A stretch of DNA of 64,000 nucleotides from Vitrella brassicaformis CCMP3155 (lineage: Eukaryota > Protista > Chromerida): positions 186,001 through 250,000 of the forward strand of contig CDMY01000759.1 of assembly GCA_001179505.1 (NCBI GenBank). Direction: 5' to 3'. Position numbers and translations under genes: made by a program. Positions 1-64,000 of the stretch are shown here, one piece after another (the first letter of the stretch is position 1; every line of letters starts with the position of its first letter). The notes beneath the pieces are model-generated. The model did not search any database, had not been told where the DNA came from, and was given only the letters and a program-made list of their open reading frames with translations.

Positions 1-421
1 CTCTCTCTTTCGGGCCGGTCTCTCTCTCTCTCTGTGTCAGCAATCGCATGTGCACATCTACGATAGCTATGGGTGGCAGTCAAAGGAATTCACTGGCCAC
101 TTCTCCATCCATCCCTCCATCCCTCCATCCATCCATCCACACGACACACGACGCCCTTACGCACATCTCATGCGACGCAAGGCATGGACCTACCTACTTA
201 TCTACCTCTGTCTTGGGGAGGGGCGCTCCACTCCCACATTAGTTACACATACCGAAAAACCTGGAGTATTCCACCGATCATATCGACAACATATATACTC
301 ACGCGCACACACGCGGGCGGCAAACTCATTTGTCTGTCTGTCTGGCTGTGTGGCTGTGTGGGTGTGTGGGTGTGTGGGTGTAATGTTATGGAATTCCCAT
401 GCATCGTGTGTATCAGCTCAT

Positions 422-563
422 TCATTGTGTGCTGAGCTTGCAGGTGTCGATCTGCGCCCGCACAGACGGAATCAGCGTCCCCAGGTACTTGGCGCTCTCC
501 TTCATGTAGCGGGGCCGCTCCGGGGCGTCGAAGTCAACGTACTGCAGCCCAAACCTGCACACA

Positions 564-599
<36 letters not shown>

Positions 600-2213
600 C
601 CCATGCACACCCATGGGCNNNNNNNNNNNNNNNNNNNNNNNNNNNNNNNNNNNNNNNNNNNNNNNNNNNNNNNNNNNNNNNNNNNNNNNNNNNNNNNNNN
701 NNNNNNNNNNNNNNNNNNNNNNNNNNNNNNNNNNNNNNNNNNNNNNNNNNNNNNNNNNNNNNNNNNNNNNNNNNNNNNNNNNNNNNNNNNNNNNNNNNNN
801 NNNNNNNNNNNNNNNNNNNNNNNNNNNNNNNNNNNNNNNNNNNNNNNNNNNNNNNNNNNNNNNNNNNNNNNNNNNNNNNNNNNNNNNNNNNNNNNNNNNN
901 NNNNNNNNNNNNNNNNNNGGGGGGGGGGGGGGGGTAAGTGGATGTGTGTATGTGGCAGCCAGCACCTGAAAGAGTCTTTGAGGGTGATCTTTTGTTTCCT
1001 GGGGTTGGGCATGTACTCCTCGTTGACCGCCGACACGCCGTTCTCAGTGATGATGATCGACGGCGGATTATACCTACACACAACCGCCCGCAACCACACA
1101 ACCACACACGGGAATCCTTTCCCCCCTACCCCACTGCCCTCACACACAGATGCGCACCGGTTTTGGACGTATTTGAGCAGCTGGGCCACGCCGAATGGCG
1201 CGGGGTAAAGCCAAATGCTGGCTGCCTCTGGCCCGATGGGCACGCTGAAGCGCTCGTAGCTGCTGCCGTCCTCGTGGCTCTCGTAGAGGGTCGTGTACAT
1301 GTTGAGACCTGCACACACACATGCGCACAGAGAGAGACACAGAGAGACGTCTCTGTGTGTGTGTGGGGTGTGTGCGTAGGTACCGACCGAAGAAGTCGCT
1401 GGAGCCTTTGAGGAGCTCCTTCTCGGCTGGTGTGAACACCTGCCATGGACACACACAAGGGTGTGTGTGTGTGTGTGTGTGTGCAGAGACACAGACGTAC
1501 GGACCGGCATTTTCTTGCCCCATCGTGCTTTGAGCGTTTTGGGGTAGTCGCCCAGATAAATCTACACACCCACACAGACACGCGCAACAGACATTCAGAC
1601 GCACACACGCGCACACACGCATCATAATAAGCGGCCTTGACTCCTTGTGTCTGTTGTCTGGGACATACACACCGGGTCGGCGAACCAGCCGAGCTGTGAG
1701 TCGATGGCGCCCTGTGTGCGGGTGACGTCCTTCGGGTCAGAGGGGTTGTGCGGCACTCGCCACTCTGATCCATGTCATGTGTCGAAGCAAAGGCAGACAC
1801 GCGCATCACAGAGAGGGTGTGGTATGGTCTGTGTCTGTCGAGGATGCTTGGTCATGGCAGGGCATGGGATGGCAGCCTACCGTGGTTGAGAGTGATGCCG
1901 ATGCGCTTGCCCTTCCTTTGGTACTTGCTGCGGAACAGCTTCACTGCCTGATAGATAAGCACAGACACAACACCACACCACACACACCACACAGAGGAGG
2001 GGAGAAGTCAAGTGTGTCGACAGGCATTCTCGATTCGGTGGATGGATGGATGGATGGAAAATATGGACCTTGCCGTGTGCGAGCAGCACGTGGTGGCCGC
2101 ACTTGAGGTCGTCCGCCGTGGACTTGACGCCGGGCGCGTGAATGCCCAATTGGTACCCCAGCTTGCAGAAGACCCAAGGCTCGTTGAACTGAGTGATACA
2201 ATCAACGAACAGA

Positions 2214-2254
<41 letters not shown>

Positions 2255-2405
2255 GTTGGGGGGTTGTTGTGGGTGGGGGTGGGGTGGTGGCCATACGGTG
2301 ATGAAATCGTCAACATGGTCAATGAACTCGGAGAAGACCAAGTCGGCGTACTTCACGTAGGCGTCCACGACCGACTTCTCACGCCAATCCAAACCTCTGC
2401 ACACA

Positions 2406-2438
<33 letters not shown>

Positions 2439-5400
2439 GGAGAGAGAGAGAGAGGGAGAGAGAGAGAGACGTGTGTGTTGGGGTGCTTTGTGGGCAGGTG
2501 CTTACGCGGGAAGGTCCCAGTGGTAGAGTGTGACCAAAGGCTGCATCCCGTTCTCCTTGGTCGCCTTGATCACATCCTTGTAGAAAGCCACACCAGCCTA
2601 CACACACACACACATTCGCACACAGAGGGATGCGATGTGTCGCGTCGGTGTAAGCAATGAACGTGTGTTGTGCACCTGGTTTCTCTTGCCGTGTGGCATG
2701 AGCCGTGACCACGAGATCGAGAAGCGGAAGGCGTTGAAACCCGAGCCCTTCATCCGGGCCATGTCGCCAGCGTACTTGTGGAAGAAGTCACAGGCAACGT
2801 CACCCTGCACACACACACACACACACACAGACCCTGGTGTGTGTAGTGATGTCACTGTGTGGCTGGGGGGAGGGTCTGGCGTACTGTGTGTCCGTTGTGG
2901 GCCTTCTCGGCGTGTGTGAATTCGTCCCATATCGACGGCGCGCGGCCGCCCTTATTCCACCCGCCCTCAACCTAACCACACACACACACACAGACACACA
3001 CTCGCCGTAAATGTGTGTGTGATGTGATGTGGAGTGAGAGTGAGTGCCCACCTGGTAGGCAGCTGTAGCCGTGCCCCACATAAAGGGCTTCGCAATGCCG
3101 CTGCCCTCCACCTGTGTGTGAGAATGATGCAGACAGAGTGGGTGTGGGTGTGGATGCGCAGGTTAGCAGGGTGGTGAGCACCTGCCTACCTACCTTCTGC
3201 ACAGCCGTGGCTAGCAGCGGCAGGATGCCCTGCTCATACGGCATGTTTGGCGCCTTCGCCATGCCGTTGGGCTTGAGGAGGAGGTTGTCCGCGGCGGCAT
3301 TGCAGGACCACCCCTTCTTGACGCACTCGTGGACAGCCCTGATCAGGTGCTTGAACCAGTTTCCCGACTCCTGAATATGACATATGAGCACATTGATGGA
3401 CACGCGCGCCAAACTGTGTGTGCCTGTGTGTGTGTGTGTGGTTACCTTGATCTTTCGCTCCTTCTTGCTGTCGTCAGAGACGCTCATCAACCCCACCCTG
3501 ACAGACAGACACACAGACACACATCCACAGGCAGATGGAGGTGCGCACCCTGCACACCCTGCACACATACGTACTTGCCGCTGCTCATCTGCACGGCGGC
3601 CTTGGGCACGTCCACGAGCGACCAGGCGAACATGCCCCCCAGCCGGACACCGCGGTGCAGCGCCGCCATGGCCAGCTCAAACATCGTCATGTGATAGTAC
3701 CAAATCCTGATTCACCCACACAGACACACAGAGAGAAGGAGAGAGAGAGAGTGTGTGTGTTGGGAGTAGAGGGGGTGGGAGGGGGTACCTCTGTTGGTCG
3801 TTGAGGAGCGCCTTCTCTGGCAGATAGTCCTCCATGGCATTCACAAGGCCTGCGGCGTAACAATCAGACGACGGAATTCTGAATGCACTCCCCCCCCACC
3901 CAGACCAGACCCCCACCCACTGTCTCACCCATTTGTGTGACGAGAATCTCTTTAGGGTTGTATTCCTTCTGCAGCTGCTGCAGCGCCTTGCCCAGGGGGG
4001 CGTGCTCGATCGCCCGCAGCCACACAGACTGGTCGCTCGCCCCGCTGACATGCCAACGCACACACACACTCATCCACAGACTCATACTCATCCACACACT
4101 CGTCACGCAGTCAGTGGTGGGTACTTGAGTGTCCCATAGGTGGCGATGCCGACGAAGTCTGGCTTCGCGTCGGCCAGCAGTGTCTTCTCTTCGGCGGTGA
4201 GCCACCCACCGCCACCAGAAGACACCAGAGGCGAAACCGACGTGCGGAAGATCTGCATAAGAAAGAATGGTGACATGACGGCGCGTGTGGGTGTCGTGGG
4301 TGAGTGGTGGGTGAGTGGGGCTTACGGGGTCGAGGAAGGTCTGTTTCTGGAAGTCGAGTGCGTCCCGTCCTTGGTCGTCTTTTCCAAGGATTTCTGCCTG
4401 CAGACCTGTGTGTGTGTGTGTGTGTGTGTGTAGTGAGCGCACAACCATACACAAGTGTGCGTGCGTTCGTGTGTCTGTGTGTCGGTGTGTCTGTGTGGTG
4501 GGAGAGAGACCTACCACCTTGTGAGCACTCCGCTGCGCCCGACATGAGGACGTCGCCAATCTCACTCGCCGTGCGGCCCATATCGCTCGTCTGCCCTCAC
4601 ACTCACACACACACGCGCACAGAAGCGATGTGTCTGTGCTGCGTGTGCGTGTGTGTGTGTGGGTGGGTGGTAGAGTTTCCATGCCTTCAGGTAGCAGTTG
4701 TTGATCCCCTCCGGCGCGTCGGGCCCATCCGCCCTGTAAGTGAAGAAGAGGCAGCCGTCGTGGCCCTGGCAGGCCACGCGGCACTCGGCAGGAGACGCCG
4801 CGTGGACCTCAAACACATCTGAACCACACGCCCACAACCCACAGGCGCACAAGTGGGTTTGCGTGTGGGTGCTGGTGAGTGGGTTGGTAGGTACCATAGC
4901 CGTAGAAGTCGATGCCCTTTTCGATGCAGGCATCTTCGCCCGAGGGCTCTTGCAGCGCACGGAGGTACTCTGTCCACCGCACACACGGACAGAAAGAGCG
5001 TCTTGACGGTGTGTGATCTGTCTGTCTGTCTGTCTGTGTGTGGGGTCGTTTGCTCGCCTGTGGTCGTGTAGTTGGTCTCTTGCAGCCGCCTGCCCTTCCC
5101 CGCCGGATGGGCATATGGGTGGTCCGACGCTGCACACACACACACACACACACATCCACGGTCACTCATTGATATGGCTGCCGTTGTGTGTATGTTATTG
5201 CGGGTGTGGTGTACCGACCGAGGGACAGCGTGAATCCGATCTTCTTGCCGCCGCCGTCCTTGGGGGCCTTCTTCCGGTGCACATCTACCGCCTATATCGA
5301 CACGCAGATGTGTGTGCTGGTGCCTGGTTTGGGAGAGAGCCTGCGCCCCACCCACCCTTGCGTGTGCCAGCAGGAGCGACCGTGCGCACTTTTCGACGTC

Positions 5401-6744
5401 GCCCTCGCCGCCACGCACAAACGGGGGAACTGCACATCAAACACAACACACAGAGAGGTCGCGTGGGTGTGGTGTGGGTGCTGTCTGTGTGGCGTGTCTG
5501 GTGGCCATTTACTTGTGCCTTGGTGGTACCCAAAATGGCAGATGGCGTAGGGGTCGTGGATCTACGTAGTAACACACAATGGTCAACATGACTGAGTGCG
5601 TAACTGCGCGCAGGTGTGTCGTACGGTGATCCACGTGTTGACGGAGGGCAGGCCCGTGTACATGACCTCGGCAAAGGCCGCGAAGTCGTCCACAGTCGAC
5701 TTCACGCGCCAGTCCTTACCCCTAAACAACACACCACACCACACCACACCACACCACACACGCGCACACATGCATAGACACATCCGTATCTCTGTGCGCA
5801 CCCAACACGCCTCAAGCATACTGTGGCATGTCCCAGTGGTAGAGTGTGGCGATCGGCTCCATGCCGTTGGCCTTTATGGCCTTCACCAACCGCTGATAGT
5901 ACGAAACACCTGCACACAGGCGGCACAGGCGCCACATACGGGTGTGTGAGGCCATCGATCCATCCATCCACACCTTTGTGGTTGGGCTTGTTGTCTTTGG
6001 TCATGACTCGGGACCAGCTGATGGAGAAGCTGACGGATGGCGACAACGATACCACAATCAATGGGACACAGAGAGCGTGTGGTGCCTGCCCATTGGCACG
6101 TGTGTGTTGCCCTTTTCTCCTTCTCACTGGAAAGCGTCGAAAGCCATATCTTTAGCCTTGGCGATGTCCTGCTCGAACTTGTCGTGGAAGCCAGCGCCTT
6201 CACTCTGGCACACACGCCACACACACACACAGACGAGCAAACACCATCCACACCCCATGTGTGTGACGCTGACGCTACCCACGCCCACCGCACCGGTTTC
6301 CTGCCCGCCTTCTTGTCGGCCGCGTCCCACACGCTGTCGTGACGGCCATCACCAGACGAATGACCCTCCACCTGCAGAAGAAACACACACAATCACACAC
6401 AATCACACAATCACACAACACACAAAGTGCAAAACGCCCCGCCTGCCCCGACACACACACAACGACCCCCAGCGGTGCACCTGGAAAGCGACTGTGGAGG
6501 TGCCAAAGAGGAATTTCCGGCCCTCCTTCTTGCCCTTTTCCACGGCAGCGGTCAGTGCAGCCAGGAGGTTCTCCTCCGGCGGCAGGGCCTTGTCGTACTT
6601 GTGCCAGGGTTTGTTGACGAGGCCCTTGAGCGCCTCGTCGACGTGGCACTGGTGCGAAATCGCCGCTGGCCGGAAAGAAAGGGCGGCCAAAGGCGAGGAG
6701 GCCAGCAGGAGGAAAGGGAAACCAAAGGTCAGTTGGGGCTGCAT
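422..6744 (-). CDS. Secreted tandem glycoside hydrolase family 1 protein (two GH1 domains; first degenerate with PAN/Apple insert, second catalytically intact); multi-exon, one exon region lost in gap 619-918
   Basis: N-terminal hydrophobic leader from ATG 6744. Domain 1: [40 protein letters not shown]. The linker [10 protein letters not shown]...LLATAVQK splices in frame to domain 2: [38 protein letters not shown] (2177-2185), IIITENG (1040-1048), RFGLQYVDF, stop at 422. GT-AG introns restore the frame. Confidence 0.9.
619..918. other. Assembly gap (300 N)
   Basis: N run with poly-G on the right flank. Confidence 1.
4545..4960 (-). other. PAN/Apple-like domain inserted in GH1 domain 1
   Basis: Spliced exons give [13 protein letters not shown]...[29 protein letters not shown]...NNCYLK...MSGAAEC, the C-x3-C-x5-C-xx-FTY...CYLK pattern of PAN/Apple modules. 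Confidence 0.72.
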
Positions 6745-6824
6745 TGCTGATCAAAAAAGTGCCTGCGTACTATTGTTTCGTACCTCCGAGCTCTCTCTAT
6801 TCCTGCTTTGATTTTCCCTTTTAG

Positions 6825-8032
6825 GCGCACGTCTTTCCCGCCCTACTCCTTCAGCGGCCGCGTGTCGATTTCCGGCATCGACGACCGCCCCCTGACGCGC
6901 ATCAACTTCCCGGGTGGTTCTCTCGCTGATGTGCCCTTCCTCATCCCGACCCAAGGCAGCCAGCGCTCAGTCATGACACAAGACACCCTGCAGCGCAGCG
7001 GCCTTCAAGACCACTTCCATCCCTTCAGCGAGAGGGATGTTGTGATGCTGCTGGATGACAACAATCGCCCCATCACGCCTCTCGGTGCTGTCACGTTCCT
7101 CGCGTCAGCCAGTGCTCGAGCAGAAGATCGCCATCCCGTCACCTTCTTCGTGGTGCCGGGCTCACTGCTCAATGTCATTGGCGACGACTCCCTCAAAGCT
7201 GTGTCTGGCGGCGACCTCGTGGTGGTGGGACCAGACGGCGCTACAGGCGATGGGCAGTATTGCTTCCACGCCTTCTCCCCGCTGCCGGTCGTTGAGGCGT
7301 ATGCCGCGTGCTCGAAAGCAAGCTGGGGCGTCTACGTGGAGGGCTTTGTGCAGGACAGGTACCTGAGCGGGCTGGCAGCACAGCACACCTCATGTACCGA
7401 CCTCTCCTTTTGATTCATTTGCAGCGGTGTGGTGGATGGAGGCCAGACGAGCAACCGCGCCTCGCTGTGCGCCATCGTGAAGGCAATCAAGCACTGCTGG
7501 TACTGGTACGCCACACGCGCACAGACGCAATACGTCGCAGCCATATTGCTCGTCCTTCGTCTGGTGCGATTGTTGCGTTGCAGCGACGATGAGCGTCTGA
7601 GTTGCCGCCCTGCGGTGATCCACTCCTGCTCGGAGTACGCTGTTAGGTGTGCCGTCGAGTGGCTGCATAAGTGGCACACCGGATGGAGGAAGAGCGACAA
7701 GAAGGTGACATCACAGCTGCCACGGGGTGTTCCGGCTGGAGCCGTCATCATGGCAGCTTGTCTGTGTGTGTGGTGCCTTTGATTGCAGCCCGTGAAGAAT
7801 CGGGATCTCATCGAGGAGATCGATGAGCTGATACAGGTACACACACAGAATGCTCTTCCATCGACGTACATGACGCCGGACATACGGATGCCTTCCTCGA
7901 TCCTAGGTGAGGCAGGGGCAAATGGAGCCTGCCGCGCTGCAGTTTGTCCACGTGCGCGACGACGGCCCAGGAACCTCGCGGGCGAGGGGACTTGCACATG
8001 CTGTGCAGGGGGCTCCACATAGAAACACCTGA
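6825..8032 (+). CDS. Retropepsin-like domain fused to RNase HI-like domain, both apparently catalytically dead; start codon unresolved
   Basis: Exon 1: FLIPTQGSQRSVM...ITPLGAVTF...VTFFVVP...NVIGDDSL (retropepsin/DDI1-RVP-like layout). Later exons: GQTSNRASLCAIVKAI, VIHSCSEYAVRCAVEWLHKWHTGWRKSDKK|PVKNRDLIEEIDELIQ, LQFVHVRDDGPGTSRARGLAH, TGA 8030-8032, closely paralleling RNase HI (TNNRMEL, STDSQY, WKTADKKPVKNVDL). Canonical introns, e.g. 7359-7424. Confidence 0.68.
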
Positions 8033-8582
8033 CCGAATGTAATGTGGATGGCTTTTTGCTCCTTTGTTTCCATATTTGCCGTGGCCGGCCGGCCGGTGGC
8101 TGCTATAAATGTGAATGAGGCGATCGATGGGATCATGCAAATCGGTGCCGTCTACGTACTTACGTGTGCATGGATATGTGCATGGATAGATGGATGGAAG
8201 CCGCCGGCCATGCAGTGCGTGCCAGTGTACGCTCGAGATGAGGGTGGGCGTACATATATATACCGTTCGTTGTATACACTTTCTTCGGGTGAATGGATGG
8301 TTGGTTGGTTTACGCTCAGGACTGTGACGGTGAGACACTCTAAATGTTCATGCAACACTCAGAGTGTCTGCACACACACACACACATCTATCTCCAGCCA
8401 CCAACACAATGAACCTGCTGCTTAGATTTCGCCTCGGCGTGTGCCAAAAAGGAAATCAGCCATCAGTTATTCATCTTTCGATCAATCCATTCACCGTCAG
8501 TGTCATCAGCCACGCGCACACACGCAATGGACCGCCCATGTGTGTCTCTTTCTCTCTGGCTGTCTGTGTCTGTCTGTGTGCC

Positions 8583-11500
8583 TCATGGGTCATCGCTGTC
8601 TGGTATTGGCTGTGCGATTCGTTGGATGGTGAGTGCCATGAGTGTGGTGTGGCTGCGGGCACACACACTCTCGCGCGACGCGCCGCTCGCCATGCACTCT
8701 GCCGTCACCGATATGCTCTTGTCGTCCACTGTCACCTCACCACTCGCCTGCACACACACAACAGCCGCACATATGTGTCGTCCATCCATCCATCCATCCA
8801 TGTGTTGTGATGTGATGTGGGTGGGTGGGCCACCCAGTAGATTTGTCCTGCGGCCAACTTCTTGTGCTTGACAAACGACACGCCGTTCACCTGCACACAC
8901 ACACAAACACACACACACACACACATCGACAGGCTGCCCATGGTGCCGTCCTCACTGACTCAATGAATAAATGACTCACCTGGAGGTCGAATGACTGTTT
9001 GGTGGTGCCCTCCTTGTGTGTGTGTTGCGGTGCCAAAGTGGCGCACGGGCTGCCGATCTGGGCCTGCACGAGGTATCGTCCGGTCGGCAGCCCGGCCACG
9101 GTCCAGCTGTTGGGCGTGCAGTCGACTCGCTGCTCGCGGCACTCCTGCGTCTCGGGGGCCGGCGGGAAGGAAATTCCATAACTGTTGAGGGGGTCGGTCG
9201 CCGCTGCCGACTTGTGGGGGCAGTGCACGATGTTTCTGTGGGCGTCTCTTGTCCAGCCGAAGACTGGCGTGCCGACTTCAGCTTTGGTGGACCGCTCCTG
9301 GCCGTTGTCAGCGATGAAGCCGGCGGGAGTGGGGACGCCGCTGGGCTGGAACGAGAAGGCGAAGCTGATGGCGCCCTTTTGCTGTGCCGTCTTGATACAC
9401 GCGCGCCCCGGCACCCGACTGCCGCACGGCAGCACACACGAGGGGGCGGCACTCGGCCACTCGTACTTGAGCACCGCACCACTCTGACACACTCACACAA
9501 TGAATGACACACAGACGATGAGGTGAGGCGTCTCTTTCTCTGTGTGTGTGTGTTGATCGACCTGAGTGAGTTTGACGAGGATTTCCTTTTGCTGGTTGGG
9601 CAGCGTCGACACGGCGGCGATCTCTGCGGCCGCCCAGGTGCCGTTGGCCACTCTGACGTCTACCTGCATGCCTGCGGCGGGCTGGAAGGAGGGCGGCGGC
9701 GTGAGCGATTGAAAGGCCAGTGCATAGCCCGACGGGCCGCGAAGCGACGACACCCCGCGACGCGAGACGCCCTTGCTGAAGCCCTTTGGCTGCGGGCCGA
9801 CAATCGTCACGTAGAAGTCGCAGTGGCCACTCGAAGACGTCACGCCACACGCACCGCTGCAGTCAGTTAAGCAAAGACAGACAGACAAGAGAGAGGTGCG
9901 TGTGTGTCTGTGTGGTGTCTGTGTGTGTGTGTGGTGGGTTTAGGTGGTTGGGTGTGGTGACTTACCTGTGGATGGCGGCCTTGCAGAGGTTTGACTCGGC
10001 TGCGTACAGTCCGTCGCCGTACACCGATCCCTTGCGGGCGGCCAGACACTCGCTGACGGGCGGACAGGAGAAGGCGTACACCGACCCTTCCTCGACCGGG
10101 TGGACCTGACAATCAGTCACACATCACATCAAGTAGGTCAAGACACACACTCATCCATCGAATCGGTCAATCTATGTGGCTGTGTCTCCCTCTGTGTTAA
10201 TCGTTTGTGTGTGTGGCGTGGCGTGGCGTGCCTCGGGGATCTTCTCGAGTGTGGTTGTGCAGTCGATGTGATGGACGTGTGTGGGTGCGTTGCCACTGGC
10301 GGCCGTCTCGGGTGAGCATGGTGTGCCGATGAAGTCGAAGCTGCCGCCCGTGAACTGCCCGTGGCCGCTCATCGCCGTCACCGTCGCCGTCACGCGACGC
10401 GTCACGATCGGCCGCGGCAGTCGATAGTCGCGCACCGAGTTGCTCGAACGAATCGAAAACACCTGAAAGTCAAGACATAAGTAAGGAGAGTGTGTGATGT
10501 GACTGTCCATCAGTGTGTGTGTGCGTGTGCCTGTCCGGTCTCGTCGGGTTCGTCGGTGGTGGTGAGGCGGATCTCCGACGGACGGTTGACAAACGAGTCC
10601 AGCGGCTTGAACTAAGACACACACACAGAGAGAGCAATGGACTGACGTGTGTGTCTGTGTTTGGTGGCTCACTTTGAATTCGTTGATTTGCACGGGTTTG
10701 GAGAATTTGACAGTGATGCTCTCGTACACGCCGCCCGCGCCGACACTCGACCGCCACACGCCCAGCGGCCCGTCCGTGTGACGGCCACTCAGACCTGACA
10801 CACACACAGATGGATGGATGTGTGTGTGTGTGTGTGTCTGTTTGTGTCTGTGTGTGGCTGGCTGACCGTATTGGAAGCTGAAGTCGTCCCCGGCCTGCGA
10901 TGACGCCTCGCAGCCGGCGTAGGTGTCGCTGTTTGGCCGCGAGAGGACGACCGTCTCGCCCCCGCAGGCCTCCTCGCCCTTCGGCTGCGGCTGGTCGAAC
11001 AACAGCACGAAGGGCCGCGAGTGCGTCACGGCGAGGCCGACGTCGCCGGCCGGCGAATCCACATAGTGCACGCCCAAGATGCGCGAGCCGACGGCCCTGT
11101 CCGCCTCAGTGCGCCTGGGGCCCCTCGAGAGCAGGTGCAGGAGGTCGTCGGTCGCGTGGAAGTGCAGAGGCCGCTCCTCGCATGACGCCACGGGCAATGA
11201 CTCACCCTGAACCAATTCACATGGACGGATGGATGGATGTGTGTGGATGTGTGTGTGTGTACCGTTTGTGAGAGGACGAACAGCTTGGCGGGCATGTTGG
11301 TGGTCATTGTGAGTTTGGTGCCGACGGCCGGCGTGGCGTTGGTTCGGAGCATTCGCATGTTGACGTACTTGAGAGGCAAGTCCGCCAGCACTGTGGTGCT
11401 GTCGGCCATGAAGGCGGCCTCCCCGTTGGCGGCGTACCCGAGTTGCCACGTGGAGGGGTCGAAGCCGCTGAGCTTGAGGGCCGGGGGCGGGTTGGTCTTG

Positions 11501-13296
11501 AAGAGGGCCGACGGGGGCACCACACGCTCAGACATGACACCCTCTATCGACCACAGCAACCTGTGGGTCATCGATGACACACACACATAGAGGACACACA
11601 CACATGGAGGTCTGTCTGTCTGTCTGTCTGTGTGGTCCATTGGTGCCCTTCTGACTTGATAGTGGCGTCGTAAGGTTTGTTCCACCGCATGTGACTCGAG
11701 TGAAAGAACTCCAACCTACACACATCGACACACACATCCAATCCACTCGTGTGTGTTTGTCCATCCATCCACCCCCACACAGACAGACCTGATTTTGTAT
11801 TTCTGTCCGCCGACGAGCTTGATGGGCTTCTCCGACGTCGCTTTGCGCGTCTCGTCCTTGCCAGGCTGCGGGCCGAGCAGCGGGACGGGCTCGTCGGTGA
11901 GCTGTGGGGAGGGCGGTGGCGGCATGCGGTCGACAATGACGGCGTCCTGGCTGAGGAAGAGACGGCACCCTCCTGAGGCGATCGTGGTGAAGTGGTAGTA
12001 GCCCGTCTGCGGCGCCAGCACGTAGCCGTCCCACCGGGCGCTGAAGGCCGAAATGGGCACACCCTCGATCGGCGTCTTGTGGAAGAACTCAAAGTCAACA
12101 TCTAAACACACATCACATGGCATGGATGACACACAGACACATCAGATCAGATGACGTGCATATCTCTGTGTGTCTTGACTGATTGACTCACTCACTCACT
12201 TGGGTCGTCTCTGTACTTGGCGTCGCCGCTGAAGGTCGCACCGCTGAAGTACACGGCCCGGAGACCGTCGGCGAAGGGGGACTCCTCGTAGCCGGGCAAC
12301 CCCTCACCTGTGTGTGTGGTGTCTTGTCGTCTTGTGTGTGGTGTCCTGTGTGTCCTGTGTGTGAGCTACATACAGTTCTTGGAGTTGAGTTCCATGCTTT
12401 CCTCTTCCTTCTGCCGCTCCATCTCCAACGTCGATATGGCACTCTGTGGACTCAGTCAGCACACCAACCAACGAGTGTGGGTGTGCCCGTGTGTGTTGTG
12501 TGTGTGAGAGGCTGACTGAGTGACCTTGATGGTTTGTATCTTGTTGATGTTTGCCTCGACGCCCGCGATGCAGTGGTTGCCCTTGTCCAGCAGCGATTCG
12601 ACCTTTGAGATTTGGGCACCGACCGCCTCGTGCTCGGCACCGCACACCGTCTCGTAGATGGCTGACACACACATATATACAGCGTGTGTTCGTCTGTGTG
12701 GTGTCTGTGTGTCTGTCTATTAGCCCACATACCTTCTTCCTTCATGAGTCGGCCGCTCTCGTGGTTGAGTCGGTCGAGGACCACGCGGGCCTGGCTCGTC
12801 AGCTCGGTGAAGGCCTCGCTTGCGGACGAGCGGACGGCGTCGTAGTCGACCACCGGGACACAGTAGTTCCAGCCGTCTGGCCGGCCCTTGACCACCCGCT
12901 CATAGTAGCACCTGGTGACACACACACACAGACAAACCGAGACATGGATGTGTGGGCATGATGTGCGTACCACTCTCGTCCGGTGGCGCCGTCCGGGTTG
13001 GTGGCGTCGGTGCAGTCCGTGTAGGTCAGGCCGTCCTGCGCAAACGCCGCAGCGCACAAACGACCGTCGATGGTCTTGCGGTGCTGCTGACGATAACGAG
13101 TCAATGCCGCCAAAGGCTCTGCATACACAACAAACACAAGCACATGCAGTGACTGCTTGTGTTGTTTGTCTGTATGTCTCTCTGTGTGTGTGCTTGTCTT
13201 GCCTCTGTCGTATCCGACGTCTGTGATGGGTGGAGCTTGCTCGAGACTCTCAGTCACGAGGAGACTCACAAGCACCGACAGCAGCAGACTCGACAT
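8583..13296 (-). CDS. Secreted multidomain LCCL protein, CCp5/LAP-like (signal peptide, FN2, PA14/anthrax-PA, discoidin-like, LCCL)
   Basis: MSSLLLSVLVSLLVTES signal; FN2-like CAAAFAQDGLTYTDCT...EWCYY...WNYC; PA14-like FSARWDGYVLAPQTGYYHF...GGCRLFL...LVGGQKYKIRLEF; discoidin-like WRSS...SITVKFSKPVQINEFK; LCCL-like GSVYGDGLYAAESNLCKAAIHSG. This order matches the apicomplexan CCp5 architecture. Confidence 0.8.
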
Positions 13297-13577
13297 GGTG
13301 GCTGTCTCGCTGGCAGGCAGGCAGACAATGAGTGAGTGAGTCAGCGATTCAACTCTGGTCTGACTGTCTGCTCTTTCCTCTGCCCTCTGCGCAAGCTGAA
13401 GCGATGAGTGAATGAATCAAGCAATCCGATCGATCAATCACACTTCATACGTACATTTTTGTCGATCGATCCACGTACGTACATATGCCTCACTGCCCGT
13501 TGTGCATATGTTCGTGCCCCGTCAAGAAGGCGGTGTGATTGGAGCGAACACACACACATCATCACATCGTCACACCG

Positions 13578-14891
13578 TCACATCAGATGGTCATATGTGC
13601 CAAGAGCTGCCACGTCGCCGATGACCACGATCGCCGGCGACAGCTTCATCGCTGCGGTGGACAAAGAGAGAGAAGACCCTTGACAGTGAAGGCGCACGGA
13701 AAAGACTTTTCCTTCACTCACTCACTTTGCGTCAATCCACCGATCGTTTTGATAGTGCCCACCACTCGCCTCTGCCCCTCCCGATGCGCATTGTGAATCA
13801 CGGCGACGGGTGTGTCTTCCGACCTTCCATTAGTCAACAAGAACGAACATATGTTGGGCAGCGTCTTGCCTGCGCAAAGAGAAAAGCAGCCCTCGAGCAG
13901 TGCAGCCCTCGATCACTTTTGTCGGCTAGCTACCTGCCATCAGGATGACATATGTGTCAATGACGCCATTTGCAAGGGCAGTCCAGTCGAGCGACTGGAC
14001 TTCGTGACCTGATGCAACAGCCACCACCTTTGATTTCGTCTTGTGAGTGAGCGGGAGGACGGCTGCGGCGGGTGCAGAAAGAACAGATGACACGCCAGGA
14101 ACTGACGTATCACATGATAACAGACAACGAAGAAGCGCTTCGAATGATGGTGGTGTCTGGTGTTGTTTGGCGCTGGCTCACCGATCTCGAATGGTATGTT
14201 TGCATCCCGCAGCGACACTATCTCACTCCACACACGACCGAACACCAGGGGGTCCCCTCCTTTCAGACGAACCACAGCATGGCCCTCTCTCGCTGCACGG
14301 ATCAGAGGATGGCATCCACCGTGAATAGGACCGCCGGGTGATCAGTCGGCTGTGGAAAGCTCACCCTTCTCGACCAGGAGCTGGTCGATGTCTGACTGCG
14401 GAGTGCTGTCGTCTCGCCCTCCCCTCTTGCCAACATGGACAATCTCACAGCCTGATGCATGACACAATGACACCCGCATCGTGACAGGACCGCTCTCATG
14501 ACCCCCCGTGTGTACCTTCTGGGGCGAAAGAGAGTACATCTCGCTCAACAAGATCATCAGTCACCACCACAGTCGCTGTAGCTAACAGATGTGCAGCACG
14601 CAGCGTCATCAGATCTGTAAGAGGCGCACGCACCCTCGTGTCAGACGCATTGCAGACGATGCTGCTCTCGCCACGCGCACCTGCTGAAGCAGGACCCGCT
14701 CCCACCAGGTACACGCAGCCCGTCTTGCAGGCCCGTCCGGCGTCCGTCAAGTATTTCCACAGGGCCTTGTGTTTTCTTCTTCTCCTGGATCTCAGCAATT
14801 CCAGGCCAAGCGCAGCACCCAGGCCTGCAGCGACTCCCATGGTCACCAGAAGCGCCTTCTGCCATGATAGATCAGATCCCGTCATGAGCAT
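13578..14891 (-). CDS. UPM1: Uroporphyrinogen-III C-methyltransferase (SUMT; sirohaem branch)
   Basis: VYLVGAGP, LMTLRAAHLL, VVTDDLV, VHVGKRGG, VVRLKGGDPLVFGR, VPGVSS, SGHE, TYVILMAG, TPVAVIH, SPAIVVIGDVA; stop at 13578. Confidence 0.92.
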
Positions 14892-15136
14892 TCAATCTGA
14901 AAACAATAAAAAAGCCCAGGGAGTGTACGTGTGAGTCGGGATAAACCTGAACCCTTCTGCAAACTAAAAGAAGCCGCGAAGCACTTCAAGCTCGCAGCGT
15001 TGCCGGATAAGCGCGCAGGCGGATCGGCTGATCTCTCCTCCGCCGTCGCTCAGCAGCTCATTCGTCCATTCGCGTGGTGGTCCAACATAACCTGTGGTTC
15101 AGCAGCATGCTTACTCGAAGAAAGAGGAGAGTGAGG

Positions 15137-17025
15137 ATGCCATCACGAGCAGTGATCTGTGCAGTCATCCTTGCGCTGTCCACCAGCGGCAGCAGTGCTG
15201 TCAACAGGCCGGCCTTTCAGCCACCTCTTCCCTCTGAATCAAAACCACAGCTTGCCACGCTCAAGACGGCCGCCGCGCGGATCAAGCAAACAGATGCTGC
15301 CACGCCAGAGCAGCCGCGGCCATCTCAACGGCAAGGCCTTCAGCTGCGAGACGAAGATGGCAATCTCATCGACCCTGTCACCTCTGCCGGCTCATCGCCA
15401 CTGCCCTCGAAGAAGGCCAGTGACATCCTCCCACCCCGTCTGTACAGCCCCCTCTTCACGTCCTTGTTCCTTGCTGCCGCCGTACTGCCGTCCAACACCG
15501 CTTTCGACCCGTCTGGCTTTATCGGTCCCTCGGTGATAGCGGCTCTGGTCTTCTTCCACGAGCTCGGCCACTTTATCGCAGCGCAGCTGTGTGGAGTAGC
15601 CGTCAAGGAGTTCGCTGTTGGCATCGGCCCCCCACTCGTCTCATGGTCACCGCCACCCAGCCCACCAGAGGAGCCGCAGACGCCAGGAGTGACCGTCAGA
15701 CCCCTGCGCACACTGCGCCGGAGTGACCCATCGTCAAAACCCAGTCGGCAGCCGGCTCCCTTACAGAGCGACAGCGATGAGGGGTGGCGGTGGGGCGAGG
15801 GGACGAAGTGGTCGCTGCGGATGCTGCCGTTCGGTGGCTACAACATGCTGAGCACGGCGTGGGAGCAGAAGGAGGACGGCAAGTTTGTCCTCCTGCAGAA
15901 GCCAGAGCTGTTCGAGAACAAGTCGGCTCCCGAGAAGGCGCTGGTGCTGCTGGGGGGCATCCTTGCCAACTTGGCTCTCGCGTGGGCGTGCATCACGGCC
16001 GGTGTGGCCTGGAGTGGCGTGCCATCTGTGACGCCGGAACCGGGGATCCAGGTGAGTGTCAGAAACACACACGTATACCGACACGTTGTTTGTGCCTGTA
16101 CTTCTCTCGTTTGTCTGCGAGTGTGTCCCATCAGATTTTGAATGTCCGTTGTGCTGGTGAGGTTTCCCAGTCAGCCAGGAGCAGCAGCGTCGACGTGCAG
16201 CTGACCGACAAAGGCGAGCGGTGCCCTGCTGCCGAGGCGGGTCTGAGGCCAGGCGACGTCATACTCCAAGTGGGCGACCTGAAGATCCCCCCCGCCAAGC
16301 CGATCCCCCAGGACAGCAGGAACATCATCACCAAGGAGGTCATTCCGAGGATCGAAAAGTCAGCCGACGAGCCCCTGAGGCTGCTCATCTCGCGAGAGAC
16401 CAAGGCGCCACCATCAGCCACAGCAGCAGCAGCAGCGACAGACGAGCGTCCATCGTATCCCGTGTTGCGGTCGTCTCTGTCGTCGAGTGACATCTTTGAG
16501 GTGTACGTGCAGCCGCAGACCAGGAGCAAGGTGGTGGGCGGCACCACGGTGCAGTACGGCTCCGTCGGCATCGACATGGTCCCCAACATCGTCTTCAGCT
16601 ACAGGCGGCCCGAGTCGCTCTTGGAGGTCATATCCATCGGCACCAAGGAGTTCTGGATCGCCACCAGCACCGCAGCACAGGGCTACTTCCAGTTCTTCAC
16701 ACGTATGCTCACATTCACCCCCGACCCGTCAGTGCAGGGGCGGCTGGTGGGGCCGGTCGGCATCTCTAAGCAGGTCTCGGCCGTGAGCAAGACCGACTCG
16801 GCGCGGCTGCTGCCCTTCATTGCCGAGCTGTCGATATCTCTGGCGATTCTCAACCTCATCCCGCTGCCGATTTTGGACGGCGGGCAGCTGGTGGAGCTGA
16901 TCGTTGAGACGATCCGCGGCAAGGCCTTCGACCCACGCACTAAGGGGCGGGTGAGGGGCATTTTTATCGTCGGATTCGTCGTGCTGGCCCTGCAGACACT
17001 CGTGTCAGACATACTGGCGCCATAG
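15137..17025 (+). CDS. Plastid-targeted M50 intramembrane zinc metalloprotease, RseP/ARASP-like, with PDZ domain
   Basis: Signal + transit-like N-terminus; FFHELGHF (HExxH), EFAVGIGP, PFGGY, GILANL, PDZ-like AAEAGLRPGDVILQV, GPVGI, ILNLIPLPILDGGQL. One intron from about 16052. Confidence 0.9.
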
Positions 17026-17718
17026 AGGGTTGGTGGAGGGTGGGGAGGTGGGGGCTAGCTAGATGTATGTGTGTAAGAGAGATGCAGAGAGCTGTCTTTT
17101 TCGGTGCAGCTGGGGAGCAGGCAATTTTCGCACAGCCTCCTCATTGCATGATGATGGCATCGATCGATGCGTTCAGGTAGGCAGACAGACACAGACAGAC
17201 CCCCTCACTGTGCGGTTCGGTTGTCGGTCGGGGGGAGGGGAAATGAGCATTTTTGTCACTGACTCGCAGATTCATGGCTGATGTAGAGTTTGTGCCGTGG
17301 GTGGGTGGGTGAGTGTGGCAGGCGCTGCCGAGGGAGGGGGCCGGTAGGGAGCTGTTTTGAGGAGGGGTGGGTCGCGTGGTGTGCAGATCTATCTTCGTGG
17401 GTGCATGATGGATGTGTCAGCTGCGGTAGCACAAAGACACTGTGTGGACGTGTGAGTGTGTGACTGCAATGGACGTGTTGATCGAGTGAATGGCCTGCAT
17501 GCATGCCTGTCCCGTTTCTGCGATGCCCGCATCTCTGCTTTAAAGCTCGCAGAGAATGGCGGGGGAGAAGTGAATCGCTCATGTTTTAGAGGTCTGTCTG
17601 TGCAGGTACGGTGCAACTGCAACGGATTTCCCCAATGCATCGACCCCTTTGCTCTTGGCTTGGGTGTCACTCTTTCAGGTTCGTTAGCTGCCTGCCTTGG
17701 TCAGTGCGCGGCGTCACC

Positions 17719-18717
17719 ATGGATATCCTGAGGTGCCATTCCGCCATCGGGCGCCTACATAGCGTGTGGCAGACGATGGACGAGGCGCGCGATAAGGTCG
17801 ACCGCATGTTGGGTGTCCCGCCTGCGATGCAGCCGAGGGCTCCCGGCCGCGACGCGACGCTGCAGGCCCTCGCCAGGAAGCCCATCGAGCAGCAGCATGA
17901 GGTGTTGGAGGAGCTGAAGCGTCAGGCGGACACGGGGACGCGTGGTGTGCAGGACATCCAGGCTGGCGTCATACAAGAGGCCACGAGCCGGGGCCCGGCT
18001 ATTCACATCGAGGCAGTGCCGCTCAAAGGTGCGTCGAAATACGGGTCCGATCGGTCATGTGGTCTGTTTCTTCCATGTCGACAGATAGCTTCAAGCGCTT
18101 CCCCCTAATCATGCACCCGTATGACACCGTCGCCAGCGTGTGGGCCAAGATCCAGGCTGCTGAGGGCCGTCCCATCCCCAGTGGCTGGCGGCTCCTGTCA
18201 CCTGACGGCGAGTGCATGGGCGACTGGCAGACTCTGGCAGACCACAATGTCGAAGACGGTGACGTACTGTTTGTGGCGCCGGTGCAGCAGGGCGGTATGT
18301 TCCACTACACATCCGGCCGCTATGGCTTCTCGGTGTCCGCCGGCATCCCGGGCGGTGAGCCTGTCGAGAAGGCCAACAAGCGCATCGAGAGGGCCGAGGA
18401 CTTGCTCATCCGCATGGGCGTGACGCCCACTCAGGAGACGGTCGAGTACGCACTCGAGAACTATGATAGGCTGACCATCGCCGAGAAGCTGCCATATTCG
18501 GGTAAGCAATCAAAGGGCACTCGAGCGAAGGGCTCCGCTCTTGTCACGTGTGTGTATGCGTGTGTGTGTGTTTGTATGCGTATGTGCAGGTGAGTTGGTG
18601 GGCACGTGGGCGTCGCACGGTGGTGTTCTGGAGGTGGCCAGCTCCCTGGCGGACTCAATCGAGCACATGGCCACCGCCAGTGACACACTGGTGCGGCTCT
18701 TGCCCCACGCCTCATGA
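17719..18717 (+). CDS. Ubiquitin-like domain protein with internal di-glycine followed by an MFHYTSGR extension
   Basis: Spliced ...IHIEAVPLK|DSFKRFPLIMHPYDTVASVWAKIQAAEGRPIPSGWRLL...QTLADHNVEDGDVLFVAPVQQGG-MFHYTSGRYGF; last exon ends at TGA 18715-18717. Confidence 0.7.
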
Positions 18718-19152
18718 GCGGAGAAGGTGAGATAATCAGCTGCGAAGGAAGGCTCGATGCCCGCACACTAACCGTTCCCTCGTGTGTGTGTGGGTGTGTG
18801 GGTGTGTGTGTGTCGTGCAGGTAGCAGCATAGACAAAGCAGCATAGATGGCTGGCTGGCCGCCCGGATGGCAAGAAGGGGCGCCTAATGGCTGGATGTTG
18901 ATATCTATCAGCCCTTCTCTGCCTGCCTTACTTATCTGGCCATGGCCTCTCATCTTTCCTTGTGGTCAGACCTTGCTGGGGTCGGGTCGGGTCGGGTCGG
19001 CACAGGTATCTGTCTATGCATGTATGTATGTATGTGTATATTCTTCTGTTGCTGACTCGGTGGTGTGTGTGGTGTTTTGCATTGCATTATGGATGGGACG
19101 ACTCATTGTCAATACGTGTCGACTTCATAGGACTGTTTCTCTCTACTGACAG

Positions 19153-20947
19153 CGGAGAAGCCCATCAAGCTCGTCGGCGTCTGTCTGTCTGTCTGTCTGT
19201 GTTTGTTGTGTATGCAGAGCCTTTGGCGGCATTGACTCGTTATCGTCAGCAGCACCGCAAGACCATCGACGGTCGTTTGTGCGCTGCGGCGTTTGCGCAG
19301 GACGGCCTGACCTACACGGACTGCACCGACGCCACCAACCCGGACGGGGCCACCGGACGAGAGTGGTACGCACATCATGACCACACATCCATGTCTCGGT
19401 CTGTCTGTCTGTCTTTGCTTAGCTGACTGCAGCGGTGCGTGTGGCGTGACGTCTCCGAGTGGCCACTGCGACTTCTACGTGACGATTGTCGGCCCGCAGC
19501 CAAAGGGCTTCAGCAAGGGCGTCTCGCGTCGCGAGGTGTCGTCGCTTCGCCACGGCCCGTCGGGCTATGCACTGGCCTTTCAATCGCTCACGCCGCCGCC
19601 CTCCTTCCAGCCCGCCGCAGGCATGCAGGTAGATGTCAGAGTGGCCAACGGCACCTGGGCGGCCGCAGAGATCGCCGCCGTGTCGACGCTGCCCAACCAG
19701 CAAAAGGAAATCCTCGTCAAACTCACTCANNNNNNNNNNNNNNNNNNNNNNNNNNNNNNNNNNNNNNNNNNNNNNNNNNNNNNNNNNNNNNNNNNNNNNN
19801 NNNNNNNNNNNNNNNNNNNNNNNNNNNNNNNNNNNNNNNNNNNNNNNNNNNNNNNNNNNNNNNNNNNNNNNNNNNNNNNNNNNNNNNNNNNNNNNNNNNN
19901 NNNNNNNNNNNNNNNNNNNNNNNNNNNNNNNNNNNNNNNNNNNNNNNNNNNNNNNNNNNNNNNNNNNNNNNNNNNNNNNNNNNNNNNNNNNNNNNNNNNN
20001 NNNNNNNNNNNNNNNNNNNNNNNNNNNNNGCGGTGCTCAAGTACGAGTGGCCGAGTGCCGCCCCCTCGTGTGTGCTGCCGTGCGGCAGTCGGGTGCCGGG
20101 GCGCGCGTGTATCAAGACGGCACAGCAAAAGGGCGCCATCAGCTTCGCCTTCTCGTTCCAGCCCAGCGGCGTCCCCACTCCCGCCGGCTTCATCGCCGAC
20201 AACGGCCAGGAGCGGTCCACCAAAGCTGAAGTCGGCACGCCAGTCTTCGGCTGGACAAGAGACGCCCACAGAAACATCGTGCACTGCCCCCACAAGTCGG
20301 CAGCGGCGACCGACCCCCTCAACAGTTATGGAATTTCCTTCCCGCCGGCCCCCGAGACGCAGGAGTGCCGCGAGCAGCGAGTCGACTGCACGCCCAACAG
20401 CTGGACCGTGGCCGGGCTGCCGACCGGACGATACCTCGTGCAGGCCCAGATCGGCAGCCCGTGCGCCACTGTGGCACCGCAACACACACACAAGGAGGGC
20501 GGCACCACCAAACAGTCATTCGACCTCCAGGTGAGTCATTCATTCATTGAGTCAGTGAGGACGGCACCATGGGCAGCCTGTCGATCGATGTGTGGATGGG
20601 TGCGTGTGTGTTTGTGTGCAGGTGAACGGCGTGTCGTTTGTCAAGCACAAGAAGCTCGCCGCAGGACAAATCTACTGGGTCAGCCCACCCACCCACAACA
20701 CAACACAACACAACACAACACATGGATGGATGGATGGATGGACGACACACATGTGCGGCTGTTGTGAGTGATGTGTGTGCAGGCGAGTGGTGAGGTGACA
20801 GTGGACGACAAGAGCATATCGGTGACGGCAGAGTGCATGGCGAGCGGCGCGTCGCGCGAGAGTGTGTGTGGCCACAGCCACACCACACTCATGGCGCTCA
20901 CCATCCAGCGAGCCGCACAGCCCACACCAGACAACGATGACCCATGA
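19153..20947 (+). pseudogene. Inverted, internally deleted partial copy of the CCp5-like gene (FN2 exon joined to post-LCCL exons); contains gap 19730-20029
   Basis: About 19200-19400 matches the reverse complement of about 12935-13150; about 19400-20947 matches the reverse complement of about 8583-9885; 19153-19179 is a 27-nt piece of the PA14 exon (about 11808-11834). No signal-peptide exon is seen. Small substitutions and 3-nt insertions relative to the parent. Confidence 0.72.
19730..20029. other. Assembly gap (300 N)
   Basis: N run inside the duplicated CCp5 segment. Confidence 1.
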
Positions 20948-21719
20948 GACACAGACAGCCAGAGAACTAACTGAGTGGATGACTAACTGAGTGGATGGAC
21001 TAACATCGTGATGCATATGTATGTATTTGATCCATGAGTTGATCGACGGTGAATGGATGGATCGAAGGATGAGTTGGCTTGAGTGAGCATTAATTGCACA
21101 CTTCGATCATGCATTCGATCATGCATGGTGCATGGTCCCTTTCACGCATCCACACGTACGTACATCCACCCAATTTGATATATATGCACACACCATCCAC
21201 ACGCGTACGGTACACGAAGGCAGTGGCGTCCAACTTCCCCGTTGACCCCACTGCCCGTCGACCTGGGCAGTGAATTGCACAAGCACGATCGAAGGGACGC
21301 TACTCACACAAACATACTTGTGTGCCCTGACTTTCCATCCATCCATCCATCCGTCCATCCAGCTGCAGCTAGGCAGGCAGATGTCTTTTGTGTCTTTCCT
21401 CTCTTTCAATCGGTACATCGGCCTCTGTCTGTCCCCCCATGACCACAGCCACCAAGAACGATCGAAGGCACACTCTTGCACGAGCTGGCAGTCGGCCGTC
21501 AATGGCTGCTGGAGCATAGGGGAACGAAGGCCGAGGTGCTCATCAACAAAACAGACTGGACAAGTGAGTGAGTGAGTGAGTCATCGCGTGATCTTCTTCC
21601 TTGCTTGCTTGCTTGCTTGCTTGCTCACCCACAACACACACACATACGCGACACCAGGCAGGCATCGTTCCCTTCCCGTGCACACAGATGGATACACACA
21701 GACAGCACGCCAGGTACCC

Positions 21720-24700
21720 CCCACCCCCGCTGCACCGCAGACTAGGTAGGCTATTCAGGTCTGATGCGCTGCATGCGGCCTCCAACGCGTTCCCACTGCT
21801 TCTCGTATTCCCTCCTCGCCCTTCACCGCCGTCCACCTGCTGCTGCAGCTGCTGCCGGGGCACCGCTGGGTGGGGGTGGTGGTTGTGGTTGTGCTTGCGC
21901 TTCTTCCGCGCGCAGAGGTGCTCTGTGTCCGACTCGGTGTCGTCTTTGGGCGCACCTCTGCAACATAACACACACACACAGAGTCCATCAGGTGCTTGGC
22001 TGTGACTGTGGGCGTGTGTGTATATGTGTGTGTGTATGTGTGTGTCTGCCAACGTACCGCTTGCGGCCGCCGCCCACATTGCCATGAGCATCAGGCATCA
22101 GCTCGTCACCGTGGCCAGCTCCTGCAGCAGCAGCCGCAGCAGCTCTCGAGGCCTTCGATGGCACCACATGAGCCAACCCTGCGGAACAGGGACAGAATGG
22201 ATGGATGGAACTCACATATGCACATTTGTGCAGGGTTTCCTCACTCGCTCAGTCACTCACTCACTCACCGTCGTCAATGTCCATATTGTCACCTCGGTCT
22301 TCCTGGAGGGAGCGGCCGGGTGGCCTGAAGAGCTTGCCGGCCAACTCTGCACCAACATCCACAGACGAGAATGGTCACTTTTCGCTGCATGGCCCATGCC
22401 GTCTGCCTTTCCTTCCATGTGTGTGTATTCACCTCCAGCCTCTTCATGTGCGGCAAACTCTTCCATATCGGTCAACATGCCCACACGACGGCCGCGCGGG
22501 GCCGGGGGACGGGGAGGGGGAGGCATGTCCACGCCGCTCTCGCCCATCGCCTCGCCATCACGCGAGGCCCTGCCATTCTGGCCACCAGCAGCAGCAGCGG
22601 CGCCTGCGCGAAAAGGGAGAGAGGCACAGATGGATTGACGTGTGTGCATTGTGGTTGGTTGGATGCGGACGTCCCTCCCTGCACACCCACTCACCGTCAT
22701 TGATCTCCATGTGTTCGTCTGGGTCTCGGAGGAGCGGCTCGCCCAAGAAGCCGAGGCGACGGCGAGGGGGTTGTGGCGGCTCACGGGAGTTGCAGTCCAT
22801 TCCTGAATTGACACACGCATACGAAGGGGGAGAGGCGGGGTCAGTTTGGCTGTCTGTGTGTACAGGCCTTGCGTGTGCGTGTGTTTGCATACCAGCAGCA
22901 GCGTCGTCCCCCCTGTAGTTGTCCATCTCAGCCTCAAGGTCCAGACGCATGGGACGCCCGTGTGGAGGGGGCGGGGGGAGTGGGGGAGGCACTGACAGAC
23001 AGACAGACAGACAGAGGCAGACGGCCAACCGGCGTCGGCGAATGAGAGGTATGTGTGTGTGACCGATGGGTGTGTGTGCGTATGTGCTTACTCAGGTCAT
23101 TCTCCTCAGCCATCTCGTGCCTGTCCGCAAACAACTTCATGGCCCTTCCGCCACGGGGGGGCGGGGGCGGAACACGGGCAAAGGCGGCACCTGACGGAGG
23201 GAGACATACAAATGAGGGTGAGGAGGAAACACACTTCGAGTGCCTGCCTGCCTGCCTGCCTGCACACGCACCTTCAGCCATCTTGCTACACCATTGTCTG
23301 CCCGCTTCCGTCAGGCCGATGTTGGGGGCGATAGATCGGTACTCGCGGATCTGCACCAGGCAGGCAGGCAGCAGCCAAGCAGAGCATGAGACAGTAAATG
23401 TGTGGAGTGTGCAGCGATCCGATCCACACCTCGCTGTATGCCATATCGAACAGGTTCCTGCCCTGCCCATCGTCCACAGCAGCAGCCGCGGCGGCAGCGG
23501 CACTGGCGGAGCCTCGGTTCTGCGTGTATATTTTCTTCTTCAACGCAGCGACCACACACGAGGCTATGCAGCCTGTCCGGGAGACGCCTGTATGGGCAGC
23601 AAACAGACATGCAGACAAGGACACATGTGTGTGTGTGCGTGGGGCGGTGTGTGAATCTGACTGTCCAGTCGGCTGTTAGTTGGTGCAGCCAGTGATGGGC
23701 TCTCACTGACTCAAGTGACTCACTCACTCACCCGCACGGCAGTGTATTAGCAGGGTGGTGTCGGGATCCTGGAGGGCACCGAGGCAGTAGTCGATGGCTG
23801 CGACTCCAGCTGTCGCGAAGTTGTGCACCGCGTCCTCACTGCCATCCTGCACACACACAGAGAATGAGATATCGACTGCCCGTCCTTCTGCGTGTGTGTG
23901 TGTCTGTGTGGTGTTTGTCCGCCCACCTTCATATCTTTGACGTCATAGAAGGTCACGTGCGGCAGGTCGTCGCGCCTCGACTTGCACACATAGTCGCCCC
24001 CCGACGTGTCCGCTGCCGCCAAGTTGCACACATGGGTGACCGTAGCCGACTTGAGAAACTGACAGATGGACAGACAAGCAAAGACAGGAATGTGTCACCA
24101 CAGATGCCGATATCGCCCTCAGCACACAGGGGTGCGTGAATTACCTACCTCAGTGTCATGCGCGGCCTCCTTGCTCCCTATGAGGAGCCTCCCCTTGGCC
24201 ATGCCCAGATCATAGATCCGCACGACGTTCCTCCTAGAGCAGACACACATAGAGAAGGATGATTTGTATGGTCGTCTGCTGCCGTCCCCATTGCTAACGC
24301 ATCGCACGTACTCTTGCTTGTGATCGAATATGGTGTTGGTCAGCGGGTCCGTGCGGTCCATCTTGTTGGTGCGGTTGCCCTTGGGCGACGGGCGACTCTC
24401 TTCTAGAAGAAAGAAGAGTCCGTTCGGTTCGTTCCCTCCCCCTCGCCCATTCACTCACTCACCAGCCGGTGCGTCAACGTCTGCATCCGTATCGATACAC
24501 AACCCCAACCCTCCCACTCGACGACGGCATGGCGGGTCTACAGTCGGTCAACGAAGGACAGACAAGAAGCCCACAGCCAGCAATCATCCCGCCTCCCGCA
24601 TGCATGACTGGCTTGAACCTCACCAGGTCTCTTGGGTGAGTCCTGTCGGCCCAGTCGGGGTGGGCTCCTTGGCGGGCTCCTGGGCCGGCTCCTGTGCCTG

Positions 24701-24741
24701 CTGCTGGGCGGTGTGTCAATGGCTAGGGAAGGCCGCTTCAT
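21720..24741 (-). CDS. Dual-specificity (PTP-like) protein phosphatase with long low-complexity C-terminal tail; 3' end uncertain
   Basis: Spliced LLIHCRAG|VSRTG (HCxxGxxR signature), upstream FYDVKD acid loop, downstream IREYRSIAPNIG. Likely start MKRPSL at 24741. Pro/Ala/Gln-rich exons continue to at least about 21720. Confidence 0.8.
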
Positions 24742-25240
24742 CCTCACTGCCAGGAGCTGCATATGCAACAGCCAAAACACCGCTCAGCAGATACGTTTGC
24801 ATGCGTCACGAAGCACTGTCATACACAAGGAATGCAGTGTCGGCGACCACTCACCGATGCTGTCCGTGGCTGCCGCTTGCCTGTCAGTCCTCCTTGCGCG
24901 TTGTGCTCCCTTCTTCTGCGAGAGGGTGACAAGGCGAGCGCTCCGAGCGGCGCAAGCAACACTGCCAGCGCAACGCAGCGAGATTGAGGCCTACTGCCTG
25001 TCTTCCAGACACGGGCAGCTACTAGGACCACACTCGCGCACACAGAACTCCAGCAGAAATTGCTGTGAAACAAACATGAATCCTAAAGCCGAATACAAGC
25101 TCGCAGAGTTTGTGACGATGGTGACAATAGCGCACTGTTCTCTGCTGCGCACATACCCTTTCTCGAGTCGTTTGCAGCGATCGCGGATCACCTGTGTTGC
25201 CGGATGGGTGAATCGTAGTGTACACAACGCGATGGAGTGA

Positions 25241-28200
25241 GTGGACATCGAAGACAGCCTCCCAGGCCTCTTGTCCGCCGCAATGGAGGGAGCAGAAGGT
25301 GCATCTGCAGCGGCCCATCCATCAGATGCCGACGGCGTCCATGATCAGCCGATGCCGCCGCAACACGAGCCGGAGCCGACAGAAGAGCAGAAGCCAGCAG
25401 CAGTAGAGGAGGAGGAGGAGCAGCAGCAGCCACACGACCAGCCCGCACACCCTTCATCGGGTGACGCTGACGTCATGATGGATCTCACCGACGACCAAGA
25501 TGCCGCACATGCACCAGCACAGGCACCGGCACCAGCACCAGCAGCCGACAAGGCGCCGCACACGGGCCGTCAGAGGACCATCAATGAGATGCTTGGCTGG
25601 CCTGAGAGCAAGACAGACGACCAGGAGGGAGGGAAGAAGCGAGCGGCTGACGGCGATGTGGTCGACGGGAAGCCCAAGAAGCGCAAGAAGGCGGCGGGCA
25701 AGCAGAAGGGTGGAGAGGCCAAACCCAAGGGGGCCAAGGGGGCGGCCAAGGGCAAGCCCTCCCCATCGGCAGACCAGCCACCATCGCATGCTGCCGCCGA
25801 TGACGGTCCCCAGCCATCCCAGCCAGCCGACCCACCACAGGCGGCTACTGCGGCTGCAGGGTCGTCATCGTTCCAACCGGCGGCTGCCAAGCCACACCCC
25901 TTCTTCGATCCGTCCCACTATCAGAGCGCTGAGGTGCAGGCGGAGATGCGCAAGGGCGGCAAGAAGGACAACAAGAAGAAGAAGGACAAGGACGATGGCC
26001 CTCCAGAGGGCAAAGGGGGCGGCGAGGGGGGTGGTGCCGGCGAGAAGAAGGACAAGAAGGCCAAGAAGGCCAAGGCGGCCCCCAAGAGGAAGAAAGCAGC
26101 CAAGGCCAAAGACAAAGCGGCCGATGACAACAAGAAGAAGAGGAAACAGGCGCCGACCCTGTCCACGGCCAAGAAGGCCACCGACGAAACAAGCGCCGAC
26201 GCTCCAGTCCTACCAGCGCCCCCAGCAGCAGCTGCAGCAGCGGCAGAGCAGCCGATCCTGATCGAGTCGCCAGCCAAAGGAGAGCAGCCGAGGCTGCCCT
26301 TCTTCTCACTATCGGTCAAGCGCGGCGACGGGGGGCAGATGCAGCTGGGCGGCATGATGCAGACGATCGGCCACACCGTCAAGAGCACCATGCCCGTCAC
26401 AGACCCGCCAGAGTGGCCGACCCACATACGGCCGAGTGCCCAAGACAACGAGGCGCAGAGCGGAGCCATCGCAGCCATGGCTGAGGGGCGGGTGCCGTCG
26501 CTCCCCGGCACTGGCAAAAAGGGGCCCATGTCAGAGCGCCTCCTCTCCTTCCCCCCAGCTCAAGACGACGACCACGCCACCGCTTCCCAGCAGCCGGCAT
26601 CAGCAGATGAGAGCCTTCTCTCTTCTCGTTTTGCCACCATCTTGGCGCAGGTGCGGCAGGAGGAGCAGATCGACATCACCGACAGCCCGCCGTCGCAGCC
26701 ACAGCCGGTGGAGCAGGAGCAGCCGTCAGCAGGGGAGCTGTCGGACGACGCCAAGAGGGCCATTGGCGAGGTGGTTGCGCGCATTGTGCGGGGCAGTGGT
26801 GTTGGGATGGATACGGGCGCAAGGATGGGTGACGGCGGTGGCGGTGGCGGTGGTAGTGAGGGAGGTGATAGTGCGGGAGATGGTGAGGTAGCGTGGGCCA
26901 TGCGGCTGGTGGAGCGGCTGTGCAAGCGGAGGGCCGCCGCCGCCGCCGCCGCTGCTGGTGGATCAGCATCGGGGACACCGCTGTGGAGTGCTGTGTACAG
27001 GTAGGTAGGTGGGTGGGCATGCATGGCAAGAGAGGGAGGGAGGGGAATGTGTATGTGGGTATGTGTGTTCTATAGTGTGGAGGAAGTGGACGATTGGTTA
27101 GGTGACCCCGACAGCGTCGCGACCCTCCTGCAGTTCTTCAACGACTGCAAAGACCGTATCACCGACGCGCAGGAGGCAGCACGTGAGCGACACTCGCCAT
27201 TATCGGCCACCACACATCCACAACCACCGACCACCTCGTCCATATCGAGTAGCCACCTGCTGTGCCCTTGTTGTGACAGAGCTGCGTCGTCACGAGTCGT
27301 ACGATTGGTTGGATGACGGCGACTTCGTGCCTGAGGAGCCGCTGCGCGGGCGGCGTGGGCCGCCTCCCTCGGTGCTCTACGTTCATGGCCCCCCTGGCTG
27401 CGGCAAGACCGCCCTGGTGCAGCTGTGCGCAAAGATAGCTGGCTTCCAGGTAAACAAAAGGAGTCATGTCACCTCATGAGTGGGTACATGGGTGTGGCAA
27501 GTGCGGTGTGTGGTGTGGCTGATCAGGTCGATAGTGTAGATCCTTCTGAGTTGGTGGATTCCTCCGTTTTGACGAAGCGCTTCGAGGCGGCCAAATGCCA
27601 AGACATACGACGGGTAGGCAGGGCACACACACACAGGCACCATGCAGGCAAAGCACCCCACCACATCTCTCCTGTCGCCCTTGTTTCGTTGCAGCAGCCC
27701 CCACCAAGGCCATCCGCCGCTGCCCTCCTCTTCCCCCCTCCTGGCCCCCCTCGCCGGCCCCCCCGCCCCGCTCGCCCGGCTCGAACACGCAACAGCCCCC
27801 TGATATCCATCGACGAGGAGCCGGAGGACCTCGACGGCCACGATGGGCCCGACATCGACATGGCCCCCCGTCGGCGGAAGCGGGGCAAGAACAAGAAGAA
27901 GCCAGCCGACAGCAGTGACGATGAGTGGGTGGGCGAGGGAGATGGAGATGGAGATGAGAGTGAATATGGCCATGACGACGAGGCGCCAAAGGCCCGCGCC
28001 AAGGGCAAGGGCAAGGGGAGAGGGAAGAGCAAGGCGAAGGCCAAGCCCAAGGGGCAGCTGGGCATCCTGGGCTTCCTCAAGATGCCACAAAAGAAGGAAC
28101 CTCAGAGAGGGGGAGAGGAGGGTGAGGGAGAGGGCAAGAGTGAGGGGGCGGGTGCGCCGGTGGTGGCCATCAAGGAGGCCTCAGATGAGGGCGACGACGA

Positions 28201-30714
28201 GCAGCTGCCCGCCAAGAAGAAGAAGAGACGACGGCTCAAAAGGCAGGGTAAACACCTGAGCACCAGCAAGCATCTCGTCTCTTCACTCTCTATGTCTGGT
28301 ATCCCATGGATCGATGTATGCAGTGTCTGATTCGGATCACCACGATGCTGCCGAGGATCGCGACCAAGAGCAAAAGCACCAGCAGGCCGCAGCAGCTGAA
28401 ATCGCATCCGATGCAGCCCGCTCCCAGCAGCCATCGTCGCCCTCATTCCGGCTGCTTCTGGTGGACGACACGGATACCCTCTCCCCCAAGAACCTCCCCG
28501 CCCTCCACAGGCTCACCCAGCACAACCCCACCGTGCCGGTGGTGCTCATCGGCGGCGGCCAGCCGTCCATCATCCCCCCCGCTTTCAGCTCCTTCACGTC
28601 ATTCCGCGTCCCTCCGCCGTCTCCCCGTCTCGCCGCTGCGTTGCTGGCCGCTCTCGTGCTCATTGAGAAGACACGCACCGAGGGAACACCGCACAGCGAT
28701 CTGGCGCAGTGGCCGCCTGTGGCGCGATTCCTGGCTGCCCCGTTCAAGGGCGACGTGCGGCGGCTCCTGAACCAGACGCACCTGGCCATGGCGCAGAGCA
28801 GCGGGATGAGCGTGGAGCGCATTGTCGACGTGATCACGGCTCTCCCCTTCTCGACTCTTGCTGGCGCGTTGAGGAGTGGAGGTGGGGTGTCGGAGGGATC
28901 GCGTGACGAGCAGATGTGGTGGGCCGTCGAGGAGATCCGCGCCGCCGAGGCCATCCCTGTGTCGACTGACGATGACATGCCCCCACTGCCCTTCAGCCCT
29001 TCCCCTGCCTTCATCTCACCCCCGATCGACGAGCCCGCGACGCACACCACAGACGCAGTGCGGCCCCGAGGTGGCATGGAGCCGCTCTGGGTGGGGGCAC
29101 CATCACCAGCTGACATCGACAGTGACACGCTGGAAGCAATGACGTCCTGTGCTGACATGTGGGTGCACATCGATGTGTGCGAGTCTCGGCTGCGGCGTGC
29201 GTACGGTGGTGAGGGGTGGGTGGGGGGAGTGGCGGAGGGCGATAGGGACAAGAGCCCCAATGGGGGTGGGGCTGGGGGTGTCGCGCAACTCGATGAGGAG
29301 CAGGAGACGGAGTTGGACACCGAGAAGGCGGCCAATGCGGCCCTGCAGAGGGGGCGGTGGCAGCTGGTGTACTCGAGACACGACTACCTCCGCAACATGG
29401 CAGAGACCCCGGCGGCACATGGTAGGCAAGCAGCCACTGGGGGAAATGTCACACATACACACATGTGTTGTCATTCTTCCTATTTGCTGTTTGTGCAGCG
29501 TCTTGGCGCATAGAGGAGTGGAGCGCAGCGATGCAGTTGTCGATAATGAGCACGCTCTCCACACCCTCAGCCCAACAGGAGGACAAGGAGGGAGGGGGGC
29601 AGACCGACCCCGCCACTCTGTGGCTGCCTCGCCTGCAGACACTGCCGCCGTCGCCCGGGCACCTCCCAGGTGCGTCCATAGCACAGAACACGACACAACG
29701 AGCTCCATCCACTGCATGTCTGTCTGTCCTCATGTCGCCTTTCCTCATGTAGTAGCGGCCAACCCCCTGCACCATCTCTCCGTGGGCATCCTGTGCCCCC
29801 CCTCCCGCTCGCCCAAACCCGTCCCCTCCAGCAGCGCCTTCTTCGACGCCTTCACGTCCTACCTCCCACTCATGGCCGGCATCGCCCGTCTGGACTCTGA
29901 GCCACACGCAAAGGAGCGGCAGTTCATGACCCAGTGGCTGAGCGCCTTCAGAAAGCCGGACAATGAGGACGGGTTTGACGACGAGGGGAGCGAGGAGGGA
30001 GGGGTGCGGACCAGGGCCATGAAGGAGAGAGATCGAGACCGGGGCAACGGCAATGGGCGGCCGGACGGAGAGGCCATGCGGTGAGAAGGGAGGGAGGGAG
30101 AGAGGGAGGATGTCTCGCTGCGATTGTGGCTTTTGGTTGATTTTTCTCCCTGTTTGTCTCTCTCTATCCTGTCGTGGTCATCATTCATTCATTCATTCGT
30201 TCATTGCAGCAAGCAGACGAGCGCTCTGGCGAGGAAAGTAGCAACAAAGCAGCAGAAGAGCCATGCGGTACGCGAACGGCACAACACATAACATATATAC
30301 AACACATTCACACAATAGTACCGACCGACCCTTTGTTCTTCCTTTCATCTGCAGCTAGAGCTTGGCCACCTGATGGCCCACCTCGACACCCGCTTCCCCC
30401 GCGCCGCCCGAGCCATCAGCACTACCGATGCTGGCAGGAGAGACCGAGACCGAGCAGATGTGGTCATGACGCCCAGCCAAGACGACGCGTCGGGGCTGAG
30501 CGGAGGGGAGGGGGAGAGCGAGATCCCCTCACACCACCACGACGCGAGTGAGAATGACGCCCCGATCGCTCCTGTAGATGTGGCGCAGCTGTCGAGCGAC
30601 GCGCAGATGCTGTTCGGGCCTGACATAGAGCGCGAGAATCAGGCGCTGAGGGAGGGGGGGCAGCAGGCTGGTGCCGAGGGAAGGGAGCGAGGAGGAGGGG
30701 AGGGGGCGGGGTGA
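25241..30714 (+). CDS. RFC-like AAA+ clamp-loader/unloader large subunit, ELG1/ATAD5-like; start uncertain
   Basis: LWSAVYR motif, Walker A HGPPGCGKT (about 27383-27410), Walker B LLLVDDTD, sensor GDVRRLLNQ, and long K/E/A-rich disordered regions as in ATAD5. The ORF at 25241 starts at GTG, so an upstream exon is likely. Confidence 0.7.
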
Positions 30715-30885
30715 TCGGACATGTTGCATTGCAGAATGGACGGACGGTAGATGCTTCAATGAATAGCGCTTGTGTGACCTCAAAAGGCGTCGAACAACCA
30801 CGCCAAGTGCATCTTTGCGCGCTTGGCGTTGGCTCGAACGCTTTGCGGTCGACAAGAAAACGCCTTGCCCCTTGAGCTGAGTCCA

Positions 30886-31509
30886 ATGGCATTCCTCAGA
30901 GCCGTTTTCTGTCTTCTGGCGCTCTCCGTCGCCACCCTTGCTGCGCCCTCGGCCGACCCCTCGGCGGACGTGCTGGAGGTTAGCGTTCGCGAGACTTCGG
31001 CTGGCAAGTACATGATCGGTGTGACGCTGGAAACGTCTGACGTGGACTGCACACACTACGCCAACTGGTGAGCCAGGAGAAAACAGACCAACCGAGCAGC
31101 TGTGCTGCCGCCGGTAACCTCTCCCTCTGCCTCTCTGTTCGCTTCAGGTGGGAGGTGCTCAGTGAGGACGGTAAGGCAGCACACCGACCACACCAGAATA
31201 GGCACACCCTACGGCCTCCCCTCCCCCTTTGCGCGTGCTGCAGGCGAGCTGCTGTACCGTCGCATCCTTCGTCACAGCCACGCCGCCACCCAGCCCTTCA
31301 CCCGCTACTCCGAGGACGACGTGTCGCTCGAGGAGGACCAGGAGATCATCGTGCGTGCCCACATGCACGTGGACGGCAAGGAGCTCTACCCCGACAGTCA
31401 GGTCCTCAAGGGCAGCGCCAAGGCGGGGTTCGCAAAAGCCACGCTGGAGAAGAACTTTGCTGCCGCTGTGGAGAAGGAGGGGCCGCAGGCCGAGGGCTGC
31501 CTGTATTGA
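30886..31509 (+). CDS. Small secreted conserved hypothetical protein of bacterial-like type (3 exons)
   Basis: Signal MAFLRAVFCLLALSVATLA; spliced ADVLEVSV...GVTLETSDVDCTHYANW|WEVLSEDG|ELLYRRILRHSHAATQPFTR...IIVRAHMH...GCLY*. Introns restore the frame cleanly. Confidence 0.8.
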
Positions 31510-32105
31510 TGATTACGCGTCGGGAGTCTGAGGCCAGCCAGAAGAAGGCTTCCGAAGTGGAGCTATCTATAGTTGCATTGCACACAGTCATGGTTTTTGC
31601 GTCTGGTTTTCGCCACGGAGGGATGTGTACAGAGGTTAGCAAAGAGCATCTTATTGGGTGGGGTGGTGCAAATGCACGTACTTAGAGGCAGGCGGGGGTG
31701 GGTGGGGGTCTGAGAGGGTGTGGCTGGCTGGCTGGCTGGTGCCACTCGCTGTCTTGCTGGATCGTTCTATTCTGGTCTGTCTGTTTGCGATGCTATGCGG
31801 CTGTGTCGATAGGTAAGACGTGCACATCGATAAGTGTTTCGTTGCTCTCTCCTGCTCCGACCCGACACACTTGGCTTGGCTTACATTACATTCAATGCAT
31901 TGTGTGTGTCTGGAAATTATATGGCTGGTCATATCAATGTCAGCGCATCACTGACGGCGAGAACTGATAAGTCCGACTCAGATCTGACCATTCATTTGAC
32001 CACACAGACCCCCATTGCAGCGGGGTTCACAAAACGTAAACAGAACTTGAAGGGCGAGGAGAAGGGGAGGTAGAGAACGTCGTGAGGCACCTGTCTGTCT
32101 ACAAA

Positions 32106-34065
32106 ATGGATGGCTCTCGTCCGACTGAAGGAGATCAGGCCGACGAACTGGCGCCCTCGTCTGGTGCGGCAAGTGGCGCTGCAGCCGACGCCTGTCTGTC
32201 TGGGGTTGTGCCTTCGCTTTCGCCGTCCACAGCGCATCACACAGATCCCGCTGGTTTCGGTGGAGGCAGCTCCTCCTCGTCTTTGTACATTGCCTTGTTG
32301 CGCGAGTGGCGGTTCTTTCTCTGTGGGCTCACCAGTGGAGTGGCGCAAGCGGCGGCCTTCACGCCTGTTGATAGAGGTGGGTATGTTGGTCAGCCTGTGC
32401 GTGCACTAGATGGCCACCAGATCTGTGTTGTCCAACTCTCTATGTGTATGTGCAGCATTGTATCTTTCGGTGAGGGATCGGCGGCCGTTTCTGCATCGGC
32501 AGAACTGGGTTGACCCATACCAGGGCTTCCTGCAGACCATTGTGCACAGAGCCGTCAGTGGAGGCCTCTACTTCCCACTCGGTGACCAGCAGGGCGGCAT
32601 GACAGGCACCACTATTGGCCACTCATTCATCAGTCGAGTGTCTATGTGTGTGTGTGCAGAGAGTCTGTTCAAGCCGGTCGTTGAGGAGCTGTTGAGGTCG
32701 CAGGATGACGATCGGCCGCTTGGGGCGTGCGCGTACTTCCTCGCGGTGAGGATGTTCATGCACACATAAAGGCATTAGCACATGGATGCGATGCGTTGCG
32801 TTGATGAACCTACAGGGAAACGCTGCTGGAGTGACCAATGCGCTTCTGCTACACCCCTTGGCAACGGTCAAGTACGCGTGTTGGGGCCAGCCAGCGGAGG
32901 GCGGGCGGTTCTGGCCGGTGGTGCGGCACATCTACTCGGAGGGCGGGGTGCGGCCCTTCCTCAGAGGCGCATTAGCCACTGTCATGCGAGATCTCACCTT
33001 CGGGGTCAGTCAGAGAATGAAATGCACACCAAATCATCACGAGAAAACATGCCTGCCTCCGGTCGTCACGTGTCGTGTCTGTCATTCACTACCTAGGGTC
33101 TGTTTGCGGCCATTCGCCATCCGATGACCCGGTTCGCTTTGCGGACGGAGCGGGAGATCAAGGAGCGCATCATCCGAGCACGCAGCTCATCTCCAACAGC
33201 GGCAGCCGTCTTCCCCTCCCTCTCCCTCCCCCCAACAACACACACACACGCCCCCGCATCATCCCAGCCAGCAGCTGCTGCATCCCTCACAGACCTGTCC
33301 ATCGGTGACCGTCCCCATTCTCCTGCGGACGGGGGCATGGCTGCCCCCTTGCTGCCGTCACCTGTTTCTGCGCGCCATCACAGCCCTGTGACGAGGAGTG
33401 GTCTTGAGGAGGACCGGCCGGTGGACCATCAGCACGGCAAGGAGCTCGATTGGCGGAGGAAGAGGGAGAGGGAGAGGGAGCACCCCCAACACCAACACCA
33501 CCATCATCATCACCACAGGCATGGCAGGGGCGGAGCGGGCGACGAGAAGCCTGGCCTGACATTCTTCGTCATCAACTCGTTCGCGGCCATGATTGCTGTG
33601 GCCGCCAGCAGCCCGTTCAACTACATCCGGTAGGTGGGCGACCACAGACAGACAGGCAGGCAGACACCAACGAGGGTGTCCGTCCATCTACCTCTCTCTT
33701 GTCGTGCCTGCCCTGCCCTGCACAGGAACATCAAGTTCGCGATCCCGCCAGGACAGCCCACACCGTCGGGCCCAGCCATCCTGAGAGAGTTATGGCGCGA
33801 ATCCATCGAGGAGGGCGCCAAACTCGCCGCGGAGCGCAGGCAGCTGATCCAGGACATGGGGAGTCGGCCGCCGCCCTCCCTGCCGGTCTTCATGAAAGTG
33901 TTGGCCCAGCACCCGATACGCGTGGAGGTGTCGCGGATGCGTGGCTTCTGCCGGCACATGGGGACGCGCCTGCGGCTGGGGTGGGGAAGCTCACGTGTGG
34001 CTGTGGGGATGGCCTTCGCCGCTGTGGTGTACCAGTACTGCATCGATTGGACCGCCTGTGAGTGA
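32106..34065 (+). CDS. Divergent mitochondrial carrier (SLC25) family protein
   Basis: Three repeats: GLTSGVAQAAAFTPVDR, GNAAGVTNALLLHPLATVKY...GGVRPFLRG...RDLTFG, AAMIAVAASSPFNYIR...LGWGSSRVAVGM. Confidence 0.75.
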
Positions 34066-34491
34066 GAGAGTGAGGGCGGGATGGGAGGGAGAGGAATGGG
34101 TATTTTTTCAGCTGAATAGCTGAAGAAGGAGCAGGAGAAGAAACGAGAAGAGATTTCGCTCTTGCGAATGAGAAAGGGATGCTGTTTCCCATTTGTGGGG
34201 GATGGGGGATTGAGGGTTTACGGCGCGTCTGCACAGAGGAGCCTCCGTATAGCAGGCAGGTGATGGCGCGTTCAGTCAGCCAGACATGGCATGTGCTCGC
34301 GTGGTGGGTGTATCGGTGGGCGGGTGGGTGGACATGGTCTGCATTGACTGACTGACTGACAGATACTCATACTGGCATTTTGCCTGTCTTTTCAATCATT
34401 TTGTCGTCCCTCAATCGCATCCACACACACGTCAAAAGTCTCGTGTCACTGTCACACGATCCATGCACAAGGACACTCACACGCAAGCCCC

Positions 34492-36048
34492 CTACTTCTT
34501 CCTCCTTGGCCGTCTCGCATTGGCCCTTCTCTTCCTGCCGGTCCCTTTGCCCCCTCCTGCAGATGGTGCCCCGCCCCCACCATCAGCCGTCACCAGCTCA
34601 AACATGCTGTCGCCTCCCCCGCCCTTGCTGGCCGCCTGCTGCTGCTTTTGGCCCTTGGTCATCTCAGCGAGCATTTTCCTGCTCTGCTCCTCGATCAGCC
34701 GCTTCTCGGCCGCCTCCTTCTCCGCCCTCTCCCTCATCAAAGCGCCCATTCTCTCTTCCAGAAGACGTGCCTGCTGGGGATTGTAGCCGAACAATGCGTC
34801 GACATAGTTCTCGGCATCGAAGTCTCGGAGGTCCTCCAGCTTCTCCCCCACACCCACGAGCTTGACGGGCAGGTTCAGGTCCCGAACCACCGACACGACA
34901 AAGCCCGCGCGAGCAGTGCCGTCGAGTTTGGTGACCACCAGGCCGGTCACCCCGATGTCCTCCTGCCATATGCGGGCCTGCTCCACCGCATTGCGGCCGA
35001 TGGACGCGTCAACCACCAGGAGGATCTCTGCGGGGGCGGCAGGGAGTCTCTTGGACGTCACTTTGACCATCTTCTCGAGCTCCTCATTCAGATCGACGTT
35101 GTTGGCCAGCCGGCCGGCGGTGTCGACAATCATAACGTCGTAAGGCAGCCTGCCGGACTCGTCTGGGAGAGGAGTCAGCGCCTCGTCCAGGGCGGCCTCG
35201 ACCACCTTCCATGGCTCCGTTTCCCCCTCCTGCGGCCTGTGGATGTCCACTTGGGCGCGGTTGGCCCACTCCTCCAGCTGGTCGACTGCTGCTGCGCGAA
35301 AGGTGTCGCAGGCGGCGACGAGCACACGCTTGCCCTCACCCCGCAGCCGAGCCGCCAGCTTGCCGATGGTGGTGGTCTTGCCCATCCCGTTGGCACCCAT
35401 GACCATCCACACAGTCAGCCCGTCAGGGCTGTACCGGAGCGCACTTGGCGACTCGGTGGTCTCGCCCTTGTCTGTCCCCATGCGCAGCACCTCCAGTATC
35501 TTGCCTCGCAGGACCATCTTGATGTCTTCAGGGTCGATCTTCTCGCCCCTCGCCGTCGCCCGCAGATCGGTCAGGATGTCGGCTGTGGTGGCCGTGCCGA
35601 TATCTGCTGACAACAGGATCTCCTCGAGCTGCTCGAGCGCCTCCTCCAACTCGAGGTTTACCATCCCGAAGAGGCCGGAGAGGCTCGCCAGCAGCCGGTC
35701 TCGCGACTTGCTGAGCCCCTCTTGGAACTTCTGCAGGTTCTCGCCCACCTTGGAAAGCTTGTCAATGTCCTCCTGGGCCTTGCGCTGGATGAAGTCGAGA
35801 ATCATCGATGGCTGGTGGTGGGTCGGCCGCCGGGCGTAAGGGCGGGTGGCACGCCGTCGTGGCAATGGGTTGTGCCGGGTGTGCCATCCGCGATATGAGG
35901 GCAGCGGGGCGATGAAAGATGGAAGGTGGGATGAAAGGGTGTAGAGGGAGCTCACTGCTGATATGGCTGATGCCACTGCTGCTGTCCAGAGGAGGAGCAG
36001 GACGCTCGAGAAAGGCAGCATCGCCATGGGATGCTGTCGAATGCACAT
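34492..36048 (-). CDS. ftsY: Chloroplast signal recognition particle receptor cpFtsY (intronless)
   Basis: Single 518-aa ORF with bipartite leader; NG domain motifs LEEILLSADIG, GANGMGKTTTIGKLA, DTFRAAAVDQL, DTAGRL, TKLDGTARAG, VGVGEKLEDLRDFD. Confidence 0.95.
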   Translation of the reverse strand: MCIRQHPMAMLPFSSVLLLLWTAAVASAISAVSSLYTLSSHLPSFIAPLPSYRGWHTRHNPLPRRRATRPYARRPTHHQPSMILDFIQRKAQEDIDKLSKVGENLQKFQEGLSKSRDRLLASLSGLFGMVNLELEEALEQLEEILLSADIGTATTADILTDLRATARGEKIDPEDIKMVLRGKILEVLRMGTDKGETTESPSALRYSPDGLTVWMVMGANGMGKTTTIGKLAARLRGEGKRVLVAACDTFRAAAVDQLEEWANRAQVDIHRPQEGETEPWKVVEAALDEALTPLPDESGRLPYDVMIVDTAGRLANNVDLNEELEKMVKVTSKRLPAAPAEILLVVDASIGRNAVEQARIWQEDIGVTGLVVTKLDGTARAGFVVSVVRDLNLPVKLVGVGEKLEDLRDFDAENYVDALFGYNPQQARLLEERMGALMRERAEKEAAEKRLIEEQSRKMLAEMTKGQKQQQAASKGGGGDSMFELVTADGGGGAPSAGGGKGTGRKRRANARRPRRKK

Positions 36049-36286
36049 GCTGCGAACGAAACTATACCACCAAATCGCTGTTTCACCTCTTGCTGCTCAC
36101 AGCGCTCTCTTCATATGCAGTCCAGCGACGTCTGCTGAAGCTTTTGCAGATCTGCCAGCTCGTGCGGCGTCGGGGAGATCGTGAAACCGAAGCAGGTCAA
36201 TTGCGAGCTTAGATGTTACAACGCTGCGGCTGCGTCCATAAAAGCGTCGGTCAACGCAGCAGGGAGCATTCGTTCAGATCCTATCG

Positions 36287-38430
<2,144 letters not shown>

Positions 38431-38816
38431 ACAGACACTGTGTGTTGTGTGTCTGGCCGTGCCGTGACGGGAGGAGGGGGGAGGCTGGTTGCCGCGTCAG
38501 GCAGACATATCGGCTTGTGTATATCGATGGGCACGTGTCGGTCGGGGCTTTTTCGTCGAGAGAATGGCAATGAGAGAGTGGAGACTGGACTGCTCGATTG
38601 TGTTGACAAGGTCACCTTGTCAAGAGGACATCTCTCTCCTTCTGTCGGTCTGTCTGGGCTGCATTCATACTTCATTCATCCATCCACTCATTTACCGCCG
38701 TACCCACACATTAGCCATGAATGCGATCTCGCTGGGGCGACTGAACACACACAGACATACCAACAAAGTACAGAAGAGCACAGGCCAAGCGAACACGTGT
38801 GCCGCGCTCCTCTCTC

Positions 38817-39839
38817 TCACCTGCTGTGTGCGAGAGTGTCAATCAGGTCGCCACGAGCCGTTCGAATGAAAGATGTCCTCAGCTGTGTGGCCCCCGGCCC
38901 GATGGTTGTCGACGGCCGAACCCTGGTCGCTGTCTTGTCTGTCCCCAGCGGAACAGACACCGTCTTCTGCGTGTCTGATGCCGGCGCCTTGTGCTGCTGC
39001 TGGTCGTCTTTGTTGAACGCCTCTGCCAGCACCTCCTGAGTGCCCTTCTCCTTCTGTTCGTCTTTGTCTTTGTCTTGGGGTGGCTGAGAGACTTTGGGAA
39101 GCACGGGTACAGTGGATATGCGATGGCGGGGGTGTGATGTGTGGGCCCTTCCTGGCTCCGCCGGGATGGCCACTGTGAGCGTCCGCATCGACATGTAGGC
39201 CGCCTCCTTGCCATCGTACTTGTGCTGCACAGAGAGAGAGTCGCTCGCTCGTGAAAGGGCCATATGGTACTGTATGGATGTGTGGCAGTGTGTGTCTCGC
39301 CTTCTTACCGCCAGCGTGTTGAAAAAATTGATCTTCTCGCCGGACTTCAAGGCGGGCCTGACCCATCCAGCCATCCAACCATCCAAGAGTCGATGCTTCC
39401 CATGGCGTCTCTCTGTCGGTGTCTCAGTCGCTGACTCACTCACTCACTCACCGCCAATTTGGTTTCTTGAATGTCTCCAAGAGCCGTCCAATGGCTGGCG
39501 GGACGCCCTTCTTACTGCGGAGTCTGTATTCCTTCGTTCGCCAGAAGAGGCCGGGGCACATGGTCGACTGAACCGCAGAACTGAGAGACGACAAACAGAC
39601 ATGGGCAGCAGACGCAGACGCAGGCAGAGTGGGAGTTGGGGGAAGGCGTCTCCCGCACAGTTTCTACCTACCTGTCTGCGAAAGGTCTTGCACTGTGTGC
39701 CATACTAAAGAGACAAACAGGCAAGCGACAGTCTGGGCGGGAAGGTCCTGTCAAGCCATACTCTTTCTACCTACCTGTAAGCGGCGAAGTCCAGCGGCTC
39801 CTTGCCGGCCTGCAGTTTCGCTCTGCTGTAGAGGTCCAT
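38817..39839 (-). CDS. Hypothetical protein (multi-exon; may extend further 5')
   Basis: Exons splice in frame: MDLYSRAKLQAGKEPLDFAAY|SMAHSARPFAD|...LETFKKPNW|RPALKSGEKINFFNTLA|HKYDGKEAAYMSMRTL... No family recognised. The first ATG is preceded by an AG acceptor. Confidence 0.45.
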
Positions 39840-40284
39840 CTGCAGTGCAAACAGACACAAATCGGTGTGAGCACAGGAGGGATGAAGTTATGTGGCATTG
39901 CAGCGTGGCATTCTGCATTGCAAGCGCCCCCTGTTTGTGCCGCTTCCTCTCCGTGCCTGCTTGGTGCGGTGCTCCCTCTCGCCATCGGACCACTGTGCAA
40001 TGGGGTCGGCAGCTAGCAGAAACGCCATGGTGAGGGGCTACGTCTTATTTTCTTCTCCTTCTGCAGATCGGGGTGGGGACCGAAGGGAGGCCAAGTGATT
40101 TGGGGACAACGCTGGCGTCTTTGGCGACGTTCTCGAGTGGCCGTCCCGGTGTGATGGTTCACGTGGAAGACCTTGCAGACATCAGCAGAGGCTAGAGGGT
40201 CATTCCGTTTACGCTCATTGGCTAAGCTCGCAGGCTGGATCTGGCTGTGAAGCAGGCTCTGCAAGGCACCTTGTGGATAGCAGA

Positions 40285-41276
40285 ATGAAGGTCGTGGCCC
40301 TTCTCGCCTTGACGGCCGCCACGGCCGCCACCGGCTTCGTCCCTGCCCCACTCTCAAGGTGAGCTAATGCAGCCAGCGCCCTGATAAGCCATTCTGTCGC
40401 TCATTCGTCCCTGTGTGTGTCATCTGATTGTTCTGCAGGTCTCCTTTGCGGAGCCTGAAGGGCGGCATCGCTCCGGCGTCAGAGACCGCGACCAATGCCG
40501 TGCCTCGCGTGATGATAGACCAGGAGCACCCCAGCGACCACCTGCAGGGCAACATCCTGGTCAACTCTGACATCACGCAGGCCCTCATGTCCACCATCCC
40601 GTGCTACCGCAAGGGCCTCCCGCCCGGATGGGCAGGTCTCGAGATCGGGATGGCACATGGGTACTTCCTCTATGGGCCCTTCGCGTACGGCGGCCCCTTC
40701 AGGAACGCCGACAACTTCAGGGAGATCGGCATCGCCAGTGCGAGCGCACTCATCTTCTTCATCGGCTTCCTCCTGCTGGCCTACGGCGGCGCGCAGAACA
40801 ACGCCTACCTGATGAACCCGGGCGACGCGTGGGTCACCAAGGGAGCGGTAAGCGACGCGGAAACAGCTGTTCCTGTGGTTGCTTTGGCTTCGTTGATTCC
40901 TTCCTTGCCGTGGGTGTGGTTTATGTGCAGGACGGCAAGATCACGTGGAACCAGGAGGCGTCAGGGTGCAGTGGCGTGGGCAAGCTGCTGATCAAGCAGT
41001 CCGACAAGACCGGCGGCCTCTTCTTCACCGACCCTGCTGACCCCAAGCAGCTGGAGAAGGTACGCACACACAGCAAGGTCTCTGCAAATCTGTCGATCAT
41101 GTGTGTGTGCGTGTATGTGTGTGTGTGACTGTGATGCGTGCTATCAGGACTGGCGCAAGTTCTGCTCCTGGTTCACGATTGGTGCCCTCGGCGCGGCCTC
41201 GTTCGCCTACTTCGTGTCGAGCCAGGGTGCAGGCTATGACTTGAGCGCTGGTTCCGGCTTCCCGTTTGCGAGCTGA
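40285..41276 (+). CDS. psaL: Nucleus-encoded photosystem I subunit XI (PsaL) with bipartite plastid leader
   Basis: MKVVALLALTAATAATG|FVP leader; CYRKGLPPGWAGLEIGMAHGYFLYGPFAYGGPFRN is the PsaL core; last exon DWRKFCSWFTIGALGAASFAY; 3 introns. Confidence 0.9.
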
Positions 41277-41773
41277 ATGGATGCAAGGACGAACAAGCAA
41301 ACAGCCAGCCAGGCAGCCCGTGTGATGTGCAGTAGACTTCCGGTGAGTCAGCGTGCTCACTGTTTTTCGTCTTTTGAGAGGACCAGGGAGCGTGTGATGT
41401 GATGTGAAATATAAGGGGGTGACGAGAGCGTTACGTGGAAGAGAGGGCGACAGAGGTGTCGGAGCGGTGCGCTGCCGGCTTTTCAACTGGCTGTGACCGC
41501 TGCGACACCTCTGTTGTCCTCGCTTCTGTATATACGCTTGAGCCCTGTGAAGTGAGGCTGGTGTGACTACTCTAGACTACGACCCACTATGAAGGAATTT
41601 TTGCCGAAAGTGCGTGCCTCTCATCATATCCGATCATGTACCCGTCAAACCAGTCACACATTCAAGTCCGACACACCACACGCACGGCACGCTGCAGAAG
41701 GTCCACCCATCCCTGACTATCCCTCGATCGGTCAAAGCACACAACACCACAGCACAGCATAGGAGGGGCAGCG

Positions 41774-43075
41774 TCATAACTCGTCATCGAATATCTCGCT
41801 GAGAGAGAAGAATGGGATGGGGAACGATCCCTCGCTGGGCGGCCGGAGCTTCCGCGTGAACCAGTTCAGTCCCCTGTAGAGCGGGATGCTGAGCCGCTGA
41901 TATTCCAGCACGCCAAGCGTCAGCAGTGCGCCCCAGATGGCCAGTGCGTAGAGCCCCCTGCCGGCCGCCACACCCAGAGCTGCTGCCACCCATATGCCTG
42001 GTGGACACCAGCATGACATGACATGACAAGACATGGCAACACATCACAGCAACAGGGGACAAGCAAGCGCTTTCTCTTCCCCCGTGTATTTCGCATTGAT
42101 CCATTCACCCACAAACTTACCTGCGGCAGTGGTGATGCCCCTGAGAGCGATCTTTCCCCCCGGCTCGACGTTCCAAGAGCCATCAATGATGCCGGCACCG
42201 ATGAACCCCACACCCGACGCTACTTGTGCTGCTATCCGTGCCGGGTCGCCCCCCACTGAGGCGAAGCTCAGACTCGCCAGCGTGAAGACGGCCGCGCCGA
42301 CGGACACCAGTGTGGTGGTGCGAATGCCCGCCGGCCGCTTGGACGAGAATCGCCGCTCGATGCCAATCACAGCCCCGACAGCTCCCGCCACGGACAGGCG
42401 GCATGTCATCTCCAGCTCGCGCCTCCAGTCGATGAACATGGTCGGCTCGAGGAAGCGGAACAGCAGAGAGAAGATAAGGGAGCTGGTCGACAGCATCGCT
42501 ATCAGCACGATCTGGGAGAAGTTGTCGAACCGCGAGCGCTCCTTCTCCCTCATGGCGTCCATGGCCTGGGCTGCCGCGCCGTAAGGGCCGAGCGCCTTGT
42601 AGTCTGGGGGAGAGTGAGGTGGAGGCTTCACGCTGTTGGCCGTGCCTTTGCTCTTGGGGGCTTTCAGCTCCTCCACTGCCTCGCTCGGCACGTTGTCCAG
42701 CAGACTTGTGCTGTGACAGCGGGTCATTGCGGACCGTCGTAGAGGCCGAGGTGGAAAGAGTAGAGGTGAGCCGTCACGTTGCGGCCGTGCCTGGTGGTCC
42801 CCAAACAGACCTCCTCTCCGTGGCCGCCTCGCCGTGAGTGCATCATCATCACTGGACAGACTCATCAGTGGCCGTGTCGGTCTGTTGCGATGGGTCCTTG
42901 CCTGGATCTCTCGTGGGTGTCGGCGCAACGGCGCGACGAAGGACGGCGGCCTCGCTTCATGGATGAGTCTTGCTGTTCTGTCTGGATGCAAGCACGGGCC
43001 TCCAGACGATGAAGCAACCGGGCTTGCCTGCAGCAGTAGTGGCTGGTACAGCGTCATGGATGCCGTCATGCTCAT
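41774..43075 (-). CDS. MgtC/SapB family membrane protein with long N-terminal extension
   Basis: RLSVAGAVGAVIGIERR...PAGIRTTTLVSVGAAVF...DPARIAAQVASGVGFIGAGII...GITTAA|GIWVAAALGVAAG is the canonical MgtC N-terminal domain; one intron. Confidence 0.9.
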
Positions 43076-43303
43076 CGGAGGGCGAGCTTAGCTTGGCTGC
43101 GAGCTTAGAGTGAGCGAACAAAACCACGACTGCTTGGTGAATCAGAGAGCCAAGCAGTGCACGCAGCAAAAGGTGATCGACAGGAAGGATGGAAGAGTGA
43201 ACTATTGATTTTTCGTTCGACGCGTACGTACCACCAAGTGGCGATGGTGTTCTGACACGTGGAGCCCTGTGTCTGTTTGTCACCACCTGAGCTGTGAGAT
43301 AAG

Positions 43304-46300
43304 ATGGCCAACACGATCGTGGATTTCGCCTCCCGCGTGTGGAAGCACCTGCTGAACCGCGGCTTTGACTTCTTCACGGCTCCCGAGCTGGAGCACAACG
43401 TGGCCTGGCTGGTGCAGAAGGCGCTGGACGCCGCCACCCTGGTGCAGGAGTCGGGGTGGCAGTGGCAGACCATCACACTCACTCTCGTGACGCTCGTCGT
43501 CGTGAGCATCCTCTTTGCTCTGGTCTTCTGGCGGCACCGGGCGCTGTACTATAACCAGTTCTGGGGACTTGCCAGGGCCGTCCATCAGTGGAAGTAAATA
43601 GTACGCACACACACACACACACCCCTGCTCACATAGAGGGAGAATCGGTGTGTGTGACTGTCTGGCGCCTTGTTGGTTGTGTTGTGTCATGGTCCTTCCT
43701 TGCTGCAGCGTGTTCTCAACGTCGTCTCAGCCCAAGTACTGCAATGTTTGCCGCCGGCTGATCAGCGGCTTCTGGATCTTCCGCAACACCGGCTGGGAGT
43801 GCCAAGTCTGCGGACGGTGCGCACACCACAACTGCATCGCTGGTACACACGCACACACAACCACGTGGGGGCACACTCAACCCAGCCGCCCACCCCAGCC
43901 ATGCACTCACTGCATTGTGTCTGTCTGTTCTGTAGACTGCGAGAAGTTCCACTGCAAGACGCCCTGTCTGCACACGCCTCTCCGCCACGTGTGGGTGGAG
44001 GGCAACCTCGCCACCGACAGCGTCTGTGCCGTGTGCGGCATCATCTGCTCGTCGAGCTTTGCGCTGAGGGGCCTGCGGTGCCTGTGGTGCAACAGGACCA
44101 TTCACGAGGAGTGCAAGGGACAGGCCGACGAGTACTGTGACCTCGGGAGGTTCTGGCGCATCATGCTGCCCCCAAATGCCGTCCGCTTGGCGCCCAGTAC
44201 GAGCAGCAGTGCCAGGATGTCTGGGGCGCTCGAGAGCTCGTCAAAGTGAGCTGAGCTTTGCCTTTGAACCTTCAGGCAGACACACACACTTACACACGCA
44301 CACGTGGGGCGTATACAGAGGATGGATCATGCAGAATGGCTGGCTGACGTGTGTGTCGTGTGTGTTATGTGTAGGTATATGGAGAAGATGGGGACGCAGC
44401 TGAAGGAGAGCCTGAAGGAGGTGCAGGAGGCCATGAGCACCGGGCTCAAGGAAGGCATCAAAGAGGTGTGTACTTTCTCCGTGCAGACGGACAGAGGGAG
44501 GGAGGGAAGGGGAGTGAAACACCACACCCACAACCGTGTGTGTGTGTGCATTCATTTGTGTGTGCAATCAGGTGTCCCAGGGGATGAAGCGCATCAACGA
44601 GGCCATCAGGAAGCGGTTCAAGCGGAAGCAGAAGAAAGGCCGAATACGAGACGGCAACAACCAGAACGTCCCCACACCGCCATCCGGGTGGGTAGTGAGC
44701 ACACTTACACACACATCCAGGCCAGGTGTCTATTCTATGCGATGTCCAATCCACCTCTCTCGTGTGTCCATGTGATGTGTGTTGATTTGATCTCCCTGTG
44801 GCCCCACAGTGACAGCCCCCTGATGCCGACCGCCGAGAGCGGCGACTCCTCCCCCACCAGCAGCACCATCAGACAGAGATCTCAGTCCATTCCCTCTGGG
44901 TGGATACTGTCCACACCCACAATGCACCGTACCCGCCATCCACACACACTCACTCATGTGTGTGTGTCATTATCCGTCAGCATGCCGTCCGATGACGACC
45001 CCTCGCGCATCGCCAGGCGGCCCTCGAGCGACGCTGCCGCGCTCATCACCGACTCCACAGCCACTGGAGCGTCGCGCCCACGAGCCGCCACAACCAACAG
45101 CACCGAAAGAGGCGGCGGCGGCAAAGGTACCTGACCTGAATGCCCACGATGAGCACGGGAAGGCCAGATAGAAGTGTGTGTGTGCAGGTGGTGGTCGGCC
45201 GTCGTCCGTGTTGAAGGGCACCCCCAGCCGGCCGGCAGAGGGGTCGGGTGCCGTGGGCTGGTTCGCTCAAGGGAAGAGCGGGGCGCCCAGGGAAAGAGAC
45301 AAAGACAGACAGAGGGAGGACCACGACGTCGAGACCACCACTGGTAGGTACCCACACACCCACTCGCCCAGACACCCATCCCTCTCTCTCTCTCTCTCTG
45401 CCCGTGTCTGTCTGTTTCTCTGTGTGCCCACCACCAGGTCACTCCAACAGCTCTGGCAGCCCAGCATGGAGCACAGAGGAGCCGAGGGAGGCCACGTCGG
45501 CCACACAGCCACACCCGGCACAGCAGCACCGGCCCCCACCGGTGAGCATCAGCAGTGGGGCTGGGCAGCCCGACCAAGAGCAGCGTGGCAAGGGCTCGAG
45601 CGAGCCGACGACACCTTCTGTGCCTCCATCACAGACGCAGCAACGAGGTGCGCACTCGGTGGTGTGTGTCTGTCTGTCTGCAGCACATGTGTGTGCGTGT
45701 GTACAGCTTCGTGTATGTGTGTGTGTGTGTGCGGTTAGCTGCGGGTGCGTCCGAGCCTGTGTCGGCATCGTCAAGCAGTGTAGAGACCAAGAAGAAGAAA
45801 CAAAAGATGATCGAGCTCGCCAAGAGCCTACCGGTGAGTCAGTCAGTCAGTGAGGCAATGCGGTGTTTTGTTTTTTTGTCTGTTGATGGGATGGCTCTGT
45901 GTGTGTGTGTGTCTGTCGGTCAGGCCAAGGCCAACGTGTGGGAGATCGACGCGAGCGCCGTGCCGCCCTCTGTCACACCTGTGCTCGTGTTTGTCAACGC
46001 GAAAAGGTCAACACACACACACACACTTACACACAGAGCAATCAGACAGATAGCCATGTGTGCGTGCGTGTGTGTGTGTGTGCGCATGCAGTGGTGGCCA
46101 GCTGGGCGCGTCGCTGCTCAGCGAATTTTTCCGGCTCCTCAACCCAGTCCAGGTAGCTACACACACACACGCACACCCTTGCACACTGTGCATGTGTGTG
46201 TTTGGCTGTCGGTGTGTCTGTCTCTCTCTCGGTGTGGATGGCTGCGGTGCAGGTGGTCGACATCCAGGCGGAGCGCGGCCCGCAGCGGGCACTGCTGCAG

Positions 46301-48018
46301 TTCAAGCCGCTGGCCGACGCCAACCAGCTCAAGATCATTGTCTGTGGGTACGTCGGTCGGGACACAGGCGTCAAAGTGTGCTTGTGTGCATGTGTGTATG
46401 TGTGTATGTGTGTATGTGTGTGTGGGGGGGTGCCTTGAGCGATGCAGTGGTGACGGGACGATTGGCTGGGTGATGGACGAGATGCTCAAGCTCTACGGCA
46501 ACTCGCCCGAGAGGCACGTCCCCGTCGCGGTGCTGCCTCTGGTATGGTTGGCAGACGCTCATCATGCACAGTCTGACACACACGCTCATACTCATGTGTG
46601 TGTGTTTGTGTGTGTGGGGGGGGGNNNNNNNNNNNNNNNNNNNNNNNNNNNNNNNNNNNNNNNNNNNNNNNNNNNNNNNNNNNNNNNNNNNNNNNNNNNN
46701 NNNNNNNNNNNNNNNNNNNNNNNNNNNNNNNNNNNNNNNNNNNNNNNNNNNNNNNNNNNNNNNNNNNNNNNNNNNNNNNNNNNNNNNNNNNNNNNNNNNN
46801 NNNNNNNNNNNNNNNNNNNNNNNNNNNNNNNNNNNNNNNNNNNNNNNNNNNNNNNNNNNNNNNNNNNNNNNNNNNNNNNNNNNNNNNNNNNNNNNNNNNN
46901 NNNNNNNNNNNNNNNNNNNNNNNNGGGGGTGGATATCTGTTTGTTGCCCTGCGCAGGGCACTGGCAACGACCTGGCGCGTGTGTTGGGCTGGGGGGCCTC
47001 GTTTGACGGCGACATCGAGAAGATGCTCGAGAAAGTCCTGACGTCGCGGCTCACAGTGCTCGACAGATGGGAGGTCACCGGTGCGCGTTCATCGACACAG
47101 ATACACACGCTGCGGCGGTGTGTTGGTTCGTATGCACGTTGTTGATGTGTGGCTGTGGGTGTGGGTGTGGTTGTGCAGCGTATGACGACAAGGAGCGTGA
47201 GCTGTTCTCGACGACGTTCAACAACTACATGGACGTTGGCATCGCCGCAAGAGTCGCCCTCAAGTTCCACCAACTCAGAGAGGGACACCCGAACCTTTTC
47301 CAAACACGGGTACGTCACGCCCATCCCACATATCCCCCTCGCACACACGTGTTCCTCCGTCCGTCATCAGTTCGGCAACAAGCTGATCTACGCGCAAGTG
47401 GGTTTCCAGGACGTGTTCATCGACAAGCTGGTGGACCTGCGGTCGGTCAAGATCGTGTGCGACGGGGAGGAGGTCATCTTCCCCGAGGCCCACCTGGAGG
47501 GCATCATCCTCGTCAACATCCCTTTCTTCGCCGGCGGCGTCCCCATGTGGCGAACCACACAGTCGCCCACCGACACACACGGACCTCCCGGCCCTGAACA
47601 CCTCACAGGTACGTACGGTGGTCCCCTCTCTCTCTCCCATCCCATGATGTGTGTGTGGATGGATGGATGGATGGATGGGTGCAGGGATGGGCCGCCGGTC
47701 TGTGTCGTGGTCGTCGGGTCTTGCGCAGGCGGGGGGTGGCGAGCATGGCCTGGCGCACACGCAGCATGGCAGCGGTGCCGACGTCATGGGCGGGTCGCGG
47801 CCGTCGCCCTTCCCCAATGCGCCCAGGGCGTCACAGCAGGGCTGGCAGAGTACGTCTGACAGAAAGATGGACAGACACACGGGGGGTGGTGCAGACACGT
47901 GTGTGTGTGTGTGTGTGTGTGCAGATGAGCGTGGTCTGCACGTGAGGCCCTCTGTGGTTGAGGAAGAGTCCGACATCGACTTTGACGACGTACACACACA
48001 CACATACGCACACATACG

Positions 48019-48058
<40 letters not shown>

Positions 48059-49129
48059 TGTATACCGACTGTCTGTATGTCTGTCTGTCTGTCCACCTGT
48101 GTCTCTCTTCCTTTGCGTGTGTGTGTCAGTATGGCGACAGCGACTCTGTCTTCCAATCCCACTCTCGGCGGGCGACCCACCTGGGCAACCACCACCACCA
48201 GCACCCCCACCACCACCCCCACACACAGACGGCCTCCCACGCGTCAGATGACGCCTACGACGCCATGCTCACCCCGCCGCCCACATCCGTCCTCTCTCGG
48301 TGCGCAAACCGCCGGACGACAGACCATCATCAAGAGGCCCACGCGGCGGCCTCTCCCTCTCCCTCTCCCCTGCCCATGACAAGGGAAACCAGCGACGGCC
48401 TCCCCAACCACAACAATCACCATCCACACACCCACCACCACCACCACCACTATATACAGGAGGGCGACAGCCACTGGTTCCAGGGGCGGCGGTGGCGCAA
48501 CCAGTCGATGAAGGACCAGGTGATCGAGGTGGTGGCGCTGCGGAGCCTCGTCCACTTCTCCCAATGCCATGTGAGGGTCCACACACACACACGCACACAC
48601 ACACACACACACATGCCCCCCCCGACCTAAGGATGCGCACGCACACGTGTGTGTGCAGGTTGGGATGAACGACCCCGTCAGAGTGTGCCAGGGCCGCGAC
48701 ATCAAGATCCACATACCCAGAGAGGTGGGGTACCGTACCACCCACACACCCCTTGATGACCACACGCATACTCCTGCGCCCATCACACCAATGATTGCAA
48801 TCACGATTTATCTATCAGATGGCGTTCCAAGTGGACGGCGAGCCCCGCATGGTGAAGGCGGGCGTGCTGCACATCAAACCCAAGTGCGAGTCCTTCATGC
48901 TCAGCCCCGCGGAGCCCCTCTCGCCCTCTCTCCAGGACTCATTCAAAGTCGTCAACCAGGTGCTCTCTTCCCCCTCCCCCATCCACCCTCCCACACACGA
49001 CGATGGATCGGTGTGTGTGGTGTGTGTATGTCTGTGTGTGTGAAGGTGTTGGACTGGGCTGTGCACGAGAGCGTCATCTCCCACGGGCAGCGGAACACGC
49101 TGCTGAGGGAGTTCTCCAGGAAGATGTGA
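43304..49129 (+). CDS. Diacylglycerol kinase (N-terminal TM, two C1 domains, catalytic and accessory domains); gap 46625-46924 falls in an intron
   Basis: C1a HQWNVF...PKYCNVC...WECQVCGRCAHHNC; C1b HVWVEGNL...CAVC...LRCLWCNRTIHEEC; PVLVFVNAKSGGQLG; VCGGDGTIGWV; GTGNDLARVLGWG; FNNYMDVG; LEGIILVNIPFFAGG; QVDGEP. Confidence 0.93.
46625..46924. other. Assembly gap (300 N)
   Basis: N run flanked by G runs. Confidence 1.
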
Positions 49130-50248
49130 CGGCACGTGATGTGACATCACGTGTACACACGTGATACAGACACACGGATGATATTCGGCTGCTGGTGGTG
49201 TTTGCTGTGGGAGAGGGTGCGGAGGGAGAAGAGGGAGGGTGGGTGAGGGAGGCATTTTCTGTCTAGCCATGCCATGCGATTCCATGCGATGATGCCTTTA
49301 TGCCTCGCGCTCGCCGCTGCTGCTGCTGTTGGGTTGGGTGTGGTGTGTACTATCCATGTACAGCTAGCTGGACGGCCATGGCCTGCAGACGTGCGTGTAT
49401 CTTATCGATTGGCGCGTGAGTGTGTGTGTGTGATGAGACAAACGCGTCGCTCATTCGTCCGTCCCTCCCTGTCTGTCTGTGTGTATTTGTTAGATGGAAG
49501 GAAAGACGGATTGATGGCTGGCTGGCTGGCTGGGATGGATGGATGGATGAGTGAATGCATGATTCATTGACTCACTCATTCAACGGCAGGCGGCAGAAAG
49601 GAAAGGAAGATGCACCCACCCTCCCTCCCGCCCGCCCATCTGTTCATCTGTTCATCACTCGAGCGTCGTCACGTCGGTCGGTGTCAGCACCCTAGTCCCT
49701 ACTCATCTTACCTTACCTAGAGGATCAGCAGTACGTCTGGCCGTCCAACCCCCCTCAGCAGCATCACTCCATTACTCACGCAGGCAACACGCAGGCAGGC
49801 AGAAACTAGCGAACGAGGCGAAAGGAAAGTCACGCAGGCAAGAATGCATGCATGTGGGTGCACGGAGATCCGGGGCCCGCCCCCAAAATAATCGAGGTGG
49901 TGGCTAGGTGGCACCTCGTGTGTGTGTGTGTGTGTGTGTGTCTTCGCATCTCCCCCACCACCCACGCCACACCACCCCGGCGCAAGAGATGTCGATCCTC
50001 GAGCAGGGGCGGTGACGACGTGGAGACAAAATGCGAAAATACAACACGCGTGGTGGTTGTGGTCGCCTGGCTGGCTGGCTGGCTGGCTGACGGATGACTG
50101 TGCGTCTGCGCGTACCTCCCCTCCCCCCTCCCCTTAACCCTTCCCCCGGTCGGTTTTGCTTCCATTCCTTCTTCTTCGTAGTATATTTAATTTACACACC
50201 CGCTTCCTTCTGTGTGTGGTCGACCCCCTCCCCCCCTCCCCCCCCCCC

Positions 50249-50548
50249 NNNNNNNNNNNNNNNNNNNNNNNNNNNNNNNNNNNNNNNNNNNNNNNNNNNN
50301 NNNNNNNNNNNNNNNNNNNNNNNNNNNNNNNNNNNNNNNNNNNNNNNNNNNNNNNNNNNNNNNNNNNNNNNNNNNNNNNNNNNNNNNNNNNNNNNNNNNN
50401 NNNNNNNNNNNNNNNNNNNNNNNNNNNNNNNNNNNNNNNNNNNNNNNNNNNNNNNNNNNNNNNNNNNNNNNNNNNNNNNNNNNNNNNNNNNNNNNNNNNN
50501 NNNNNNNNNNNNNNNNNNNNNNNNNNNNNNNNNNNNNNNNNNNNNNNN
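50249..50548. other. Assembly gap (300 N)
   Basis: N run flanked by C runs. Confidence 1.
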
Positions 50549-52070
50549 CCCCCGTTGCCCTTTACTGGGACAGTTATGTGTGTGTGTATGTATGTGTGTA
50601 TGAGTGGAAAGGCAAGACAAGAATGTGTGTGTCTTAAGAAGACAGGGCAAAACAGCAACACAACAGCAACGAAACACAGAAAGCAAGAAAGCAGCAAGGC
50701 AAAGTTAGGGAGTGGGAGTTAGTGAGTGAGTTAGTTGGCTGCAGGCAGGTGAGGGGAAACATATCTGCTGCACACGCACGCACGCACGCACGCACGCAGG
50801 GAGGGAGGTTAAGGTTCACTTCACGCAGCACCCATTGCATGCATTGTGTACGCGTGTACGCACATCACATGCACACCACCTACCAATCTGTCCACTCCAC
50901 GCACTCACACTCGAGCACCGGACTCACACCCGAGCAGAGCACCGGACCGGTATTAAGAGTAGTAGAGAAGTTTTCCCTCTATGTATGGGTGTACTGTGTG
51001 GGTGTGTGTGGCTGTGTTGTGGGTGGTTGGGTGGATGCACCAGGTAGCGTAGCGTGTGTGGGTGTTGTGTGGTGTGGGTGTGGTGTATACGGTAGGTAGG
51101 CAGGTAGGCAGTGAGTGAGTAACGGCTATACAAGGGGCTGTCAACATGCATTGTATGTATTGTGTGTGTTGTTATGAATCAATCAATCGTGCAGACATTA
51201 ACTTGACAAAAAGCTGTCTGTCTGTCTGTCTGTCTGCCACCCAGCCAGTCAGCGATTGTCGTCCTACGTGCGCAGCGTAATAAAAATCATCCACACCACA
51301 CACTCCTGCCCTCCCCCACTCAGAAAGGCGCCCACATAAAGGCAAGTAGGTACTCTGTCGACAACTTGATTGACCTGTTCCCCCACCCATTCCCCCAGCC
51401 ACCCATCCTTTCTCGGACACGACTAAGAGAAAATGGTGTCCTCTTCCTTCTGTGGTGGGTGGGGGGGGGAGGGGAGGGGCCTGCCTGCTTGTTTGTCGTC
51501 CTTTCCCTCCCTCTCTCTCTGTCTGTCAACTTTCAATTAGATAGACGGACGAGCGCACCTCTGTCTGTCTGACTTTCTGTCTGTCTCACAGGCTACACAC
51601 GCGAAAATCAAGGCACTTGCTGGACTGGACATGAACCCAAACTCATCCACCCCCCCACCCACCCCCACCGGTCACACCGGTCCCTTGAGGCAGCCAAACG
51701 AAAAGAGGGAGGCCTCTCCCTCACTCACTGATTCGTCCATTCCTTCGTTGCTTCATTGCTGCTGCGCTGCCAGCCGAAGCCGGCTAAATGATCACAACCA
51801 CAGCATGAGCACTCGCATCCATCAGGCAGGAAAGGGCAGGAAAGGGCAGGGCAGGGCAAGGCAGTCAGTCAGGCACCGAGACAAGCGTACGCAACGTTGT
51901 ACGTACATAGCATACACACACAGAGAGAGAGAGAGATGTGGGAGGGAGGGCATCGGTCGGTCAGGATGGATGGATGGATGGCATGACGCATCAATCAATC
52001 AATCAACCATGGCACGCAGCGCAGCACCCACAACACGAAGGAACAAGCCAGCCTCCAGCCTCCCTCGCGC

Positions 52071-53802
52071 TCATTTGTTCTTGTTGAGCTCAACGGACAT
52101 CCTGACACACACCAAGACAGACAGACAGACAGACAGAGAGGGAGGTGTGTGTCGGTCCTCTTGTTGTTGCAACCCTTCACTGTATGTGTCTGTCTGTGGC
52201 GACCTGAGTATTTTGAGGCATGTGTAGAACTTGTCCCTTGAGTAGGTGTCCTTGAACCAAAAGTACAGCCGCGTCGCGCCCTCCTTGTCGACCTCTAGCC
52301 CTACCACCGCACACACACACACACACACGATAAGTGCGTTGACCACATGCAGCACAGACAACAAAGGCATCCGTCTGTCCCTACCGACGGTGTGCAGCGC
52401 GACGTCTTCTGGCAGCGATGAGACCTTCTTGTACACGTCAGCACCTTTGAAGATCGAACCAATCTGCACACACACACATAGTGCCCGTGTCCCCTGGCCG
52501 CTGGTGCGTGCGCGCGTGTGTGTGTGTGTGGGGGGGGGGGGGGGNNNNNNNNNNNNNNNNNNNNNNNNNNNNNNNNNNNNNNNNNNNNNNNNNNNNNNNN
52601 NNNNNNNNNNNNNNNNNNNNNNNNNNNNNNNNNNNNNNNNNNNNNNNNNNNNNNNNNNNNNNNNNNNNNNNNNNNNNNNNNNNNNNNNNNNNNNNNNNNN
52701 NNNNNNNNNNNNNNNNNNNNNNNNNNNNNNNNNNNNNNNNNNNNNNNNNNNNNNNNNNNNNNNNNNNNNNNNNNNNNNNNNNNNNNNNNNNNNNNNNNNN
52801 NNNNNNNNNNNNNNNNNNNNNNNNNNNNNNNNNNNNNNNNNNNNGGGGGGGGGGGGGGGGCACTTACGTCCCTCATGAGATACTCGACAGCGGACTCCTC
52901 ATCGCCATCCATCGACGGGTTGAGCTTCAACTTCTGCACACACACAGTGGGTGGAACACAGAGTGGCGGACGCTCTCCGTGTGTGTGTGCGAAGAGGCGG
53001 ACCGATAGGTAGCGGTCCATGTAGAGGTGCTGGGGGGTCTTCTCGCCTGTGTGGGGGTTGAGGAGGGTGCACTTCATGCCAGCCACGGCCTCCTTGGCGA
53101 AATCCTTGACCAACTTCTGCAGACGCGCCTTCTCCCTCTCCTACTCAAACACACCACAGACACAACAAAGCCAACAATACGACCACACACATGATGTTTT
53201 TGTGCGTGTCTGTGTGGGTGGCGATACTTTCTCCTCTGGCGTCAGGGATGATGCTCTTGATGTGGTCGACCGTGCGCTGGCGGCTCGGCCCTCGGCCTCA
53301 GACTCAACACCCTCTGCACACACACACACACACACAGAGCCACACGACCACACACAGAGTTACACATATAGTAAACAGATCACACCCAGAGGTTGAGTGC
53401 GCGTGTGCGCACCGTCATTATGGCTCGAAAGCATACCCCGATTGGACACCGCCGACTGCCCGAGCGCACCCTCGCTGAAGTGAGAAGCTGACCAACCGAC
53501 ACACACACACACACATCGATGTTGTGTTGAGCGTTAACACACCCCCGCCCGCTCCCTCATTTGTGTCTGTCTGTCTCTAGTTTGGCGTGTGTGTCAGCCT
53601 CACTGGTGCCCTCCGGCAGGTTGCTCTGTCCATGTGGCTGTTGGCTGGCCTGCTGGCTCTCGATGAGGCGTTTCTTCATGAGCGCATTGTTATTGAACTC
53701 GTCCGTGTGCAGCCCCACCGTGGGCAGCGCCGCCTTGAAGGGCTCCTCGTGGACGCCCCACGACTGCTCGCAGCAGCCGCAAAAAATGTTGCGGAAGGCC
53801 AT
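52071..53802 (-). CDS. Alveolate ISP-like (IMC sub-compartment-like, predicted PH-fold) protein with N-terminal Cys cluster; gap 52545-52844 falls in an intron
   Basis: MAFRNIFCGCC start; spliced EKARLQKLVKDFAKEAVAGMKCTLL..., IGSIFKGADVY..., LYFWFKDTYSRDKFYTCLKILR|MSVELNKNK*. The family assignment is from recollection of alveolate pellicle proteins and is tentative. Confidence 0.55.
52545..52844. other. Assembly gap (300 N)
   Basis: N run flanked by G runs. Confidence 1.
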
Positions 53803-54010
53803 CGACCCGGACGGTGCTGCCTCTTCTCCCTCTGCTCTCTCGCAGAGACGAACACAAAAGGGTGGGAAACCGATTTCCACCGGGCTGCTATCGGCCTGCC
53901 ACAACTCCTCTATGCTGGCGACTCAGTTGCTTCGCTCTTGGCTCACGGCGTTAGAATGCCAAGCTCGCAAAGGAGGAAACGGGCGAAGGGGGAGGGAGGC
54001 AGGAACTTTC

Positions 54011-54305
54011 TGAAGACACACGCCCACACTGGTACATAAAGAAGGGATGAATCATCCCTCTTGCTCTGCCTGCAAATGCATTCTGCGTGTGTCTGTGTCC
54101 CTTGCTGTTGCGTCGTGCAGCCGTCGAAGGTCGGTGTCGGTGAGCCCTTCCTGACACGTCCTATCGACTTCAACAAACCAGGGCCCTTCAGACGGTGAGC
54201 CACAAAGCCGCCACCAACAATCAAGGAGGATGAAACCCGTTCATTCACTCATTCGTTTCTCTGTCTGTCTGCCTTCTGATGCAGTCTGTATCTGAAGAAG
54301 TACTA
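54011..54305 (+). pseudogene. Degenerate inverted copy of the last two exons and introns of the orphan gene at 60782-61561
   Basis: Aligns by eye to the reverse complement of about 60805-61105 (e.g. ccgtcgaaggtcgg.gtcggtgagcccttcctgacac; ctatcgacttcaacaaaccagggcccttcaga; ctgtatctgaagaagtacta). It ends in an early TAG. Confidence 0.7.
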
Positions 54306-54336
54306 GCAGTCGTCTTCTCGCGAACTCCCTCCCGCC

Positions 54337-55227
54337 ATGGGAGCCTACTGCAGTTGCTGTCCCTCGGCGCCGACCATTGGCCCGTCGCGCGCCGTTGCTT
54401 CGCTTTTTGACGAGAGCGGAGAGCGTCCGTCCGCATGTGGACGCTTTACGGCTGTCCGCCTGTGCTCTGCCAAGCACCCCCACTTCGCTGCTGCCGCGGA
54501 GACGCTGGCTCGCGCCTTTTGCGGCAGCGAGAAGACCAACCCGGACCCAGCGACCGGCTGGGTATACAGCGGAACGTGTGATTCCCTGTTGGCTCCCCTT
54601 CCCGGCCCGCCGTCGGAGAAGCGTTTGCAGTGGTTCCGCTGGCTCACCAGGATGGCCATGCACTGGGCTCTGCAGAGAGGCGGTGCCTATGCGCTGCTGG
54701 ACCGGGCGGAAGGAGTCGTCGTTGCCGTCACTCTTGTGAGTCCGCCGGGTGCGCCCTCGGTCGATGAGCTCGGGTTCTGTGGGGAGCTGGGTCTCATTTG
54801 CAAGGCCGGGCTTCCGCCGTTTTCGACGGATAGCGAGCGTACGGGAGCGGAGTTCGGCAGCTGTATGGATCGCATGCGGACATTGGAGACGACGCTGGTC
54901 AAGGCGCACAACGAACTAGAGGCTGAAGCGGCAGGGTCTGGCAAGAGCGGCGACCTTCACGTCGCCATGGTGGCCGCCGACCCACAGAGGCAGGGACAAG
55001 GCGTCGGCTCCGCTCTGCTCCAGCTCGTCTCGGATATCGCCGATGCCGATGCGGTGTCTGCGCACCTCGAGACGCTTGGAGAGCGCAACGAAGGCTTTTA
55101 TGCCAAGAAGGGGGGGTATCGGCTGGCAAAGAGGGTGGTCGTGCAGCATAAGAACTGTAGGCTGGATCTCGACGGCGGCATTGCGTTGATGGTGAGGCCG
55201 GCGAAGTGCCGAGCCGAGTCTAGCTAG
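54337..55227 (+). CDS. Intronless GNAT N-acetyltransferase with predicted N-myristoyl/palmitoyl anchor (copy 1)
   Basis: 296-aa ORF starting MGAYCSCC; motif A LHVAMVAADPQRQGQGVGSALL; motif B HLETLGERNEGFYAKKGGY; N-terminal AETLARAF as in puromycin-acetyltransferase-like GNATs. Confidence 0.85.
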   Translation: MGAYCSCCPSAPTIGPSRAVASLFDESGERPSACGRFTAVRLCSAKHPHFAAAAETLARAFCGSEKTNPDPATGWVYSGTCDSLLAPLPGPPSEKRLQWFRWLTRMAMHWALQRGGAYALLDRAEGVVVAVTLVSPPGAPSVDELGFCGELGLICKAGLPPFSTDSERTGAEFGSCMDRMRTLETTLVKAHNELEAEAAGSGKSGDLHVAMVAADPQRQGQGVGSALLQLVSDIADADAVSAHLETLGERNEGFYAKKGGYRLAKRVVVQHKNCRLDLDGGIALMVRPAKCRAESS

Positions 55228-56037
55228 CTGCCATCCCATTACACTGCCGAGGGCGTCGACGGCAGGTCAGCCAATCTGAGTGATACATCGTTGGTGGAGG
55301 CCAGGAATGCAGCCTCGCTCCAGCATTCATGAGTCACTCAGATTGGCTGACCTGCACGCGTCTAGCTGCTCATTCCTTCGTCATGCTTCATGAGGACCGA
55401 CAACGTATCGTTCTTGAAGGACGATTCATCGCTGTCGTTGCTTACGCCTGGACAATTGTGATGGACGAGCCAAGGGTGTCTGCTGTAGACCAGCCACTCG
55501 GCAAAGGAGGTGCCGCCCATGATCGAGTTCTGCGCGAAGGCAATGTATTCAGAGGTATGAAGCACGGTGCATCATCATGGTTCCGGGCAATAGGGTGGGG
55601 TAGTTTACACAAAGAAAGGGGCGCCCCGTCCACAGACACATAGCGACAGGGGTGAAAAAAGGGCTCATCCAGGCAGGCAGGCACACTGAATGGCTGCATG
55701 GCATGCAGAACACGCACACACGGTCGCTCATGACAAAAACGAGGGCATCGAGTTTGTGCCGCCTCGCAGGAGACAGAGGTGGAGACATACAGAGAGAGAG
55801 AGAGAGACCTCATGCACACCCACACCACACCCACACACACATACGCGCCGCACCCACCCCGACACAGACACCTCGCACCACACACCACACACAGAGGTCC
55901 TCACATCAAACTGACTGACTGACTGTCGCATACCATGATGTGTTCCGCATACACCCAGGTCACCTCACCTCGACGTCTAAAGGTGTGCCTCACCTCACTC
56001 ACTCAGTGCATACAGCACCCCGCCCCATCCCCCTCAC

Positions 56038-57238
56038 TCACCACACCCTGCATCTGTGTGGCTGTTTGCCCTTGAGCATGGCGTGGGTCTTGGCCTGACA
56101 GAAGGCCTCGTCGAAGGGCTCAAAGTTATCCAGTGAGCCCTTGACACGGAACTCGCCGGGCGAATGGGGGTCGTTCTCCACTCGCCTGTTTCAGACACAC
56201 ACACACACACACAGAGGGAGAGGGAGAGGGAGAGAGATGGTGTGTGTCGGGGGCGCAGTGGTGTGGTGTGCTGTGGTGTGTGTTGACCAGAGAGTGAGTG
56301 CACTCGCTGACGCACCTACCTTCTGAGTGTCTCGGGTGTCTGCTTTGAGCACCATAGCTGTGCGAATGAGAGGAAGAATAGCTGCTGCGCCGTGTAGGGC
56401 AGCCCGGGAAGGGGCCGGTGCGACAACGCCTCCTCGCCCTCCGCCTTCAACAAAGCTCTGCAGTGCACCACCACACACACACACACCACAGCCCACACAG
56501 CAAACCACACGCGCCTGGTGCACATCCGGGTGTCTGTGTCTGTGTCGGTGTGTGAGCGTGCCTGTATGCGAGTCGCAGTCCGCCGTTGTCGGCGATGTTT
56601 TCGCCGAGCGTGAGGTTGCCGTTGAGATGGATGCCGCCGGGGATGGCGAAACTCCCATACTGAGACGCCACACAATGGGTCGACGCCCGAAACTTATCCT
56701 GAGCGGTGAGAGTTACCACACACAGCACAGAGACGGAGGCGTGGCGTGGTGTCTCGGGGGTCAGTCACTTGATGACACACAAGGAAATCTCTGACTCACT
56801 GACCTTTGACGTCTGAGACCACCAGGACACGAGCTTCCCCTGCCCGTCGAAAGACGACCCCGAGTCGTCAAACGCATGGGTCAGCTCGTGGCCAATCACC
56901 GCACCCAACGCGCCATAGTTCACAGCCTGGCCATGCACACAATACACCACACACACGACCATTCACACCAACCACAGACACACAGCTTGCAGCCCTTTGT
57001 CTCTCCCCCAAGAAGCCACCCACCCTGAGGGCGCGGATTTCGTTTCTCCTGGCTGTGTCGCTGTTTTCGTTGCCGACGTTGAGGAAAGGCGGCTGCAGAA
57101 TGGAGGCGGGGAAGACGATCTCGTTGAGGTCGGGCGAGTAGTAGGCGTTGACGTCGATGGGCGTCATCCCCCACAGAGAACGGTCCTCGGGCCGGTGCAG
57201 CTTCGAGTAGCTGAACCGATGCTGTTGGCACGCGCACA

Positions 57239-57272
<34 letters not shown>

Positions 57273-59276
57273 TGACAAGAGGGTGGGTGTGGGTGTGGGT
57301 GGTGGGTGGTGGGTGCGGTGCGTACAGATTGTTTGTTGAGGTGGGCGGTTCCGCTGAGAAGGCTTTTGAGTTTGGCCGGCTGTGGGTTGCCGTAGAATCG
57401 CGCGAAGTAGAGGTGCTCGTCCTTGCTGAGCAGCCAGTCGGGGTAGCCCACCTTGGCCGTGATCTCGCTCTCCTTGTCCAAAGCCTTCTGTCTGCAGACA
57501 AGGGGAATACCCACACACACCACAGACAGACAGACAGACAGACAGAGTGAGAGAGGTCGAAGGAGGGATGCACGCGACCCTGCGCGTGTCTCTCTCTCTC
57601 TCTGTTTGTTTGTTCGTTTACTTGGTGTCTTTGTCCATCCACTCTATCTCCGCCAAGTTCTCGCGGAAGGCCTCGCGGATGCCGCTCATTATCTCCAACG
57701 CGAGCGTCTGCACAGTACAGCCACCCGAACAGCACAATGAGTCCATCCATCCATCCCATCCTTGGACTGGATGCACACACACACACACTCATTCTCATTC
57801 TCACCTTCCTCAGGGGATTGAAGTGGTGCCGGATGAAGTTGCGACTCAATATCTGACAATCCCTCCCCACACCCACCACCCAATGGTACTCGCTCGTCGG
57901 TCTCTCTCTCTCTCTCTCTCTCTCCATCTCTATCTCTATCTCACCCATCCGACGGCGTCTGCTGTGGCGGACAGGCAAGTGCGCCATCTCGGGGGCGGGT
58001 CGGAGCCCGTCAGGATCTTCCGAAACGAGTGGAACTCCTTCCGCCACTCAGCCGACAACGAGCCGCCATACCTGCACACACACACACCAAACACCGTTTC
58101 TCCATCTCGTCGTGTGTTGTGTGTGCTGAGCCAATGGATGGCATACGCGCGCAGAGTGCGTGCGAGGAAGTAGTAGTGCAGGGTGGGCCTCTTGCGTCTG
58201 TCGCTGAGGTACTTATGGAGGAGGGCGTTAAGTTTGGTGAGATGGGGGCGGCTCTGGATGAGCACCTCGGCGTCGGGCGTAAAGGCCTCGGCGAGCTCCT
58301 CGTCGCTCAGGGAGAGGTCATCCTTGTCCGCAAACACCTTGTAATACGCTAAACAGACACACACACAGAGATCGATCTCTCCCTCTCTCTCTCTCTGGGG
58401 GGGGAGGTTTCATGGTCCCTCGCTGACCATTCCAATCGAAGACGGGCATCCACTCCTGTATTGCTGACAGGTTGCTCGAGAAAGTGGTGTTCCAGGGGTC
58501 CCTCTGCTGCTCGGGCGACAGATGGATCCCATGCAGCTGCCTCTCGAACTCCACCACACCCTCAGCTACGCGCGTGTAGTTGACCTCCGAAGCGCTGTCC
58601 TCCCCCCGACGCACCCTCTCGTCGATGGTGGCGTAGGTGTCATTGGTCGTGTCGATGAGAGAAGCGGCCGGCGGCTGCTGTGTCGGGAGAGAGAAGGGGG
58701 AGGGGAGGGAGGCATTGTGGGCGGAGGGGAGGGCCTCGAAGAAGAGTCGGAAGAGGGTGGCGAGGTGGCGCGTGTAGGCAGCAAGGATGTCTGGCTGGAA
58801 GTAGTGGGAGTAGCTGAGCCCCAGGCCGCCCTGCGCCACGCCGAGGGTGTTGTTGTGCGAGGGGTGGAGGTTGTTGTAGGTCACCCCGGCTGTCAGCACC
58901 CCCTCCACCCCCCACCGATGAAGGTGCGCCATCCGCACACTCAGCCCCTGCCCCTCCCCCTCTCTCCCTCTCACCATGCCCTCGTCCGCCTCGATCTCGC
59001 CCGGCCACAGCAGCAGAAACCCCAGTTCGGGCTGCTTGCTGAGGAAGTTCAGCAGGGGGGCCGCCCCGAGAGAGTCAAGCTTGTCGGTGTCCATGCAGGC
59101 CTGGTAGTAGCAGTGGAGCATCCCGTCCCAGCCGTCAGTCGCGTAGTGGGTGGCGGCGGCGCTTTTGGCTTTGATGACCGTCGTGCTGGTCTTGCCACCG
59201 CCGCTGGGAGAGGGGCTGTGCGAAGGGCTGGTGGTGGTGCCGCTGCTGCTGCACTGGCCGGACTCTAACAGATCCT
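56038..59276 (-). CDS. M13 family zinc metallopeptidase (neprilysin/ECE-like); 5' end lost in gap
   Basis: [99 protein letters not shown], terminal CRVW*. Confidence 0.93.
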
Positions 59277-59576
59277 NNNNNNNNNNNNNNNNNNNNNNNN
59301 NNNNNNNNNNNNNNNNNNNNNNNNNNNNNNNNNNNNNNNNNNNNNNNNNNNNNNNNNNNNNNNNNNNNNNNNNNNNNNNNNNNNNNNNNNNNNNNNNNNN
59401 NNNNNNNNNNNNNNNNNNNNNNNNNNNNNNNNNNNNNNNNNNNNNNNNNNNNNNNNNNNNNNNNNNNNNNNNNNNNNNNNNNNNNNNNNNNNNNNNNNNN
59501 NNNNNNNNNNNNNNNNNNNNNNNNNNNNNNNNNNNNNNNNNNNNNNNNNNNNNNNNNNNNNNNNNNNNNNNNNNNN
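59277..59576. other. Assembly gap (300 N) hiding the 5' ends of both the M13 peptidase and GNAT copy 2
   Basis: Both flanking ORFs point away from the gap and lack starts, so the true gap is probably longer than 300 bp. Confidence 1.
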
Positions 59577-60328
59577 ACCCCCACTTCGCTGCTGCCGCGG
59601 AGACGCTGGCTCGCGCCTTTTGCGGCAGCGAGAAGACCAACCCGGACCCAGCGACAGGGTGGGTATACAGCGGAACGTGTGATTCCCTGTTGGCTCCCCT
59701 TCCCGGCCCGCCGTCGGAGAAGCGTTTGCAGTGGTTCCGCTGGCTCACTAAGATGGCCATGCACTGGGCTCTGCAGAGAGGCGGTGCCTATGCGCTGCTG
59801 GACCGGGCGGAACGAGTCGTCGTCGCCGTCACTCTTGTGAGTCCGCCGGGTGCGCCCTCGGTCGATGAGCTCGGGTTCTGTGGGGAGCTGGGTCTCATTT
59901 GCAAGGCCGGGCTTCCGCCGTTTTCGACGGATAGCGAGCGTACGGGAGCGGAGTTCGGCAGTTGTATGGATCGCATGCGGACATTGGAGACGACGCTGGT
60001 CAAGGCGCACAAGGAACTAGAGGCGGAAGCGGCAGGGTCTGGCAAGACTGGCGACCTTCACGTCGCCATGGTGGCCGCCGACCCACAGAGGCAGGGACAA
60101 GGCGTCGGCTCCGCTCTGCTCCAGCTCGTCTCGGATATCGCCGATGCCGATGCGGTGTCTGCGCACCTCGAGACGCTTGGAGAGCGCAACGAAGGCTTTT
60201 ATGCCAAGAAGGGGGGGTATCGGCTGGCAAAGAGGGTGGTCGTGCAGCATAAGAACTGTAGGCTGGATCTCGACGGCGGCATTGCGTTGATGGTGAGGCC
60301 GGCGAAGTGCCGAGTCGAGCCTGTTTAG
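59577..60328 (+). CDS. GNAT acetyltransferase copy 2 (5' end in gap)
   Basis: Near-identical to 54478-55227 with a few substitutions (TRM/TKM, EGV/ERV, HNE/HKE, KSG/KTG, AESS*/VEPV*). The downstream flank is also homologous. Confidence 0.82.
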
Positions 60329-60781
60329 CTAGCTGCCATCCCATTACACTGCCGAGGGCGTCGACGGCAGGTCAGCCAATCTGAGTGATACATCGTTGGT
60401 GGAGGCCACGGATGCAGCCTCGCTCCACCAGTCACGAGTCACTCACATTGGCTGACCTGCACGAGTATGCCCATGCACTGCCGTCTGCTCATTCATGCTT
60501 CATGAGGACCGACAACGTATCGTTCTTAAAGGACTGCATCTACGTGGCTATGTCGCGGCTATGTGTAAGCACGCATTGTTCGGTCGCACGCGAACGCGAA
60601 CGCAAACAACCTGTCAGTAGTAGGCAGAGACATTGTTTCCCTGCTCATCAATTGTGCGTTGAGATGCATGTGCCTGTCTGGCATCAGTGCGAGTATGGTT
60701 GATCGATCATACACGAGCGTGTGTCATGTCGAGTCAGTCAGTCCACGCCATCACTCATCAGTCTGCTGCTCTGCTGTTGGT

Positions 60782-61561
60782 TCACTTGAAGAGTTTTGGG
60801 TACCGGTAGTACTTCTTCAGATACAGCCTGCATCAGAGGACAGACAGACAGACAGACAGACAGAACGAGTGAATAAATGGTCTTCCTCTTCCTTGGTTGG
60901 TGGCGGCTTTGTGGCTCACATTCTGAAGGGCCCTGGTTTGTTGAAGTCGATAGGGTGTGTCAGGAAGGGCTCACCGACGCCGACCTTCGACGGCTGCACG
61001 ACGTAATGACAGCAAAGGACAGACACACACAGAAATGCATTTGCAGGCAGAGCGAGAGGCATGATTCATCTCTTGTTTATGTACCAGTGAAGGCGTGTCG
61101 TCTTCGAACGCAATGCGACGCACATTCACCTCTCGTGGAGGAAATGGGTCTAGAGAGACATCAGGCAGACAGCCGCACGCACACACAGCAACCAACTGAA
61201 ATGGATGATTGAATGTCTGTCTCTCTCACCTTCGTCTGAGTGCTCGAGGTAGAAGTCGGTTCGTCGCTCATTCTCGAGCGGGATCTTCTTCTGCCCAGAG
61301 AGACCGTACAAGGGGTAATAGAAAGGCGTCCTGACACACACACGGCACCACAGAGAAACACAGTGAGAGAGGAACACAGTCAGGACTGACTCGACTCACT
61401 CACCAGATGCCCTTCTTGTCTTGCAGGTTTCGGATGCCCTTGGCCAGCCTCTCGCGCGTCCTCAGTTGTGAGCGAGGGCTCTTGGGTGTGAGCGAGGAAC
61501 ACTCACAGGCCAACAGCAGCAGGCACAGCAACACGTGCACAGAGATAGACAGCTTCATCAT
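60782..61561 (-). CDS. Small orphan protein with signal peptide (about 130 aa, 5 exons)
   Basis: Spliced MMKLSISVHVLLCLLLLACECSS...KGIW|TPFYYPLYGLSGQKKIPLENERRTDFYLEHSDE|DPFPPRE|PSKVGVGEPFLTHPIDFNKPGPFRM|LYLKKYYRYPKLFK*. All junctions are GT-AG and frame-consistent. Confidence 0.62.
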
Positions 61562-61925
61562 CCTGTGCAGGTGTCTTGTCCCTCTGATTGACTGATGGCT
61601 GTCTGTTTCGCGATCCGATCGCCAACGACAATCTGTATGTGTACATGTCTCAAGTCGTCTCGGTGTATACACACACGCTTACAAACGAAACTCACACATC
61701 AATCAATGGTCAACAAGGCCAAATGGCTGACTGTGGGTCAATACAGCATCGGCACGGGACAGTAGCCCACTCCTGGCTCAGTCGGGTTGTATATCACATA
61801 GTCGCCGCGCAATCGCTCCTCACGAACACCTGCACACACACACAGACAGACAGACAGACAGGCAGGAAGACAGGAAGACACACAGGACGTCACAAATTCT
61901 CTCCCTTCTGCGTGCTCTCACTCAG

Positions 61926-62307
61926 TCACTCACCGTACGGCCACTGTCTCGACACGACAGGAGGGTGCGGCCTCGCCTCTGCAAACACGCAGTCATGGTT
62001 GGCATCTTGAAGCTCGCCTTGTCTGGGTATGGTGCGTCTGTGTGTCTTACTGTTCCAGTCGAGTGGCGGTTCCTCCATCGGATGACGAGTGTACCTGGCC
62101 CACACATGCGGCAACAGAGAGGAGAACTCCCTTTCCTCCTTACGCCAACTGGCAAGTGTGTGGGTGGGTGGGTGGCTGGGCTGGCTGACCGTATCTCCTT
62201 GCCGTCGGCGACTCTGATAGCTCTGGGTCTGTTTCGGCTCTTCCACAGCTTCATCCGGATGAGGAACTTACACCGATCGCCATCCATCCCGATCTGGCTG
62301 ATGCACT

Positions 62308-62342
<35 letters not shown>

Positions 62343-63194
62343 TGGATGCAGCAAATCAGCCACACATGTACGCAGTGCTGTGTGAATTGTTGTGTGCCCA
62401 CCCTCTGTCTGTCTCTTGAGTCAGGCGTCGCAAACCGCACGGGCGTCACCTCTGCACACACCATACAATGCAGGCAGGCATCGTGTCGATCGACCCTCCC
62501 GCGTGTGTGGCCGTCTGTGTGCTCACTGAGGTCTGCGCAGACTTGTTTGTAGAGTTCGAAGTCCTTCTTGTAGAGGCACTTCATGACTCGGGCGCGGCGG
62601 TTGAGGAACTTGGACATCGACCGCTTCTTGATGTGGTCCTTCGGGTTCTGGATAATATGGCGACGCAGATTCAGAATCTTCTCCGTCAAGAAACACACTG
62701 CAGACGGCACGGGAGAAAGAGCGATGAGTTGGTCAGCCAGACCACAAACAATCATTCTCTGCTTGTGTGCTGGGTGCTGCCTCACGTGACACAGCGGGGC
62801 TGTTGATGTCTGTAGGTCCCCTCTGATACTTGCGCGCCATCGCCCACTTGCGCCAGGTGGCCACATCCATCCGCTTGGCGCACTTGAGGTGCAGACTCTG
62901 CCGCATCTCGGGGCTCAGACTGCCGATGTCGGCCGGTGTCAGCCGCTTGATGTACCCATCGGGGATCCTCGCACGCTCATCGAGGAACTCTCTCTCGGCC
63001 TGCAGGTACCACTGGGTCTTCGGCACGTGCGTCTTCCGAGCAACAACGCCAGTGAACTTAAAGGCCTTCGTGCGGGCGATAAATCGACGGGCCTCGAGCC
63101 GATAGCGGGCTTCTGCTGGCTGCGTGAGCGGCTGGAGGCTGTTTCGGCACAGAGGAGAGCCGGACCAGAGATGCTCCACTGTCCTCAGCATCAT
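61926..63194 (-). CDS. Mitochondrial ribosomal protein uS15-like; 3' end uncertain
   Basis: ARKYQRGPTDINSPAV|QCVFLTEKILNLRRHIIQNPKDHIKKRSMSKFLNRRARVMKCLYKKDFELY matches the S15 core; basic N-terminal presequence. Confidence 0.8.
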
Positions 63195-63399
63195 GGGCCA
63201 AAACCCAGATCTTCACTCATCGGACAAAGATCCACATCAGGCACCTCCACAACAGTGCATTTCTGCACCTGAGCAGCGGTTTCTGCATTTTTCTCCCGCT
63301 TGGCGAGCTTGAAAACGATCCACTTTGGAGCACTGCAAGCTGGGAGAAGAAGTTCTGAGCCCCAAATGTGCGCGTTGTACACGATTTGTCGCTGAGGAA

Positions 63400-64000
63400 A
63401 TGAGCGGTGCGGCGAAAGGCAAGAAGCAGCTGCGCAAGGAGAAGGAGCGCAAGAGGGAGCAGAAGGAGGCCGAGGCCGCAGAGGCCATCGCACAAGAGAA
63501 CCAAGCGGTCAGTATAGGTTGAGTCAGTGACCTGACAACTCACCCATTGCTGCATGTTTCTGTGTATGTTTTTTGTGGCACTGTCAGATAGCCGACTACA
63601 GCTTCAAGTACAACGACTATGGCGAGAGGCTGCATGAGATGCGGGCCAGGGTCGCAGAGGCGGAATACGATATCGGGCGCCTCAACATCACACTCGAATA
63701 CGTATGTCACTCTTGCACAGTGTGTCCTCGTGGATGTGTGTGTGTGTGTGTGTGCAGCTGAATCAGAATGTGCCCAATGGGACGCCGCTGTACAGAAAGG
63801 CCGGCCACATGTGCGTGTGGATGCCCGAGAGGAAAACACACACGATGGCGCACACACGGATGAATATGGCCCTTCCTCTGTTCTCTTTCTGGTCAGTTTC
63901 GTGTTGTCCAGCAAGAAGGGCATCTGTCGGCACATCAACAACCAGATGGTCAAGCAAAGCAACGAGCTGCCGCCGCTCAAGGTGAGCTGCACACCCACTC
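63400..64000 (+). CDS. Prefoldin beta-type subunit-like protein (runs off window)
   Basis: Coiled-coil ERLHEMRARVAEAEYDIGRLNITLEY|LNQNVPNGTPLYRKAGHM|FVLSSK, matching the helix / YxxxGxMF hairpin / helix layout of beta prefoldins. Confidence 0.62.

What the first reader, a model, noticed from the sequence alone, without database searches (positions are those of the whole stretch)
6825..8032. Intron-containing gene fusing a dead retropepsin-like domain to a dead RNase HI: possible domesticated retroelement
Seen: the protease-like half has LIPTQG where retropepsins have LxDTG (catalytic Asp absent). The RNase H half keeps the fold motifs (W-rich basic protrusion, KSDKKPVKNRDL, FVHV), but all four acidic catalytic positions appear replaced: TDG to AYA, RxEL to RASL, TDS to SCS, final AD to AR. 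There is no RT, integrase or LTR nearby, and three canonical introns preserve the frame. Established: protease and RNase H co-occur in LTR-retrotransposon pol, separated by RT. Inference: a host gene co-opted from a retroelement (or from DDI1-RVP plus cellular RNase H1) that may bind RNA:DNA hybrids and dimerise without cutting. It could act as an R-loop reader or a dominant-negative restriction factor against retroelements.
Basis: partly seen in the sequence, partly recalled or inferred. Interest (0 to 1): 0.75.

Follow-up and report, generated by a model that had tools for sequence, protein, structure and literature searches.

The report
Dead RNase H1 paralogue in Vitrella
This is a real, transcribed and spliced gene of the alga Vitrella brassicaformis: an old duplicate of a host RNase H1 gene that has lost every catalytic residue but kept its RNA:DNA-binding surface, and it is not a captured retroelement.

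Summary
The gene is real. It is database protein P0001 (253 aa, Vitrella brassicaformis, unnamed), single-copy and spliced in transcript assemblies of three runs. It has four GT-AG introns, not three.

The C-terminal half is a true RNase H (Pfam 42.8 bits against a 25.8 cut-off). All catalytic positions are replaced: D10 to Y/A, E48 to S, D70 to C, D134 to R, and no His124. The basic protrusion and phosphate-binding residues are nearly identical to E. coli RNase HI.

The N-terminal half has no profile, PDB or database relative. It is homologous to the N-domain of a paralogue, P0010. The ESM Atlas model of that domain has only retropepsin-like structural neighbours, and its RNase H is intact. 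Both copies lack the catalytic Asp.

The LIPTQG motif lies upstream of the only in-frame ATG (6973). TTG (6808) sits about where P0010 has its ATG.

All four introns match P0010 in position and phase, and match the canonical RNase H1 gene. The RNase H half is therefore a duplicated host gene, not retroelement pol.

Most likely it is a non-cutting hybrid binder (inferred). Expressed decay is not excluded. An earlier first-reader note (s1-218465) probably describes the paralogue.

The parts
6783..6972 (+). 5' part of the mRNA. It is the annotated leader, but it is in frame with the CDS, open from 6751 and has no ATG. It encodes the first third of the retropepsin-like domain if translated.
   Evidence: Transcript contigs begin at 6783-6797 and are colinear with the genome. 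The frame is open with no ATG. In-frame GC3 is 0.82 against 0.57 at codon positions 1 and 2, Fisher p 0.003. The region aligns to coding exon 1 of P0010.
6808..6810 (+). In-frame TTG, 12 codons before the conserved 'PYS'. P0010 has its ATG 11 codons before the same motif. This is either a lost start codon or a near-cognate start.
6929..6976 (+). Out-of-frame 15-codon upstream ORF. It starts at the first ATG of the mRNA, and its TGA overlaps the main ATG (ATGA).
   Evidence: Read from the sequence.
6841..7287 (+). Retropepsin-like N-domain, homologous to P0010 residues ~10-163. The pseudo-active-site motif LIPTQG lies at 6940-6957, with Pro where retropepsins have Asp.
   Evidence: Smith-Waterman against P0010: first half 47 versus 24.5+-4.6 (6 of 5000 shuffles reach it); second half 51 versus 26.3+-5.0 (5 of 5000). 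P0010's Atlas model has 10 of 10 listed structural neighbours retropepsin-like, TM 0.57-0.66. ESM features of this domain itself point to the same clan at 0.92. hhalign against this genome's retropepsins gives P 0.003 in the expected register.
6973..7358 (+). Coding exon 1 as annotated. The ATG at 6973 has G at -3.
7359..7424 (+). Intron 1: 66 nt, GT-AG, phase 2.
   Evidence: Spliced out in runs X1, X6 and X7. Same position and phase as in P0010.
7425..7505 (+). Exon 2. It carries 'TSNRASL', the E48-equivalent Ser at 7462-7464. An alternative donor lies at 7499.
7506..7583 (+). Intron 2: 78 nt, phase 2. A second donor lies 6 nt upstream within the tandem TGGTAC TGGTAC.
   Evidence: The position is shared with L003 and L004.
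7584..7704 (+). Exon 3. It carries 'HSCSEY', the D70-equivalent Cys at 7627-7629, and the Trp-rich basic protrusion from 7660.
7705..7788 (+). Intron 3: 84 nt, phase 0.
   Evidence: Shared with L003 and L004.
7789..7836 (+). Exon 4 (PVKNRDLIEEIDELIQ), the end of the basic protrusion.
7837..7906 (+). Intron 4: 70 nt, phase 0.
   Evidence: Shared with L003 and L004.
7907..8032 (+). Exon 5 with the stop codon. There is no His at the H124 loop (7955-7963). The D134-equivalent Arg lies at 7985-7987.
8033..8354 (+). 3' untranslated region; this is its minimum extent.
   Evidence: The X6 transcript contig reaches 8354.

Best explanation
The locus is a single-copy, transcribed, five-exon host gene of Vitrella brassicaformis (P0001). 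It is an ancient paralogue of the gene for P0010 on contig C366.

Both genes encode a ~150-residue retropepsin-like domain that lacks the catalytic Asp (Ser in P0010, Pro here), followed by a cellular-type RNase H1 domain. P0010 keeps the full D-E-D-H-D active site. This copy has replaced all of it. It has nevertheless kept the Trp-rich basic protrusion, the T-x-N-R phosphate-binding residues and an intact ORF with working splice sites.

The most likely mechanism, which is inferred and not shown, is a pseudo-RNase H that binds RNA:DNA hybrids without cutting them. It would mark, shield or compete for substrates of the active RNase H1 enzymes.

The ancestral start codon appears to have become TTG. 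The main product therefore probably starts at ATG 6973 and lacks the first third of the N-domain, unless a near-cognate start is used.

The RNase H half arose by duplication of an intron-bearing host gene, not from retroelement pol.
For: Shown:
- Identity with the database protein, and five exons that translate to it.
- Spliced transcript contigs in three runs.
- The N-domain is single-copy in the genome.
- Pfam RNase_H scores 42.8 bits. E. coli RNase HI is the best PDB match, with a near-identical 'GW.K.DKKPVKN.DL'.
- The catalytic columns are all non-acidic.
- P0010 has the same architecture with an intact active site.
- The N-domains are homologous in two independent halves, each p~0.001 by shuffling.
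- P0010's Atlas model has a retropepsin-like fold.
- The four introns have the same phases (2, 2, 0, 0) and aligned positions in P0001 and P0010. Three were mapped by script in the canonical RNase H1 gene L003. The first was read by eye there and lies within 3 residues.

Inferred:
- In a neutral-drift simulation, the joint chance of changing all five catalytic codons while keeping 253 codons stop-free is below 1e-4 at every divergence tried. This argues that the ORF stayed under selection while the active site was dismantled.
- Engineered catalytic-site mutants of RNase H1 are standard R-loop binders (for example PMC12134985 and PMC9303298, listed).
Against: - No orthologue was found, so purifying selection cannot be measured.
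- The start codon of the full-length form is missing, and the first AUG of the mRNA opens an out-of-frame uORF. This looks like decay.
- Arg at the D134 column and the deletions around β1 may disturb the substrate groove.
- AlphaFold2 could fold neither N-domain (pLDDT 34 and 29). The fold evidence for this protein is therefore indirect.
- No protein-level evidence exists.
Confidence: 0.5

Rival explanations
1. It is an expressed relic: a duplicate of the P0010-type gene that lost activity and its start codon, and is drifting toward pseudogene status. It is still transcribed from a shared divergent promoter and still spliced, but has no function.
For: - All catalytic residues are gone.
- There is TTG about where the paralogue has ATG, and a uORF precedes the remaining ATG.
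- The gene is lineage-specific with no orthologue.
- Its transcript start lies only ~35 nt from that of the strongly expressed GH1 gene, so transcription could be a by-product.
Against: - The ORF is intact over 253 codons, plus 74 open codons upstream.
- Four introns are still spliced precisely.
- In-frame GC3 is 0.73-0.82.
- Substrate-binding residues are selectively retained.
- Neutral drift sufficient to change five of five catalytic codons would almost always create stops.
Confidence: 0.25
2. It is a regulatory partner (a 'prozyme'): the dead copy pairs with the active paralogue P0010 through the retropepsin-like domains, which dimerise in true retropepsins, and tunes its activity or targeting.
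For: - Both have the same two-domain architecture.
- Retropepsin folds are obligate dimers (established knowledge).
- Dead paralogues that activate their enzyme partners are known (PMC5201418 and PMC3663545, listed).
Against: - No interaction evidence exists.
- The ATG-6973 product would lack the N-terminal strands and the psi-loop that build the retropepsin dimer interface.
- Neither N-domain could be folded by AlphaFold2, so no complex prediction was attempted.
Confidence: 0.12
3. One reading: a host gene co-opted from an LTR-retroelement pol, that is protease plus RNase H with the RT deleted.
For: - Both folds occur in pol.
- The genome carries LTR-type proteases with the motif VLVDTGADLSV.
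- ESM and structural neighbours of the N-domains include retroelement proteases.
Against: - The RNase H introns are shared with the canonical host RNase H1 gene.
- The basic protrusion is nearly identical to that of E. coli RNase HI.
- There is a tblastn match to the host paralogues but none to the genome's RNase_H-bearing long ORFs L021 and L022.
- The N-domain scores no better than shuffles against this genome's LTR-protease HMM, rank 191 of 1000.
- There is no RT, IN or LTR trace in the window or around P0010.
- Only the origin of the N-domain stays open.
Confidence: 0.06
4. The N-terminal half is not retropepsin-like at all. It is another beta-rich domain, for example LexA/S24-like, or lineage-specific sequence of no defined fold.
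For: - There is no Pfam hit even at E 10.
- There is no retropepsin in the PDB sequence searches.
- The profile of the domain pair gives a marginal LexA hit, E 0.018, on 'LLNVIGDDSLKAVSGGDLVVV'.
- The AlphaFold2 models are unconfident.
Against: - All ten listed Atlas structural neighbours of P0010 residues 1-160 are clan-AA retropepsin-like, with 117-133 residues aligned at TM 0.57-0.66.
- Feature searches of both domains independently return the same clan.
- hhalign puts P-T-Q-G on D-T-G-A and 'VTFFVVPG' on the penultimate strand.
- The LexA match is local and not significant.
Confidence: 0.1

Closest known systems
P0010, the Vitrella brassicaformis paralogue on contig C366 (324 aa, database name 'ribonuclease H')
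   Same: Same two-domain order. The N-domains are homologous. Both lack the retropepsin Asp. The four RNase H introns share position and phase.
   Different: P0010 keeps D, E, D, H and D of the active site, has an ATG start and has two extra introns in the N-domain. The two proteins are only ~35% identical, with no DNA-level similarity.
Cellular RNase H1 / bacterial RNase HI (Pfam PF00075; E. coli RnhA)
   Same: The profile match is above the curated cut-off. The basic protrusion, T-x-N-R, S-x-Y and the C-terminal L-A motif are conserved. Introns are shared with the host's canonical hybrid-binding-domain RNase H1 gene.
   Different: No catalytic carboxylates or His. There is no hybrid-binding domain (PF01693). 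There is an 11-residue Cys-rich insertion after helix A, and a retropepsin-like N-domain instead.
Engineered catalytically dead RNase H1 (D210N and similar) used as R-loop probes
   Same: An RNase H fold with an intact binding surface and an inactivated metal site. This shows that binding without cutting is feasible.
   Different: Those carry one or two designed substitutions. Here five positions changed naturally, including a positive charge (Arg) in the metal site, and binding is untested.
Retropepsin-like clan AA domains (LTR-retroelement PR; DDI1 RVP; bacterial PF13650/PF13975 proteins)
   Same: A predicted fold match for the paralogue's domain. The motif register is shared: G-G-x ... L-h-[D]-T-G ... 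h-h-G-x-D-x-L.
   Different: No profile-level similarity. The catalytic Asp is replaced in both Vitrella genes. The domain is fused directly to an RNase H.
Connection ('tether') domain of retroviral RT, a degenerate RNase H (my own knowledge of Malik & Eickbush 2001; not checked here)
   Same: A naturally inactivated RNase H fold retained in a nucleic-acid-handling protein.
   Different: That case lies inside a retroviral polyprotein next to a second, active RNase H. This one is a separate host gene derived from cellular RNase H1.
Dead-paralogue regulators such as trypanosomatid AdoMetDC prozyme (PMC5201418)
   Same: A lineage-specific duplicate that lost catalysis while an active sister is retained.
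   Different: No evidence here for a complex with the active sister.

Membership tests
RNase H type 1 (PF00075) | Profile match above the curated cut-off | tested here: met
   42.8 bits against a 25.8 cut-off, E 7.6e-11, residues 116-214 of P0001. PDB RNase HI entries match at E 1e-7.
RNase H type 1 (PF00075) | Catalytic D10-E48-D70-D134 (plus H124), E. coli numbering | tested here: not met
   The columns hold Y/A, S, C and R, with no His in the 124 loop. The residue at D10 and H124 depends on the alignment, but no alignment places an acid or a His there.
RNase H type 1 (PF00075) | Basic protrusion and phosphate-binding residues of cellular/bacterial enzymes | tested here: met
   W182, W186, G189-W190, D-K-K-P-V-K-N, D-L, and T137/N139/R140 are invariant with E. 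coli RnhA.
RNase H type 1 (PF00075) | Cleavage of RNA in RNA:DNA hybrids | not testable with these tools
   Needs a biochemical assay. Predicted absent.
Retropepsin-like, clan AA | Sequence-profile match (PF00077, PF13650, PF13975, PF08284) | tested here: not met
   No Pfam family at E<=10 for exon 1 or for P0010 residues 1-165. Against an HMM of this genome's LTR proteases the domain ranks 191 of 1000 shuffles. hhalign gives only P 0.003, probability 10%.
Retropepsin-like, clan AA | Catalytic D-T/S-G-A | tested here: not met
   P-T-Q-G here and S-T-G-G in P0010, at the aligned position.
Retropepsin-like, clan AA | Retropepsin fold | tested here: inconclusive
   AlphaFold2 gave pLDDT 34 for this domain and 29 for P0010's. 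The Atlas's own model of P0010 residues 1-160 has 10 of 10 listed neighbours retropepsin-like, TM 0.57-0.66. Homology carries this over to our domain.
Retropepsin-like, clan AA | Homodimerisation | not tested
   No complex job was sent, because the monomers do not fold in AlphaFold2.
Domesticated LTR-retroelement gene | Remnants of RT, integrase or LTRs, or affinity of the domains to retroelement copies in the genome | tested here: not met
   No pol similarity in the 64-kb window or around P0010. The only direct repeats are microsatellite-like. The RNase H matches the host paralogues and not L021/L022.
Domesticated LTR-retroelement gene | Intron pattern independent of host homologues | tested here: not met
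   All four introns sit at the positions and phases of the host RNase H1 paralogues.
Pseudoenzyme retained by selection | Active paralogue exists, catalytic residues are lost, and the gene is expressed | tested here: met
   P0010 is active-looking. Spliced transcript contigs occur in X1, X6 and X7.
Pseudoenzyme retained by selection | Purifying selection on the dead copy | tested here: inconclusive
   There is no orthologue for dN/dS. Only an indirect argument from a drift simulation is available.

The most novel reading that the evidence does not exclude
Vitrella has evolved a natural 'dead RNase H1' R-loop reader. It works with, or against, its active sister enzyme. The two may pair through their catalytically silent retropepsin-like domains to give an asymmetric binder/cutter pair. 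The full-length form would be made from a UUG start.
Probability: 0.12. Interest if true: 0.7.

Novelty: new variant of a known kind. Interest (0 to 1): 0.42.

Why it matters
Catalytically dead RNase H1 is a widely used laboratory tool for finding R-loops. A naturally evolved, expressed version that keeps the binding handle while losing the whole metal site would show that cells use the same trick. It would also give a ready-made, evolution-tuned hybrid binder.

The pair P0001/P0010 documents an undescribed architecture: a silent retropepsin-like domain joined directly to a cellular RNase H1. It arose from host genes in a close photosynthetic relative of apicomplexan parasites. This is a caution against reading every protease-plus-RNase H pairing as retroelement-derived.

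If the gene is merely decaying, it is an ordinary lineage-specific relic.

Tried and rejected
- AlphaFold2 on the N-domain alone, and on P0010's N-domain with a two-row alignment, gave pLDDT 34 and 29. Both models are unusable, so no fold search was run on them.
- The full HMMER scan of 1.84 billion representatives with the N-domain found only P0001 itself and a spurious repeat protein, P0002.
- The word search with exon 1 found only P0001.
- The metagenome contig scan with the N-domain pair found nothing.
- BLASTP of exon 1 against the L004 exons was not significant. Homology emerged only with gapped Smith-Waterman and shuffles.
- An HMM of this genome's LTR proteases gave no signal.
- A PDB profile search gave a marginal LexA/S24 hit, E 0.018. 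I rejected it as local and not significant.
- An upstream exon at the 'ttttag' acceptor (6824) is rejected, because transcript contigs run through it.
- C356 carries two further RNase H paralogues, but without the N-domain.
- Literature searches found no description of this architecture or of a natural dead RNase H1 paralogue.
- Complex prediction was not used. I do not claim binding, and the domains do not fold in AlphaFold2.
- No RNase H tree was built. The shared N-domain and shared introns are stronger characters than ~150 divergent residues.

Full report
**Locus and expression.** The window belongs to a 72.7-Mb, 1064-contig assembly. A word search with exon 1 returned a single database protein, P0001 (253 aa, 'unnamed protein product [Vitrella brassicaformis CCMP3155]', UniRef name 'RNase H type-1 domain-containing protein'). 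Five exons translate exactly to P0001: 6973-7358, 7425-7505, 7584-7704, 7789-7836 and 7907-8032.

Assembled contigs of three public runs (X1, X6, X7; at least two studies) carry the spliced form with all four GT-AG introns removed. Those introns are 66, 78, 84 and 70 nt long. A fourth run (X5) carries the unspliced, DNA-like form. The gene is therefore transcribed and correctly spliced. In X1 a second donor 6 nt upstream (7499) is also used. It arises from a tandem TGGTAC TGGTAC.

**RNase H half.**
- P0001 matches Pfam RNase_H at 42.8 bits, above the 25.8 cut-off (E 7.6e-11).
- Its best solved relatives are E. coli RNase HI entries (E 1e-7). Identity is striking across the basic protrusion: W..W..GW.K.DKKPVKN.DL.
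- Aligned with E. coli RnhA (L008), with the paralogue P0010 and with other hits, the catalytic columns hold Y/A for D10, S142 for E48, C171 for D70 and R239 for D134.
- No His is available for H124. The exact residue at D10 and H124 depends on the alignment.
- The residues that contact the substrate in the known enzymes are retained: T-x-N-R, S-x-Y, the three Trp and K-N-x-D-L.

**N-terminal half.**
- Exon 1 has no Pfam family even at E 10.
- It has no meaningful PDB sequence match.
- It has no relative among 1.84 billion representative proteins other than itself. P0002 is a repeat artefact.
- AlphaFold2 without homologues gave pLDDT 34.

The key came from the same genome. An RNase H exon search led to contig C366 (L004). 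Its gene product is P0010 (324 aa). P0010 has a ~160-residue N-domain followed by an RNase H with every catalytic residue intact, and it scores 104 bits against Pfam RNase_H.

Gapped Smith-Waterman alignment with 5000 shuffles shows that our N-half is homologous to P0010's in two non-overlapping pieces:
- PYS...FPGGS...LIPTQG...HFHP against PYS...FSGGS...LVSTGG...HLHP: score 47 against 24.5±4.6, reached by 6 of 5000 shuffles.
- P-x-x-x-VT...VV...GD...GG...PLP: score 51 against 26.3±5.0, reached by 5 of 5000 shuffles.

The ESM Atlas holds a model of P0010. With residues 1-160, all ten listed structural neighbours are retropepsin-like clan-AA families, with TM by query 0.57-0.66 and 117-133 residues aligned. 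Language-model feature searches of both N-domains return the same clan (0.92 and 0.89). hhalign of the domain pair against this genome's own retropepsins gives only P 0.003. It does so in the expected register, placing P-T-Q-G on D-T-G-A.

I conclude that the domain is retropepsin-like and that the catalytic Asp is missing in both paralogues (Pro here, Ser in P0010). This conclusion rests on a predicted model of the paralogue, not of this protein. A marginal LexA/S24 hit (E 0.018) is noted as a weak rival.

**The start-codon problem.**
They begin at 6783-6797.
- The frame is open from 6751, yet it contains no ATG before 6973.
- The LIPTQG motif (6940-6957) therefore lies in what the database model treats as 5' leader.
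- This stretch still looks coding. In-frame GC3 is 0.82 against 0.57 at codon positions 1 and 2 (Fisher p 0.003). It also aligns with coding sequence of P0010.
- P0010's ATG lies 11 codons before the shared PYS. Our gene has TTG (6808) 12 codons before it.
- The first ATG of the mRNA (6929) opens a 15-codon out-of-frame uORF whose stop overlaps ATG 6973.
- Either the ancestral start was lost and the product lacks the first third of the domain, or a near-cognate start is used. The data in hand cannot decide.

**Origin.** Programmatic exon mapping and direct reading of the DNA show the following:
- The four introns of our RNase H domain have phases 2, 2, 0 and 0. They lie at the same aligned positions as four introns of the P0010 gene.
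- Three of them were mapped by script in the canonical RNase H1 gene on C317 (L003). That gene carries the usual hybrid-binding domain and an intact active site. The first was read by eye there and lies within 3 residues.
- By tblastn, P0001 matches these host paralogues and E. coli RnhA. It does not match the RNase_H domains of two long ORFs elsewhere in the genome (L021, L022).
- No retroelement pol similarity exists in the 64-kb window or in 8 kb around the P0010 gene. The only direct repeats nearby are microsatellite-like.
- The upstream neighbour is a divergently transcribed GH1 gene whose transcript end lies ~35 nt away.

The RNase H half is thus a duplicated host gene, and 'domesticated retroelement' is not supported for it. 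The source of the retropepsin-like half remains open: it could be a cellular DDI1-like or bacterial-type domain, or a retroelement protease. The fusion predates the duplication that gave P0001 and P0010. The two have no DNA-level similarity and ~35% protein identity, so the duplication is old.

**Function.** No orthologue was found, so dN/dS is not available. I ran a simple neutral-drift simulation on the CDS. At every level of divergence tried, the probability of keeping 253 codons stop-free, multiplied by the probability that five given codons all change, stays below 1e-4. Indels and splice sites are ignored, which makes this conservative. This argues that the ORF remained under selection while the active site was dismantled. 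It is an inference with simplifying assumptions, including independence and no positive selection.

Three things together support a non-cutting RNA:DNA-hybrid binder as the most likely reading, at about 0.5: the selective retention of the binding handle, continued splicing and expression, and the known ability of catalytic-site mutants of RNase H1 to bind R-loops (papers listed). An expressed relic (0.25) and a regulatory partner of P0010 (0.12) are the main rivals.

**Comparison and novelty.** The protein is already deposited but undescribed. I found no paper on this architecture or on a natural dead RNase H1 paralogue. It is a new variant of known kinds: RNase H1 family, pseudoenzyme. It is not a new kind. 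An earlier first-reader note of this scan (s1-218465) describes what is probably the P0010 gene in the same terms. I reached P0010 independently.

- Exons were searched one by one, by reference.
- The spliced protein was used only as the database entry P0001.
- The N-terminal extension was never joined to the rest of the protein for any search or fold. That joined step was left out.
- The five exons were concatenated only inside local scripts. This was done to check that they translate to P0001 and for the drift simulation.
- Read laying was given 2,701 letters.

Noticed in passing
L029:379-1002 (Logan contig of SRR26076636; protein P0005): This is a 207-aa protein with a hybrid-binding domain (PF01693) plus an RNase H. 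Its catalytic columns are also replaced (IKTTAC, NRAAV, PSCSEY, no G-H, YDLAE). It is a second, independent natural dead RNase H1 in an unidentified organism. Retrieval was biased, because it shares 5-residue words with the query.
   Followed up: partly
window 7494-7511: The tandem TGGTAC TGGTAC gives two donors 6 nt apart for intron 2. Both are used in run X1. The upstream donor sits at the position homologous to the paralogues' intron.
   Followed up: yes
window 6744-6797: The minus-strand GH1 gene (ATG 6744; transcript contigs end at 6747-6749) and this gene (contigs begin at 6783-6797) leave only ~35 nt uncovered. This is an extremely compact divergent promoter.
   Followed up: partly
window 6929-6976: The first ATG of the mRNA opens a 15-codon out-of-frame uORF. 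Its TGA overlaps the annotated start (ATGA), which could allow termination-reinitiation or leaky scanning.
   Followed up: no
P0011 (MMETSP transcript), mapped on L028 and L003: The transcript model is a chimera. Its N-part is identical to P0010 (C366 gene) and its C-part to the C317 RNase H1 gene. The two are joined at the shared QTNQRAELFA stretch, which is probably an assembly artefact between paralogues.
   Followed up: partly
L027 (G000:C356:104000-113999), about 5590-6210 and 7990-8890: There are two further tandem RNase H1 paralogues with active-looking motifs (NQRAEL, FTDSKY). Neither has the retropepsin-like N-domain.
   Followed up: partly
L021:436-2019:+ (G000:C61): This is a 528-aa open frame with a C-terminal RNase_H domain (41.8 bits) and a 355-residue N-part that has no Pfam family.
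   Followed up: no
L010 (G000:C225) and L009 (G000:C246): These are host retropepsin-like genes with introns. One is a PF13650/PF13975 protein (FLVDTGSTQS) and the other a DDI1-like gene (FVDSGAQST). They are possible cellular sources of the N-domain, but no detectable similarity to it was found.
   Followed up: partly
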